In this document: positions 1-38,471 of the stretch, one piece after another | Position numbering within the stretch: the stretch's first letter is position 1 | Layout: each line of letters begins with the position of its first letter | Virus genome (UHGV): UHGV-0091782 | Source of the DNA: a virus | Strand: one strand, 5' to 3' | Length of the DNA: 38,471 bases | Notes under the pieces: generated by a model | The model's input: only the letters and a program-made list of their open reading frames with translations | Databases searched by the model: none | Told to the model about the DNA's origin: nothing | Translations under genes and position numbers: made by a program

Positions 1-8039: not shown

Positions 8040-9088
8040 GAAATCGTCCCCAGTACCGCCAGTTCATTTTTTGCAATGGAGATATTGTCTGCCGGTGCAA
8101 GCAACTGATGGCTGTATTCCCCGTTCGCACCGGAAATCGCCTCACTGATACGCGATACCTTCAGTTCTCCCTGCGGATAACCATCACGCAGCAGGAACGA
8201 ACGCAACTCCGCGGTGATGGCAGCCCGTATTTCCGGTGTGTCCGGCGTCACGCGGATATGAAAATCCACCGTATGTGCCACCGGCCTGAACACATACAAA
8301 TCAGAGCCTGCCACCGGGACCAGTGGCTCGATATGTTGTCTTGCCGCCGTTTCCGTTGATTCTTCCGGAATGGGATTAATCAGGTCACTGCCGGCAATCA
8401 TCACACCGACAGTTCCCGTTCCCATCCAGTGACGGTATGTCCATGCGCGGGTAATGCCGGGCACTTCTTTAGCCCAGACGACATAGTCCCCGTCAGCCCC
8501 GCCCTGCGGCGTCCAGTAATACCGCTCAATGACGCGGGCGCGCCACGTTTCCAGCTCTTCAGTATCAAATCCGCCTGTCAGGGTGTCAGCCACACCGGAA
8601 GACGGCAGACCATTCACCGGCGTGACCAGGATTAATGACGTACCGTCGTCAGCGTTACCGACCGCGCCTGCACTTGAGCAGGCGATCGGCACGCGCAGGA
8701 CACCACCGGAGCTGGTTGCATCGGCAGTTGCCGTGTACTGAACCAGGTCATCGCGCTGAATAACACTCCCGGCGGTCACCTTCAGGCCATCGCTGACACC
8801 TTCCCAGCGCATATACCCGCTGGCAGCCGTGGCCCCCTTGCGCGGACACCGTTTCATCGCAGCATGTCGCGCCAGCCATGACTCATCACACAGGTCAGGC
8901 AGCATGTTCATTGCCAGATAATCGATGTAACCGTAAACCGTATGCAGCGCCGCCGCATACACCTTTGCCCGCACGTCTTCATCCATGCGCCGGAGCGTGT
9001 CGCTGACGTCCAGCCTGGCGAATAAATCGTTACGGAGCATACTGATATTTTCTGCCAGCGTCGGGCGATGAAATTCACTGTCCGCCAT
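8030..9088 (-). CDS. Baseplate J-like protein (Mu gp47-like)
   Basis: Size, overlap-coupled position and similarity to baseplate J-family proteins. Confidence 0.65.
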
Positions 9089-9503
9089 GCGTTATCGCAC
9101 TCCACAGATCATCAAAAGAAATCATTACCGGTCCGTCACGACGCCAGAGAGTGATACTGTTACCCAGTTCATTAATCCCGGTGCGGCGGATATCCAGATC
9201 AATACGGGACACCACGCCGTCATCAGTCATCCATTGCAGGCATTCGCGGATATACCCCCTTACCGTCTGCACCAGCTGATTGGTCAGTTTGCTGCGCTGA
9301 AGCAGCCACAGTCTGGAGCCGTAACGGTCATTCTGTACCGCAGGCCAGGTATCCCCCCACCATCCCATCGGGACGTCGGCGTTGTCATCAGGCTCCGCCC
9401 GCCGCCAGGTAAACAGGGAAATCACCACGGCGCGGGTCAGCGGATCCAGCGGTGCGCTGGCGCAGGTGCGTTTACCGTTCACCGTCAGCCACACTTCCAT
9501 CAT
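9075..9503 (-). CDS. Baseplate protein (Mu gp46-like)
   Basis: Small baseplate-module gene with ATGA overlap to neighbours. Confidence 0.5.
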   Translation of the reverse strand: MMEVWLTVNGKRTCASAPLDPLTRAVVISLFTWRRAEPDDNADVPMGWWGDTWPAVQNDRYGSRLWLLQRSKLTNQLVQTVRGYIRECLQWMTDDGVVSRIDLDIRRTGINELGNSITLWRRDGPVMISFDDLWSAITHGGQ

Positions 9504-10048
9504 GCCTCCATCGCTTTATCAGGTTTGTCGGTGTTACTGCCCTGACCGTTCTCTCTGTGACGATGCCCGTTATAGGCAAGCCGCATCGCTGACATGGTGG
9601 TGCCGCCGGAGTCGCACAGGTCTTTCACCTGTCCGGTCACTTCCAGGTCCATTTCAAAACGTGCCTTAGGCGCATTGCGAAACGTGATCGTTTTACCTGC
9701 ACCGTCCACCACGATCCCCTCCCGGGTCAGCGTCACGGACTGCCCCTGATCGTCATAGACAGCCACCTCACCCGTCTGCAGCCCTTTCAGGCGGTAGCGA
9801 CGGTCCGACACCGTAACAACCACCGCATGAGAACGGTCGCCATCCGGAAACAACACCACCGCTTCCGCACCGCTGTTTGCCCTTGCGGTAAAACCGTAGG
9901 GTTCAAGATGTTCAACCCCGGCTTTGGGTTCACCGGCAATCAGGGACACATCCACGGTCTGACATTTCGTGGCGGCACTGATGCTTTTCACCACGGCCCG
10001 CCCAATCAGGCCGAGGAGTTGTCGCTGCATGGCTTCAATCGTCCTCAT
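9500..10048 (-). CDS. Baseplate assembly protein V-like (spike/hub component)
   Basis: Position in the baseplate cluster; translationally coupled (TGATG) to the upstream gene. Confidence 0.55.
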   Translation of the reverse strand: MRTIEAMQRQLLGLIGRAVVKSISAATKCQTVDVSLIAGEPKAGVEHLEPYGFTARANSGAEAVVLFPDGDRSHAVVVTVSDRRYRLKGLQTGEVAVYDDQGQSVTLTREGIVVDGAGKTITFRNAPKARFEMDLEVTGQVKDLCDSGGTTMSAMRLAYNGHRHRENGQGSNTDKPDKAMEA

Positions 10049-11127
10049 CAGAACGGGTCCTCCTGTACTCTGGCTTTTTTCTTTTTCCGCGCGCCGGGGG
10101 CTTCGGGTTCAGGCAGATAAGCATCAGGCGGGCCGACACGGATTTCCGTCAGGGTGCCGTTCTGGTCCTGAGTAAACGTGACTTCCGAGACAAGCAGTTC
10201 GGTATTGTCGAAACCACAGACCGGATCGAAGACAATCACCCGCTGGTTGGGCTGCCACAGCGTACCGTTACCCTGTCGCCAGCCCTGCACCACATAGGTG
10301 GTTTCATCCGTCCGCGCCGCCCGTTGTCGGGCTTCAAAGTCAGCACGGGCAATACAGCCTGCCCCTGTGGCCTGCCCTGTCTGCCTGATATACATCGGAC
10401 GGTAACGGGAAATAAATGCGTCCTCTGTGCGGGCCCGCAGCGCGGTGGTGGTGGCCTCACCGAAATCATCGTCGTTTCCGGCACGCTGCCCCGCCACCTG
10501 GTAAACTGAAAACCGCTCCCGGATACTCTTCTCCGTATCACAGGAAAGGATGTTTTCCCCAAGTACCAGCGCGGTATGTGCCCGCGTTGAGCCAATACCG
10601 CCAATCACCAGCCTGCCGTGCGGGTCGTCGTAAGCCAGTGCCTGCTGCTGACCGAGTATTTTGTTGATCACCTCAATCACCGTTTCGCCGTGATCAGGCT
10701 GGACATCAGGAATAACACCCGACGGCGCACTGTTGTTCACCACCTCAATGCCGAAAGGCGCAGCAAGCGCCTGCGCAATCTGTACCAGCGATCGTCCGTT
10801 AAACTGTGTCGGTTCGGCTGCACAGTCAATCAGGTCAGCGGTCAGACTGCGTCCGGCAATACCGATGCTGACCGAACGGGCATCGTAACGAACGGGCGTC
10901 GCCTCCACCCAGCCAGTGATCACCAGCTCATCACCAATCAGCACCTCCACTTTTGAACCGTTTTTAATGCGCGGCTGAAGCGTGGTAATCCCCTCATATC
11001 CCGGCCACTGGTGGGTGATCTCCACACTGAAATCCCGCGCCAGCCGTTCAATACCGGCACCGATGCGCACCGATGTCCAGCCATTCCACTCCCGGCCATT
11101 TACCCGTAGCGTGACGTTATCGTTCAT
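10048..11127 (-). CDS. Baseplate hub / late-control D-like tail protein (Mu gp44-like)
   Basis: Size and position between the DNA-circularisation-like gene and gpV-like gene. Confidence 0.55.
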   Translation of the reverse strand: MNDNVTLRVNGREWNGWTSVRIGAGIERLARDFSVEITHQWPGYEGITTLQPRIKNGSKVEVLIGDELVITGWVEATPVRYDARSVSIGIAGRSLTADLIDCAAEPTQFNGRSLVQIAQALAAPFGIEVVNNSAPSGVIPDVQPDHGETVIEVINKILGQQQALAYDDPHGRLVIGGIGSTRAHTALVLGENILSCDTEKSIRERFSVYQVAGQRAGNDDDFGEATTTALRARTEDAFISRYRPMYIRQTGQATGAGCIARADFEARQRAARTDETTYVVQGWRQGNGTLWQPNQRVIVFDPVCGFDNTELLVSEVTFTQDQNGTLTEIRVGPPDAYLPEPEAPGARKKKKARVQEDPF

Positions 11128-12452
11128 TGCACTGGCACCTTCAGAGGGATCACCGGCACAAAGCCGGGATGCGTAATGGCATTACGCCGGATAATGTCCG
11201 CGTCACGCGCCGCGTTATCAAACCAGGTCGCCGCCAGCACCAGCGCGGGTAAAACCTCATCCGGTGTGCGCTGAATGATCCGTGCAGACTGTTCAAGGCG
11301 CGTGTTGATATCCGCATTCAGATCTGCTTTCACCCGGCGCAGCGCCAGAAACAGCGCATCACTGGTTGTACGGGACAACTCCTTATCAATTGCCGTATTC
11401 AGTGTGTCGCGAATGTCAGTCAGTTCTTCCCACGTCGGCAGATCAACCGTGTTTTTCACCGCCGGTGCATTGTTCAGTGCCGGATGCGTGACGGAAGGCC
11501 AGCCGGTGCTCTGCGCAGCTGTTGTTGCCTGCCCCACTGCGGCATTCTGCATCACCGCGGAAGTTGTTGGCGCAGGCAATCGGGTGACGGCATACGCCGC
11601 TTCGCTGATTGCGGTCGTACGAAGGGTGCTGGCAACCACGTTACGCTGCTGCGTCGCCGTAGCGGTGGTTTTACTGTCCGTTTCCCAGACGCCGCGCGGT
11701 TGCAGATCGCTGCCGAGGCTGACACCGGAAAGCGTTTTGATCATGGTGACCAGGTCGCTGGCGTTACCATAAAGGCGTTTCCCGGTACGCCACATTTTCT
11801 GCACCTGCTCAACGAAATTTTTGCCTGACGATGGCGGCGGCAGAAGTACCGAGATATCCCCCTGCAACAGCCTGGCGGCATCCGATACGGCAGAATCCAC
11901 CACTTTCATCGCATCAGAAATATACCCCAGCATTATGCTGGCATTACCGATAACGTCGTTCTGCACGAAATCCGCCACGCCATCGATACTGAAACCTCTG
12001 AAGCTGTCACTGATGCAGTCATCCAGTGCAGAACAGGATGACATCAGCGTCTGCGCCGTCGCCGCACCTGAAGTGGGGTAAGAGAGTTCTCCCGCTTCGA
12101 CAAACTTCAGGTCAAAGCGGACAATACGCCCTTCACTCTTCGATGTGCTGACCCGAACCTCTCCGTCAACACAGACTTTCAGCTCACCGTAAGTCGGATG
12201 GACAAGCGTGCCGGGACCGGGTTTATTCAGCGCGTCAATCAGGCGATCGCGCTGGTCAAAGCAGTCATCTCCCACCACATAAGCCGTGATGGACGGGCGG
12301 AAAGTGATTTTCCCCAGGTCTTCGGTATAGGGTTTGTCGCGGTTCGGGTATTCGTGCGTTTCCACACGACGACCGGTTCCCGCACTTTCTTCTTCAACCT
12401 TAAACGGCACACCGCGAAATGACGCGTCCTGAAGTCTGTCTTTCCACGTCAT
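11124..12452 (-). CDS. Tail protein with DNA-circularisation-like N-terminal domain (Mu gp43/N-like)
   Basis: Start placed at ATG 12452 (GGAG 6 nt upstream) rather than the track start at 12494; follows the tape measure. Confidence 0.5.
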   Translation of the reverse strand: MTWKDRLQDASFRGVPFKVEEESAGTGRRVETHEYPNRDKPYTEDLGKITFRPSITAYVVGDDCFDQRDRLIDALNKPGPGTLVHPTYGELKVCVDGEVRVSTSKSEGRIVRFDLKFVEAGELSYPTSGAATAQTLMSSCSALDDCISDSFRGFSIDGVADFVQNDVIGNASIMLGYISDAMKVVDSAVSDAARLLQGDISVLLPPPSSGKNFVEQVQKMWRTGKRLYGNASDLVTMIKTLSGVSLGSDLQPRGVWETDSKTTATATQQRNVVASTLRTTAISEAAYAVTRLPAPTTSAVMQNAAVGQATTAAQSTGWPSVTHPALNNAPAVKNTVDLPTWEELTDIRDTLNTAIDKELSRTTSDALFLALRRVKADLNADINTRLEQSARIIQRTPDEVLPALVLAATWFDNAARDADIIRRNAITHPGFVPVIPLKVPVQ

Positions 12453-12467
12453 ATAAACTCCGTACAT

Positions 12468-12489
12468 AAAAAATCCCACCGGAGTGGGA
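12468..12489 (-). terminator. Intra-operon hairpin plus T-run (stem tcccac/gtggga, loop cgga, 6 T on the minus strand) between tape-measure and baseplate genes
   Basis: Read in sequence; lies 16 nt upstream of the gp43-like start. Confidence 0.4.
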
Positions 12490-12512
12490 CTCATTAACAG
12501 ATTAATTTTTCA

Positions 12513-14348
12513 TTACCTGCCAAAGCGCGTATAGCCAACATCATGGCTGACATCAAAACCGCTGGATCGCGTTTCCATAACCCGCATCCCCGGAGGCGAA
12601 TTCACAAAAGAGACCTTGATCTCACCATCAACTTTTGGCGCAGAAGCTTTGTTAATCATGAAGGGATTCGGGCCTGTGGCACCGGAGGCGTTGTTTGACT
12701 GAGCCGGATCCACCGCCGGATAAGGTGTGTATCCCCGCGCCGGTATTCCCGTCCCATAAGCATCATAAGCACCCGCGCCCCACTGCGCAGAGTTAATGGC
12801 ATCGACCGTGTCACCGGAACTGTCGGTAAACCACTCAATAATTGGCTTCAGCTTGTCCCACATATCCTGAAACCACTTAACAACCGGTCCCCAGTTATTG
12901 ATCACCATCCCCAGCGGCGACCAGGCAAAAACCTTCTTAAGAAGTTCCCAGCCAGTCTCAAAATAAGGACCAATGGTTTCCCAGAGTTTCTTAAAATAAG
13001 GTCCGACAACATCCCAGTTAGTGATAATTAATCCCGCAGCCAGGGCTATCGCCGTCGCAATCATGCCAATCGGCGTCATCGACATGATCCTGCTGACAAT
13101 ACTGATGGCACCGCCAACGCCCATCAATCCCAGTTTCAGAATCGCAAGACCGGCAGCAAGCCCGACGACGCCGCGAATAACCCGGGGATTTTCATCCGCA
13201 AACTTCGTGAATTTCTCCCCCAACTCCCCCAGCCATTGCGTGATATTTTTAGCGTCACCAGAAAATGCGCTGCCAATAGCCGCAAGGCCGTTAGTTGCGG
13301 TCCCTGTCATTGCCTCCCACAGGTTGGACAGCGTACCAAGCTGTGCCTGAACACGTTTATTCAGGCTGGCCTGTTTATTCATCTTCTGCTGGATCTGATC
13401 GTAGCCATCCTTTCCTTTATCGATTAGTGCATTGACCACCTGAAGGGTTTCGGCATCATCACCAAATATTGCCTTAAGTACACCAGTTCGTTTAACGTCG
13501 GTCAGTTTCCGCAGCTTTGCCAGTTGCCTGAACATGTTATCAAGACCGCCAAAACTCCCTTTGCCGTCAGTAAAATCGAGCTGTACCCCGAGTTTCTGGC
13601 GGGCCATGATTTTATTGACGTCCCTGATTTTCTTAACGCTTAATCCGGACTGGATAACTTTTCGCAGGGCATTACCTGCCGACTCCCCGTTCATCCCCAT
13701 CTGATCCATCATGACGCTGATAGGGGCAAGGCTCTGTGCAGCCTGAAGTCCGTCCTTATTCACCATCTTCAGAACAGAACTGGTTTTAGTGAAGAAGGAC
13801 AACATGTTGGTATCGTCAACGCCCAGATAAAACGCTTTCTGGATAGTGTCGAACAGCCCCATCATGTCTTCTGACGCCGTTCCGGTAGCATCCTGCATCT
13901 TTGCGGCAAACTCGGCAGCCGCTTCCGGTGTTTTTTTCAGTTGTACCGCAAGATAAGCTGTCGCTTTACCCACACCGCCAAGAATGTTTTCTGCCGGGAT
14001 CCCCTGACGCACCAGCATCTGCATCATGTTCTGGAAATCAGCCGTTGTCCCGGGTAGCTGGTTACCCAGGCCAATAGCCAGTTTATTGATGTCCTGAAAG
14101 CGCTTTCCAACCTCGCCGTTCGCATCCATCATGGCGACTTTCAGCCCGGTGGCGGCGTTTTCCTGATCGGCATAAGATTTCAGGGAAAGCGTCAGACCCG
14201 CTGCCAGTCCGCCACCAAGCGCCAGCCCACCCTGTGACGCTTCTTCCGCCTGGCGTTTAAATCCCCGGATTTTCTTTTGCATTTTCGACAGCGCGGGAGA
14301 AAGCCTGTCGACACCGGTGATCAACGCCTTAAGCTCAAATTCAGCCAT
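12513..14348 (-). CDS. Tail tape measure protein
   Basis: 611 aa, Ala/Gly-rich helical N-terminal part and W-rich repeats (KLWETIGPYFETGWELLKKVFAWSPLGMVINNWGPVVKWFQDMWDKL); preceded by a frameshifted chaperone gene. Confidence 0.8.
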   Translation of the reverse strand: MAEFELKALITGVDRLSPALSKMQKKIRGFKRQAEEASQGGLALGGGLAAGLTLSLKSYADQENAATGLKVAMMDANGEVGKRFQDINKLAIGLGNQLPGTTADFQNMMQMLVRQGIPAENILGGVGKATAYLAVQLKKTPEAAAEFAAKMQDATGTASEDMMGLFDTIQKAFYLGVDDTNMLSFFTKTSSVLKMVNKDGLQAAQSLAPISVMMDQMGMNGESAGNALRKVIQSGLSVKKIRDVNKIMARQKLGVQLDFTDGKGSFGGLDNMFRQLAKLRKLTDVKRTGVLKAIFGDDAETLQVVNALIDKGKDGYDQIQQKMNKQASLNKRVQAQLGTLSNLWEAMTGTATNGLAAIGSAFSGDAKNITQWLGELGEKFTKFADENPRVIRGVVGLAAGLAILKLGLMGVGGAISIVSRIMSMTPIGMIATAIALAAGLIITNWDVVGPYFKKLWETIGPYFETGWELLKKVFAWSPLGMVINNWGPVVKWFQDMWDKLKPIIEWFTDSSGDTVDAINSAQWGAGAYDAYGTGIPARGYTPYPAVDPAQSNNASGATGPNPFMINKASAPKVDGEIKVSFVNSPPGMRVMETRSSGFDVSHDVGYTRFGR

Positions 14349-14759
14349 GTGTGCGTTTCTCCTGCTCTATCCTGTTTGCCTGACTGACCAGTAAGGGAAT
14401 TTCACTGATCGGCATATTCAGCAATTCGAAAGGATTAATGCGCCAGTAGCTGGCGCAGTCAAAGAAGCGATCAGTGAGGTATTCAGCCGTCAGGCCTGGA
14501 GGAAAAAACCGGCCACAAGCCACGCCGCTGCATTCAGGTCTGCCGGAGACATCTGGTCGACAGAGCTTTGCGGCACTTTCGCCAGCCGCACAATGTATTT
14601 CGACACCACATGCGCCAGAAGTCTGACTGACTCATCCTGATTCATCTGGTAGGGATACCCCAGCTCGCGGACATCCTTCCCGGTGGGCTCATCAAACTCC
14701 AGTACGGAGAGTGTCTCGCCATGAGCAGTAATCGGTTTCTTTAACTCAAGCTCTTTCAT
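14341..14759 (-). CDS. Tail assembly chaperone, extended product made by programmed -1 ribosomal frameshift
   Basis: The -1 frame after the slippery site reads FFPPGLTAEYLTDRFFD..., identical to ORF 14341..14523; analogous to lambda G/GT. Confidence 0.55.
14490..14759 (-). CDS. Tail assembly chaperone (short, in-frame product)
   Basis: 89-aa ORF between the tube and tape-measure genes. Confidence 0.65.
   Translation of the reverse strand: MKELELKKPITAHGETLSVLEFDEPTGKDVRELGYPYQMNQDESVRLLAHVVSKYIVRLAKVPQSSVDQMSPADLNAAAWLVAGFFLQA
14502..14508 (-). promoter_or_regulatory. Slippery heptamer T-TTT-TTC (programmed -1 frameshift site) 4 codons before the chaperone stop
   Basis: Minus-strand codons GGT TTT TTC CTC CAG GCC TGA; plus-strand gaaaaaa at 14502-14508. 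Confidence 0.55.
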
Positions 14760-15115
14760 TACTGGTAATCCCCTTCTTCACCGTGGAACTCAAGATCAAC
14801 CGTGCCTTCTTCGGCATTATGGTTCGCTTCGCCGTGCAGCCAGGCAGACGACAGTACATAGACCTGACCGTTCGCCAGCTCGGCAGTGATGGTCATCTCA
14901 TCAGACGAGGTGATTTTGCTCACCGGAAAATTCTTCGGCACCTTGAAGGTCCCTTTAACATAAGGCGCACGGTGAGTTTCCTTGCGGTCCACTGAACCGT
15001 CCAGGCCGATGATGTCATCATTGACCGTCCTGTTCATGGGCACCTCAATGCCGCCGGTCAGCGATAGCTGCTGACCGTCAATTTTGAAATAACAGGTTCC
15101 CCCGATACGGGCCAT
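14759..15115 (-). CDS. Tail tube protein
   Basis: 118 aa, directly downstream of the sheath gene with ATGA overlap. Confidence 0.7.
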   Translation of the reverse strand: MARIGGTCYFKIDGQQLSLTGGIEVPMNRTVNDDIIGLDGSVDRKETHRAPYVKGTFKVPKNFPVSKITSSDEMTITAELANGQVYVLSSAWLHGEANHNAEEGTVDLEFHGEEGDYQ

Positions 15116-16611
15116 TATGCGGACTCCTCTGAATACTGAAGACGGAACTGGTTAACCACGGCAAAGACACGCAACTGGTTAACATAGTCAGGCGGGAACA
15201 GCGTGTTCAGGCGGTTCGGATCGCTGGCATCACGCTCCACAACCAGGTACTGCTTGAACAGTTCGTAGTTTTCCACGATCCCCGCACGCTCGAGCTGACG
15301 GTAGGTTGCCAGCAGTTCCCCTTTGATCACTGCCGGGGTGACAATCGCCTGACCGGGACCAAAGCGGGTACCGTCACTGGCAAGCTTGTGACGCCCGTAC
15401 TTACTGGTAATGACGGATTTCAGTTTGCGCAGTACATACGCACTGGTATGCAGCGTCTCGCTGTCGAGGTAGCTGTTATCCGCAACCCCGTAAGCGTTTT
15501 TCCTGTACGTGGTGACATCACGCTGAATGCGCAGTACCCCGCTTTCGACATACGCCGTTGCCACGCCATGAGACAGCAGGGTCTGTTGTTCGGTCATCGT
15601 GAACCGTTTCCCCTTCGGCGCAGGCAGCATACCCACCAGCTCACCGGTCTGCGTGGGACGTGCCGGATCGTTGCGGATAAACACTGCTGCGCGGGCGGTA
15701 CGGCTTGCCGCCAGCTCGTCGGCAGGCGTCTGGGTCTCTTTTTCGTACCCCGCCAGGGTGATGTGCTGCTGGTTAAACTGGTCACCTGCGTTCACCAGTT
15801 CTGACAGTGTGCCGGTCTTTGCCGTATACACATGACCATACAGCTGACGCGCATAGCTCCAGCGACCGCTGGTATCGTTCATCTCGGTCACCAGCGTGTT
15901 AACGGAGGCCGTGTCGTTGAACGGCAGGCCGATATAATCAAACGGCTCATCCGCCATTGCAGCCACCGCGCCAGTGAGAACAGGAGAGCCCGTTCCTGCG
16001 GTCCCCGTCGCCACGGCAATCTGTACGCCCGCAGGCAGCACTTCGCCCCCACCAAAGCCGTAGTAATTGAGGCTGACAGGAATTTCATTCCCGCAAAGCC
16101 CCTTATGACGCGCGGTCAGTGTGACCACGCCTGCCGAAGATGAGGCCGTAAACGGCAGGGCCGGAACGGCATTGATGGCATCCTGGATACTGCTGGCAAT
16201 CGTCGCGACGTTATCGCCATTGGTCACCGGTGCCTGCACGCGGGTACGTCCCACATAAACATTCACCGTGCCGGTTTCGGTTGCCGCCCCGGTCACCGTC
16301 AGCGTAACTGTTGCTGCCGCGCCCGTGGATTCAGGAACGGCAATCACATACAGCTCGCCAAACGGGTCGGTCTGGCGATAAGCCTCGACCATACGCGCCA
16401 GCTGACTTCCCGCACCACAAATCTGGCGTGCATAGTCTGCCGATGGCATCAGCACCAGACTGTTGGCAACAATCTCTGCACCGTTATTGGCATGACCAAT
16501 CAGCAGCGATGCTCCGCTGTCCTGTGCAGTATTCGCCGCCTGGTTATCCATTTCCGCATAAAACAGCGGAACCAGCGTATTCGACGGAATGGTGTTAAAG
16601 CTTATCGTCAT
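15115..16611 (-). CDS. Contractile tail sheath protein
   Basis: 498 aa; conserved C-terminal sheath region; sheath-tube-chaperone-tape measure order. Confidence 0.85.
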   Translation of the reverse strand: MTISFNTIPSNTLVPLFYAEMDNQAANTAQDSGASLLIGHANNGAEIVANSLVLMPSADYARQICGAGSQLARMVEAYRQTDPFGELYVIAVPESTGAAATVTLTVTGAATETGTVNVYVGRTRVQAPVTNGDNVATIASSIQDAINAVPALPFTASSSAGVVTLTARHKGLCGNEIPVSLNYYGFGGGEVLPAGVQIAVATGTAGTGSPVLTGAVAAMADEPFDYIGLPFNDTASVNTLVTEMNDTSGRWSYARQLYGHVYTAKTGTLSELVNAGDQFNQQHITLAGYEKETQTPADELAASRTARAAVFIRNDPARPTQTGELVGMLPAPKGKRFTMTEQQTLLSHGVATAYVESGVLRIQRDVTTYRKNAYGVADNSYLDSETLHTSAYVLRKLKSVITSKYGRHKLASDGTRFGPGQAIVTPAVIKGELLATYRQLERAGIVENYELFKQYLVVERDASDPNRLNTLFPPDYVNQLRVFAVVNQFRLQYSEESA

Positions 16612-16773
16612 CGGTGTTCACCTTTTTATTCACGCGCCGGATATCACCCGCGGCTTCACGGCGCAGCCAGTAGTTGTTCTCATCAACATTTCGCCCCTCG
16701 GCGGGCAAAAGGTCGCCGCGGGCAGGGTCAGGAACTGACCGCCCTTTAACAGGTTTCACAAACATGAAGATTC

Positions 16774-17334
16774 TCAGGAAGGAAGGGTTATTTCGGTGTG
16801 ATGTTCGATATCGCCGTCAGGCCCGTTACCGGGCTCGAGATAATCAACATCAATCGCCAGCGTTTGCAGTTCATCCAGACTGTTCAGATCATCCTGCTGG
16901 CGGGTATCGTCTTCAGTCAGCTCGCTGATGACCGAAAAATCGAACTGATAAATCAGCTCATGACGATTCAGATCCAGCAGCGTGCCGCCGTCATAGGTAA
17001 TCGGGTTACCGCACGCCTCCGGGTTCCAGCCCAGCAGAGCCTTAAAGAGCATCTGCCGGACATCGTCCACCACATCATACGAGGCAAACTGACCGCGCTC
17101 ATCACGCCCGTTACTCAGTATGACAACCACGGAGAAACCCTCTTTCAGCTCCTGCCAGTAGTCGGTCTGGCTTTTGTTTTCTCCCGGAGAATCATCACCC
17201 GGTACAACATATGCCGCCGGGAGTTTCAGCTTTCCGACCTCCGGCAGATTTTTGAACTGGGCCGCGCCTGCAACCCGGTTTTCAAAATACGGACAGCGGG
17301 CACGCAGTGCAGCAATAACAGGCGTCAGTTTCAT
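16774..17334 (-). CDS. Virion morphogenesis / neck protein (hypothetical)
   Basis: Position between the head-completion genes and the sheath. Confidence 0.4.
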   Translation of the reverse strand: MKLTPVIAALRARCPYFENRVAGAAQFKNLPEVGKLKLPAAYVVPGDDSPGENKSQTDYWQELKEGFSVVVILSNGRDERGQFASYDVVDDVRQMLFKALLGWNPEACGNPITYDGGTLLDLNRHELIYQFDFSVISELTEDDTRQQDDLNSLDELQTLAIDVDYLEPGNGPDGDIEHHTEITLPS

Positions 17335-17837
17335 CTGTGTCGTCGCTCCGGCTTCAGTGATTTACGCAATTCCCGCGCCAGAAAATAGCGTGTCCAGCTG
17401 CGGTTCTTTTCAAGCGTTTCCACCATGAAGTTATTACGTGGAGCCAGTCGCCAGCCGCTGCCACCGGATGCACCACGATGATGGCTGCGACGACGCTTTG
17501 CCCCGCGCCTCACGCCATAGAACAAAAAAGCCGGATAAAAATCACCGGTGATACGGCGGTTTCCCTCTCCATTACGCTGGTTAGGGGCTATACGTGCCAT
17601 AAAACCAGGGCGATGTTTACTGGCTCTGGGTACCATGTAACCAATCGAACGAGCCAGGCGTCCGGTCTGATAACCGGGGTTTTCACCCGGTGCCGACCGC
17701 GCACGGCGCATCACCAGCCGACGGGCATCACGCATATGACGCTGACCAATCGTGACAAACGCCCGCCGGACACGGGCGCGGTTAAAGCGCATCTCCGCGG
17801 GCTGCTGAAAATCAACGTGCAAAAAGGAAGTCGTCAT
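17331..17837 (-). CDS. Head-tail joining / tail-completion protein (HK97 gp10-like, basic)
   Basis: Arg-rich 168-aa protein in the head-tail connector cluster. Confidence 0.4.
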   Translation of the reverse strand: MTTSFLHVDFQQPAEMRFNRARVRRAFVTIGQRHMRDARRLVMRRARSAPGENPGYQTGRLARSIGYMVPRASKHRPGFMARIAPNQRNGEGNRRITGDFYPAFLFYGVRRGAKRRRSHHRGASGGSGWRLAPRNNFMVETLEKNRSWTRYFLARELRKSLKPERRHR

Positions 17838-18222
17838 TGTTGCCTCCGTGACTCTGCCTACATTCGCCCAGCTCCGTACACTCCAGCAGCAGAAAGCGCC
17901 GCGCCCCGTTCAGATCGCGCTGACGTTTCACCCGGTACACACTGTCACCGCAGACCACCTCATAATCAGCGGTGATCCCCCGGCGATAACGAATGGTGAT
18001 GTAATGGGTGATGGCGTCCCCGGTCTGCGCGGTTTCCTGCCAGGTGGTGGCACTGGTCTGGACAACCTTCGCCCATGTCCGGAACGCAACCGGGTATTGA
18101 GGCTCCACGCCAAAGTTATCCGCGGGCATATCCACCCGCTGGCGGATCAGGACGCGTTTATTCAGTTCACCGGGGTCCGGCAGAATGTAGGTTGCGCTGG
18201 TCTGCGCCTGACGAATTTTCAT
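17812..18222 (-). CDS. Head-tail adaptor / head closure protein
   Basis: Synteny after the gp6-like connector. Confidence 0.45.
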   Translation of the reverse strand: MKIRQAQTSATYILPDPGELNKRVLIRQRVDMPADNFGVEPQYPVAFRTWAKVVQTSATTWQETAQTGDAITHYITIRYRRGITADYEVVCGDSVYRVKRQRDLNGARRFLLLECTELGECRQSHGGNNDDFLFAR

Positions 18223-18542
18223 TGCGGGAAATACCTGTACGGGCCGACAAGCCAGTTAAAGCTCATTGGCAACTCCATTTTCTCAACGTCTGTAACCGAC
18301 GAGCGATTTTCGTAAAAATGGCTGATAAGCATCAGCATCCCCAGACGAATATCATCCGGCAGGTGCAGCCCGTCCGGATCGCTGTCCGGAATGGTTTCAT
18401 CCGGAGCATAGAGCTTCCGGTTCAGATACGTTTCCGTCCGCTTTTGCGCCGCACAGGCCAGCAGTTGCAGATGACGGTCATCAGCATCGAAATCCTCATC
18501 CAGCCGGAGTTGGGCTTTAATCTCTTCCATTGTCAGAAGCAT
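18219..18542 (-). CDS. Head-tail connector protein (gp6-like)
   Basis: MLLTMEEIKAQLRLDEDFDADD... pattern typical of gp6-like connector proteins; follows the capsid gene. Confidence 0.55.
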   Translation of the reverse strand: MLLTMEEIKAQLRLDEDFDADDRHLQLLACAAQKRTETYLNRKLYAPDETIPDSDPDGLHLPDDIRLGMLMLISHFYENRSSVTDVEKMELPMSFNWLVGPYRYFPQ

Positions 18543-18544
18543 AC

Positions 18545-18745
18545 TCAGCCCTCTTTACTGGTCGTGGCTTTTTTCTCTTTTGTCGCTTTACTGCTTTTTG
18601 CACTGGTTCCGCGCTCTGCTAACCCGGCCTGAAGTGCAATCTCCTGCACCCGGGCAGGAAGCGCCCCGTCGTCATACTCACCGGCCCGAATGACCTCAAC
18701 ACGCATACCGTCCGGTGACCATTTCAGATCTTGTTTCAGGATCAT
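18545..18745 (-). CDS. Small hypothetical head-module protein (66 aa)
   Basis: ATG with GGTGA upstream; between the capsid and connector genes. Confidence 0.4.
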   Translation of the reverse strand: MILKQDLKWSPDGMRVEVIRAGEYDDGALPARVQEIALQAGLAERGTSAKSSKATKEKKATTSKEG

Positions 18746-18794
18746 GATTCTTCACCCGTCAGAACAGGGGGCGCGGTTCCGCTCCCCTGAGTGA

Positions 18795-20000
18795 TTACGC
18801 CGCTGCAATCTTCAGCAGTTTGATGGCCTGCGAATCGACCAGCATCCCGCCGGTGCGCTTGGTGGTATAAAAACCGACAAACGGTTTATTGGTGTACGGG
18901 TCACGCAGAATGCGGGTGCCGATACGGTCAACGATGGTGTAACCCCGTTTGAAGTTACCAAATGCAATGGCTTTCGCATCAGCGGCGATATCCGGCATCT
19001 GTTCGTTTTCAGCGATACCGTAACCCGCCAGAGAGGACGGCTGCCCCAGCTCCAGCCCCGGACGCCACAGATAGTTACCCTCGGTGTCTTTCAGCAGACG
19101 GATGGCAAACAGGCTGTTGTTGTTCATCATGAACTTCGCGCCAGTGCGGTGTGCCTTACGCAGCGTGTAAATCAGTTTGATAATGGCGTCTGCGGTCACC
19201 GCGGTCGCTTCGCCGGATACAATATGCTGAAGTTTGCCGAACGCCCGGACCTTGTCGGTTTCATCAGTGGATTCATACGCCAGGAACCCTTTCGGCTTCT
19301 TGGTGCCATCGCCTGAGGTAAAGGCAATTTCTTCCTGTTCGGCAAATTCGGTTGCCAGCTCGCTGTTGATCCAGGCCTCCACGTTGAAGAAGGCATCGTC
19401 CAGCATTTTCTGGGTAGCCTGCGGGTTGCCGTAGATTTCCCCCATGAGAGGTTCAATCAGCTCCAGTCTGGAGGTGGCAGTCTGGGATCGCGTATCAGTT
19501 TCCCCCACCCATCCGGAAGCCGTACCGCCCAGATTCACCAGTTTTTTGTAGTCGGAACCGCCAACGGTGATCACCGTGGCTTCCTGACGCATCACCACTT
19601 CATCTTTCAGCAGGTTAAGAATGTTGCGATCCAGTTCTTCCGGCACGGCGTAGCCACCGTCTTCATCGGTACCCACCTGCAATGCCTTACGCTCCAGATC
19701 GCGCAGACCGTCTTCACGGCCTTTACGCAGGAAGCCCACAAACGCCTCTTTATGCTCGGTGGCCAGTTTATTTTGCGCTCCACCTGCCGGACGTTTCAGC
19801 TCAAGCAGCTCTTTTTCAAGGTCGCTTTTGAGATTTTCCAGCTCGCTGAGTTTCCCGTTCAGGGTTTCCACCTGCCCGGCAAGCTTGCCTTTTTCCTGCT
19901 CAATCGCATCCACGCGCTTGTCGTTCTTTGCCTTGAAGTCGTCAAACTTCTGCTGCAGCTCCTGCGCGACCTGTTCGACATCTTTAATATCTACCGCCAT
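18795..20000 (-). CDS. Major capsid protein, HK97 family (with N-terminal coiled-coil delta/scaffold domain)
   Basis: 401 aa; N-terminal heptad-rich region then HK97-fold-like body; preceded by protease and portal genes. Confidence 0.85.
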   Translation of the reverse strand: MAVDIKDVEQVAQELQQKFDDFKAKNDKRVDAIEQEKGKLAGQVETLNGKLSELENLKSDLEKELLELKRPAGGAQNKLATEHKEAFVGFLRKGREDGLRDLERKALQVGTDEDGGYAVPEELDRNILNLLKDEVVMRQEATVITVGGSDYKKLVNLGGTASGWVGETDTRSQTATSRLELIEPLMGEIYGNPQATQKMLDDAFFNVEAWINSELATEFAEQEEIAFTSGDGTKKPKGFLAYESTDETDKVRAFGKLQHIVSGEATAVTADAIIKLIYTLRKAHRTGAKFMMNNNSLFAIRLLKDTEGNYLWRPGLELGQPSSLAGYGIAENEQMPDIAADAKAIAFGNFKRGYTIVDRIGTRILRDPYTNKPFVGFYTTKRTGGMLVDSQAIKLLKIAAA

Positions 20001-20014
20001 CGTATTTCTCCTGA

Positions 20015-20701
20015 TTAGAAGTTCAGATTTTTCAGTGCATTCAGTGCAGAGCTCACATCCTCAGCGTCGCGCAGGGACAGTGCGCTATAGCCCCCGGCCA
20101 TGAATGCTTTGGCCTGGGTACGGGAGAGTCCGACATCACGCAGGACTCTTTCGATTTTTTTCTGTTCGGGGATTTCCCCGCGGGCCAGCGCGTTCTTGAC
20201 GTCGCTGATCCGTGCCTCGTCGTTAGACGGAAACGTCACCAGACTGACTTCCCAGAGGTCGATTTCTTTCAGCAGAAAGGCTTCTTTCGTCCGGTCGTAT
20301 TCCCAGTCCTTCAGGACGTACCCAATAGAAAGGCCGGTTAACGAACCGGCCTTCATGTGTGCATGTGCGCGTTTTGCCAGGGGATCATCATCAATGAGCA
20401 ACCGCCCCCTGACGTAAAGCCCGACATCGTCTTCCTTCATTTCGGTGTAAACACCGATGGGCTCATCCATGCGGTGCTGCCAGAGCAGCGCAGGTAACGC
20501 TTTTCTGTCACTCCACGCCCGCAGGGAAGCAGCAAATGCCCCGGACATCACCACATCATCGTGGCTGTCCTTTACACCAAAGACGGAGCCATACCCTTCA
20601 AACTCACCGGAGTCACTGACAGATTTCAGACTCAGCGGTACATCAAGACGTTGTTTCGTCTGCATTGGCGTTATCCTTCTGCTTACCGGCTTTACTGCCA
20701 T
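20015..20701 (-). CDS. Prohead maturation protease (HK97 family); true start possibly at the internal Met near 20665
   Basis: Position between portal and capsid; size typical of HK97-type prohead proteases. Confidence 0.7.
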   Translation of the reverse strand: MAVKPVSRRITPMQTKQRLDVPLSLKSVSDSGEFEGYGSVFGVKDSHDDVVMSGAFAASLRAWSDRKALPALLWQHRMDEPIGVYTEMKEDDVGLYVRGRLLIDDDPLAKRAHAHMKAGSLTGLSIGYVLKDWEYDRTKEAFLLKEIDLWEVSLVTFPSNDEARISDVKNALARGEIPEQKKIERVLRDVGLSRTQAKAFMAGGYSALSLRDAEDVSSALNALKNLNF

Positions 20702-21884
20702 CGGAGGGTTTCGTGGTCATGTTCATCGGTGTGAGATAGACATCACCACCGGGACGCGGATTCATATCTTCCAGGTCGCGGCAGTCATTGGGAGAGTAAA
20801 TTCCCCAGTTGATCCCGGTGGCGTAGGCTTCAAAACGGGACTTCATATCCCCGCGCAGTAACGCCCCGGCGTTAAATTTGGCGTAATAAACGCCCTGCTT
20901 ACTTTTTCGTACCAGTCCGGTGTTGATCCGCTGTTCGATGCGGGTCAGATACGGCACCAGTGAATAGTTGATAAATCCCAGCCCCAACTCTTCGATATTG
21001 TTGAAGGTGGCGCGATCGGTGTTCTGCACCATGTGCAACGGCACCCGGAACAGACGACAGATTTCTTCAAGCTGAAACTTGCGGGTTTCCAGGAACTGGC
21101 TGTCCTCGGCGTTCAGCGCCATCGACTTCCAGTCCAGCCCCATCTCAAGGATCATCGGGCGGTGAGCATTGCCAAGCCCGGTGTGACGCTCCTCAAAATC
21201 TTTCTTCAGGCGCTCATAAGCCTGATCTGACAGCGTCTGCTCTGTACGCAACACACCCGACGTCACCGCGCCATTGCTGAACAGTCTGGCCCCGTGCTCT
21301 TCAGTCGCTGCCGCCAGCGATATTGCCTCGCGGGCATAGGCGATGGGATTCAGCCCCACCAGTCCGTCCAGCGTCAGCGTGCGCACATGCCAGATATCCT
21401 CCTGGCTCAGTACATCCGTGGAGCCATCCGGGAATGTGACCTGATAGACCGGCTCCCAGCTACTGTTAAGCTTCGGTACCACACAGCCGGGATCGACGGG
21501 CAGCAGTTCAGCCACTTCGCCAAATGCTTTCACTTTGTAGGCGTAAAAGTTTCCCCGCAGGCACAGACAGGTGACCACCAGCTCCCAGAACTCCTGCGGC
21601 GTCATATAGCCATTGGGATGCGTGGAGATCAGTTTATGCAGACGTTCGCCGGTGGCTCTCTGCTTCAGGCTGCCGTTCAGGTGATACAGATTGCAGGGCA
21701 ACATCCCGACCGACTCTGCCAGCACTCTGACGCAGGAAAAAACCGCCGTCAGTCGCATGGCCCGCTGACTGCTGATCTGCTTTCCGGTATAGGTGTCGTA
21801 GGACAACCCGATGGCATCCGCCAGCTCTGCTGGCGTGGTCACCGGTGCGTCACTTTTTCGTTGAAATAATCCCGAAAAGAACAC
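20643..21884 (-). CDS. Portal protein (HK97 family)
   Basis: 413 aa directly downstream of the large terminase. Confidence 0.85.
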   Translation of the reverse strand: MFFSGLFQRKSDAPVTTPAELADAIGLSYDTYTGKQISSQRAMRLTAVFSCVRVLAESVGMLPCNLYHLNGSLKQRATGERLHKLISTHPNGYMTPQEFWELVVTCLCLRGNFYAYKVKAFGEVAELLPVDPGCVVPKLNSSWEPVYQVTFPDGSTDVLSQEDIWHVRTLTLDGLVGLNPIAYAREAISLAAATEEHGARLFSNGAVTSGVLRTEQTLSDQAYERLKKDFEERHTGLGNAHRPMILEMGLDWKSMALNAEDSQFLETRKFQLEEICRLFRVPLHMVQNTDRATFNNIEELGLGFINYSLVPYLTRIEQRINTGLVRKSKQGVYYAKFNAGALLRGDMKSRFEAYATGINWGIYSPNDCRDLEDMNPRPGGDVYLTPMNMTTKPSDGSKAGKQKDNANADETTS

Positions 21885-22066
21885 TATTTACCTCCACCAA
21901 CAGACAGCTGTGTACGGTCGAGATATCGCGCTACCAGCCACGACCAGAACAGGCACAACGCCCCGGCAACAACAAACCCCGCCGGGGGATAAATCAGCCA
22001 GGCACCATACGCCAGCAAAAGCGCCCCCAGCACGCCCACCAGAGGCGCGAGAATCAGCATGATCAT
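21884..22066 (-). CDS. Small membrane protein (60 aa, 2 predicted TM) between terminase and portal
   Basis: ATG with GAGGT 5 nt upstream, immediately after the TerL stop; hydrophobic sequence [26 protein letters not shown]... Confidence 0.45.
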
Positions 22067-22077
22067 AATTACCTCAG

Positions 22078-23811
22078 TTAAAGCGAGCGGATCCCATAGG
22101 ACTCAATGTGGTCAGACAGCGTGTCTTCTTTCTCGTACAGCATGGCTCTGCCAACCGCCATAATCAGCGCAACTGCACCGTCAATTTTGTTTTCCGCCTG
22201 CTCTTTGACGGGTTTCACCACATCATCGTTACCCGGAATGGTTTTGCCGACCACATTGCCGATACACCAGGTCATGATGGGATTGCCATCATGATGAAAG
22301 CGCCCCGATTCAATTGCCGCTTCCAGCTCTTTCATCGGGTCGGACATGTTGGTGTAGTTCTGAATGATAGTGACGGGATTCAGGTCTTCATCAGCAAGGT
22401 CATGTGACAACCCGGTCGCCCCGAAGGGGTCGATGGGTGACTCACTGACCGGGCTGATTTTGTTCGCCGCTTTGGCCTCCTCGAGGATGTAGCGATAATC
22501 CACCTCCGCACCATCGGTAACGGTCAGAACGCCCATTTCCACCCATTTCTGAAAGCGTTCGGCTGTCCGGCGATCTTCATTTTTCTCGACGCTGTACACC
22601 GTGTCATACGGTACCCAGAAACGCGGGGCCACACTGTAGTAATGCGTTTTACCGTCAATCTCGCGGGTATAAAGTCGCGCCATGCTGTTCATATCCAGCT
22701 TACGCGCCAGGTCAAAGGCCAGAATGCACGGCTGCCCCTCGAACTGCTCAAGGGTCAGTGATTTATCCTCGCAGCTCTGCCAGCTCACCAGGTTGAAATA
22801 CGCCGAACGCGCCGACACCCAGATATTGAGGTGTTTTGTTTTAAAGACGTTTGCCAGACGGGCGTTATTTTTCGCACGCTGCTGCTGACTTAACAAAAAT
22901 TCGCGATAAACCGACACGCCAATATTCGGGTTAGCTTTTTCCAGCACCTGCGGGTCGGTCCAGTCATCGCCTTCGTCAACGGTATAGATGATCCCGAACA
23001 GTTCATCGTTGGGTACCGAACCGTTGAGCATCTCGATAACTTCCCGCCGCTTGTCGTAGCACGGCCCCTCAATGTTGTACCCGGCGGTGGTGATGGCCCA
23101 CATCAGTGGCTGACGTCGCGCGCCCATCCCGGTAAGCATCGTGGTATAAAGCGCATCGGTGGCGTGCTCGTGATATTCATCCACCACGGCACAGTGGGGT
23201 GATGAACCATCACCGGGGTTACCGATCAGCGGTTCAAACCGCGCGCCATCCTCCGGACGGTTCATGTTTGAGGCGTTAACCTCAATCCCGAACGCTTCCG
23301 TCAGCATGGGTGTGCGTTTACACATCAGTCGCGCCGGGCGAAAGACTTCCCACGCCTGTTTCTCTGTCGTGGCACCGGAATACACTTCCGCGCCAAACTC
23401 GTTATCACAGGCAAAACAATACAGGGCAACACCGGCAGAGATTGCCGATTTGCCGTTCTTACGGGGGATTTCGGTATACACCTCCCTGAAGCGGCGCAGC
23501 CGGGAGCCTTTATTGACCCAGCCAAACGCACAGCAGATCACAAAGAGCTGCCACGGTTCCAGCGTGATGGGCATCCTCTTGAATGCCCACTCCCCCTTGG
23601 TGTGTGGCAACAGCTGAATAAATTTCGCGGCCCGTTCAGCCAGGTCCTTGTCGAAGCGGTAACGAAACGACTTACTTTTTTCCGCCATCAGGTCATCAAG
23701 ATGGCGCTGGCAGGCCTGAATCACAAACTGGCAGGCCACAATCTTTCCGCGCACGACATCACGGGCATACTGATTGGCAGCATTTACGTTGGGGTAAGAT
23801 TTCCGGCTCAT
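22078..23811 (-). CDS. Terminase large subunit
   Basis: 577 aa with ATPase and nuclease regions typical of Terminase_1-type large subunits. Confidence 0.9.
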
Positions 23812-24302
23812 GATTCGATGATTTTCAGAAACGGGTTAGTGGCTTTCTTCTGCCCCGCCAGGCCAATCAGACGCTGGCGGCTGCTGGGGTCGAGTCCGAG
23901 CATTGCCCCCGTACTGCTCATCTCGGACTCCTGTTCTTTTTTGGCGGTCAGCTCCGGATTTTTGACCATACCGCCCATTGCACCGGTGATGGTGTTGCCC
24001 TGTCTGGCAATATTTTTCACGGCACGTCGCCAGAACTCGTAGGCCACGCACCACCGCTCAAGCACCGCGAGGTCAGTCACGCACAGCAGGCCCTGACCGC
24101 AGAGTTCTTTAGTTGTCAGTTGCCACATGATCGTAGCGAGAGGGAGATCTTCTTCAGCGAACCACTCCGGTGGCTCAACACCTTTGATGGGCGTAAAAAC
24201 AGGTTCATCTTTATTCAGGGCTCGCTTGCCGGGGTTTCCGGCCAGCGCCTTGCGCGCCGTTGGCTTGGGGCGACGCCCGGAACGCCCCGCCGTTCCAGCC
24301 AT
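23808..24302 (-). CDS. Terminase small subunit (P27-family-like)
   Basis: [27 protein letters not shown]... N-terminus; start placed at ATG 24302 with AGGAG upstream. Confidence 0.7.
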
Positions 24303-24428
24303 ATGCGGCACTCCTGGTTAAATTTCATTTTTCGCGGGTATAAAAAAACGATGGGGCGGGCAGTCCGGAAGACGTCAGGTCACAGAGATTTGACCCGCCC
24401 CTCCCCCGCAGATAGTTGAGAGTTATTA

Positions 24429-24779
24429 TCACTTCAGTCGTTCACGGGCCGTCTTCGTCTTATGACACGGCCAGCACAGGCTCTGCAGATTGCAGTCTGC
24501 ATCAGTGCCGCCATGCGCTTTAGGGATGATGTGGTCAACGGTTTTCGCCTCACGCACCACACCGACACGCAGGCACAACTGACACAGGCCTTTGTCACGC
24601 TTCAGCACGCGCGCGCGGATAACATCCCACTTCGAACCGTAGCCGCGCTGGTGACGGGATTGTCCTGGCTTGTATTGTTTCCAGCCTTCGCTTTTGTGGC
24701 TTTCGCAGTAGCCTGACGGGTCAGTGGTGGTTTGGCGGCAGCCGCGAACGCGGCAGGCTTTTGGGGTTCGTGGTGGCAT
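24429..24779 (-). CDS. HNH endonuclease (terminase-associated, packaging)
   Basis: Cys/His pairs with ...DHIIPKAHGGTDADCNLQSLCWPCHKTK motif; start at ATG 24779 with GGAG upstream; adjacent to terS as in HK97. Confidence 0.8.
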   Translation of the reverse strand: MPPRTPKACRVRGCRQTTTDPSGYCESHKSEGWKQYKPGQSRHQRGYGSKWDVIRARVLKRDKGLCQLCLRVGVVREAKTVDHIIPKAHGGTDADCNLQSLCWPCHKTKTARERLK

Positions 24780-24796
24780 GCTGGCTCCAATAAAAA

Positions 24797-24815
24797 GCCC
24801 CGCGACGCGAGGCTT
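24797..24815 (-). terminator. Putative minus-strand hairpin followed by TTTTTATT
   Basis: agccccgcgacgcgaggct interrupted stem read on the plus strand; the T-run is on the minus strand. Confidence 0.3.
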
Positions 24816-24844
24816 AGACAGAAAAAACACCGGATAAGATCTGG

Positions 24845-25048
24845 TCATTCTTCCTTTTTAATAATGACTTCTCGAGGGCGCAATTGTTGGATAGCACGAC
24901 AAATACAATATGGAATAACTGCCCATGCTACTCCCATTGCTGCACCTGCAGCCTGTTGTGGAGCACTCTGAGCACCGAAAACCCCGAGGATTCCTTCAAT
25001 AAATCCAATAGCACTACACAAAAGACTGATGACCCAGAGAATTTTCAT
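24845..25048 (-). CDS. Small membrane protein (67 aa, 2 predicted TM), probable moron downstream of the lysis cassette
   Basis: ATG with AGGAG 9 nt upstream; hydrophobic segments. Confidence 0.45.
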   Translation of the reverse strand: MKILWVISLLCSAIGFIEGILGVFGAQSAPQQAAGAAMGVAWAVIPYCICRAIQQLRPREVIIKKEE

Positions 25049-25165
25049 AAACCCAAACTCCTTTTAAATAAACACTTTACTAGGATAATTCTCATAAAAT
25101 GTTAGTAAAGTATTTTCAGGAAAATAGCGTATCACTGCCTATTTTTGACACTGATGCCGGGATAA

Positions 25166-25540
25166 TTATTCCGGTCGCTGGAGTTGCTCATGATGATACA
25201 GAGCGAGAATCAGGTCATAAGACCCTTGCCTGTCTTTGTAACCAGTTTTATCAACCAATTCAGCTTTACTGATTCCGGGTAAATCAAGAATCAGATTCGC
25301 AACTTCAATTGCCCTTTGGTACAACTTACCGCCCTTTTTCTCCCCATGCAGTGGTTTTACATTCTTGAGGTAACCGCTATCCGCCAGGGCGAGAAATGTT
25401 GCCCTTGGGCATATCTTCTTTCTTGACGATTCGCTTTCTGTAACCTCTGCGACAGCTGCATCCCATGCATCACGAGGAGGCATTGAGCTATCAGCAACCA
25501 AATGATAAGCGATTAAAGCGGCGCGCGCGTATTGAGACAT
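25166..25540 (-). CDS. Hypothetical protein (start placed at MSQYARAAL...)
   Basis: ORF track; no recognisable family. Confidence 0.4.
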   Translation of the reverse strand: MSQYARAALIAYHLVADSSMPPRDAWDAAVAEVTESESSRKKICPRATFLALADSGYLKNVKPLHGEKKGGKLYQRAIEVANLILDLPGISKAELVDKTGYKDRQGSYDLILALYHHEQLQRPE

Positions 25541-25578
25541 AATGCATCCATATACAAAAATCTCATGATAAGACTTTT

Positions 25579-26022
25579 CTAATATGAACACTGTGATCTC
25601 ACATACTCTTGCAGGCTATTCAATTGGTTAGTTATGGTTTCGATGCGCTCTCTGAGAACGAAATAATCCCGTTGAGCGGTGTCAGTAAGTCTGGGGCTGG
25701 AAGCATCATCCACGCCGGAGGCGGCGGTGGTTTTATGCATGTCCGGACAGACTGCTTTGACGTGCAGCCACTTACGACCAGCAGAAACATCAGCACGAAG
25801 ACTTTCGATAGTCGCGTTAGCATCAGCAAGCTCCTTTGTATATCTGGCATCGAGTTCAGCTACATTACTTTGACGTTTCTGCATGTCAGCGATAATGGAT
25901 GCGGCCTTATCGCGCTGCTTTTTGTAGGTGATGGCGTTATCACGGTAATGATTAACCGCCCATGACAGGCAGACGATGATGCAGATAACCAGAACGGAGA
26001 TAATCGCGGTGACTCTGCTCAT
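25579..26022 (-). CDS. Rz: Rz-like i-spanin
   Basis: [34 protein letters not shown]... closely resembles lambda Rz as I recall it. Confidence 0.85.
25632..25823 (-). CDS. Rz1: Rz1-like o-spanin lipoprotein embedded in the +1 frame of Rz
   Basis: ORF 25632..25850 contains ...[13 protein letters not shown]...[24 protein letters not shown], i.e. lipobox plus proline-rich core as in lambda Rz1; start chosen at the Met at 25823. Confidence 0.75.
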
Positions 26023-26495
26023 ACCTCAATCTCTCTGACCGTTCCGCCCGCTTCTTTGAATTTTGCAATCAGGCTGTCAGTCTTATGCTCGAACTGACCA
26101 TAACCAGCGCCAGGCAATGAGGCCCAGATATTGCTGCAACGGTCGATTGCCTGACGGATGTCACCGCGATCAATCATTAGTAAAGCGCCACGCTCCTTAA
26201 TCTGCTGCAATGCAACAGCATCCTGGCTTTTAGGAGAGAAGTCTGTCAGCCCTAACTGCTTGCGGTAAGCATCCCACCAGCGTGAAAGAAGTTGATAACG
26301 GCCTGCGGCTGTTGATTTGAGTTTCGGGTTTAGCGTGACAAGTTTTCGAGGGTGATCGGAGTAATCAGTGAAGAGTTCGCCACCGACAATAACGTCATAA
26401 CCGTGGTTACGTGTCGGTTGTCGCCCGTTATCCGTTCCTTCTGACCAGGCCACCATATCAAGGAAAGCTTTACGCTGAGGATTTAGTACCTGCAT
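26019..26495 (-). CDS. R: Endolysin, lambda R-like lytic transglycosylase
   Basis: ...[77 protein letters not shown]... near-identical to lambda R as I recall it. Confidence 0.9.
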
Positions 26496-26498
26496 AAA

Positions 26499-26834
26499 TT
26501 ACTCCTTCGAGCTACCAAATTTGTTACCGATTACTCGCATTGCAGCCCCACGAATAGCATCGACACCGATCAGCCCAACGCCGCCACCAATGGCAACAGA
26601 AAGAGATTTAGGCCATCCGACATACTCAAGAGCGGATGCAAAAGTCAGCGTCAGAGCACCACAGAGCAAAATCTCGAGCGTTTTTCGCTTCCAGCCACCA
26701 CCACCGCCAAAATAGGCAATGCGCAAGCCAGCCATAACGATCGACATAATCACTGCGCCCAGCGGTGTGTCTCCACGCCACCAGCTCTGAAACAACTCCA
26801 GCCAGTCCGGCCAGGTATTTGGGTTATGAGGCAT
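26499..26834 (-). CDS. S: Holin (lambda S-like, 3 TM)
   Basis: Immediately upstream of the endolysin; pattern ...MAGLRIAYFGGGGGWKRKTLEILLCGAL... parallels lambda S ...[26 protein letters not shown]... Confidence 0.65.
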   Translation of the reverse strand: MPHNPNTWPDWLELFQSWWRGDTPLGAVIMSIVMAGLRIAYFGGGGGWKRKTLEILLCGALTLTFASALEYVGWPKSLSVAIGGGVGLIGVDAIRGAAMRVIGNKFGSSKE

Positions 26835-26985
26835 TTGTAGTTATCTCTCACCTCGCTGATACAGCAGGTGCAAATTGAGGAAACATCATGTTCCGCAAAT
26901 CAGAAGCGGAAACGTCAAAGAAGCCGAGTCAAAGGATAACTGCGGGATAAACCAAGCCCAACGAACAACCAGGCCCAGAAACGAC

Positions 26986-27008
26986 AAAACCCGCTCATCG
27001 GCGGGTTT
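26986..27008 (-). terminator. tR'-like intrinsic terminator upstream of the lysis cassette (8-bp stem aaacccgc/gcgggttt, 6-nt loop, U-rich tail on the minus strand)
   Basis: Plus-strand aaacccgctcatcggcgggttt; the minus strand continues TGTCGTTTCT. Confidence 0.5.
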
Positions 27009-27100
27009 AAGCTGTGTGGCGAAGTAACCACTCTTAACACATTACATGATAAAATGCGGACCGCGTTAGTAATATTTTTCTCATATATTGGGTTCACTAC

Positions 27101-27847
27101 ATGCGACATAATTTTTCTAAAGACACTATAAAAAAATTAGCAGAGCGGGCAGCATTCATTTGTTCAAACCCTTCATGCCCTAGATTGACCATTGGCCCAT
27201 CAATTGATGGCAATAAATCAATCAAGACAGGAGTTGCTGCTCACATATGTGCAGCATCTCCTGATGGCCCACGCTATGACATGTCACAATCAGAAACAGA
27301 AAGGAAGTCAATTAACAATGGCATATGGCTGTGTGCTACTTGTTCTGTATTAATAGATAAGAATCAGGGGCTAGACTATCCGGCACCTGTATTAAGAAAA
27401 TGGAAAAAAGATCATGAAAGCCTTATAAGCTCCTGTCTTGAAGGTTCGATTAATATTACCTTCGATGCTTTGAAATATATTCAACAGCATGATGAAAGAA
27501 ATCTGGCAAAAAAGATTATAAATGAATTGGATGATAAAGGGGCTTTGTTCGTAGAATATCATCTTGAAAACCCCTGTTTTGTTGCCGAATCACTCAAAGA
27601 GTTAAGAACCTGTTTGACCTCTTTGCTTTCTCAAATCCCAGATGAATCACCTCTATTTATCGTTTGCAAGTCAATTCGAGAAGCATGCCGTTATTATATG
27701 AACAACACTTCTAAAGACGCAGGGATTAAAGAGTTAGAATTTTCGTTGGGAGCTGTCAGAAAAATCGTAGGTATCAACGTTAAAAGAATATCAGAAACCT
27801 ACGGGGTTAAACCTAGCCCACAATTATCTACCATAATGCCAGATTAA
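27101..27847 (+). CDS. AT-rich moron: HNH-like (beta-beta-alpha-metal finger) nuclease-domain protein, 248 aa; candidate defence or exclusion effector
   Basis: N-terminal CSNPSCP...GVAAHICAASPDGPRYD...NNGIWLCATC arrangement (Cys pair, His, Asn, second Cys pair) resembles HNH nucleases lacking the last His; opposite strand to all flanking phage genes; own terminator. Confidence 0.5.
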   Translation: MRHNFSKDTIKKLAERAAFICSNPSCPRLTIGPSIDGNKSIKTGVAAHICAASPDGPRYDMSQSETERKSINNGIWLCATCSVLIDKNQGLDYPAPVLRKWKKDHESLISSCLEGSINITFDALKYIQQHDERNLAKKIINELDDKGALFVEYHLENPCFVAESLKELRTCLTSLLSQIPDESPLFIVCKSIREACRYYMNNTSKDAGIKELEFSLGAVRKIVGINVKRISETYGVKPSPQLSTIMPD

Positions 27848-27856
27848 ATCTGTTAC

Positions 27857-27887
27857 GCAGCAACAAAGTTAAACTCTATGTTGCTGC
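27857..27887 (+). terminator. Hairpin (gcagcaac/gttgctgc, 15-nt loop) followed by T-rich tail; terminator of the moron, convergent with Q
   Basis: Read in sequence between the moron stop (27845-47) and the Q stop (27898-900). Confidence 0.45.
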
Positions 27888-27897
27888 CTTAATTTTA

Positions 27898-28260
27898 TTA
27901 CTCCATTTCTAAACGAATATCCAGCATCGAGAGACAACCATCTATAAACCCTTCAGCCAACTGTATCTCTATACGTATCAATTTCTCATCTTTTTTGTAT
28001 GCTTTTGCTATCTTCCTTTTCGAGATGCCATACAGGTAATGAGCCACAATCAGAGAGTGCTCATATGGTTTTCTCTTCTTAAGAAGAGCAAGACAACCTT
28101 CAATAATTAATGCATCACTATCTGAACAAGCCTGACGTGTTTTGCTTGTATAGGGAAGAAGCCCTTTAAACCCAGCAGCTATAGGAGAATAGTCTACTCC
28201 AGAACTATCACTCGCCGCCCATGCTCCCCAACGATCCAGAACCATCTGAATATCACGCAT
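27898..28260 (-). CDS. Late-gene antiterminator Q (QuuD / phage 82 Q-like)
   Basis: MRDIQMVLDRWGAWAASDSSGVDYSPIAAGFKGL... matches my recollection of E. coli QuuD; start at ATG 28260 with GGAG upstream. Confidence 0.8.
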   Translation of the reverse strand: MRDIQMVLDRWGAWAASDSSGVDYSPIAAGFKGLLPYTSKTRQACSDSDALIIEGCLALLKKRKPYEHSLIVAHYLYGISKRKIAKAYKKDEKLIRIEIQLAEGFIDGCLSMLDIRLEME

Positions 28261-28277
28261 CAACTTTCTCCACAAAA

Positions 28278-29273
28278 TCAGGCCAGCACGCCAGTTGCCA
28301 GCGCACGATCGATAAAACGAAATATCAGCTCCAGTTGGGAGCCATACTTCTCTTCAAATGCCACGGTATCTGCATGCAGCTCGTCGTGATGCTTTCTGCA
28401 CAAAGGCAACACAAAGAGGTCATGCGCTTTTGTCCCCATTCCTCCCTGACCGTGACCTATCAGGTGGTGAGGATCATCAGCAGACTTTCCACAACATGCA
28501 CACGGCTGCGTCTTAACCCAGCGCGTGTACTTTTCGTTAACCCAGCGGCGACGTTTGGGGCGTAACATAAAAGACTCCGGCGACTCCGGATCCACTTTCA
28601 GCGCCAGCACCTTTTTCGCTTTATCCTGGATGATGCTGGTGGCAGGAACCGAAGGAACAAGGTCACTTTCCCGGGTGACAGACGGCACAACAGGCTTCGG
28701 TAATCTCAGTGCCTTACGGGCTGCACTTTCCGGTAAGGCATCCGCCAGGTCATTACGAACCAGCCACCAGCATAGTTCCGGCATTGTCACAACGTGACTA
28801 TCATCAAAACCGAGATCCCGACGCACAACAGACAACATCCAGCGGGCACAGTTATCCGTTGCCATTGATTCCAGCCGTTCCGTGAACTGATCGCGCAGCT
28901 GGTTATCGCAGTGCCAGCACAGACGGATTGCGCCCGGCGCGTGTCGCATTGTGGTCATGTTCTCGCTGTGCCAGTCGGAATGAGGCCACTGGCAGCCTTT
29001 TTCACGAAGTAACCAGCTTTCAAGACATTCCACTCCACCAGCACGACGGATCACTGCCTCATTGCGGAACACGGCCCGAACGGCAGGATCATCCGCCAGC
29101 GGTTGTGATGCTGCCGGAACGGCACCACTGGCGAAAGATGAATAACGTTCCGGCTCAGACTCCAGCAGGACACGCCCCTGCATAAACAGGGGCATCAGCT
29201 CTGAACCTGGTCTGAACAATACGATCCCCATACGCGGGGCAATTTCAGGGGTCAGTAGTGCTCTCACGGTCAC
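28278..29273 (-). CDS. Lambdoid nin-region protein (DUF968/YdfU-like) with C-terminal HNH-like Cys/His motif
   Basis: ...KTQPCACCGKSADDPHHLIGHGQGGMGTKAHDLFVLPLCRKHHDELH at the C-terminus; position between the replication and Q genes. Confidence 0.5.
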   Translation of the reverse strand: MTVRALLTPEIAPRMGIVLFRPGSELMPLFMQGRVLLESEPERYSSFASGAVPAASQPLADDPAVRAVFRNEAVIRRAGGVECLESWLLREKGCQWPHSDWHSENMTTMRHAPGAIRLCWHCDNQLRDQFTERLESMATDNCARWMLSVVRRDLGFDDSHVVTMPELCWWLVRNDLADALPESAARKALRLPKPVVPSVTRESDLVPSVPATSIIQDKAKKVLALKVDPESPESFMLRPKRRRWVNEKYTRWVKTQPCACCGKSADDPHHLIGHGQGGMGTKAHDLFVLPLCRKHHDELHADTVAFEEKYGSQLELIFRFIDRALATGVLA

Positions 29274-29274
29274 C

Positions 29275-30084
29275 TCAATGAACGGTATCGAGCAGCTTTA
29301 ACAGCTCAGGGAATCGGGATTCGAAGAAATGCGGCTGCGTCTCGCGCGGATTTGCGGGACTGGTGATGTTCTTGCCGAACATGCAGCCTTTCGCTGTCAG
29401 CGACCAGAATTTTTTGATGTTGTTAATCGCGGTACGGCTGTATCGTTCGCGTTGTTCAACGATCCCCAGCTTCACCATCTGGTGATATGCCTGATTAGCC
29501 GTCAGGCGGATACCATACTGCTTCAGCAGTGCACTCAGCGACAGCGTGGGGCGACTTGAGCCATCGTGTGCATCAGCAGGAGCATCAATGGCATAGCGCG
29601 GAGCCAGATTCGGTAAGCCAACAGCCTCCTGGAGTTTCTGACAGGCCCCAAGCACAGATGAGTTAGACAGGTTTAACTCCCGACGCATAAAGTCCAGCAG
29701 AATCACTCCAGCCTGCATCTTGTCAGCAGCCTGTCCGGATAATTTTTCCGGTGCGCTGGTTACCATGTCGAAAGTACGGATCACCTTCAGATGGAATGAC
29801 GGGCTGATCCACATTGCATAGGCATACACCAGTTCCTTACAGACATACGTTCCCCGTTCATTTCCCCCATGAATCACACTCACCGGGTCAACACCCAAAT
29901 TCTGGGTGTTGGTCAATTCATGAACAAGCTCAACAGTTTGTTGGCTGGAAAGAAACTTTCCTGGCTCCTTGGTTCTGGCATTTGCACCAGATGCTACTGC
30001 TGCGCGATGCAGATCGTTCAGGCTGTAACGACCATAAGCATCACGACGAACTTCAATACCATCAATGACCATCAGATTATTCAT
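29275..30084 (-). CDS. KilA-N domain protein
   Basis: N-terminal MVIDGIEVRRDAYGRYSLNDLHRAA...VIHGGNERGTYVCKELVYAYAMWISPSFHLKVIRTFD fits the KilA-N DNA-binding domain. Confidence 0.6.
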   Translation of the reverse strand: MNNLMVIDGIEVRRDAYGRYSLNDLHRAAVASGANARTKEPGKFLSSQQTVELVHELTNTQNLGVDPVSVIHGGNERGTYVCKELVYAYAMWISPSFHLKVIRTFDMVTSAPEKLSGQAADKMQAGVILLDFMRRELNLSNSSVLGACQKLQEAVGLPNLAPRYAIDAPADAHDGSSRPTLSLSALLKQYGIRLTANQAYHQMVKLGIVEQRERYSRTAINNIKKFWSLTAKGCMFGKNITSPANPRETQPHFFESRFPELLKLLDTVH

Positions 30085-30103
30085 ACTTCGTTTCTCCTCT
30101 TAA

Positions 30104-30493
30104 TCAGGCGGCTGCACCCGCCGTTTTCTCGTACTTACTGATAGTGATCTCGACCTTCCCTTCCGGGATAACCGGCCCCCACTCCACCAGCATTCTTTTC
30201 ACCTGGCTGTCGTCTTCCCACACACCCGCGTGGGTCAGGGCGTCAAACAGCGCCTTGTTATAGTTATCCAGATCGCGGATCCGGTTATCCGGTGGAAACA
30301 ACACGATCTCCACTGAAGCAGGTGCCGACGTTGGTTTCGGCAGACGACGTAACTGCTCAATGATGGCGGCACACGCCGCGCCCTGGAATTTGCGCCCCGC
30401 CGCGCTTATCAGGCTCTTACCTGCAAACGCCCCTTTGTTGGGGTGTCGCCAGTACGTGTTCACGCTGGGCGGAAAAGGCAGAATCAGCTTCAT
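30104..30493 (-). CDS. rusA: RusA-family Holliday junction resolvase
   Basis: MKLILPFPPSVNTYWRH...RDLDNYNKALFDALTHAGVWEDDSQV matches the RusA pattern. Confidence 0.8.
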   Translation of the reverse strand: MKLILPFPPSVNTYWRHPNKGAFAGKSLISAAGRKFQGAACAAIIEQLRRLPKPTSAPASVEIVLFPPDNRIRDLDNYNKALFDALTHAGVWEDDSQVKRMLVEWGPVIPEGKVEITISKYEKTAGAAA

Positions 30494-30816
30494 ACTTTCA
30501 GGCCCCTCTCATGTAACCAGTAGGCTGCACGCAGCCTAGCGTTTTCCTCACCGGCAAGCAGTGCGCGGATAATCCCGACCGCCTCGCTGTCGTCGTCCTT
30601 CACCGCGGTATGAAGCGTGATCCCCCGGGCCACGCCACGCTTTATCGTGATGACGCCTTTTTTCTCCAGTGCGCGAAGATGCTCCACCGCTGCATTCACT
30701 GAACGGTATCCCAGCATGGTTGCCACCTCCTGATTGGTTGGCGGGAAGCCACGTTCTTTCTGATAAGAAATCAGCATATCCAGCACCTGCTGCTGGCATT
30801 GAGTTAACGTCGTCAT
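30490..30816 (-). CDS. LexA N-terminal DNA-binding-domain protein lacking the S24 peptidase domain
   Basis: MTTLTQCQQQVLDMLISYQKERGFPPTNQEVATMLGYRSVNAAVEHLRALEKKGVITIKRGVARGITL parallels the LexA winged-helix domain; the C-terminal 40 aa are unrelated to the LexA protease. Confidence 0.55.
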   Translation of the reverse strand: MTTLTQCQQQVLDMLISYQKERGFPPTNQEVATMLGYRSVNAAVEHLRALEKKGVITIKRGVARGITLHTAVKDDDSEAVGIIRALLAGEENARLRAAYWLHERGLKV

Positions 30817-31304
30817 TAAGCCCCCACGTAATTCCCTGACAGATACCACTCTTCACCCGATGCAGCGCGCTTGCTGCTTTTCCGTAAACACCGCTCACGA
30901 CGCGCAAGAAAATTGTTTCGCTCTTGCTGGGAGTGGCTTTCACGGAATGCCGCCATCCACACCGTTGCAGCACGACGAAATAAGCCCCTGGACTCCAGTT
31001 CTTCCGCCTGGCGGGTCAGGCACAAAATCACCCGTGGGTCGTTAGTGCCGACATAGAAATTGCTCACAGGTCTGGATTCACGAACTGGTTGCGGTTCCGG
31101 CTCCTGCGGTATCTCAGTCAGGCGAGGGAAATGTCTGCGTGTATCCCCTTCACAACGGTGAGCCACACGCCCACTCTGACGTAACTTGCTTGCTGACTGC
31201 AGAACGCGCTGTCGTGAGTAACCTGCAAAAGCATCCGCAATGTCTCCGGAAGTACACCCCGGATGGGCTTCAATGAATTTCTGAACGTCATTCAAAAGAC
31301 TCAT
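30816..31304 (-). CDS. Putative regulator with PerC-like C-terminal motif
   Basis: ...AEELESRGLFRRAATVWMAAF... resembles the PerC-family signature as I recall it; start at ATG 31304. Confidence 0.4.
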   Translation of the reverse strand: MSLLNDVQKFIEAHPGCTSGDIADAFAGYSRQRVLQSASKLRQSGRVAHRCEGDTRRHFPRLTEIPQEPEPQPVRESRPVSNFYVGTNDPRVILCLTRQAEELESRGLFRRAATVWMAAFRESHSQQERNNFLARRERCLRKSSKRAASGEEWYLSGNYVGA

Positions 31305-31306
31305 GA

Positions 31307-32233
31307 TCACCCCCTGAATCCTGCCGGGATCTGGCTGTAGTCCACGTTGTCGTAACTGGCTTTAAAGTACGGGTCTTCGCGTTTTTCTGTGTACGTGCTG
31401 ACGGACGGTGATAAGCGCAGGGAAAGTTCATCCCATTTTTCCCGCAATTTCGATGGGCTGAGGACGTTACGGCACCAGAACGGGTCACGACTGACGCGGC
31501 TGTACATCTCGCAGATTTGTTTGTGAGTGCGACCATCCTGAACACACATCAGGCGAATTTCGTTTGCCCAGGCTGTCCAGTTTGGTTCTTTGGGACGAAC
31601 CACCTCGCCGTCACATTCGGCGGCCTGCTCGTACAGGGCTATGATTTTTTTCCAGAGCCACTGTGCGCAGGTCAAATCATCCTGCGTTCCCCACTGGCGC
31701 TTTTTAGGGCTGAATACAACCGCATCAGGATGGCGAGTTAAAAAATCCTGTTCAGCCTTCTGCGTGTCCGGTTGCGAAGCGTCCGGACGAGAAGGTTTTT
31801 TATCTGACGGATCATGTTTTGATTTTACTGACGGATCCCCGCCAGATTCTGACGGGTGAAAACCCGCTTTTTTGCCAGATTTCGACGCATCAAATTTTGA
31901 CGGGTCAGATTTTGACGGGTCAGAATCTGACAGTTGAGAAAGTGCCGCAGCCTGAAGCTTTGCAACGTTAAGCTGATAGACGTTCGACGCATTGCGGTTA
32001 CCCTGTCGACGCGCCTTACGCGTTAACCAGCCTTCTGCTTCCAGCCGTGCGATAGCCGTTCTTACAGTACTCACCCCTGCGCCAATCTGGCGGGCAATGG
32101 TTTCAATTGATGGCCAGCACACACCTTCGTCATTACTGAAATCAGCCAGGCGGGCCATAATTGCCACACTGGATAATTTCATGCCTGACGCTGCGCAACC
32201 ATCCCATACATAGCCGGTTAATTTAGTGCTCAT
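31307..32233 (-). CDS. Putative replication initiation protein (N-terminal winged-helix/HTH domain, internal iteron-encoded repeat linker)
   Basis: Position downstream of the cro/cII-like genes; HTH-like N-terminus; repeated DPSKSDPSKFDASK... segment encoded by the TGACGG iterons. Confidence 0.55.
   Translation of the reverse strand: MSTKLTGYVWDGCAASGMKLSSVAIMARLADFSNDEGVCWPSIETIARQIGAGVSTVRTAIARLEAEGWLTRKARRQGNRNASNVYQLNVAKLQAAALSQLSDSDPSKSDPSKFDASKSGKKAGFHPSESGGDPSVKSKHDPSDKKPSRPDASQPDTQKAEQDFLTRHPDAVVFSPKKRQWGTQDDLTCAQWLWKKIIALYEQAAECDGEVVRPKEPNWTAWANEIRLMCVQDGRTHKQICEMYSRVSRDPFWCRNVLSPSKLREKWDELSLRLSPSVSTYTEKREDPYFKASYDNVDYSQIPAGFRG
31801..31933. repeat. Iteron array (5 perfect and 2 variant copies of an ATYTGACGGRTC-type motif) inside the replication gene; candidate origin
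   Basis: tgacgg at 31805, 31829, 31850, 31898 and 31913; variants ttcgacgc at about 31880 and tctgacag at about 31925. Confidence 0.5.
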
Positions 32234-32581
32234 GACCGACCTCTATTTCCCTGAATTTACGACGAAACTGTTCGAGCGGGCTGAAGCACTCATGCTCATA
32301 GCCTTCGCGGAGGTAGATAACACGTTGTGTTTCCGGCTCCCAACGAATGACTCTGACGGGCACTCCGTAGTGATCTTTGAACCAGCGGTTAACTTGTCGC
32401 AAAGGACTGTCTCCTTCTGCCGGTTGAAATCACCCACAGCCCACTCTGCAAAGCTGTGGGTTACAATTTCCCTGTCACCTGGTACATTTACTGCATAGCA
32501 ATACTCCACCTTCGCTTTTCCACCCGGTACAGGAAGCGCAATCAGTTGCGAGCGACGGTAGTGTGTTGTTAAACTGTTCAT
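32222..32581 (-). pseudogene. Early gene with frame break: N-terminal about 60 aa in one frame, conserved-looking C-terminal about 56 aa in another frame
   Basis: The track ORF 32243..32581 ends in Ser-rich junk, while a second frame reads ...[54 protein letters not shown] with no ATG of its own; frame switch near 32395-32432. Confidence 0.4.
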
Positions 32582-33141
32582 GCGTTAGTTTCTCCACAGT
32601 CACGACACGCCACGGCGCCCGGAGCTGCACACTCGCGGGCGTCACTACTTTCTGAAACGCAAAAGATTTTGTAGACCAGTGCTGCATGCTCCTGCAGCTT
32701 CGAAATTGAGAGGTACAGCTCATCGTTAATTGCTGTCTTCTCATGCGGTTCCACTACACCGTCTTCAATTGCTGAACGAATCTGTTTTGAATAACTGCCG
32801 ATCTGTTCAATGACTTCCAGCAGGCGTTGGTTGATATCGGCGTTGTCCACATCCTCGACGTCAGGAAGAGACACAAAGACGCCATTTGCAGACTGCGCCA
32901 CAGCATCAGCAATGAAGTGAGTGCCACCAGCACGCTGTAAAACCATTGCCCATCCCAGCGGGAAAATCTGATCGCCATCTGCACGAAGGCGGTTGAATAA
33001 AGCGTTTTCTGTTACATCGAGCCAGTCAGCCGCTTCAGCGTAACCACCCGGCAACGCCGCGATAGTTTTTCTGACAGCTTTCACGTACCACTCAGGCTGT
33101 TTTTCTATTTTCCAGTGATGCTTACCCACGGTTAGCCTCAT
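32578..33141 (-). CDS. Hypothetical regulatory protein at the cII position (possibly YdaT-like)
   Basis: Synteny only: immediately after the Cro/YdaS-like gene, ATGA-coupled to the next gene. Confidence 0.35.
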
Positions 33142-33172
33142 CGTTCTGTGGTTAAAAATTGAAAGTGTTCTG

Positions 33173-33373
33173 CTAATCTTTCGGATAGATATCCGGTCTT
33201 AAGTCAGATTTCGTAATTGCACCTGACGTGCATTGCTCAAGTTTTTTAGCCAGCACAAAACTGGCTTTTTTATAGCCATTGAAAACCAGCCGTAAGTAGC
33301 CAGGTGTTGAGCCAACTTTTCCGGCCAACTCGCCCTGCTGTTCTTTGGTTAAAGAGTCCCAATACGCTTTCAT
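33173..33373 (-). CDS. Cro-like repressor (YdaS-family HTH), 66 aa
   Basis: MKAYWDSLTKEQQGELAGKVGSTPGYLRLVFNGYKKASFVLAKKLEQCTSGAITKSDLRPDIYPKD; divergent from cI; GGAGG upstream of ATG 33373. Confidence 0.7.
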   Translation of the reverse strand: MKAYWDSLTKEQQGELAGKVGSTPGYLRLVFNGYKKASFVLAKKLEQCTSGAITKSDLRPDIYPKD

Positions 33374-33376
33374 ACA

Positions 33377-33399
33377 ATATGTACCTCCAGTGTACATAT
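33377..33399. promoter_or_regulatory. Operator palindrome ATATGTAC-N7-GTACATAT overlapping the probable PR -10 / start region
   Basis: Perfect 8-bp arms read in sequence in the cI-cro intergenic region. Confidence 0.55.
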
Positions 33400-33427
33400 T
33401 ACATGATTGAAATGAACCTTCAAGATA

Positions 33428-33448
33428 CTTGTACCTTAACGGTACAAG
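33428..33448. promoter_or_regulatory. Operator palindrome CTTGTACC-TTAAC-GGTACAAG near the probable PRM -35 / upstream of PR
   Basis: Perfect 8-bp arms sharing the TGTAC half-site with the first operator. Confidence 0.55.
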
Positions 33449-33463
33449 GGTTTTAATTTCGTT

Positions 33464-34138
33464 ATGAAAACAATCCATGACATCCGGCGGTCTAACGCCA
33501 GAAAACTGAGAGATGGTGTTGGCGGGAATTCTTCCTTTGCCACTATGATTGATCGCGAGCCAACCCAGACCAGCAGGTTTATGGGAGATGGTGCTACTAA
33601 AAATATCGGTGACAGCATGGCACGACACATCGAAAAATGTTTCGACCTGCCTGTCGGATGGCTCGATCAAGAACACCAGACAACGAACATCACAAAAAAA
33701 CCTGATGTTTCAATCACTAATAAACAAATCACATTAGTCCCTGTCATATCATGGGTACAGGCCGGAGCATGGAAAGAAGTTGGATATTCTGAGGTTGATT
33801 TGAGCACAGCAGAAACGTATCCCTGCCCTGTACCCTGTGGGGAAATGACTTATATCTTGCGGGTGATAGGTGATTCAATGATTGATGAGTACCGCCCGGG
33901 AGACATGATTTTTGTCGATCCTGAAGTACCTGCCTGCCACGGTGACGACGTTATTGCATTGATGCACGATACAGGCGAAACCACCTTCAAAAGGTTGATA
34001 GAAGATGGGACACAGCGTTATCTCAAAGCGTTAAACCCAAACTGGCCTGAGCCTTACATTAAGATCAACGGTAATTGCTCTATAATTGGTACAGTGATTT
34101 TCTCAGGAAAACCAAGAAGATACAAAATCAAAGCCTAA
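33464..34138 (+). CDS. cI: CI-type prophage repressor (N-terminal DNA-binding domain plus C-terminal S24 LexA-like autopeptidase domain)
   Basis: C-terminal ...VIGDSMIDEYRPGDMIFVDPE...TFKRL... contains the Ser and Lys catalytic dyad context; divergent from the cro-like gene; apparently leaderless-type start. Confidence 0.85.
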   Translation: MKTIHDIRRSNARKLRDGVGGNSSFATMIDREPTQTSRFMGDGATKNIGDSMARHIEKCFDLPVGWLDQEHQTTNITKKPDVSITNKQITLVPVISWVQAGAWKEVGYSEVDLSTAETYPCPVPCGEMTYILRVIGDSMIDEYRPGDMIFVDPEVPACHGDDVIALMHDTGETTFKRLIEDGTQRYLKALNPNWPEPYIKINGNCSIIGTVIFSGKPRRYKIKA

Positions 34139-34150
34139 TCAATGTTTATG

Positions 34151-34173
34151 AACCTGCTTCGGCAGGTTTTTTT
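34151..34173 (+). terminator. Rho-independent terminator after cI (stem aacctgc/gcaggtt, loop ttcg, 7 T)
   Basis: aacctgcttcggcaggttttttt, 13 nt after the cI stop. Confidence 0.7.
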
Positions 34174-34177
34174 ATAC

Positions 34178-34210
34178 TTGACAATGTACCTTTAAGATAC
34201 ATAATGTACC
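34178..34210 (+). promoter_or_regulatory. Probable PL promoter (-35 TTGACA 34178-34183; -10 CATAAT 34200-34205) overlapped by two ATGTACC operator half-sites
   Basis: Consensus -35, 16-nt spacer, 5 of 6 match at -10; ATGTACC at 34184-34190 and 34204-34210. Confidence 0.55.
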
Positions 34211-34331
34211 CAAGCGAAACAACGAACAGGCAGGACGCCCACGAAGTAGCCGCCTGGGGCATATGAAGTCCAGGATGATTCGTTGAGTCATGTTGTGCCA
34301 CTAGGCACTCATGTTAAAGCAGGTGTATGAA

Positions 34332-34607
34332 ATGAAAGTCCAGATTTTAAACAATAACTGTGAAGTCGTTTGGTCATACGACATAGCCGCCCCTGTAGAT
34401 CAGAGCGGCGATAGCTGGACCAATGGGAAACATCAGATTATGGCTGGAGTTGTGTTCTCTTTACGCCGTGCTTTGGAACAGGCTGAAGTATTTCCATCAG
34501 ACCCTGAATGGAAATGGCCTTTTTCTATTTGTCCAAATTCGGAGAGCACATTTCAGAAAATTGGTCAGAAAGTCGCACTCGAAGAGCATCAGCCAACTGT
34601 TTCCTGA
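34332..34607 (+). CDS. Hypothetical first gene of the early-left operon (91 aa, start at the second Met with AGGTG upstream)
   Basis: ORF 34311..34607; not Arg-rich, so not an obvious N homologue. Confidence 0.35.
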   Translation: MKVQILNNNCEVVWSYDIAAPVDQSGDSWTNGKHQIMAGVVFSLRRALEQAEVFPSDPEWKWPFSICPNSESTFQKIGQKVALEEHQPTVS

Positions 34608-34770
34608 TTTTTTCAGGTAACTCGTCGGCATCGCAGAAACAACAACGCTCGATCATGTTGAAAGCCGATTCGTAGAACTGTTTCTGCTGAGTGTCGCTGA
34701 GACAGGAAAAGAGCGACGTTACGATGATTTTATTAATTGCATTATCAAGTTCTTTTTCATCAAAAGTCAT
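34525..34770 (-). CDS. Hypothetical protein (81 aa) convergent with and overlapping the 34332-34607 ORF by 83 nt
   Basis: ATG 34770 with AAGGA 7-8 nt upstream; protein-like composition. Confidence 0.35.
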   Translation of the reverse strand: MTFDEKELDNAINKIIVTSLFSCLSDTQQKQFYESAFNMIERCCFCDADELPEKIRKQLADALRVRLSDQFSEMCSPNLDK

Positions 34771-35024
34771 TTGATTTTCCTTTTATGTATACGGGCTTAA
34801 AAGGATACCACCGAGCCTGAAGTGGTGAAAAGACAGGCACATAACAGCTAAGTATTTTCAACCAAAGAGAATCCTTAGCGTTGTGGTGAATGCGGCTCAG
34901 CGCACGCGGGTTAAGGTTGAGGCTGACAGTCGACCTTCTGTGGATACCCACCCGTCTGGTGTGCAACCTTCGCCAGGCACCGGGAGGCACCCGGCACCAC
35001 AACTTTATGCTGTGTGTAGTCCTG

Positions 35025-35070
35025 GCGGTACCAGTTTGTACCCTTGCTTCCGGCTGGTACCGTCCTTTTT
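35025..35070 (+). terminator. Strong hairpin (10-bp stem gcggtaccag/ctggtaccgt, 19-nt loop) followed by CCTTTTT; tL-like terminator or structured RNA element
   Basis: Read in sequence; second weaker hairpin plus ATTTATT at 35173-35193. Confidence 0.45.
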
Positions 35071-35284
35071 ACAAAACAGAGAAGAGCATCACCGGACGAC
35101 GGGCTCATAACCCAATCCATCCGGGCGGCTGCCACCGCAGGTGTTCTTCTCTGTTTTGTGGAGAAACTAACCGCCCCTGCGGGGGCATTTATTGAAACGT
35201 AATTAACTCAATAATCGCCGAAATGCGAGGGCTTCCTTTTAGCAAAATTCAGTGCGGTGCAGCGCAAATAACGTAGAGAACAAA

Positions 35285-35821
35285 ATGTCATTTATTAAAA
35301 CTTTTTCCGGGAAGCATTTTTATTATGACAGGATAAATAAAGACGACATCGTTATTAACGATATCGCGGTTTCTCTTTCAAATATCTGTCGCTTTGCAGG
35401 GCATCTTTCACATTTCTACAGCGTTGCCCAACATGCGGTGCTTTGCAGCCAACTGGTACCGCAGGAATTTGCTTTTGAAGCGTTAATGCATGATGCAACA
35501 GAAGCGTATTGCCAGGACATCCCGGCGCCACTGAAACGCCTTCTTCCTGACTATAAACGGATGGAAGAAAAAATAGATGCAGTAATCCGTGAGAAATACG
35601 AGTTGCCCCCGGTTATGAGCACGCCTGTGAAATATGCCGATCTAATCATGCTGGCAACCGAACGCCGTGATCTCGGGCTTGATGATGGCTCTTTATGGCC
35701 TGTACTGGAAGGTATCCCGGCAACAGAGATGTTCAAAGTTATTCCACTGGCACCGGGCCATGCCTACGGGATGTTTATGGAACGCTTCAACGAGTTATCG
35801 GAATTACGCAAATGTGCATAA
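35285..35821 (+). CDS. HD-domain phosphohydrolase (YfbR/YfdR-like 5'-deoxynucleotidase)
   Basis: ...SVAQHAVLCS...ALMHDATEAYCQDIPAPLK... fits the HD motif; start at ATG 35285 with GAGAA upstream. Confidence 0.7.
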   Translation: MSFIKTFSGKHFYYDRINKDDIVINDIAVSLSNICRFAGHLSHFYSVAQHAVLCSQLVPQEFAFEALMHDATEAYCQDIPAPLKRLLPDYKRMEEKIDAVIREKYELPPVMSTPVKYADLIMLATERRDLGLDDGSLWPVLEGIPATEMFKVIPLAPGHAYGMFMERFNELSELRKCA

Positions 35822-36690
35822 CTCATGTAGTTAGTTTTTCTGGCGGGAGAACATCCGCATATCTTGTTCACCTGATGGAAGAACAAAGAAAGGCTGGCAA
35901 TAACGTCTGCTACATCTTTATGGATACCGGTTGCGAACATCCGCTGACATACCGCTTTATCCGGGAGGTTGTGAAGTTCTGGGACATACCACTAACTGTG
36001 TTACAGGTCGATATAAATCCTGAGCTTGGGCAGCCAAATGGTTATACAGAATGGGAGCCAAAGGATATTCAGACACGAATGCCGGTGCTTAAACCGTTTA
36101 TGGACATGGTTAAAAAGTACGGCACGCCATACATCGGCGGCGCGTTCTGTACTGATAGGCTAAAACTCATCCCTTTCACGAAATACTGCGATAACCATTT
36201 CGGGCGAGGTAATTACATCACATGGCTGGGTATTCGTGCAGACGAACCCCGTAGGCTGAAACCGAAATCGGGCGTCCGGTATCTTGCCGAGCTGTCAGAT
36301 TTTGATAAGTCGGATGTTATCCGGTGGTGGCGAAAACAACCTTTTGATTTGCAAATCCCGGAGCATCTCGGGAACTGTGTTTTCTGCATCAAAAAGTCAA
36401 CGCAAAAGCTGGGGCTTGCATGTAAAGACGAACCAGGTCTGATGCGAGTTTTTAATGAGCTGGTTACAGGCAAACACGTCAGGGATAGTCATCGCAGAAC
36501 AGGTAAAGACATTATGTACCGTGGTCACCTGACGCTTGACGGAATTGCCAGAATGTCTGCCAACAGCGACTACAGAAATTTGTATCAGGCGATGGTACAG
36601 GCCAGGCGATTCGATACCGGCTCGTGTTCAGAGTCATGTGAAATCTGGGGTGATCAATTGGAATTGGAATTCAAAGAGGTAGGGGTATGA
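35812..36690 (+). CDS. PAPS-reductase-like (PP-loop ATP pyrophosphatase family) protein
   Basis: VSFSGGRTSAYL PP-loop motif near the N-terminus; start at ATG 35812. Confidence 0.7.
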   Translation: MCITHVVSFSGGRTSAYLVHLMEEQRKAGNNVCYIFMDTGCEHPLTYRFIREVVKFWDIPLTVLQVDINPELGQPNGYTEWEPKDIQTRMPVLKPFMDMVKKYGTPYIGGAFCTDRLKLIPFTKYCDNHFGRGNYITWLGIRADEPRRLKPKSGVRYLAELSDFDKSDVIRWWRKQPFDLQIPEHLGNCVFCIKKSTQKLGLACKDEPGLMRVFNELVTGKHVRDSHRRTGKDIMYRGHLTLDGIARMSANSDYRNLYQAMVQARRFDTGSCSESCEIWGDQLELEFKEVGV

Positions 36691-37031
36691 CAACCGAAAT
36701 TAACTACCATGCACTGCTTGAGCGCGCACGGAATAAAGTGCAGAGCATTGAGTTCGCCTTAACACAGAGTGCATTCGCTGAGATTCGCGCTGAGCTTGAA
36801 AATGATTTAGAACTGGCACGGATTGCACTGGCATCTCTGGAAGTTGAGCCAGATGAACGCGCAGCCTATGAATTATTTATGGAAAAGCGTTTCGGTAAAA
36901 CAGTCGATCGTCGGAGAGCAAAAAACGGCGATAACGAATACATGGCATGGGATATGACTCTCGGTTGGATCGTCTGGCAGCAACGAGCTGGTATCCATTT
37001 TTCAACAATGTCACAGCAAGAGGTGAAATAA
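36687..37031 (+). CDS. Hypothetical early protein (114 aa)
   Basis: ORF track; ATGA/TAATG coupling with neighbours. Confidence 0.45.
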   Translation: MTTEINYHALLERARNKVQSIEFALTQSAFAEIRAELENDLELARIALASLEVEPDERAAYELFMEKRFGKTVDRRRAKNGDNEYMAWDMTLGWIVWQQRAGIHFSTMSQQEVK

Positions 37032-37381
37032 TGGAGCCATACAGCCTCACACTCGATGAGGCCTGTCATTTTCTCAAGATATCCAGACCGACTGCCATTA
37101 ACTGGATACGCACAGGGCGTCTTCAGGCAACACGCAAAGATCCCACTAAGAATAAATCTCCTTACCTCACAACACGACAAGCCTGCATTGCGGCTCTTCA
37201 GTCTCCGCTGCATACTGTCCAGGTGAGCGCGGGTGATGGCATAACAGAGGAAAGAAAATGTCACTCTTCCGCAGAGGTGAAATATGGTACGCCAGTTTCA
37301 CATTGCCGAACGGTAAAAGATTTAAACAGTCTCTTGGAACAAAGGACAAAAGGCAGGCGACAGAACTCCATGACAAGCTAA
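37031..37381 (+). CDS. xis: Excisionase (P22 Xis-like), overlapping the start of int
   Basis: [33 protein letters not shown]... HTH typical of excisionase/AlpA-type proteins; AGGTG upstream. Confidence 0.7.
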
Positions 37382-38421
37382 AGGCTGAAGCATGGCGGGT
37401 CAGCAAACTTGGTGAAATACCTGATATAACGTTCGAGGAAGCGTGTGTCAGGTGGCTTGAAGAGAAAGCACATAAAAAATCACTGGACGATGACAAAAGC
37501 CGGATCGGATTCTGGCTTCAACATTTCGCAGGAATGCAACTAAGAGACATTACTGAATCAAAAATTTATTCAGCAATGCAGAAAATGACGAACCGGCGTC
37601 ATGAGGAAAACTGGAAACTCAGGGCAGAAGCATGCAGAAAAAAAGGGAAACCTGTTCCAGAATACACGCCAAAACCAGCGTCCGTTGCAACGAAGGCTAC
37701 GCATCTTTCATTTATAAAGGCCCTACTAAGAGCCGCAGAGCGTGAATGGAAAATGCTGGATAAGGCACCAATTATTAAAGTGCCTCAACCAAAGAATAAA
37801 CGGATCCGCTGGCTGGAGCCCCATGAAGCACAAAGGCTGATTGATGAATGTCCGGAGCCATTAAAGTCTGTTGTTGAATTTGCACTGGCAACAGGCTTAA
37901 GACGCTCGAACATCATCAACCTTGAATGGCAACAAATAGACATGCAGCGCCGGGTGGCATGGATAAACCCGGAAGAGAGTAAATCAAACCGCGCAATTGG
38001 CGTTGCGCTGAATGATACTGCATGTCGCGTATTGAAAAAACAAATCGGGAATCATCACCGTTGGGTATTTGTGTACAAGGAAAGCTGTACCAAACCAGAC
38101 GGAACGAAAGCGCCAACGGTCAGGAAGATGCGGTATGACGCAAACACAGCCTGGAAAGCGGCGCTGAGACGGGCTGGTATTGATGATTTCAGATTTCACG
38201 ACTTGAGACACACCTGGGCAAGCTGGCTGGTTCAAGCCGGAGTCCCGTTGTCAGTGTTACAGGAAATGGGAGGCTGGGAGTCTATCGAAATGGTTCGTCG
38301 ATATGCTCACCTTGCACCTAATCACCTTACCGAACACGCACGGCAAATAGACTCGATCCTGAACCCATCGGTCCCAAATTTGTCCCAGTCAAAAAATAAG
38401 GAAGGTACTAATGATGTGTAA
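37258..38421 (+). CDS. int: Tyrosine integrase (P22 Int-like), transcribed toward the att site
   Basis: [24 protein letters not shown]... N-terminus and C-terminal ...[42 protein letters not shown] catalytic region (R, H-x-x-R, Y); 14 nt from the tRNA 3' end. Confidence 0.9.
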
Positions 38422-38435
38422 CTTATTGATTTAAA

Positions 38436-38471
38436 TGGTGCCGATAATAGGAGTCGAACCTACGACCTTCG
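38436..38471 (-). tRNA. thrW: tRNA-Thr(CGU), thrW-type, 3' 36 nt only (gene runs off the window end)
   Basis: Reverse complement cgaaggtcgtaggttcgactcctattatcggcacca matches the thrW 3' end as I recall it, including CCA. Confidence 0.75.

Follow-up and report, generated by a model that had tools for sequence, protein, structure and literature searches.

Results

Two overlapping reading frames between the tube and tape measure genes

The window, a stretch of 38,471 nucleotides of viral DNA, carries a prophage of the SfV/SfI/SfII type with a Mu-like contractile tail module, and phages SfI, SfII and SfV are 98% identical to it. This type of prophage was found in about 1,086 of 5,426 complete E. 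coli genomes, and is also represented by Shigella serotype-converting phages. Its tail genes run in the order sheath, tube, chaperone and tape measure, an order that the Pfam families match, and the genes around the chaperone are Mu-like (Mup38-like, sheath L, tube M, tape measure gp42, N and P). The features that matter for what follows are these:

15115–16611, minus strand: tail sheath gene, 498 aa (PF04984, PF17482 and PF17481; 'Similar to Mu GpL' in the SfV record)
14759–15115, minus strand: tail tube gene, 118 aa (PF10618 Tail_tube, E=2.4e-33)
14490–14759, minus strand: tail assembly chaperone gene, 89 aa (ATG at 14759, TGA at 14492–14490; from the open reading frame and its translation)
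14502–14508, minus strand: slippery heptamer T_TTT_TTC (register verified by hand and by script)
14341–14502, minus strand: -1 extension of 53 codons (PPGLTAEY...EKRTHG) plus TGA at 14343–14341 (from translation)
14439–14457, minus strand: conserved hairpin UGCGCCAG-CUA-CUGGCGCA, 8 bp, about -13 kcal/mol (from alignment conservation)
14359–14363, minus strand: AGGAG ribosome binding site of the tape measure gene (read from the sequence)
12513–14348, minus strand: tape measure gene, 611 aa, ATG at 14348 (PF10145 and tape measure PHROGs)

Two overlapping open reading frames occupy the space between the tube and tape measure genes, namely the chaperone (14490–14759) and an ORF in the -1 frame (14341–14523). 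The chaperone matches PF10109 Phage_TAC_7 ('E, or 41 or 14') with E=1.9e-16 and 60.3 bits against a gathering cut-off of 25, its residues 4–86 aligning with positions 2–78 of the 79 in the profile. It is also matched by PHROG 166 'tail protein', and its RefSeq name is 'phage tail assembly protein'. The 89-aa frame-0 product is the counterpart of P2 gpE and lambda gpG. The AGGAG of the tape measure gene lies inside the -1 extension, 10 nt 5' of the ATG, and its alignment columns are conserved.

A slippery heptamer in register near the end of the chaperone gene

Frame 0 of the chaperone ends in GCC GGT TTT TTC CTC CAG GCC TGA. Here T_TTT_TTC forms a canonical X_XXY_YYZ heptamer in the correct register, with TTT in the P-site and TTC in the A-site, and a -1 slip lets both of its Phe codons pair anew as TTT TTT. 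An earlier, sequence-only reading of this DNA had placed a slippery heptamer at 14502–14508, four codons before the chaperone stop, and it is found there in the right register on the minus strand; three sense codons separate it from the frame-0 stop, which is itself the fourth codon, so that only the counting convention differs. The same reading had the -1 frame continue for 53 codons to 14341 and overlap the tape measure start. This is exact, the extension stop overlapping the ATG at 14348 by 8 nt (ATGGCTGA). After the slip the frame reads F F P P G L T A E Y L T D R F F D..., with sense codons at 14502–14344. The predicted fusion of chaperone and extension is 139 aa long, with ...LVAGFFPPGLTAEY... 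(...AAWLVAGFFPPGLTAEY...) across the junction, and is the predicted counterpart of P2 E+E' and lambda gpGT.

In a single sequence such a pattern is only suggestive, since the window has a fair number of both heptamers in frame and long -1 frames. Across both strands, its ORFs of at least 100 aa comprise 14,607 codon positions and include 64 X_XXY_YYZ heptamers in frame; at about 10% of these positions the -1 frame stays open for at least 53 codons. Numbers of this kind lend some colour to the idea that heptamer and open -1 frame coincide by chance and serve no function, so that only the 89-aa protein matters, as does the presence of the short product alone in public annotations. That idea has to be weighed against the conservation of the site.

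The site and the extension are conserved among relatives

We compared 11 phages with Enterobacteria, Pantoea, Edwardsiella, Burkholderia, Pseudomonas and Bordetella hosts. A T-run heptamer stands at the same column in 10 of them, Mu being the exception, as T_TTT_TTC, T_TTT_TTT or T_TTT_TTG. The -1 extension of the relatives is 50–64 codons long and ends between -8 and +2 nt from the tape measure start (10 of 11 phages), with the 8-nt overlap common to most; the frame-0 tail past the heptamer spans 3 to 21 codons. A tblastn search with the fused protein returned matches in two pieces, each piece in a frame of its own, at identities as low as about 40% (ST64B, phiP27, SfIV, F1055 and BgVeeders33). 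A genome scan seeded by a 3-sequence alignment, the 10-sequence one being too diverse, gave 13 loci, one of them spurious (L108), and the same arrangement was present in 12 of 12 true relatives, each from a different bacterial species. Among viral contigs of three clades the arrangement was found in 77/80, 80/80 and 80/80 (237/240); the three SfV-type contigs that depart from it carry GGG TTT TTC or GGG TTT TTT CTC, which breaks the canonical heptamer. The viral-contig scan with a Bordetella-type chaperone found no relatives.

At the nucleotide level, 13 sequences of 69–83% nucleotide identity agree throughout an 11-nt block, GGTTTTTTCCT, and neighbouring third positions vary. Of 132 degenerate codons just 14 show no variation at all, and these include the four adjacent codons GGT TTT TTC CCT. 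Depending on the clade, the codon that supplies the first T of the heptamer encodes G, N, R, S, P or D, yet it is always NNT. The PPG that follows the shift was considered as a stalling motif and set aside, being unconserved (PQG, PSG or PAG in relatives).

The extension aligns with those of 9 relatives and with P2 E', and conservation begins exactly at the heptamer; A103, P110, L95, A128 and R130 are conserved among relatives. Variable sites fall at 28/48, 18/49 and 40/49 for the three codon positions of the -1 frame, and this periodicity of substitution indicates that the extension evolves as a protein in that frame. A chance association is barely credible when the site is kept at synonymous positions and whichever of six amino acids precedes it, when the heptamer and the length and end point of the extension are kept across Proteobacteria-infecting clades down to about 30–40% protein identity, and when the extension is under protein-coding constraint and the fusion is homologous to P2 E+E'. 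Gene position, family assignment and conservation together indicate a site far beyond chance.

A coding extension could also be a small independent gene, here of 60 aa with its own start at GTG 14523. Such a GTG is indeed present in the -1 frame, the GenBank record of vB_EcoM-689R6 calls the ORF a 'hypothetical protein', and PHROG 32181 matches the extension at E=4e-40; this family is made of the small ORF called separately, and appears to have been built from the mis-called extension fragment. We nonetheless regard an independent gene as extremely unlikely. No SD-like sequence precedes GTG 14523, conservation begins at the heptamer, and no start codon in the extension is conserved across the relatives compared. 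A start before the conserved N-terminal half is absent in F1055, SfIV, ST64B, phiP27, BgVeeders33, DVM-2008, PG1, PBb002 and AH07, several enterobacterial loci likewise have no ATG, GTG or TTG before it, and in one locus (L106) the extension ORF has no start codon anywhere.

Three database proteins of 137–139 aa that span the whole fusion (P0001–P0003) were examined as natural in-frame fusions and rejected, since they are assemblies with scattered indels. Nothing below E=0.1 came out of a profile search of PDB sequences, and an AlphaFold2 model of the fused protein, made without an alignment, was unusable (pLDDT 46.5).

The closest known system is P2 E/E+E'

In P2, gpE and E+E' arise from a -1 frameshift at T_TTT_TTG in the FETUD tail operon, and the family PF10109 is common to P2 gpE and the window chaperone. 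The P2 shift at TTTTTTG is established (PMC3091744), and the P2 record annotates the shift and lists the two products, E and E+E', as essential tail proteins. When the fused-protein profile was compared with P2 E+E' by hhalign, the two aligned over 122 columns covering both parts, with a probability of 95%, E=3.5e-8 and about 21% identity. Their slip sites fall in the same column, GFF/PPG (GGT TTT TTC) in the window and GFL/VAE (GGT TTT TTG) in P2. The products are of similar size (89 and 139 aa against 91 and 142 aa), and P2 likewise has an 8-nt overlap, E+E' ending at 858 and T starting at 851 in L109. Both are myoviruses with the chaperone between tube and tape measure and no evident proximal stimulatory structure. 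They differ in the A-site codon, which is TTC (Phe) in the window and TTG (Leu) in P2, in the number of sense codons between heptamer and frame-0 stop (3 and 6, respectively), and in the surrounding tail module, which in the window is Mu-like, with a sheath similar to Mu gpL, and not P2-like.

The sequence-only reading had described a conserved G/GT-type arrangement upstream of the tape measure gene. The arrangement is conserved, as are chaperone frameshifts across long-tailed phages in general (PMC5009743); the closest model, however, is P2 E/E+E', and lambda is an analogue. Lambda makes gpG and gpGT in a fixed ratio of about 30:1 at G_GGA_AAG and needs both to assemble its tail (PMC5009743). 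It resembles the window in having a chaperone gene directly ahead of the tape measure gene, a -1 shift at low level close to the 3' end and products with a common N-terminus, but it is a siphovirus with a different heptamer. No sequence relation to lambda gpG was found, the Pfam scan at E<=0.1 returning PF10109 alone. By analogy, then, we take the window gene to work like G/GT as a functional analogue that stands outside the lambda gpG sequence family.

Mu itself, despite the Mu-like tail module of the window, is not the model for this site. Its chaperone uses a -2 frameshift, not -1 (PMC2628397, PMC5009743), and Mu gp41, a protein of 144 aa and the '41' named in PF10109, has no in-frame X_XXY_YYZ heptamer. 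A shift of the Mu type does not fit the window, where the conserved extension lies in the -1 frame and the +1 frame past the heptamer closes after about 8 codons. The comparisons indicate that the window site is of the P2 type. The tandem-slippage heptamer of E. coli dnaX, also decoded by bacterial ribosomes, offers a further likeness, but dnaX has an upstream SD-like element and a stem-loop 5–9 nt downstream, and the window has neither as a conserved feature.

RNA structure around the slip site

The search for a downstream stimulatory structure that the sequence-only reading had suggested turned up nothing conserved at 5–9 nt 3' of the heptamer: the stem near the site is weak, has 4 bp and is unconserved. 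Nor is there a conserved SD-like element upstream. Such a lack of stimulatory elements is usual for these phage sites (PMC3091744).

The only conserved stem is the 8-bp hairpin at 14457–14439, which begins 45 nt 3' of the heptamer and occurs once in the window. It is invariant in the SfV clade only and is absent from other clades. Within its stem the codons TGC, GCC, TAC and CGC likewise belong to the 14 invariant ones among the 132 degenerate codons, and the loop codon and both flanking codons do vary. An Rfam search of 14200–14800 gave no match to the hairpin and only one sub-threshold chance match. Scanning viral contigs for the hairpin pattern was discarded as a test of conservation because it is circular, 105 of 120 matches lying in the same gene context; the remaining matches are unrelated GC-rich sequence. 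We also rejected a pairing of the U-run/CCU with the SD region of the tape measure gene proposed by RNAalifold, which shows one-sided changes only and no real covariation. That the SfV-clade hairpin is a functional RNA element, which could tune expression at the junction, seems to us rather unlikely. If it is one, it might act on the ratio of long to short product from a non-canonical distance, or it might govern how stable the tape measure message, which begins about 90 nt beyond it, is, or how that message is processed or translated.

Discussion

Our analysis leads us to conclude that the chaperone gene is very probably decoded in two ways through a -1 ribosomal slip at T_TTT_TTC, giving products of 89 and 139 aa. 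The sequence-only reading had proposed just such a programmed frameshift in the tail assembly chaperone, and the anatomy of the site, its conservation, the coding signal of the -1 frame, the lack of a start of its own in the extension and the homology to P2 E+E' all support it; that the slip occurs on the ribosome itself is what we infer from them. In the mechanism that we envisage, most ribosomes would stay in frame 0 and terminate at 14490 to release the 89-aa chaperone. A minority would slip back by one base with two Phe-tRNAs on TTT TTC (14508–14502), re-pair on TTT TTT and read the 53 codons of the -1 frame, producing a 139-aa fusion that ends atop the tape measure start codon. Judging from lambda gpG/gpGT and P2 gpE/gpE+E', the N-terminal part common to both products would bind the tape measure protein and the extension may recruit the tail tube subunit. 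By the same analogy, a tail of correct length would require the long product at a fixed, low ratio to the short one, and neither product would stay in the virion. Mass spectrometry of virions would be a poor test of the fusion, and induced cells the proper material, because neither gpG nor gpGT is found in mature lambda virions (PMC5009743).

The same 139-aa fusion could be made by standard translation if RNA polymerase were to add an extra U on the T6 run. Sequence analysis cannot separate this transcriptional route from the ribosomal one, because a one-base insertion gives an identical protein. In favour of the transcriptional route, the site is a homopolymer run, of six T here and of seven in the ST64B/phiP27 clade. 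Six is short, however, given that slippage of this kind has been described in bacteria on runs of 9 A or T (PMC5009743). The register X_XXY_YYZ is moreover constrained, the first T being the third base of its codon in every clade; this is needed for tRNA re-pairing and not for polymerase slippage, and so counts against the transcriptional route. The homologous site in P2 is, furthermore, annotated and cited as a translational frameshift (PMC3091744). We therefore consider polymerase slippage very unlikely and favour a slip on the ribosome.

The finding is thus real, yet it is an ordinary and well-known phage feature that database records leave unannotated. Among the GenBank and RefSeq records inspected for the SfV clade and its relatives none annotates slippage, the P2 record alone doing so; those of the clade and its relatives give the 89-aa product alone, or the extension as a separate hypothetical protein. 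No description for this clade turned up in the literature that we searched. Recognising the fusion fills a gap of about 140 nt that would otherwise seem non-coding, and supplies the likely tube-recruiting domain for a Mu-like tail. It brings no biological surprise. The range of the P2-type slip site now takes in Mu-like tail modules, whereas the shift in Mu itself is -2.

Gene order and anatomy of the slip site

Genes for the sheath, tube, chaperone and tape measure, read from a mechanical ORF list and directly from the sequence, are closely packed on the minus strand of the window:

Tail genes of the window
16611-15115, minus strand: tail sheath, 498 aa (PF04984, PF17482, PF17481)
15115-14759, minus strand: tail tube, 118 aa (PF10618)
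14759-14490, minus strand: tail assembly chaperone, 89 aa (PF10109)
14348-12513, minus strand: tape measure, 611 aa (PF10145 and tape measure PHROGs)

By Pfam, the 89-aa product falls in PF10109 ('Phage tail assembly chaperone proteins, E, or 41 or 14'), scoring 60.3 bits where the cut-off is 25. Its gene ends in GCC GGT TTT TTC CTC CAG GCC TGA and, because the last codons split as GGT TTT TTC, T(14508)-TTT-TTC(14502) forms an X_XXY_YYZ heptamer in a register fit for tandem -1 slippage, followed by three sense codons and the frame-0 stop. The post-slip -1 reading (PPGLTAEYLTDRFFDCASYWRINPFELLNMPISEIPLLVSQANRIEQEKRTHG) continues for 53 codons to a TGA at 14343-14341, which overlaps the tape measure ATG (14348) as ATGGCTGA. 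The sequence-only reading had given the same position for the heptamer near the chaperone stop and the same -1 frame, and all its numbers proved right. The first three post-slip codons (14494-14502, minus strand) encode Pro-Pro-Gly, a motif that slows ribosomes, but it was rejected as a conserved element since relatives carry PQG, PSG or PAG in its place.

Taken within the window alone, the slip site is not convincingly beyond chance. Among ORFs of at least 100 aa on both strands, in-frame heptamers occur at 64 of 14,607 codon positions, the -1 frame is open for at least 53 codons at about 10% of positions, and at two further heptamers close to the ends of ORFs the -1 frame reads straight into overlapping neighbour genes. 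The case therefore rests on comparison. An in-frame T_TTA_AAC (37315-37321, plus strand) in the excisionase ORF (36947-37381, HTH_17) owes its 364-codon -1 frame to the overlapping integrase ORF (37258-38421, PF00589), into which it runs; this is most likely no more than the xis/int overlap.

Conservation and constraint

When 50,697 phage records were searched by tblastn with the hypothetical 139-aa fusion, two-piece matches in two frames were recovered at 67-88% identity in EPP-1, AH07 and the SfV group and at about 40% in ST64B, phiP27, SfIV, F1055, 118970_sal3 and Burkholderia BgVeeders33. A script placed a T-run heptamer (T_TTT_TTC, T_TTT_TTT or T_TTT_TTG) in the identical alignment column in 10 of 11 phages, all except Mu. 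In these phages, the frame-0 tail past the heptamer is 3 to 21 codons long, and the -1 extension is 50-64 aa, with an end point that ranges from 8 nt inside the tape measure gene to 2 nt ahead of it. Ten fused proteins can be aligned end to end, with conserved residues within the extension. The arrangement is also kept in every one of the 12 true relatives located in different species of bacteria (Edwardsiella, Buttiauxella, Scandinavium, Citrobacter, Atlantibacter, Kluyvera, Erwinia, Pantoea, Shigella) and in viral contigs of the SfV (77/80), Pseudomonas DVM-2008 (80/80) and phiP27/ST64B (80/80) types. The exceptions are three of the 80 otherwise near-identical SfV-type IMG/VR contigs (L023, L054, L060); their extension ORF is intact, but roughly 250 nt from the start of the chaperone gene GGG TTT TTC or GGG TTT TTT CTC replaces GGT TTT TTC. 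The change destroys the canonical heptamer, leaving just a single-tRNA Z_ZZN slip site, the minimal -1 site (review, PMC5009743); these variants may reflect prophage decay, sequencing error or a weaker slip site of the single-tRNA kind. In another IMG/VR contig (L021) the extension diverges past ...NPFELLN and the -1 frame is open for 508 codons, which points to a probable rearrangement or insertion in this prophage copy.

The residue specified by the codon holding the first T differs among clades (Gly, Asn, Arg, Ser, Pro, Asp), but this codon is always NNT (GGT, AAT, CGT, AGT, CCT, GAT). Across 12 SfV-clade sequences (roughly 70-83% nucleotide identity), invariant codons make up only 14 of the 132 degenerate ones, and the adjacent GGT TTT TTC CCT account for four of them; constraint thus acts on the RNA, beyond the protein alone. 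Variable sites 3' of the frame-0 stop number 28/48, 18/49 and 40/49 by -1 frame codon position, a substitution pattern that indicates a coding region in the -1 frame. Given this constraint and the conservation across phages, a coincidental pairing of heptamer and open -1 frame would be vanishingly improbable. That the -1 ORF is a separate gene with its own start is extremely unlikely, because no SD-like sequence accompanies the GTG at 14523, start codons are missing ahead of the extension's conserved half in most relatives, and at one locus (L106) the -1 ORF contains no start codon at all. Transcriptional slippage would produce an identical protein, but the T run is merely six or seven long whereas slippage is described for runs of nine (review, PMC5009743), and the conserved codon register matters to tRNA re-pairing and is irrelevant to RNA polymerase; we consider this origin of the fusion very unlikely.

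Relationship to P2, Mu and lambda

Phage P2 is annotated with E (91 aa) and E+E' (142 aa), the latter a joined CDS with a 'site of -1 translational frameshift' (GTC GGT TTT TTG TCG), and its T gene begins 8 nt ahead of the E+E' stop. A profile of the ten fusions matched P2 E+E' across 122 columns, at a probability of 95% (E=3.5e-8). Because this match spans both parts and the slip sites of the window clade and P2 share one column, the window element belongs to the P2 E/E+E' family and sits within a Mu-like tail module. This homology and the comparative evidence support the earlier interpretation as a conserved tail assembly chaperone -1 frameshift. By script, no in-frame X_XXY_YYZ heptamer was found in Mu gp41 (L095, 23552-23986, 144 aa), and Mu uses a -2 shift (PMC2628397, PMC5009743); the SfV-type Mu-like module therefore has a P2-type slip site, unlike the Mu type. 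Lambda G/GT is a functional analogue, from which we infer that assembly at the window's tail would proceed in a similar manner. In lambda the ratio is ~30:1, the binding partner of G is the tape measure protein and that of T the major tail protein, and virions lack both products; in P2-like phages the shift is 2-3 fold higher (PMC5009743).

Downstream RNA structure

A search for a downstream stimulatory structure, proposed earlier as a check, revealed no such element in the window 5-9 nt away, the canonical spacing, and nothing conserved across clades, matching a report on P2 and its relatives (PMC3091744). One other element lies further downstream:

14457-14439, minus strand: 8-bp GC-rich hairpin within the -1 extension, invariant in the SfV clade

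This hairpin (UGCGCCAG-CUA-CUGGCGCA as RNA; TGCGCCAG-CTA-CTGGCGCA as DNA) begins 45 nt 3' of the heptamer, a distance which argues against a classical frameshift stimulator. In the 12 SfV-clade sequences, four degenerate stem codons are fixed, in contrast to the loop codon (AGC, AGT or AGA) and the codons on either side, which vary; the stem is unchanged throughout and so offers no covariation, which leaves synonymous-site constraint as the only evidence. The ST64B, phiP27, Pseudomonas, Burkholderia and Bordetella clades lack the hairpin, and we regard it as a doubtful candidate for a functional RNA element. RNAalifold paired the slip-site U-run/CCU (14501-14508) with the tape measure AGGAG region (14357-14364; both minus strand) about 140 nt away, with one-sided G-U/A-U changes and no compensatory pairs. 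In BgVeeders33 (L090), a 6-bp hairpin (GGCGTC-TCA-GACGCC) lies 9 nt past T_TTT_TTC, at roughly canonical spacing, and could be a stimulator peculiar to that phage.

Implications for annotation

Over its full length, the tail region shares 97.6-98.2% identity with SfI, SfII, SfV and Escherichia phage vB_EcoM-689R6, and among 5,426 complete E. coli genomes a 601-nt probe spanning the slip site finds matches in 1,086. Slippage annotation is absent from all inspected records of this phage group: an unannotated gap separates orf13 from orf14 in the SfV RefSeq record, PGAP names solely the 89-aa 'phage tail assembly protein', and the vB_EcoM-689R6 GenBank record lists the -1 ORF (14341-14523, minus strand) as a stand-alone 'hypothetical protein'. 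PHROG 32181 (63 positions, function not known) matches this ORF with E=4e-40 and appears to be a mis-called frameshift extension. Six database proteins that seem to join chaperone and extension (P0001-P0006, 107-139 aa) trace to single short contigs in which several indels are scattered; they were rejected as natural in-frame fusions and are assembly artefacts. The slip site is an unannotated member of a well-known kind, and the finding is of use chiefly for correcting the annotation of an E. coli/Shigella prophage that is very common.

Follow-up and report, generated by a model that had tools for sequence, protein, structure and literature searches.

A phage-encoded LexA DNA-binding domain lacking the S24 autopeptidase in an SfV-like prophage: domain identity, genomic context and possible roles

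What use might a prophage have for the DNA-binding half of LexA when the protease half is missing? This question is raised by an ATG-started open reading frame of 108 aa on the minus strand of the virus genome UHGV-0091782, which was analyzed as a single stretch of 38,471 nucleotides (hereafter the window) and which represents an SfV-like prophage adjoining thrW/proA. A preliminary description of this DNA had assigned positions 30490-30816 to a 108-aa protein with a LexA winged helix and no S24 domain, and the coordinates, the quoted sequence and the results of Pfam, BLASTP and NCBIfam comparisons are all in agreement with that assignment. The features considered below are collected in Table 1.

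Table 1. Positions of the LexA-domain gene, its parts, its neighbours and related sites in the window
Feature	Position	Strand	Basis
Complete CDS, LexA-N-terminal-domain protein (TGA stop at 30490-30492)	30490..30816	-	Pfam, PHROG and NCBIfam matches
LexA-type winged helix-turn-helix, residues 1-68	30613..30816	-	Pfam, AF2 secondary structure, Foldseek to 3JSO
Recognition helix SVNAAVEHLRALEK, residues 39-52	30661..30702	-	Alignment with E. coli LexA; family motif table
Two-helix tail, residues 75-103 (helices 75-88 and 93-103)	30508..30594	-	AF2 pLDDT ~84; conservation; dN/dS
TAATG junction: stop of the PerC-family gene and ATG of the LexA-domain gene share one base	30814..30818	-	Read from sequence
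ATGA junction: stop of the LexA-domain gene overlaps the rusA ATG	30490..30493	-	Read from sequence
PerC-family (YfdN-like) protein, 164 aa, upstream in the same operon	30816..31310	-	Pfam PerC E=7e-9; RefSeq
RusA Holliday-junction resolvase, downstream neighbour	30104..30493	-	Pfam RusA
DUF968 / HNH-like protein	28278..29273	-	Pfam DUF968
Q antiterminator, end of the early-right operon	27898..28275	-	Pfam Phage_antitermQ E=7e-52
Prophage repressor, YmfK / CI type with Peptidase_S24	33464..34138	+	Pfam Peptidase_S24 E=1.5e-26; RefSeq
Tandem SOS-box pair; no other canonical SOS box in the window	4301..4348	+	Pattern and scoring scans

Domain composition and family of the 108-aa protein

Residues 1-65 of the protein match the Pfam profile LexA_DNA_bind (PF01726) over 65/65 profile positions (E=3e-19, 69 bits, the cutoff being 23.7 bits), while E. 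coli LexA aligns with it at 43% identity over residues 1-90 (BLASTP, E=1e-21) and the top PDB sequence matches are the LexA entries 1LEA and 3JSO. Only positions 1-91 of 203 are matched in the NCBIfam lexA equivalog TIGR00498, with a score of 70.6 against a cutoff of 110.95. Canonical LexA, as represented by TIGR00498, possesses an S24 domain with a catalytic Ser/Lys pair (Ser119 and Lys156 in E. coli LexA), whereas the phage protein ends at residue 108 and has neither; a Pfam scan of the protein returned no Peptidase_S24 match, the winged-helix families being its sole Pfam matches. These results confirm a LexA DNA-binding domain from which the S24 autopeptidase is missing, so that RecA-stimulated self-cleavage cannot inactivate the protein. 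Judged by these matches, which go far beyond chance, it is homologous to LexA, yet it is not a LexA because the defining protease feature is missing. The RefSeq name of the CDS, taken from a 100%-identical record in E. coli NZ_CP031215.1, is ‘LexA family transcriptional regulator’; the database names ‘SOS-response repressor and protease LexA’ and ‘RecA-mediated autopeptidases’ are, on the same evidence, over-annotations, and as protease names they are wrong.

The AlphaFold model of the 108-aa protein (mean pLDDT 76.7) comprises three helices and a beta hairpin, followed by a linker and two further helices. Within the N-terminal domain the predicted helices span residues 6-22, 28-35 and 40-52, the hairpin being formed by residues 56-58 and 66-68, and the model superposes on the LexA-DNA complex 3JSO with a deviation of 1.2 A over 68 columns (Foldseek). 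The linker, at residues 69-74, is poorly defined. The C-terminus had initially been described as short and unrelated, but ‘unrelated’ is too simple, as residues 71-90 are alignable to the linker and cleavage-site region of LexA (BLASTP and PDB sequence search) and residues 75-103 form a conserved tail. The two-helix pattern of this tail is common to relatives down to 40% identity, among which A97 and L101 are invariant, and it is shared by P0123, P0126, P0127, P0131, P0137, P0161, P0174, P0197 and P0237. The gene is under strong purifying selection: in a set of 56 different alleles from E. coli, dN/dS was 0.056 overall (0.013 for the N-terminal domain and 0.11 for the tail), and among the 75 alleles of a second subgroup it was 0.20 overall, with both parts at about 0.20 (tail 0.19). 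As indicated by these conservation and substitution patterns, the C-terminus is a conserved, predicted two-helix module under purifying selection and not junk. We infer that the tail may act as a dimerisation module in place of the S24 domain.

A more direct relationship of the tail to LexA self-cleavage was also considered. A88-G89 of the phage protein (within LLAGEEN) lines up with A84-G85 of LexA, and the segment might have acted as a cleavage-loop mimic or as a trans-substrate for LexA or CI; this possibility was rejected, since distant members of the wider family do not share the motif and the segment is predicted to be helical. The protein itself contains no protease that could use such a site. 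The overall architecture resembles that of the BlaI/MecI/CopY-type repressors, which likewise combine a winged helix with a small helical C-terminal module and which were recovered as weak whole-chain Foldseek matches (e.g., 2G9W). With TM-scores of ~0.5, large rmsd values and no sequence-family match, however, this likeness is architectural only.

As a sequence the gene was already known, being catalogued as SfV orf42 and as PHROG 362. Residues 1-108 match phrog_362 (‘transcriptional repressor’) over positions 1-106/106 (E=1.4e-58), and nucleotide identity to the genes of SfV (orf42), SfII, mEp460 (gp46), Stx2a_1447, Stx2c phages and others is 96-97%. The family has furthermore been listed as pham 237 in a survey of Stx phages, without study of its function; PHROG 362, SfV orf42, mEp460 gp46 and pham 237 designate the same family with no sequence difference, and the names are similarity-derived. 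Literature searches returned no experimental studies of these enterobacterial proteins. The gene is also found in Stx2c, cdtI and SfII/SfIV phages, and it is present in 2233/5426 complete E. coli genomes (41%), Stx2 phages included. Nearly all matches in a search of phage collections were to phages of Enterobacterales, with only the two weakest falling outside that order, and the hosts represented were Escherichia, Shigella, Klebsiella, Salmonella, Edwardsiella, Proteus and Hafnia. An exhaustive profile-free search identified full-length relatives with 40-53% identity in which the winged helix is likewise followed by the two-helix tail, and a scan of genome contigs with the single protein returned only true LexA-like N-terminal matches. 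Frameshifted copies occur sporadically (P0024, P0030 and P0079).

The DNA-contacting residues of LexA are Ser39, Asn41, Ala42, Glu44 and Glu45 (PMC3091678). Four of these five are retained in the window protein (S39, N41, A42 and E45), the fifth being changed from Glu44 to Val, and none of the 68 tail-bearing family members has Glu at position 44, which is occupied by V, A, T, F, L or Y; the corresponding motif of the nearest true LexAs is S-[AP]-N-A-A-E-[ED]-H-L. The residues S39, N41, A42 and E45 are kept in the main lineages, and A42 and E45 are also altered in a few minor ones, with SVNTIAGHL, SSNAVLLHL and SQNTVFIHL as minor-lineage recognition motifs. These residues clearly place the recognition helix with those of CTGT-box LexAs, one contact being systematically altered, and we infer that the phage protein may bind the CTGT-N8-ACAG SOS box. 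To our knowledge, however, the Enterobacterales hosts should all share one SOS box, so that the variation among the recognition helices fits diverging specificities.

Operon setting in the window and in related phages

Between positions 33141 and 27898 the minus-strand gene order is that of a CII-like gene, small ORFs, an O-like replication protein, the PerC-family YfdN, the LexA-domain gene, RusA, a KilA-N protein, the DUF968/HNH-like protein and Q. The LexA-domain gene is thus located between the replication genes and Q in a nin-like region, a context that is the same in three subgroups of the family, with no non-coding DNA on either flank of the gene. In most relatives a Dam methylase gene, missing in the window, is positioned between the PerC gene and the LexA-domain gene. 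RusA comes after the LexA-domain gene in 80/80 loci of the E. coli type and in 78/80 of the P0131 type, and is mostly missing in Klebsiella-type loci (the type present in the window in 5/34, another type in 5/34), while DUF968 is encoded downstream in all three subgroups (74/80, 33/34 and 76/80 loci). In a single database protein, P0158, the LexA N-terminal domain is fused to part of DUF968, namely its HNH-like C-terminal half.

The role of CI, i.e., of a lambda-type cleavable repressor, belongs in this prophage to the plus-strand YmfK/CI-type gene, and CI/Cro operators of the form TGTAC-N7-GTACA are found at 33379-33450; the LexA-domain gene is located ~2.6 kb from the repressor gene, inside the early-right operon. 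A consensus scan, of low power, detected no promoter just upstream of the LexA-domain gene, and no strong minus-strand terminator was detected from the immunity region to Q. Since the prophage CI carries Peptidase_S24, the gene order suggests that the LexA-domain gene would be silent in the lysogen and that early-right transcription would follow CI self-cleavage. An influence of the protein on how often the lysogen is induced spontaneously, as suggested earlier, is unlikely in this prophage, as the gene is part of a CI-repressed early-right operon and a promoter of its own was not detected in the above scan.

A different arrangement is observed in the Klebsiella-type subgroup, the members of which belong to PHROG 362 and are ~42% identical to the window protein. 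In this subgroup a small ORF (phrog_1813) precedes the LexA-domain gene, and the unit starts with a near-consensus SOS box in 28/28 loci with phrog_1813 and in 0/6 loci without it. The layouts encountered are box, small ORF and LexA-domain gene; box, dinI, small ORF and LexA-domain gene (18 loci); and box, recA, in some cases dinI, small ORF and LexA-domain gene (3 loci), the identity of DinI and RecA having been confirmed by Pfam. At the Klebsiella-type locus L097, for example, TTGACC is located after a strong terminator and is separated by 17 bases from an SOS box, the sole palindrome at this promoter, which overlaps the -10 region; L085 is similar. Since an SOS box heads these units, the uncleavable LexA domain of Klebsiella-type phages would be made when host LexA is cleaved, alongside RecA modulators. 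These operons provide association evidence for an SOS-related role, and they inform on regulation of the gene and not on the binding target of the protein.

Two further SOS-type palindromes were observed in E. coli relatives. The mEp460-type cI allele contains a perfect TACTGT-N8-ACAGTA inside its coding sequence, for which 0.01 occurrences are expected by chance, and 13/13 phage records with this allele also carry the LexA-domain gene, a co-occurrence that physical linkage could explain. The other strong palindrome overlaps the first codons of a methylase gene. Both are absent from the window.

Target sites and comparison with GIL01 gp6

The LexA operator search proposed in the preliminary description was performed on the window using the pattern CTGT-N8-ACAG with one mismatch together with a 20-mer consensus score, and neither scan returned a canonical SOS box in the regulatory regions of the prophage. 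The tandem pair listed in Table 1 precedes a frameshifted DinI-like pseudogene (4362-4579) at the left-hand boundary of the prophage, and these boxes represent a possible trans target of the LexA-domain protein. When CTGT/ACAG half-sites were sought in the window at other spacings of 0-24 bp and in other orientations, no spacing was found to be enriched, and the intergenic regions of the window contained no recurrent palindromes besides the CI/Cro operator. As to where else a target may be located, the gene is carried by phages with differing immunity and virion modules (SfV, mEp460, Stx2a_1447, Stx2c, cdtI and SfII/SfIV), and this variety, together with the lack of flanking non-coding DNA, argues that the target is not a cis site which travels with the gene. 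The lack of a cis target combined with transfer among differing phages fits a target outside the phage. A role in anti-phage defence was also considered and rejected, PADLOC having returned just a weak winged-helix match.

The protein gp6 of the Betatectivirus GIL01 is a truncated LexA homologue which is expressed early, once DNA damage lifts repression, and which activates the late promoter P3; it is 44% identical to host LexA and binds the palindrome GaCACAnnTGTGaC, not the Bacillus LexA box (PMC6182141). Both gp6 and the window protein are phage-encoded LexA DNA-binding domains without a protease, a likeness that reflects shared design and not shared descent. BLASTP gave no alignment between the two proteins at E <= 100, and this lack of similarity suggests that they derive from different host-type LexAs. 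They also differ in form, gp6 being a tail-less protein of 66 aa and the window protein one of 108 aa with a tail, and in the late control of the respective phages, which relies on Q antitermination in the window prophage as opposed to activation by gp6 in GIL01. While gp6 is the only characterised truncated LexA of a phage, the window family is, on these sequence comparisons, a second, independently derived and tail-bearing form. When the window was searched for the gp6-type site GaCACAnnTGTGaC, 0 matches were obtained allowing up to 2 mismatches.

Possible roles of the LexA-domain protein

The reading that is tentatively favoured here, with confidence somewhat short of even, is that the 108-aa protein may be a RecA-resistant LexA surrogate made after DNA damage. 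DNA damage would remove CI (and host LexA), upon which the early-right operon would fire and the LexA-domain protein, dimerised by its tail, would build up. Since four of the five LexA base-contact residues are kept, the protein would be expected to bind CTGT-type SOS operators and, since it is uncleavable, repression of LexA-controlled promoters would be re-imposed even as RecA remained active. The SOS genes of the host would be likely targets, perhaps together with SOS-controlled genes in rival prophages or on colicin plasmids. In the Klebsiella-type relatives the protein would represent an SOS-induced, uncleavable negative-feedback element associated with dinI or recA, whereas the window prophage would reach the same outcome indirectly, via CI cleavage. 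The analogy behind this model is with LexA(Ind-) mutants and the LexA 1-84 fragment, which likewise present a LexA DNA-binding surface that is immune to RecA-stimulated cleavage. LexA(Ind-) mutants keep the normal C-terminal dimer, and the natural 1-84 fragment is a weak binder that is subject to degradation; unlike either of these, the LexA-domain protein has a conserved tail of its own.

The preliminary description had offered the alternatives of a non-cleavable SOS-box binder and a phage-specific regulator. Its ‘non-cleavable’ stands, given the lack of an S24 domain, and a lean towards the SOS alternative is favoured by S39, N41, A42 and E45, by the expected expression after DNA damage, by the SOS-box operons of relatives and by the lack of an operator candidate in the prophage, while limits to it are set by the loss of E44, by the change of E45 in some distant members and by the dimer of defined geometry on which high-affinity LexA binding depends. 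An SOS-linked reading is accordingly best described as plausible and as somewhat strengthened by the SOS-box operons of the relatives. In a wider form, which we regard as less likely than not, a phage-made, RecA-proof LexA surrogate, encoded in ~40% of E. coli genomes and by Stx2 phages among others, would appear once the cleavable repressors are gone and would shut down the host SOS regulon as well as SOS-triggered rivals (LexA-controlled antirepressors and colicin operons) during lytic growth, and with DinI it would constitute an uncleavable feedback module in Klebsiella-type phages.

If SOS-box binding is true, many E. coli, Shigella and Klebsiella lysogens would carry a second, uncleavable and damage-induced LexA, and the SOS behaviour of lysogens after exposure to antibiotics such as quinolones would change. 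The induction of Shiga-toxin phages and toxin yield could be affected, and prophages would be able to silence SOS-controlled competitors. The family would furthermore represent a second independent instance in which LexA was cut down to its DNA-binding half, possibly with a regulatory sign opposite to that of gp6. As the gene is prevalent and is carried by Stx phages, and as the idea of an uncleavable LexA can be tested directly, it is a reasonable experimental target.

The protein may instead be a phage-specific, gp6-like repressor or activator whose operator has drifted from the SOS box and is located in unrecognised phage or host DNA. Precedent for this is supplied by gp6 itself, which reads GaCACAnnTGTGaC and not the Bacillus LexA box, and which activates P3; by analogy, a truncated LexA that is 44% identical to host LexA and nevertheless reads a different site and activates transcription would argue against a surrogate function. 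The family-wide loss of E44 and the variable recognition helices of minor lineages, which also change A42 and E45, would point in the same direction and fit diverging specificities, and as the tail is wholly unlike an S24 domain, the spacing of half-sites need not be 8 bp. The searches of the window, however, found no gp6-type site, no recurrent intergenic palindrome other than the CI/Cro operators and no enriched CTGT/ACAG spacing, and the late genes are served by a standard Q antiterminator, so that no late activator is needed. Since the gene is shuffled among phages that differ in immunity and late modules, a cis operator would moreover have to move with it, yet non-coding DNA is missing on both of its sides, and at the Klebsiella-type promoters (L097 and L085) the SOS box is the only palindrome. 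We consider a drifted operator to be somewhat less likely than the surrogate function, but a serious competitor to it; were it to exist, the protein would add to the uncharacterised early regulators known from lambdoid phages.

Neighbouring genes suggest another function, namely that of a DNA-binding accessory to recombination or DNA processing which targets or modulates RusA or the DUF968 HNH-like protein. Translational coupling to rusA, the tight linkage to RusA (80/80 and 78/80 loci) and to DUF968 (74/80, 33/34 and 76/80), and the P0158 fusion are consistent with such a function, but conservation of nin-like gene order explains the linkage without a functional tie, RusA is missing from most Klebsiella-type loci, and the fusion is confined to a single cluster and may be an artefact of deletion between adjacent genes. 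As the protein offers no hint of junction or nuclease activity beyond a sequence-specific winged helix, an accessory function appears improbable. Far less probable still is the view of the gene as a captured lexA that is decaying and is now functionless, although its truncated appearance, the residual alignment of residues 71-90 with the LexA linker and cleavage region and the sporadic frameshifted copies would be in keeping with decay. The selection data contradict this view (dN/dS of 0.056 across the 56 E. coli alleles and 0.20 across the 75 alleles of the second subgroup), and both the length and the tail of the protein are conserved down to 40% identity in a gene carried by 41% of complete E. 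coli genomes.

SOS-box-like sites in the window and its relatives

The canonical LexA sites of the window are confined to the tandem SOS boxes TACTGTTTATTTACACAGAT and TACTGTCTACAAACGCAGTA, which precede a frameshifted DinI-like pseudogene flanked by the annotated tRNA-Pro and a prophage acyltransferase gene. A further box type, the perfect extended SOS box TACTGTTTTTACATACAGTA, occurs within the mEp460-type cI coding sequence, where 0.01 occurrences are expected by chance, and is absent from the window. The LexA-domain gene is present in all 13 phage records that carry this cI allele (13/13), and LexA-type proteins may have a cis target in the intragenic box. At least 18 of the 80 E. coli-type loci contain the SOS-box-like palindrome TACTGTAAAAATAAACAGTG, which overlaps codons 3-9 in a gene for a 350-aa DNA methylase downstream of the antiterminator gene Q.

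Features of the window and of related loci (L-numbers, loci of relatives carrying the LexA-domain gene)
Feature	Location	Strand	Source
HEPN-domain protein	window 1039-1971	(-)	annotation
Hypothetical protein, 327 aa, membrane-like	window 2757-3740	(-)	annotation
tRNA-Pro, 82 nt	window 4039-4120		RefSeq annotation
Tandem SOS boxes TACTGTTTATTTACACAGAT and TACTGTCTACAAACGCAGTA, then frameshifted DinI-like pseudogene	window 4301-4579
248-aa ORF between Q and lysis cassette, opposite strand	window 27101-27847	(+)
PerC-family (YfdN-like) protein, 164 aa	window 30816-31310	(-)
Inverted repeats GTCAGATTTTGAC and GTCAGAATCTGAC within O-like replication gene	window 31904-31931
Extended SOS box TACTGTTTTTACATACAGTA in mEp460-type cI	L201 (mEp460) 6965-6984; also L002, L005, L006, L008
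Palindrome TACTGTAAAAATAAACAGTG	L004 11868; L008 10531; other E. coli-type loci; L086-L088, L113
phrog_1813 ORF, 77-101 aa	L085 5713-5961; L097 5589-5894; L110 5725-5958

Neighbours of the LexA-domain gene

The gene directly 5' of the LexA-domain gene, to which it is translationally coupled, encodes a PerC-family protein; PerC/Pch relatives are activators of virulence genes in pathogenic E. coli. Most relatives possess a Dam (N6-adenine) methylase gene between these two genes, corresponding to approximately 650 bp of extra DNA, and comparison with SfV, mEp460 and the related locus L119 indicates that this gene is missing at the window 30816 junction. The O-like replication gene contains inverted repeats within a repetitive DPSKS-coding stretch, and these repeats are probably origin iterons.

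A gene a short distance downstream of the LexA-domain gene in the window belongs to the DUF968 family, and the representative library includes a 240-aa protein (P0158) in which a LexA DNA-binding domain is fused to the C-terminal, HNH-like half of DUF968. This fusion may be a Rosetta-stone indication that the two are functionally linked, or else the outcome of a deletion between adjacent genes. Among the Klebsiella-type phages, 28 of the 34 loci carry a small phrog_1813 ORF, always with the SOS box or dinI on one side and the LexA-domain gene on the other. Its product, for which Pfam returned no match, may be a partner protein; the window harbors no homologue of this ORF.

Other genes of the window

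The 248-aa ORF between Q and the lysis cassette returned no Pfam match. In a PADLOC search it matched PDC-M68A, a candidate defence family (E=7.5e-27), as well as the N-termini of CBASS-type endonuclease effectors; because of these two matches, the ORF is probably a prophage-borne defence moron.

ARAGORN detected no tRNA across the whole window, despite the RefSeq annotation of tRNA-Pro, which may represent an incomplete or atypical copy of a tRNA at an attachment site. PADLOC returned no match for the HEPN-domain protein or the 327-aa hypothetical protein, the genes of which constitute a separate islet adjoining the tRNA-Pro.

Follow-up and report, generated by a model that had tools for sequence, protein, structure and literature searches.

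A candidate replication origin of an SfII/SfIV-like prophage inside the gene for its own initiator

Where does an SfII/SfIV-like prophage begin to copy its DNA, and could the site lie within the gene for its own replication initiator? The question is raised by a cluster of short repeats inside the initiator gene (rep) of virus genome UHGV-0091782, of which we analyzed a stretch of 38,471 nucleotides (here referred to as the window). An earlier note, made from the letters of this DNA, had proposed that the repeats are iterons of an origin that mirrors the one inside gene O of phage lambda. In the literature we found no origin or iterons described for SfII, SfIV, SfV, mEp460, or HTH_36 phage Reps, and according to the most specific paper found on related non-lambdoid replication modules, nothing is known of their replication mode (PMC8951638). 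HTH_36 Reps are recognized as initiators of small plasmids (PMC6209633, PMC4224046). Here, we combine comparisons of homologous genes, related phages, and distant HTH_36 initiators with searches for origin signals in the window, and we weigh the reading of the repeats as an origin against four alternatives.

The rep gene and its context

The protein encoded by rep (Table 1) is 95% identical to the Reps of Shigella phages SfIV and SfII and is assigned to PHROG 391, “replication initiation O-like” (E=1e-133). Its two ends have different affinities. Amino acids 23 to 70 match Pfam HTH_36 (PF13730; E=3e-12, 46.5 bits versus a gathering score cut-off of 25), and amino acids 126 to 272 align by BLASTP with amino acids 139 to 270 of lambda O at 36% identity (E=7e-26). 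The N-domain gave no significant alignment with the lambda O N terminus, the C-domain matched no Pfam family even at E≤10, and a PDB sequence search with Rep returned weak MarR/PaaX winged-helix matches only, all to the N-domain. The last 76 nt of the gene are 96 to 97% identical to SfV, mEp460, and other phage records; among the matches listed, the latter include cdtI, 1720a-02, and one Stx2-converting phage. An AlphaFold2 model of Rep, built on a 25-sequence alignment, had a mean pLDDT of 47 and was too poor for use.

Downstream of rep lie PerC-like, LexA-DNA-binding-like, RusA, KilA-N, and DUF968/HNH genes and Q. A domain search of the early region found no P, DnaC, DnaB, or primase domain, and in SfIV, an isolated phage with a complete genome, this rep is the sole annotated replication gene and no loader is annotated. 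Both results agree with the earlier statement that no DnaC- or DnaB-like loader gene is evident downstream.

Table 1. Coordinates of rep, its domains, and the repeats in the window
Feature	Positions	Strand	Basis or remark
rep gene, 308 aa (927 nt)	31307-32233	minus	ORF; HTH_36 N-domain, low-complexity linker, lambda-O-like C-domain
Presumed origin-binding winged-helix N-domain, aa 1-95	31949-32233	minus	Pfam HTH_36; gapless in 37 homologues
Lambda-O-like C-terminal domain, aa 166-272	31418-31738	minus	BLASTP versus lambda O
C-terminal tail ...DYSQIPAGFRG	31310-31381	minus	Common to Reps with unrelated C-domains
Exchangeable cassette, N-domain and array	31804-32227	minus	Comparison with mEp460_4F5
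Tandem tier, four 12-mers, strict 15-bp period	31874-31930	minus	Inverted pentamers TCAGA/TCTGA in each
Tandem unit TCAGATTCTGAC	31919-31930	minus	
Tandem unit TCAAAATCTGAC	31904-31915	minus	
Tandem unit TCAAAATTTGAT	31889-31900	minus	
Tandem unit TCGAAATCTGGC	31874-31885	minus	
Isolated fifth unit TCAGAATCTGGC	31841-31852	minus	Overlaps first CCGTCAG site; near-invariant in 37 homologues
First GAYCCGTCAG site CACCCGTCAGA	31848-31858	minus	Copy at 31850 in the earlier note
Second GAYCCGTCAG site GATCCGTCAGT, GATC inside	31827-31837	minus	Copy at 31829 in the earlier note
Third GAYCCGTCAG site GATCCGTCAGA, GATC inside	31803-31813	minus	Copy at 31805 in the earlier note
A+T-richest 40-mer of rep, 70% AT	31790-31829		Candidate unwinding region, C-domain-proximal end of repeats

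The repeat array

On the plus strand, TGACGG occurs at 31805, 31829, 31850, 31898, and 31913 (five copies in 31805 to 31918), accompanied by the variant hexamers CGACGC at 31883 and TGACAG at 31928. The 22 plus-strand copies in the whole window correspond to about 0.076 expected per 133 bp (Poisson P for ≥5, ~2e-8), and any other 133-bp stretch of the window holds at most 2. The longer string TGACGGRTC is present four times in the array versus 0.52 expected over the whole window. Tandem Repeats Finder reported a 15-bp period at 31876 to 31931, and a second repeat search gave the same families. Hexamer spacings of 24, 21, 33, 15, 15, and 15 are multiples of 3. Read on the coding (minus) strand, the motif is GAY-CCG-TCA, or D-P-S, and the array, at nt 301 to 433 of the 927-nt gene in its linker-coding part, encodes the peptide SDSDPSKSDPSKFDASKS...HPSESGGDPSVKSKHDPSD, a repetitive linker as previously described.

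The earlier count of five perfect and two variant copies of a 12- to 15-bp motif centered on TGACGG stands for the hexamer but not for the longer motif: the surrounding 12 to 15 bp vary from copy to copy, and just one pair of 15-mers is identical. Repeats do exist around TGACGG, but a consensus centered there merges two repeat classes. The first is a 15-bp tandem unit, TCARAATCTGAY, in which the CGG triplet is the variable and least conserved part. The second consists of three near-invariant GAYCCGTCAG sites that match the GAACCGTCA repeat described below.

Five 12-mer units are found at nt 304 to 393 of rep. TCAGAtTCTGA in unit 1 is a perfect 11-bp palindrome; the CCGTCAG sites have only one good half-site each. 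Across homologues, the number of 12-mers (tandem and isolated) ranges from 4 to 8 per gene, and the SfIV array has one unit more than the window. The first GAYCCGTCAG site is mostly GACCCGTCAGA in homologues, matching the family-wide GAACCGTCA core; in the second, codons GAT, TCA, and GTA do not vary and 36 of the 37 homologues have CCG; the third reads GATCC(G/A)TCAG. The window copies of the GAACCGTCA-type core (CACCCGTCA, GATCCGTCA, and GATCCGTCA) are spaced by 21 and 24 nt, not by the family's 10 to 12. By their spacing the CCGTCAG sites may be second-tier iterons, and by their sequence they may be the family-wide post-iteron element. The second and third sites bear GATC.

Related rep genes have arrays of their own at the corresponding position, in many cases out of frame. 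In distant HTH_36 rep genes, 4 to 8 copies of the gene's own 10-mer lie at nt 240 to 400, spaced by 16 to 17 and then 22 to 23 bp, compared to at most 4 copies in control flanks. After the iterons comes the GAACCGTCA repeat, found in HTH_36 rep genes across Proteobacteria in 2 to 4 copies with a 10- to 12-nt period; this bipartite-repeat HTH_36 architecture is defined in the present analysis and is not a curated family. When viral contigs were searched for GAACCGTNANNGAACCNTCA using DNA only, 68 of the 82 instances fell inside an HTH_36-type ORF, on the coding strand, and of the remaining 14, at least 8 had an ORF truncated where the stored sequence ends. Just upstream, 4 to 7 lineage-specific repeats were present in 54 of 62 such viral loci; downstream, they were present in none (0/62). 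Some distant HTH_36 relatives do encode a helicase or loader beside the initiator: L056 and L059 have a DnaB-like gene, and L080 has a lambda-P-like one.

A candidate origin and its alternatives

We consider it probable, on the strength of these sequence comparisons, that this SfII/SfIV-like prophage has its cis-acting origin of replication at positions 31803 to 31930, where its own initiator gene encodes the linker. We infer rather than show the binding of Rep, the unwinding of the DNA, the firing of the origin, and the mode of helicase recruitment. Rep would be produced from the early (cro-side) transcript, which would also cross the origin, and its HTH_36 N-domain would bind the four 15-bp tandem units and the three GAYCCGTCAG sites (21 and 24 bp apart). 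Binding would lead to a nucleoprotein complex resembling the lambda “O-some,” and this complex would destabilize the adjoining A+T-richest stretch. The lambda-O-like C-domain and/or the IPAGFRG tail would bring in host DnaB-DnaC, directly or via a partner; in a phage without P, DnaC, and DnaB, it is to the C-domain and/or the tail that this recruitment must fall.

The stretch at 31790 to 31829 is a weak candidate for unwinding, since its ease of melting (dG) falls short of the 95th percentile of the window, and the duplex-stability profile of the window has no strong unwinding element. Local alignment of the post-array DNA with the AT-rich and palindrome region of lambda scored 25 versus a shuffle maximum of 26 and is not significant. 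No DnaA box (TTATCCACA, ≤1 mismatch) occurs in 31307 to 32233, and the 15 found in the whole window are no more than chance would give. GC skew was rejected as origin evidence because its cumulative minimum, at ~33 to 34 kb, coincides with the divergence of gene orientation at cI/cro and is uninformative about the origin.

The weakness of the adjacent A+T-rich region would fit the view that the repeats are Rep-binding sites with a mainly regulatory role (autorepression, a roadblock to rep transcription, or copy control by handcuffing) and that the true origin is elsewhere. The repeats sit within the rep transcript, and in iteron plasmids initiation and control rely on the same sites (PMC5043065), yet regulation and initiation are compatible with each other. 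We regard a mainly regulatory role as unlikely, given that no comparable repeat cluster occurs elsewhere in the window, that the position of the array agrees with the mapped origin of lambda, and that the family-wide succession of iterons and then a short-period repeat in a local AT maximum resembles an origin.

Alternatively, the array could be a coding repeat made by slippage, a flexible Ser/Asp/Pro/Lys linker between the two Rep domains that has no function as DNA. Spacings in the window that are all multiples of 3, a regular SDxSK peptide, changes of copy number by whole units, and a linker without predicted structure (although the model is poor) are what it would lead one to expect. With a 15-bp in-frame period, unlike the spacing of 17 and 22 to 23 bp in relatives, the window alone is insufficient to exclude a protein-level repeat, and comparative data are needed. 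For this comparison we used 37 homologous genes, from Escherichia to Providencia, Yersinia, and Erwinia, from which 201 units were picked by their S-K-S-D-type peptide pattern and 207 by DNA similarity.

Codon choice in the 201 units is nearly fixed: Ser1 is TCA in 92% (16% background), Ser3 is TCT in 89% (9% background), and Lys is AAA in 100% (61% background). The Fisher P value for this bias, ~1e-90, overstates independence, since the units come from related sequences and duplication-related repeats and are non-independent, and the control offered by the N-domain within the same gene is the safer argument. There, synonymous sites are saturated (mean major-codon fraction 0.55; 0 of 57 conserved-amino-acid columns at ≥0.95), whereas the segment F-D-P-S-E-S-G-G-D-P-S-V has a mean major-codon fraction of 0.92 and 7 of 12 such columns at ≥0.95. 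The stretch TTT[C/G]ACCCGTCAGAATCTGG.GGGGATCCGTCAGTAAA is near-invariant over the homologues, with the following TCAA also well conserved. At the variable triplet of the unit, the encoded residue shifts freely (P/A/T/G/V) and the flanking nucleotides are fixed; the 3-nt spacer varies among the 207 units found by DNA similarity. Synonymous sites of the array are thus nearly frozen while those of the neighboring N-domain are saturated, which places the constraint on the DNA. As read from codon choice in these genes, the repeats are under nucleotide-level selection, and the proposal that they form a DNA-level element is borne out.

These codon data contradict a purely coding repeat, in that synonymous positions are fixed and the variable triplet encodes different residues. 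Furthermore, the arrays of relatives are read in three frames, and the array is swapped along with the DNA-binding domain. Compared with mEp460_4F5, the window is 92 to 95% identical at 29000 to 31803 and 32228 to 32702 and unrelated between, where mEp460_4F5 has another N-domain and six GGTCAAARTG repeats with a 23-bp period, out of frame (in all three frames). Conversely, phiNP shares 31770 to 32328 (N-domain and array) with the window and has a different C-domain. Both exchanges establish, by alignment, that the repeats co-vary and co-transfer with the Rep N-domain as one cassette. A coding repeat without DNA function is very improbable on this evidence.

We found the cassette (N-domain and array) in 2107 (~39%) of 5426 complete E. 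coli genomes, and serotype-converting Shigella phages also carry it. Among the matches listed, the RefSeq label of its protein is only “helix-turn-helix domain-containing protein.” L040 to L044, matches to half of the gene from two E. coli genomes, at first resembled an N-domain without an array; they are one gene split by rearrangement and fused to terminase (e14 ymfN type), and we left them out.

That an element at the RNA level (mRNA structure or antisense RNA), or an internal or antisense promoter or start site for downstream genes, caused the conservation is as improbable as the coding repeat. The RNA of 31780 to 31950 folds better than shuffles (z=-3.7), but this is a consequence of the inverted pentamers, and homologues with 4 to 8 12-mers per gene would not keep one fixed structure. 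A sigma-70-like match at 31897 to 31926 (plus strand) is the only one in the promoter scan versus 0.9 expected, which is chance level. Terminator-like hairpins number 4 versus 1.4 expected, but the one in the array, at 31853 to 31876, falls in a non-conserved spacer, and an Rfam scan of 31000 to 32600 at E≤1 returned nothing.

Least plausible of all is a module junction kept alike by recombination among mosaic phages and without biochemical function: mosaic breakpoints do lie where the array ends on its promoter-distal side (~31770 to 31806), but the flank on the N-domain side is synonymously saturated in 37 lineages of many genera, so that selection is needed and recombination is insufficient, and this view explains neither the repeats within the stretch nor the family-wide motif.

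Comparison with known systems

Reading the array as an origin invites a broader proposal, which we advance tentatively and hold to be possible rather than likely. HTH_36 initiators of temperate phages across Proteobacteria may share an undescribed bipartite intragenic origin, in which lineage-specific iterons are followed by the universal short-period GAACCGTCA repeat as an unwinding or helicase-entry element read, possibly as single-stranded DNA, by a conserved Rep surface; in the very common SfII-SfIV group of E. coli and Shigella, the lambda-O-type C-domain or the IPxGFRG tail might contact host DnaB/DnaC directly, without P. Iteron plasmids offer a precedent for a Rep that also reads one strand of the unwinding region (PMC4081077, PMC5043065). 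In the literature, we did not find the GAACCGTCA motif in use as an origin element.

The closest comparison is with lambda, whose origin anatomy is set out in PMC5043065 and PMC7466680, and the parallel is closer than the earlier note could tell. Both initiator genes have the repeats near their middle (nt 349 to 433 of 900 in lambda O, nt 301 to 433 of 927 here) and reach their highest A+T content just after them; the origin (a candidate one here) is transcribed from an early promoter, and the C-terminal domains are homologous. A lambda-type repeat has dyad symmetry and binds an initiator dimer; internal inverted symmetry is seen here in the 12-mer units, but each CCGTCAG site has a single good half-site. 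The N-domain and repeats serve as a specificity module in lambda as well, as work of 1979 is cited in a passage of PMC5043065. The two differ in that the N-terminal DNA-binding domain here is HTH_36 and not of the lambda O type, and in that a 15-bp in-frame tandem and sites 21 and 24 bp apart stand in place of lambda's four 18- to 19-bp iterons spaced by 20 to 24 bp. The A+T-richest 40-mer, at the same relative position, is 70% AT here versus 80% in lambda; P or any other loader or helicase gene is absent here, and a conserved C-terminal tail, IPAGFRG, is additional.

Stx phages 933W and P27 have six iterons in O, and iteron number varies among their relatives, with the extra ones needed for replication (PMC7466680). 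Their origins are likewise in the middle of an O-type gene and variable in repeat number, as are the arrays of 4 to 8 12-mers here. Unlike the prophage in the window, they have true lambda O/P and lambda-type iterons; here the binding domain is another and P is missing.

Iteron plasmids (RK2 oriV/TrfA, P1, pSC101, and R6K) resemble the proposed origin in having a replicon-specific array of sites beside a short-period repeat of the unwinding region, which in the plasmids consists of repeated 13-mers. Plasmid iterons, however, lie outside rep and bind monomers, whereas the repeats here are inside rep. DnaA boxes are usual in the plasmids and none (≤1 mismatch) occurs inside this rep, and the period is 15 bp here versus typically ~22 bp (direct repeats of ~17 to 22 bp).

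If the origin is where we place it, the origin and specificity cassette would be a handle for annotation, for prophage replicon typing, and for Rep/ori vectors. It makes testable the question of how a lambda-O-type domain might load the host helicase without P. As a candidate DNA-binding array written into a protein linker, it is also a clean example of dual coding, and the GAACCGTCA signature would be a simple DNA marker for this type of origin in metagenomic viral contigs.

P22 gene 18, SPP1 gene 38 (oriL), and the rep gene of lactococcal phage TP901-1 contain initiator-bound repeats inside their own coding sequence, between the DNA-binding N-domain and the partner-binding C-domain. In these three phages a helicase and/or loader is encoded beside the initiator; the prophage in the window, in contrast, has no such gene there. 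The best explanation of the array is that it adds a putative new member to this known type, the origin inside its own initiator gene.

Results

The window reads like the genome of an SfII/SfIV-type temperate phage. Its rep DNA shares 95% identity with the "replication/primosomal protein" gene found in Shigella phages SfIV and SfII as well as in several Escherichia phages, and the remaining early region aligns with that of SfIV at 97%. In Rep, the putative initiator, residues 23 to 70 hit Pfam HTH_36 (E=3e-12) and, less strongly, further winged-helix families, among them DnaD_N and RepC_N; the full-length protein matches PHROG 391, "replication initiation O-like" (E=1e-133), and residues 126 to 272 are homologous to residues 139 to 270 of lambda O (36% identity, E=7e-26, BLASTP). 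Because the HTH_36 match is N-terminal, the lambda O homology is C-terminal, and the N-terminal domains of the two proteins are unrelated (BLASTP), Rep is, judged from its sequence, a chimera in which a Ser/Asp/Pro/Lys-rich linker joins an HTH_36 DNA-binding head to a lambda-O-type tail domain.

The C-terminal end of Rep, ...(D)YSxIPxGFR(G/S) (window 31310-31381, residues 285 to 308), is conserved in enterobacterial Reps (loci L005-L035) with unrelated C-domains of the lambda-O, PF09524, and SfV types and is missing in lambda O and in longer variants of 335 to 374 aa; this short motif may be where a host factor docks. A 164-aa ORF (30816-31310, minus strand), whose C-terminal half is PerC/ANR-like, shares GTGA with the end of rep, overlapping its stop codon, and sits where lambda has P; Pfam, PHROG, and NCBIfam scans found no similarity to P. 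Together with the final 76 nt of rep, it forms a joint module in SfV and mEp460-type phages. G+C content is 35 to 44% at 1-7000 of the window versus 50 to 58% elsewhere, a drop which suggests that one prophage end carries a foreign cargo module; in SfIV, O-antigen modification genes adjoin the integrase.

The earlier note had reported a cluster of TGACGG-centered repeats within rep, and the cluster is real: five copies lie on the plus strand (31805, 31829, 31850, 31898, and 31913), along with two variants, CGACGC at 31883 and TGACAG at 31928. The window-wide rate predicts 0.076 TGACGG per 133 bp (P about 2e-8), and every other 133-bp window holds two or fewer. The spacings (24, 21, 33, 15, 15, and 15) are all multiples of three, Tandem Repeats Finder detects a 15-bp periodicity over 31876-31931, and the hexamer, read from the coding strand, becomes CCGTCA, within GAY-CCG-TCA (Asp-Pro-Ser). 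What did not survive is the single consensus, which merges two repeat classes and whose central CGG is a variable spacer.

Class A is a 12-mer, TCA-RAW-TCT-GAY, with a strict 15-bp period. The pentamer TCAGA and its inverted counterpart TCTGA are its building blocks, and unit 1 forms a perfect 11-bp palindrome. Homologues carry four to eight such 12-mers per gene, tandem plus isolated, and SfIV has exactly one unit more than the window. Class B comprises three sites that are nearly invariant and lie at spacings of 21 and 24 nt. Within rep, the 40-mer richest in A+T (31790-31829, 70% AT) overlaps the last two of these and is the easiest-melting stretch of the gene, yet it is unremarkable against the whole window.

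Coordinates of repeats and associated features
Feature	Position	Strand	Remark
rep ORF	31307-32233	-	308 aa
Class A tandem unit	31919-31930	-	12-mer
Class A tandem unit	31904-31915	-	12-mer
Class A tandem unit	31889-31900	-	12-mer
Class A tandem unit	31874-31885	-	12-mer
Class A isolated copy	31841-31852	-	12-mer
Class B site CACCCGTCAGA	31848-31858	-	
Class B site GATCCGTCAGT	31827-31837	-	contains GATC
Class B site GATCCGTCAGA	31803-31813	-	contains GATC
112-aa ORF	32243-32581		no Pfam match
59-aa ORF overlapping the 112-aa ORF	32223-32402		matches DUF4222
mEp460_4F5 repeat region	L003 3500-3690		rep gene nt 290-490
Second element	L045-L083, L086-L165 rep ORF nt 300-700; window 31803-31858 (possible)		

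GATC (Dam) sites lie at 31810-31813 and 31834-31837, inside invariant GATCCGTCAG sites. A Dam- or Dcm-type methylase is the first or second gene after rep in the homologues tested (L014, L009, and L010; Pfam) and is also annotated in phiNP, SfV, and mEp460_4F5; methylation is possibly linked to control of the putative origin. The spacer that separates the two repeat tiers contains a terminator-like hairpin antisense to rep (CGGGTGAAAACCCG and then T6; 31853-31876, plus strand); the hairpin is probably fortuitous, because this spacer is not conserved in homologues.

For codon comparison, we used 36 homologous genes from a collection with one genome per species, spanning Escherichia, Shigella, Citrobacter, Enterobacter, Kosakonia, Yersinia, Erwinia, Tatumella, and Providencia, with 58 to 95% protein identity across the N-domain and linker. 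Synonymous sites of the N-domain are saturated, since its conserved-amino-acid columns use many codons (mean major-codon fraction, 0.55; 0 of 57 columns reach 0.95). The corresponding value for the linker segment F-D-P-S-E-S-G-G-D-P-S-V is 0.92; here 7 of 12 columns attain 0.95 or more, and the exceptions are the two Gly codons located between motifs. The DNA TTT[C/G]ACCCGTCAGAATCTGG.GGGGATCCGTCAGTAAA is almost invariant throughout the set of 37 genes and is followed by a well-conserved TCAA. Across 201 tandem units, the first Ser codon is TCA in 92% (16% elsewhere in the same genes), the second is TCT in 89% (9% elsewhere), and the Lys codon is AAA in 100% (61% elsewhere). The 3 nt between units vary (CCG, GCA, GCG, ACG, GGG, GTA, and others), as does the encoded residue. 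Because unit codons are fixed while the spacer triplet and its residue vary, the object under selection is a nucleotide string. Fisher P-values for codon use are descriptive only, as neither sequences nor units are independent; the robust part of the argument is the within-gene contrast with the N-domain.

Such a string could consist of sites with a regulatory role only, a reading compatible with an origin role. A repeat maintained purely as a protein linker was a fair rival on the window sequence alone, but the codon data contradict it. An RNA element draws on a favorable RNA fold (z=-3.7), but that fold follows from the inverted pentamers and Rfam finds no such element; matches to an internal promoter are at chance level, so neither has support. 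A recombination junction cannot account for the conserved stretch, as it leaves frozen synonymous sites beside saturated ones unexplained.

Phage mEp460_4F5 is 92 to 95% identical to the window at 29000-31803 and 32228-32702 and unrelated precisely over 31804-32227, the N-domain plus array. The exchanged stretch encodes a different N-domain and holds six GGTCAAARTG at a 23-bp period, in all three frames, followed by three A+T-rich 12-mers (ACAGAGAATACA, ACAGAGATTACT, and ACAGAGAATAAA) directly before the shared C-domain junction, a clearer layout of "iterons plus unwinding repeats" than the window's. Citrobacter phage phiNP and most enterobacterial homologues combine the same N-domain and array with a different C-domain, PF09524. 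In these exchanges, the array belongs to the DNA-binding domain, head domain and sites moving as one unit. In some E. coli genomes, among them ECDA1023 and ECGI0523 (L040-L044) and K-12-type genomes, rep is split after codon 78: its N-terminal part is joined to a piece of a terminase large-subunit gene (annotated ymfN, e14 type), and the remainder, with the array, lies more than 1 Mb away; this is a prophage rearrangement separating the putative origin from the N-domain.

We examined at least 35 distant HTH_36 rep genes (Pseudomonas, Achromobacter, Pigmentiphaga, Thorsellia, and others; 28 to 41% identity). Nearly all carry their own 10-mer, four to eight times at gene nt 240-400, spaced 16 to 17 bp and then 22 to 23 bp; no 10-mer exceeds four copies in 58 flanking control segments. 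Directly after these lineage-specific repeats comes a second, lineage-independent element, two to four copies of GAACCGTAA, GAACCATCA, or GAACCGTCA at a 10- to 12-nt period in various reading frames. All 77 matches fall at gene nt 300-500, versus 0.043 per kb in flanks, and in GC-rich hosts the element coincides with the AT maximum of the gene. In the reverse direction, 2.9 million viral contigs were scanned for GAACCGTNANNGAACCNTCA at the DNA level. Of 82 instances examined, 68 lie on the coding strand inside an ORF with an HTH_36-type N-domain, and for at least 8 of the other 14 the ORF is truncated where the stored sequence stops. Four to seven lineage-specific repeats occur within 220 nt upstream at 54 of 62 distinct loci; that many occur downstream at none of the 62. 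As a DNA-only pattern, the second element is nearly diagnostic of HTH_36 rep genes in viral contigs. The window's class B sites share its core, GAnCCGTCA, at doubled spacing and may be either this family-wide element or a second iteron tier.

The absence of a DnaC- or DnaB-like gene downstream of rep, also noted earlier, is borne out by ORF domain scans and SfIV annotation alike. No P, DnaC, DnaB, or primase domain was found in any repressor-to-Q ORF (cro-like, CII-like, the 112-aa ORF, the overlapping 59-aa DUF4222 ORF, Rep, PerC-like, LexA-DNA-binding-like, RusA, KilA-N, and DUF968/HNH) or left-operon ORF, and the complete genome of SfIV, an isolated and characterized phage (PMC3851460), has no annotated loader, helicase, or primase gene. 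Large genes after rep in enterobacterial homologues encode Dcm- or Dam-type methylases or ParB-like proteins. In L056 and L059, two of the distant loci, rep is directly followed by a gene for a DnaB-like helicase (Pfam), and in L080 by a lambda-P-like gene (PF06992); the helicase-recruitment partner is exchangeable among the HTH_36 rep family. Since these relatives encode such a gene, the loader-less state combined with a lambda-O-type C-domain is a real peculiarity of the window's phage group. In L074, a 459-aa ORF after rep resembles those of L056 and L059.

Discussion

The array is probably the phage replication origin, located inside its own initiator gene. With the lambda origin model as template (PMC5043065, PMC7466680), Rep would bind the repeats via its winged helix and form a multimeric complex; the adjoining A+T-rich stretch would open, aided by supercoiling and early transcription across the site; and the O-type C-domain, the conserved C-terminal tail, or both would recruit host DnaB-DnaC.

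Of complete E. coli genomes, 39% carry the cassette. In the searchable literature, which leaves out most subscription-journal papers, we found no account of an origin for phages of the SfII, SfIV, SfV, or mEp460 type or for HTH_36 phage initiators, and no use of the GAACCGTCA element. An origin within the initiator gene is textbook knowledge for lambda, and origin specificity in lambdoid phages is defined by the same logic, the head domain and its sites moving together.

Follow-up and report, generated by a model that had tools for sequence, protein, structure and literature searches.

In phage lambda, the immunity repressor gene cI is followed by the operator and promoter OL/PL, the leader element nutL, the first PL gene, N, and then sieB, which is encoded on the opposite strand, converges with N and abuts it without overlap. 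The sieB gene is an exclusion gene expressed in the lysogen. The rexA and rexB genes are located between cI and OL. P22 sieB/esc and BstA with aba are prophage defence genes with built-in self-immunity, also found next to the repressor gene. In the former, sieB gives rise to esc as an internal, in-frame product, and in the latter aba is a DNA element.

Pairs of convergent genes with overlapping transcription, in which the expression of one gene suppresses that of the other, are called excludons. RNA-seq analyses of Escherichia coli K-12 have identified ymfI-ymfJ of e14 and sieB-ydaF of Rac as convergent excludons (PMC12288877). Upon DNA damage, the PL-proximal gene ymfJ of e14 is upregulated by 4-4.8 (log2) and its protein is detected, while the PR-side gene ymfM rises too and the convergent gene ymfI is upregulated by only 1-2 (log2) (PMC11002266).

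We analysed the immunity region of the virus genome UHGV-0091782, a stretch of 38,471 nt hereafter called the window, to which all coordinates refer. This region shares 99% identity with that of Shigella phage SfV and is found with 100% identity in a prophage of E. coli strain Es_ST80. The plus strand of the window corresponds to the 'leftward' direction of lambda. The features relevant to this work are the following, from left to right.

33376-33173, minus strand: cro-like gene, given for context
33464..34138, plus strand: cI-like immunity repressor gene of the LexA/S24 family (Pfam Peptidase_S24, E=1.5e-26)
34150..34175, plus strand: intrinsic terminator that ends the repressor transcript (8-pair stem, then a T-run; SfV terminator annotation)
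34178-34205, plus strand: PL, TTGACA-16-CATAAT (promoter scan, 11/12 matches)
34185-34201 and 34205-34221, plus strand: two copies of the PL operator (repeat search)
34221..34287, plus strand: structured leader RNA of the PL transcript, 67 nt, left border of the slot described below (RNAalifold, covariation)
34332..34607, plus strand: gene A, first gene of the PL operon, 91 residues (SfV orf33, PHROG 3195)
34525..34770, minus strand: gene B, convergent with gene A, ATG start, acidic product of 81 residues (PHROG 3311)
34802..34840, minus strand: promoter-like element facing PL, 39 nt, right border of the slot

The repressor gene is named cI in SfV, and PGAP annotates it as ymfK, coding for a LexA family protein. 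The 17-bp repeat TGTACC-N7-TACA has no exact copies other than two in the cro/cI intergenic region (33380 and 33430) and one in the spacer of PL (34185), and an additional copy at 34205 has one mismatch. Because the operator repeat is confined to these two regions, the promoter at 34178-34205 is assigned as PL with its operators, a repressor-controlled promoter. According to the PGAP annotation of the identical E. coli locus, the PL operon continues with genes coding for a yfdR-like 5'-deoxynucleotidase, a PAPS-reductase-like protein, a hypothetical protein, an excisionase-like protein and an integrase, and no N-like gene is found further along it. From its sequence, the window corresponds to an SfV/e14-type lambdoid prophage devoid of N.

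An earlier note on this DNA, made without database searches, had described gene A as poor in Arg and unlike an N antiterminator, which our analyses bear out. The gene A product has 2 Arg among its 91 residues and a pI of 4.95. It yielded an E value of 0.22 in BLASTP against lambda N and no match in Pfam, NCBIfam or PDB, and none of the tests applied identified it as an antiterminator. No nut site, i.e. a boxA followed by a boxB hairpin, is present between PL and gene A, as the interval from 34206 to 34331 harbours the covarying 67-nt RNA instead. No boxA-like CGCTCTTA was seen on reading the sequence of the PL-gene A interval.

The coordinates of the two ORFs and their overlap of 83 nt (34525-34607), as given in that note, match the ORF listing exactly. 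The overlap ranges from 74 to 176 nt in other lineages. The gene A frame is open from a first ATG onwards (34311..34607, 98 residues), and the 91-residue form starts at the ATG at position 34332, which is preceded by GCAGGTG. Both genes have a Shine-Dalgarno sequence. That of gene B, AAGGA (34782-34778), is located 7 nt 5' of its ATG. This motif is retained in all diverged lineages, in agreement with the good ribosome-binding site noted previously.

Annotations of this locus are inconsistent. SfV and PGAP annotate gene A alone, and phage SKA5 annotates gene B alone. The earlier note had envisaged that one of the two ORFs might be spurious and had suggested conservation and codon-substitution analyses as a check. 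We performed such tests on the non-overlapping part of each ORF, using seven lineages with 60-78% DNA identity. For each ORF, its own frame alone is free of stop codons in 7/7 lineages, and stops interrupt each of the remaining frames in several of them. Variable columns are distributed over codon positions 1, 2 and 3 as 33/22/49 for gene A (p=0.005) and as 24/22/48 for gene B (p=0.001), an excess at the third position in both cases. The mean pN/pS ratios are 0.33 for gene A and 0.27 for gene B, with all other frames having values of ~0.9-1.9 or containing stops. The 83-nt overlap gives no clean signal in either frame, as double constraint would predict. In several lineages, gene A could be extended to a 122-residue form. 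We rejected this form as a shadow of gene B, as the extension varies at codon position 2 and has a pN/pS of 1.33.

This frame-specific purifying selection on both ORFs, together with their systematic co-occurrence (see below), led us to reject the proposal of a spurious ORF, and both gene A and gene B are genuine genes under purifying selection. As both are real, an annotation correction is called for. The cassette is found in ~7.5% of complete E. coli genomes, in SfV and in prophages of Salmonella, Klebsiella and Yersinia, and one of its genes is missing from most annotations. The pair also represents a clean natural case of tail-to-tail overlapping coding genes kept together over deep divergence.

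We next compared the two products with known proteins. Both are hydrophilic and acidic, with pIs of 4.95 for gene A and 4.6 for gene B and GRAVY values of ~-0.4 (-0.40 for gene B). Neither protein matches any entry of Pfam, NCBIfam or PADLOC or any PDB sequence. Their PHROG matches, PHROG 3195 and PHROG 3311, correspond to these two families, to which no function is assigned. The AlphaFold2 model of gene B is a three-helix bundle predicted with moderate confidence (pLDDT 80.8), and Foldseek searches with this model against PDB and BFVD returned nothing significant. The model of gene A is unusable (pLDDT 47.8). Thus, the family searches revealed no resemblance of either protein to known exclusion, defence, toxin or antitoxin proteins. 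Names attached to the gene B cluster in source databases, 'ChaB' and 'phage tail protein', were discarded, having no Pfam support.

The earlier note had placed the pair at a position equivalent to that of rex or sieB. The second part of this statement stands, as the pair is downstream of PL at the position of lambda N/sieB. The order is the same as in lambda, namely repressor gene, OL/PL, leader element, first PL gene, and then a convergent gene on the opposite strand. Like sieB, gene B faces PL and directly follows the first PL gene. The first part has to be abandoned, since the pair does not occupy the rex slot between cI and PL. We rejected a RexAB-type layout because cI ends at 34138 and is followed by the terminator and then by PL, with the pair located beyond this promoter, whereas rexA and rexB precede OL in lambda. 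The similarity to N/sieB is restricted to the arrangement. The coding regions of gene A and gene B overlap by 83 nt, unlike those of N and sieB. SieB has 184 residues, compared with 81 for gene B, whose product is predicted to be a soluble, acidic, helical protein, and there is no sequence relationship between the two. BLASTP of gene B against lambda SieB gave an E value of 31, with no Pfam or PADLOC match, and no relation of the pair to RexAB, to SieB or to a defence protein of PADLOC emerged from family searches or from BLASTP against SieB. Its position makes an exclusion role of the pair a plausible hypothesis. P22 sieB/esc and BstA/aba are likewise accessory genes located by the immunity region and paired with a self-escape element. 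Nevertheless, their escape element is not a separate convergent gene, and they have no homology with gene A and gene B.

The distribution of the pair was then analysed. Among 102 gene B loci, 102 also carry gene A, the sole exception being a truncated prophage remnant, and both ORFs are present in each fetched encoding contig and IMG/VR locus. The module of 509 nt aligns with zero indels across lineages that have 60-78% DNA identity. Protein searches identified gene A homologues with 50-68% identity, and an exhaustive profile search found just 19 gene A relatives among 1.84 billion representative proteins. A profile search with gene B detected homologues in Salmonella, Klebsiella and Yersinia. 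In the distant loci L228, L229 and L230, a convergent, 3'-overlapping gene B homologue is recognizable at 46%, 31% and 33-36% identity, respectively.

The cassette is found in 408 of 5426 complete E. coli genomes (~7.5%), if a genome is counted when 80% or more of the 509-nt module is present. No copy of it turned up in two scans of the GTDB species-representative genomes, and the diverged sequences analysed here come from IMG/VR and from the contigs on which database proteins are encoded. Wherever the flanking DNA suffices, the pair is the first unit past the repressor gene, despite differing types of repressors. Homology between phages starts at the gene A start and stops just past the upstream region of gene B with its promoter-like element. 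In a Yersinia-type prophage (L099, 2890-3500), the cassette is located between PL and the leader RNA, with a 14-bp direct repeat, ATCAACAGCGAACA, on both sides. The mosaic borders and this insertion flanked by repeats indicate that the cassette is mobile, and the pair behaves as a mobile accessory cassette of ~509 bp. The L099 repeat resembles a recombination or insertion junction.

A truncated prophage of E. coli U1 (L006, 2415-2702) harbours the first 67 codons of gene B fused to DNA of a tail-fibre remnant, and the fusion is annotated as a hypothetical protein of 95 residues. Several database 'homologues' of both ORFs are similar artefacts, resulting from frameshifts or truncations.

Analyses of loci that contain the leader RNA revealed that the interval between this RNA and the promoter-like element is a slot for at least 10 unrelated cargoes. 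Loci with alternative cargoes are L174, L220, L205/L192, L018, L134, L131, L206, L221, L217 and L234. Each cargo is composed of ORFs on the plus and minus strands that overlap tail to tail, except in L217, where no plus-strand partner was found. The cargoes include ymfJ/ymfI of e14 and the pair of SfII composed of an orf and SfII_36. In both, the leader RNA is found upstream, the pair occupies the same slot, and the promoter-like element is located 35-38 nt upstream of the convergent gene. The convergent 3' overlaps are 63 nt for ymfJ/ymfI and 39 nt for the SfII pair, compared with 83 nt here. YmfJ/YmfI and the SfII proteins were considered as homologues of gene A and gene B and rejected, as they are unrelated in sequence. 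A tblastn search of SfII with gene A gave a weak match (35% identity, E=7e-3), on which we did not rely. The e14 and SfII pairs represent alternative cargoes of the slot rather than homologues, and gene A/gene B is a new, uncharacterized cargo in a known kind of arrangement.

Almost none of the cargoes has a Pfam or PADLOC match. Similarities include a ClpX C4 zinc finger encoded by one A-type cargo gene, which exceeds the Pfam cut-off, a weak match (E=7e-6) between a B-type zinc-ribbon protein and PDC-M14A, a candidate in PADLOC, and a weak resemblance of another cargo protein to Lar, below the cut-off.

The right border of the slot, upstream of gene B, is the 39-nt element that faces PL. On the minus strand it reads TTTTCA (34831-34826), an 18-nt spacer that ends with TGG, and TATCCT (34807-34802), consistent with a candidate promoter with an extended -10. 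Its -35 is weak (4/6 matches), and a generic promoter scan made no call. Locus L012 no longer has the TG of this extended -10. No repressor operator is present in the element. It is more conserved than the coding sequence, and in at least 10 unrelated types of cassettes its distance to the start codon of the convergent gene is 33-38 nt. It is also present without gene A/gene B in hundreds of other E. coli genomes, including K-12, where it lies 38 nt upstream of ymfI. Homology between the window and e14 upstream of ymfI stops inside the -10.

The element harbours two interleaved inverted repeats, ACCAC/GTGGT (34807-34811 with 34822-34826) and GCCTG/CAGGC (34815-34819 with 34834-34838). Compensatory changes affect three of the pairs that the repeats would form, and the observed score was reached by 0/500 shuffles. 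The repeats might form an RNA pseudoknot of the H-type, on the plus or the minus strand, or else represent a DNA operator or protein-binding site. The evidence from G-U versus A-C combinations points both ways. The second inverted repeat is lost in a variant found in L192.

The left border of the slot is the leader RNA, which is predicted to form a closing helix and a hairpin whose loop is GGCAUAYGAA, and in which the GGCAGGACGCCCACGAAGUAGCC stretch is invariant. RNAalifold analyses and pair counts showed that 95.5% of cells are paired, with a covariation score of 0.60 compared with 0.16 for shuffles and at most 0.14 when the partners are slid. There are more than 130 distinct variants, with abundant compensatory changes in the closing helix and the hairpin. 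This RNA is conserved and unannotated in phages of Escherichia, Salmonella, Klebsiella, Yersinia, Pantoea and others. Rfam has no entry for it, using gathering as well as permissive thresholds. A covariance model that we built, R1, gives scores of 74-91 bits on the leaders of SfV-type phages, SfII, SfIV and e14, and it finds one copy in the window.

The leader RNA is reminiscent of the put RNAs of HK022 and HK639, as it is a structured RNA of ~67 nt located just past PL in phages without N. It has the short motifs ACGAAC.GGC and CAGGAUGA in common with putL. Its helices differ from those of put, however, and a single copy is present in the window. Identity with HK022 putL was rejected, as BLAST against the HK022 region detected no similarity and R1 had no match on putL or putR of HK022 or on the annotated putL-like RNA of HK639. 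Rfam does not include put itself. In addition to its putL-like RNA, HK639 has an 'M3-like RNA' annotated after a cII-like gene (L232, 37910-37969). The put RNAs cause terminator read-through by binding the zinc-binding domain of the beta' subunit of RNA polymerase (PMC9378689). By its position, the leader RNA of the window is a candidate N-independent antiterminator. The architecture of the slot and this RNA are the most interesting leads of our analysis.

How might the pair function? The reading that we favour, with about even confidence, is that it is an excludon-type cassette in which gene B codes for an effector expressed in the lysogen and the early gene A neutralizes or replaces it. Gene A and gene B are convergent neighbours, and because their coding regions overlap by 83 nt, their transcripts must overlap if both are expressed. 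As the first gene of a repressor-controlled PL, gene A would be off in the lysogen and turned on at once upon induction or infection. Transcription of gene B in the lysogen would start at a promoter of its own (34831-34802, minus strand), since this promoter harbours no repressor operator. When PL fires, RNA polymerases coming from it would collide with those initiated at the gene B promoter, and the two mRNAs, complementary over at least 83 nt, could pair. Both collision and RNA pairing would lower gene B while gene A rises. The two genes are probably switched in opposite ways by lysogeny and induction.

In this excludon model, the gene B effector would serve in exclusion, defence or host modification, and gene A would counteract it, sparing the phage's own lytic growth, a logic comparable to that of sieB/esc. 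That linkage and geometry are kept down to ~30% protein identity suggests that the two proteins act on one another or share a target, and their co-inheritance may point to an antagonism between them. By analogy with described systems, the gene B promoter would be active, expression of the two genes would be mutually exclusive and the cassette might confer an exclusion phenotype. The model is supported by the geometry of lambda N/sieB and by the e14 expression data, which come from the analogous slot of K-12 but pertain to proteins that are not homologous to gene A and gene B. The model leaves the interleaved inverted repeats of the promoter-like element unexplained. If correct, it would describe a simple switch in which a function of the lysogen is tied to its own shut-off upon induction, and the slot could be used to find small exclusion or host-modifying systems of prophages missed by homology-based defence finders.

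Alternatively, the pair might be composed of early regulators without a role in defence. In this case, gene A would act early in lytic growth, for instance in the takeover of the host or by modulating the decision between lysis and lysogeny, with gene B as its dedicated brake, the two tuning the timing of induction. Lambdoid PL operons hold many small regulators, gene A comes first in the PL operon in every context, and the pair has no PADLOC match, all of which fit this explanation, as does the strong induction of e14 YmfJ late in the SOS response (PMC11002266). Nevertheless, the slot hosts many unrelated pairs, a pattern typical of accessory cargo and not of core regulators. Furthermore, ~92% of complete E. 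coli genomes are devoid of the pair, and many of them have the leader RNA with other cargo. We consider this possibility a serious one, if unlikely.

The collision-switched pair of the excludon model can also be viewed as one instance of a more general system. In this rather speculative proposal, N-less lambdoid phages would have an undescribed hypervariable slot, in which the leader RNA and the PL-facing promoter bracket effector/antidote pairs that are switched by transcriptional collision. Gene A/gene B would then be a new, small exclusion/self-immunity pair, and the leader RNA would represent a second class of RNA antiterminators, independent of put, that explains the missing N. If such a slot exists, it would be worth mining for many more exclusion and self-immunity systems.

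The earlier note had also considered a toxin-antitoxin-like module. Type II toxin-antitoxin systems are co-directional operons with autoregulation, and type I systems combine a small hydrophobic peptide toxin with an antisense RNA antitoxin. The layout found here matches neither. Type II was rejected because the genes are convergent and no toxin or antitoxin domain was found, and type I because both products are hydrophilic and acidic and both frames are under selection at the protein level. A toxin-antitoxin-like addiction module, made of a growth inhibitor and its antidote that stabilize the prophage, would be in line with the strict co-inheritance of two small genes and with gene B being acidic like many antitoxins. 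Given the convergent orientation, the soluble, acidic nature of both products and the absence of a toxin or antitoxin domain in either protein, we regard it as improbable.

Finally, it is very improbable that one ORF alone is a gene and the other a chance or shadow frame, or that the gene B transcript is only an antisense RNA to gene A, as, notwithstanding the disagreement between annotators and the occurrence of shadow ORFs at the locus such as the gene A extension, the non-overlapping parts show frame-specific purifying selection with zero stops in seven lineages, the gene B protein is recognizable at 31-46% identity in distant loci and its Shine-Dalgarno sequence is conserved.

A last observation concerns the DNA beyond the excludon-like cassette. 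At gathering thresholds, Rfam yielded no match anywhere in the window. Below threshold, the stretch from 34858 to 35073 (plus strand), outside the pair, resembles RF02076 (STnc100), with 39.5 bits for a gathering score of 47 (E=8e-7). PGAP annotates a 'frameshifted hypothetical protein' that covers this stretch. Many Stx2c-converting and mEp phages share the segment 35023-35184 with ~96% identity, and it is unannotated in them.

Follow-up and report, generated by a model that had tools for sequence, protein, structure and literature searches.

The window analysed here, a stretch of 38,471 nt from a viral genome (UHGV-0091782), is an e14/SfV-like E. coli prophage in which the early-left direction corresponds to the plus strand (cI repressor gene at 33464-34138, integrase gene at 37258-38421). 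The cI (ymfK-like) gene ends at an intrinsic terminator on this strand (34150-34169; an 8-bp stem followed by TTTTTAT, found by terminator scan), and a terminator is annotated at the homologous place in the SfV record. The putative early-left promoter pL (TTGACA-16-CATAAT, 34178-34205, plus strand; 11 of 12 matches in a promoter scan) is overlapped by an operator-like inverted repeat, ATGTACC-N5-xATACAT (34184-34202), and repeats of the ATGTACC...GGTACAT type, as read from the sequence, also lie in the cro-cI interval (33380-33398 and 33429-33449). The cI/cro/pL immunity region is 98.4% identical to ymfK-ymfT of the K-12 prophage e14. The first gene downstream of the element described below encodes a yfdR-type HD 5'-deoxynucleotidase (35286-35821, plus strand; PGAP annotation of a 100% identical genome), and the order repressor, variable cargo, element, first early-left gene is constant across phages. 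The element is sited as KilS and DicF are, on the early-left strand, after the repressor gene and ahead of the first early-left gene. A first-pass annotation had assigned the region to the early-left operon and had argued that the downstream HD, PAPS-reductase, xis and int genes need read-through, yet that no N-like protein is evident. All three points are borne out: the element is downstream of a promoter that carries cI operator-like sequence, a real intrinsic terminator (T1, below) precedes these genes, and the only antiterminator recognised by Pfam and PHROG is a Q-like late one. The promoter scan found no plus-strand promoter-like site between T1 and the yfdR-type gene, so that transcription of the latter must pass through the element. 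No tRNA or tmRNA was found in the window with ARAGORN.

The same annotation had described 34800-35284 as lacking a convincing ORF, which agrees with our results: ORFs overlap on both strands (34760-35002 and 34911-35135 on the minus strand; 34883-35110, 34890-35195 and 35044-35202 on the plus strand) and no frame is conserved. That the region encodes a small YmfH-like protein, namely the 101-aa ORF at 34890-35195, is suggested by existing records: the homologue in K-12 e14 is annotated as a CDS (ymfH, b1142, 'putative protein YmfH'), PGAP puts a 'hypothetical protein' at the element, and older phage records stretch YfdP or hypothetical proteins across it. However, PGAP marks the ORF as frameshifted in an identical genome, long open frames occur in five of the six frames simultaneously, and a six-frame comparison with ST64B, phiES15, Rac and a Klebsiella phage found no frame that is kept. 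Variable sites fall on the three codon positions at 24:23:29, without a third-position excess, 1-nt indels are tolerated, and the changes observed keep RNA pairing. The 101-aa ORF has no match to a Pfam or PHROG family, and the PHROG matches to orf33 and to an 81-aa ORF show only that phage annotations contain homologues of both. A homologous protein-coding gene, which would speak against a regulatory RNA, is present nominally, through the K-12 ymfH annotation, but its frame is not conserved, and we regard a protein product as extremely improbable.

At the RNA level, 34800-35200 folds with -168.9 kcal/mol (z = -7.7; equalled by none of 100 shuffles), and 34100-35400 contains seven terminator-like sites, compared with 1.4 +/- 1.2 in shuffled sequences. 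All hairpins and ORFs described previously were recovered, within 1-2 nt of their assigned positions. The element is composed of four modules: a processing-type hairpin, a core of ~125 nt, a 14-nt seed and a DicF/KilS-type terminator. The left boundary of the conserved block is formed by hairpin A (34806-34827, plus strand; from the fold, with the block edge at ~34808 derived from 81 close relatives), which also precedes the homologous elements in Rac, Rac-SA53 and Klebsiella phages. It is followed by P1 (CAUAAC-A-GCUAAG...CUUAGC-GUUGUG; 34840-34885, plus strand; -18.9 kcal/mol, z = -4.3), likely a processing hairpin for RNase III, the equivalents of which covary in other genera. A candidate internal promoter (AAGACA-17-TATTTT, 34830-34858; 8 of 12 matches, read from the sequence) is as possible a source of an sRNA 5' end as processing is. 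A boxA-like UGCUCUUU in the P1 3' arm of many homologues was considered as a nut site and rejected, as it covaries as a helix and is absent from the window.

The structured core (34880-35003, plus strand; delimited by an Rfam STnc100 match, a covariance model and covariation) is held together by a closing helix, in which GUUGUGGUG (34880-34888), overlapped by the P1 3' arm, pairs with CACCACAAC (34995-35003). Five hairpins are predicted inside this helix, the last of which is CCGGG-AGGCA-CCCGG (34980-34994). Downstream of the core, sequence comparison and folding place the single-stranded 14-nt seed UGCUGUGUGUAGUC (35008-35021, plus strand), which is mostly unpaired in the fold, its last five nucleotides pairing weakly with the U-tract. 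Next comes T1 (35024-35070, plus strand; scan and fold), a DicF/KilS-type terminator hairpin, GGCGGUACCAG...CUGGUACCGUC, with a 13-bp stem (35024-35036 with 35052-35064, including two G-U pairs) and C-UUUUU at 35065-35070. Its MFE of -23.8 kcal/mol (z = -3.4) was matched by none of 200 shuffles, and the stem with CCTTTTT noted at 35025-35070 on first inspection holds up as a strong terminator. It is presumed to be the sRNA's own 3' end, although the 15-nt loop makes its efficiency impossible to predict.

Beyond T1, a long hairpin, P1' (ACAAAACAGAGAAGAGCAU...GUGUUCUUCUCUGUUUUGU; 35071-35159, plus strand; -46.2 kcal/mol, z = -7.0), represents a partial second unit, similar to the P1 hairpins found ahead of cores in other genera. 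It is ~95% identical in mEp460, cdtI and Stx2a/Stx2c phages and is followed by GUGGAGAAAC (35156-35165). With 20 consecutive base pairs at its base it accounts, together with the folds at 34806-34827 and 34840-34885, for the 'other hairpins' of the first-pass annotation. The second GC stem with ATTTATT reported there is also present (GCCCC/GGGGC at 35173-35186 plus AUUUAUU, 35173-35193, plus strand; terminator scan), but taken alone it is weak (z = -1.9; matched by 11 of 200 shuffles), and it is at best a weak terminator. Window 34140-35184 matches the SfV element and 35173-35300 matches the SfV yfdQ-yfdR spacer, and the comparison indicates that this hairpin marks the junction of a deletion removing yfdP-yfdQ relative to SfV; it adjoins the element because the deletion joined yfdQ-yfdR spacer DNA to it. 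Of the proposed 'tandem terminators', the first therefore stands as a strong one, presumably the 3' end of the sRNA, whereas the second is weak and comes from different DNA.

A covariance model of the core built in this analysis (R1) scores 114 bits at the core, with the next best site in the window at 11 bits (search with filters off). In the core alignment 98.8% of cells are paired, 8 of 17 pairs have changed on both sides and none of 500 shuffles was as good; the alignment set was gathered with fixed-word patterns and carries an ascertainment bias. Across 81 relatives, 161 nt contain only two common SNPs, which argues that the core does something specific. Unpaired nucleotides are also conserved, including GAAU and the loops GCUCAGCGCA and AGGCA. 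Cores occur throughout the Enterobacterales and also in Aeromonas, downstream of a Cro/C1-type HTH gene, and in Massilia, where the gene context is uninformative. A joint covariance model of this core and a 'type 2' variant was dropped, since MAFFT fails to align the last hairpin of one type correctly with that of the other. A kissing loop in the type 2 core (GCUGAU/AUCAGC) was also discarded: the loops are complementary, yet they are invariant and the complementarity is broken in one member.

An Rfam search of the whole window at gathering thresholds gave no matches. Below threshold, the covariance search that had been suggested as a check relates the core to STnc100 (RF02076): the match is full-length (model positions 1-206, window 34858-35073), ends exactly at T1 and reaches 39.5 bits (E = 8.3e-7), below the gathering score of 47 that defines the family. 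The layout also corresponds, with a closing helix, internal hairpins, the CACCGGGAGGCACCCGGCACCA motif and then a terminator, and this motif occurs exactly once in the window (34978-34999; 0 expected by chance).

Taken together, we consider it probable, though well short of certain, that the interval forms a non-coding leader to the cI-repressed early-left pL operon and specifies a composite small RNA belonging to the DicF/KilS/STnc100 group. Its anatomy, homology and covariation, and the lack of a frame that is kept, come from the present sequence analysis. That such RNAs exist, associate with Hfq and are processed is taken by analogy from the literature on the homologues; for this prophage we infer expression, the processing sites, T1 efficiency and the targets. 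In the proposed model, transcripts from pL (34178-34205) would cross orf33 and run into P1, the core, the 14-nt seed and T1, where some polymerases would stop. Cleavage by RNase III in P1 would give a form of ~190-200 nt ending at T1, and cleavage by RNase E in the A/U-rich linker before the seed possibly one of ~60-70 nt with the same end. The T1 hairpin plus U-tail would provide the usual Hfq-binding 3' end, and the sRNA would act in trans via the seed common to KilS and RprA. A search for targets within the phage found no complement of the seed in the window except at the seed site itself. Polymerases reading through T1 would cross P1' and go on to transcribe the HD, PAPS-reductase, xis and int genes. 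With a partial stop and read-through combined, T1 would be a leaky attenuator that splits the output into sRNA and mRNA, and such attenuation may hold the excision genes low unless pL fires strongly.

The hairpins might also be ascribed to plain terminators or insulators and to recombination boundaries between phage modules, without any functional RNA product. The block has sharp edges at ~34808 and ~35172-35185 and has been shuffled as modules between unrelated phages, the second GC hairpin is itself a deletion junction, and T1 would shield xis and int from leaky transcription. A plain terminator, however, needs neither a covarying multi-helix domain of 125 nt nor an invariant single-stranded stretch of 14 nt shared with KilS and RprA, and there are Hfq-bound RNAs among the homologues, so that we find this explanation unlikely. 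Still less likely is the main idea of the first-pass annotation, in which the core works in cis as a processive antiterminator RNA, analogous to HK022 put, and makes pL transcription resist T1 and later terminators. The two systems share a structured RNA downstream of pL in an N-less lambdoid phage, with terminators before the early-left genes; the phage has no recognisable N and only a Q-like late antiterminator, a strong terminator separates pL from the early-left genes, the element occupies the putL/nutL position in many N-less lambdoid prophages, and the core is conserved and covarying without an assigned role. Read-through at put depends on binding of the RNA to the zinc-binding domain of the RNA polymerase beta' subunit. 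The put RNAs are ~70 nt long, with two stem-loops, and exist in two copies, one behind pL and one behind pR, at or close to the promoter, whereas the window has one copy with a five-hairpin core of ~125 nt, ~665 nt from the likely pL start, and none in the pR or late operons (BLAST, motif search and covariance search with filters off). Comparison of the HK022 regions by reading revealed no evident similarity or shared motifs with putL or putR, and at E <= 0.01 model R1 gave no match to the immunity region of HK022 (locus L007). The core is transcribed before T1 in the window; the Rac and Qin cores follow the terminator of the sRNA, where they are of no help to a polymerase in passing it, and two relatives have no terminator at all after the core. 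The core-plus-terminator relatives STnc100/EcOnc27 and PasD have been reported as discrete Hfq-associated sRNAs, an argument for efficient termination or 3'-end formation behind the core, and uninduced K-12 gave no detectable dicF-dicB read-through species. The put-type proposal is thus not upheld and the element reveals no new antitermination system; the fallback offered with it, another structured regulatory RNA, is supported by the homology to KilS, DicF and STnc100 and by covariation.

The sRNA explanation assigns the conserved core no role, and the alternative with the best remaining prospects, a minority possibility in our estimate, is that early-left leaders carry the core as an RNA domain in its own right, cis-regulatory or protein-binding, which was captured here within an sRNA. 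Possible roles are those of a CsrA-binding module, ligand sensor, Rho-loading block or mRNA-stabilising 5' structure. The two readings are compatible rather than exclusive. Cores without seed or terminator stand directly before a first gene, which is kilR, dicB, an ORF of a Klebsiella phage or, in Buttiauxella, a yfdP-like gene, and the wide taxonomic spread of the core and its highly conserved unpaired nucleotides point in the same direction. Candidate GGA motifs can be read at hairpin loops (34942-34944 and 34983-34985) and at 35158-35160, but they lie partly within stems; PasD2, a reported STnc100 relative, belongs to the most abundant CsrA-bound RNA pair in EPEC, and kilR is a known target of Rho/NusG silencing. 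On the other side, the order of the modules relative to terminators and genes is shuffled, which fits poorly with a classical riboswitch composed of an aptamer and an expression platform, and the last core hairpin of e14 has a 1-nt deletion plus a stem mismatch.

The composite sRNA thus remains the reading that we prefer, and it has consequences beyond this prophage. The block, which is lacking from the yfdO-yfdP spacer of K-12 CPS-53, is present in ~2,100 of 5,426 complete E. coli genomes, and both it and the K-12 'y-gene' ymfH would be re-read as an sRNA locus. DicF, KilS and STnc100/PasD, which have been named separately, would be joined into one modular family at the entrance of the early-left operon, and a conserved, covarying RNA domain would be exposed before the toxic genes kilR and dicB. 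The presence of the RprA seed in a prophage family predicts cross-talk between prophage induction and RprA-type targets.

The direct counterpart in K-12 is ymfH, another copy of this element (383 nt, 34802-35184, at 90.6% identity), preceded in e14 by the nearly identical cI/cro/pL region; everything between the element and xisE has been lost there, so that the gene after the element is xisE in e14, yfdR in the window and kilR in Rac. In published Hfq RIL-seq tables ymfH has sRNA scores of 0.113 and 0.094, near that study's threshold, with 81 and 117 chimeric fragments and SIC values implying that it was always the second chimera partner; the corresponding scores of DicF are 0.103 and 0.119. 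These statistics are sRNA-like and give indirect support. KilS (Rac, K-12 b4833) is a northern-verified sRNA predicted from Hfq RIL-seq data (Bar et al. 2021). It occupies the same prophage site, between repressor and first early-left gene, has the identical 14-nt seed and a homologous, alignable terminator with compensatory changes (UACCAG/CUGGUA versus CAUCAG/CUGAUG), and its annotated 3' end is at the U-tract equivalent to that of T1. The locus carries the same further modules, namely hairpin A, P1 and the core, in another order: hairpin A, P1, seed plus terminator and core in kilS-kilR, with the core in the kilR 5'UTR. The Qin locus dicF-dicB likewise comprises P1, DicF with its terminator and the core. 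KilS is 98 nt long and lacks the core because the latter follows the terminator in Rac, whereas the position of the window core between P1 and the seed predicts an RNA of ~200 nt. As read from the sequence, the mapped KilS 5' end is just upstream of the Rac P1 3' arm; an independent promoter was favoured by Bar et al.

In the case of DicF (Qin, RF00039), the terminator hairpin is homologous, and within the seed and terminator module the likeness is limited to it: the DicF seed, UUUCUGGUGACGUUU, differs from that of the window, and the window hairpin scores 15.7 bits against a gathering score of 48, which places it outside the DicF family as defined by Rfam (the KilS hairpin reaches 39-41 bits). 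The dicBF operon also has an upstream hairpin of the P1 type, and the dicF-dicB spacer contains the same core (R1, 102 bits; 118 bits for the kilS-kilR core), after the terminator, unlike in the window. DicF, detected by northern blot, is cut out of a polycistronic early-left transcript, RNase III giving a 190-nt form and RNase E a 53-nt form, and no internal promoter was found for it; placed from its stated length, the ~190-nt species, with its RNase III-made 5' end, would start in the Qin P1 3' arm. STnc100, EcOnc27 and PasD have the same ~200-nt layout, with a closing helix UGGUGAAU...CACCGGGAGGCACCCGGCACCA round several hairpins, a linker and a terminator, and EcOnc27 and PasD have been reported as Hfq-associated, PasD having been sized by northern blot. 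Their linker (seed) sequence differs, however, and the members known so far belong to the late region, either close to Q or behind stx2B, whereas the window element is early-left. PasE, a CsrA-guiding sRNA of 56 nt, was considered as a match and set aside as a different RNA.

Finally, the seed extends the comparison to the chromosome. It is identical in K-12 KilS, Rac-SA53, K-12 RprA, phiES15 and one further locus (L131), with one mismatch in ST64B. RprA (RF00034), a Rcs-regulated core-genome gene, has the same UUGCUGUGUGUAGUC in its 3' conserved domain; the likeness reaches 19-28 nt in phiES15 and L131, and in L131 extends into the 5' arm of the terminator. The 5' two-thirds of RprA, the part that pairs with rpoS, have no similarity to the window, and the terminators differ; no Rfam RprA match was found in the window at E <= 10, and the homologue in phiES15, at 41 bits, stays below the RprA gathering score of 70. 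The RprA 3' seed domain and the prophage KilS-type module may share ancestry. The core in turn (GUGGUGAAU...CACC-GGGAGGCA-...CACCAC, together with its type 2 variant) may be an RNA domain of prophage early-left leaders, which could act in cis or via a protein, perhaps by forming a scaffold for CsrA or by controlling Rho or elongation at toxic early genes. We put forward only tentatively, as possible rather than probable, the proposal that the core is a distinct and widespread functional RNA domain and the separate one that RprA and the prophage sRNAs owe their common seed to common ancestry.

The prophage is e14/SfV-like and of E. coli: a clinical isolate is 100% identical to the window, and phage SfV is 99% identical over most of the region. 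In early-left order, cro (minus strand) lies upstream of the repressor gene cI (33464-34138, plus strand), which is followed on the same strand by a terminator (34150-34169) and a near-consensus promoter, TTGACA-16-CATAAT (34178-34205), the putative pL. An ATGTACC-N5-xATACAT repeat overlaps this promoter and is of the same type as two repeats in the cro/cI spacer; the operator-like inverted repeats (type ATGTACC-N5-GGTACAT) lie at 33380-33398 and 33429-33449 in the spacer and at 34184-34202 at the putative pL, and similar ATGTAC... repeats surround pL in HK022. Located 3' of pL is orf33 (34311-34607, plus strand; 98 aa, phrog_3195), after which the order is the hairpin-rich element, yfdR, the PAPS-reductase gene, xis and int. 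Between pL and the element, orf33 converges with an 81-aa ORF (34525-34770, minus strand; phrog_3311, with a good AAGGA ribosome-binding site), the two overlapping by 83 nt, and pL transcription would run antisense to the 81-aa gene. The cargo at the orf33 position differs among phages and is often on the opposite strand (e.g. ymfJ/ymfI in e14, SfIV_36 and mEp460 gp37). A promoter scan of the plus strand upstream of yfdR returned no promoter-like site besides the putative pL, which bears out the premise of the first-pass annotation that the early-left genes need transcription across the element. Its remark that no N-like protein is evident also stands: none is recognisable in the phage, and the one antitermination protein recognised is Q-like and serves the late genes (27898-28275, minus strand; phrog_79, E = 1.5e-45). 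An opposite-strand 248-aa ORF (27101-27847) sits between the Q-like gene and the holin gene (26499-26834).

The region is strongly structured, with a z-score of -7.7 for the fold of 34800-35200 and seven terminator-like sites in 34100-35400 against 1.4 expected. Comparison of 81 close relatives delimits a modular conserved block from ~34808 to ~35172-35185, composed of hairpin A (34806-34827), hairpin P1 (34840-34885), a core (34880-35003), a single-stranded seed, UGCUGUGUGUAGUC (35008-35021), terminator T1 (35024-35070) and, ahead of GUGGAGAAAC, a long hairpin, P1' (35071-35159). A helix, GUUGUGGUG/CACCACAAC, closes the core; inside it five hairpins are predicted, of which CCGGG-AGGCA-CCCGG is the last. 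The stem with a T-tract seen on first reading belongs to T1 and has 13 bp (35024-35036 paired with 35052-35064, then C-UUUUU), and the further hairpins mentioned there include P1', with 20 consecutive pairs at its base. The second GC stem, with ATTTATT, is present (5 bp, 35173-35186) but unremarkable alone (z = -1.9). It lies outside the element: 35173-35300 matches the SfV yfdQ-yfdR spacer, so the window lacks yfdP-yfdQ. The deletion junction falls in a short GC hairpin (window 35171-35186 versus 3370-3385 and 4678-4695 of the SfV locus L002), and 35173-35184 can be aligned to the SfV element as well as to the spacer of that phage, which suggests that yfdP-yfdQ were lost by recombination between similar hairpins. 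The SfV record U82619.2 carries an annotated rho-independent terminator (L002, 2959-2991) equivalent to window 34758-34790, where no hairpin is visible; T1, the real terminator hairpin, lies ~270 nt further on and is unannotated in SfV.

The mutually overlapping ORFs first reported number five within 34760-35202, in both orientations, and long frames are open in five of the six frames simultaneously. One of them, of 101 aa, is the counterpart of the K-12 gene ymfH and is called a frameshifted hypothetical protein by PGAP on an identical genome. A protein-coding reading was rejected: no frame is maintained in the ST64B copy (77% identical), phiES15, Rac or a Klebsiella phage, variable sites among the 81 close relatives are spread 24:23:29 over the three codon positions and accompanied by 1-nt indels, and the 101-aa ORF has no match in Pfam or PHROG. 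Judged from these comparisons, the element is non-coding.

The core forms a family of its own with two sequence types. When one genome per species was scanned for exact words, the core turned up in Kosakonia, Pantoea, Citrobacter, Buttiauxella, Serratia, Raoultella and others, and further in Aeromonas and Massilia. Covariation is seen in the closing helix (GUUGUGGUG/CACCACAAC, GAUGCGGUG/CACCGCAUC and AAUGCAGUG/CACUGCAUU) and in the last hairpin (CCGGG/CCCGG, CCUGG/CCAGG, GCCGG/CCGGC, GCUGG/CCAGC and UAGG/CCUA). In the alignment fitted to R1, our covariance model of the core (35 matches, most gathered by fixed words in the closing helix), 98.8% of cells pair and 8 of 17 pairs are changed on both sides; none of 500 shuffles was as good, and slid controls collapse. 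In type-2 cores (mEp460, L003 2352-2492; loci L135-L159) the first-hairpin loop, AGGCUGAU, is complementary to the last-hairpin loop, AGAUCAGCA, and a kissing interaction of 4-6 bp could form, although both loops vary too little to show covariation and the pairing is disrupted in the Chania copy (L156). In Aeromonas enteropelogenes (L155, 2445-2660) a type-2 core lies 3' of a Cro/C1-type HTH gene, with a tRNA-like sequence (by reading) within ~10 nt after it. In the pR operon of the Salmonella phage ST64B, an isrK-type Hfq-binding RNA (L005 19-95, minus strand; 64.3 bits versus an Rfam gathering score of 50) overlaps, at its 3' end, the gene that follows the cII-like one.

The composite element is found in 2,105 of 5,426 complete E. 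coli genomes. The e14 copy in K-12 is 90.6% identical to that of the window, lies directly 5' of xisE-intE and follows a cI/cro/pL region that is 98.4% identical; it is annotated as a CDS, ymfH ('putative protein YmfH'). The second place in a chimera is the usual signature of an sRNA, and SIC scores imply that ymfH always occupies it. It reaches sRNA scores of 0.113 in exponential and 0.094 in stationary phase (81 and 117 chimeric fragments, with three and four partners, respectively), around a candidate threshold of 0.1, with corresponding scores of 0.103 and 0.119 for dicF and 0.033 and 0.154 for KilS (Bar et al. 2021, supplementary tables); the ymfH candidate was left without follow-up in that study. 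The K-12 element is mis-annotated as a protein.

The need for read-through without an N-like protein had been taken to leave room for an RNA antiterminator of the HK022 put type or another structured regulatory RNA. The put proposal is not supported: putL and putR, when read, and the HK022 immunity region, when searched with R1, show no sequence similarity, and the window has a single core copy, which, in contrast to HK022 put, begins ~665 nt away from where transcription from pL probably starts. Moreover, the Rac and Qin cores lie after a terminator, no terminator at all is found past the core in a Klebsiella phage and Buttiauxella, and core-plus-terminator relatives accumulate as short RNAs. 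The element does not amount to a new antitermination system; the broader proposal survives, as the element reads as a prophage early-left sRNA locus related to STnc100, KilS and DicF. Within such a locus the core may still act in cis on elongation or Rho control. CsrA binding by the core is a lead and nothing more, prompted by GGA motifs in two core hairpins and by the report that PasD2 dominates CsrA-bound RNA pairs. The two triplets (34942-34944 and 34983-34985) lie one at a loop edge and the other inside a 5' stem arm, and a third (35158-35160) falls in the conserved GUGGAGAAAC just ahead of the downstream gene leader; triplets so spaced would suit a CsrA dimer.

For the sRNA locus, a working model can be drawn from dicBF, the best-studied relative. 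There the early-left transcript is polycistronic, and two nucleases excise DicF from it, RNase III yielding a 190-nt form and RNase E one of 53 nt; the operon showed no internal promoter, and read-through RNA from dicF into dicB went undetected in uninduced cells. By our reading of the sequences, the ~190-nt species, placed from its stated length, would start within P1 of Qin, in the 3' arm, and the mapped KilS 5' end lies just 5' of the same arm in P1 of Rac. By analogy, pL transcripts would terminate partially at T1, and cleavage at P1 would release an RNA of ~190-200 nt comprising core, seed and T1; a short form of seed plus T1 may arise by cleavage in the A/U-rich linker. The product would bind Hfq and pair via the KilS/RprA seed, polymerases passing T1 would continue into the HD, PAPS-reductase, xis and int genes, and RNase III could plausibly also cut the 20-bp duplex of P1'. 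In our view the element is ordinary in kind, an sRNA locus of a prophage early-left operon that brings its own terminator; its composite form is so far undescribed.

Among known systems, STnc100/EcOnc27 and PasD are Hfq-associated prophage sRNAs usually sited near Q or 3' of stx2. An Rfam covariance search in E-value mode gave a full-length STnc100 match (34858-35073, ending at T1; E = 8e-7), although its 39.5 bits fall below the gathering score of 47. The window has the STnc100 layout, with the core between P1 and seed; its late region lacks an STnc100-like core, in which Stx and Fels-type phages differ. The conserved 3' domain of RprA carries a seed identical to that of the window. In the Cronobacter phage phiES15 (L009, 2596-2669) and a further locus, L131 (~8330-8400), an RprA-like part follows the core, with 19-28 nt of identity to the RprA 3' domain, which in L131 takes in the RprA terminator's 5' arm (GCCCAUCUC); the part has the look of an RprA-like 3' module carried by phages. 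A literature search found no paper naming KilS and RprA together. Rac was reached by tracing hairpin A, which it shares with the window, through other phages. KilS is a 98-nt sRNA annotated upstream of kilR in K-12; its prediction came from Hfq RIL-seq data, and a northern blot bore it out (Bar et al. 2021). It has the same 14-nt seed as the window and an alignable terminator with compensatory changes in the stem, its 3' end corresponds to the U-tract of T1, and its hairpin matches Rfam DicF at 39-41 bits. The K-12 core copies (Rac, L164 3260-3394, minus strand; Qin, L166 2952-3085) score 118 and 102 bits, respectively, with R1, and each lies immediately 5' of the ribosome-binding site of a cell-division inhibitor; the K-12 record has no annotated feature over either core in the kilS-kilR and dicF-dicB spacers. 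The window, Rac and Qin have in common P1, the core and an sRNA module of seed and terminator, in different orders: the core lies between P1 and seed in the window, whereas in Rac and Qin it directly follows the sRNA terminator, ahead of kilR and dicB.
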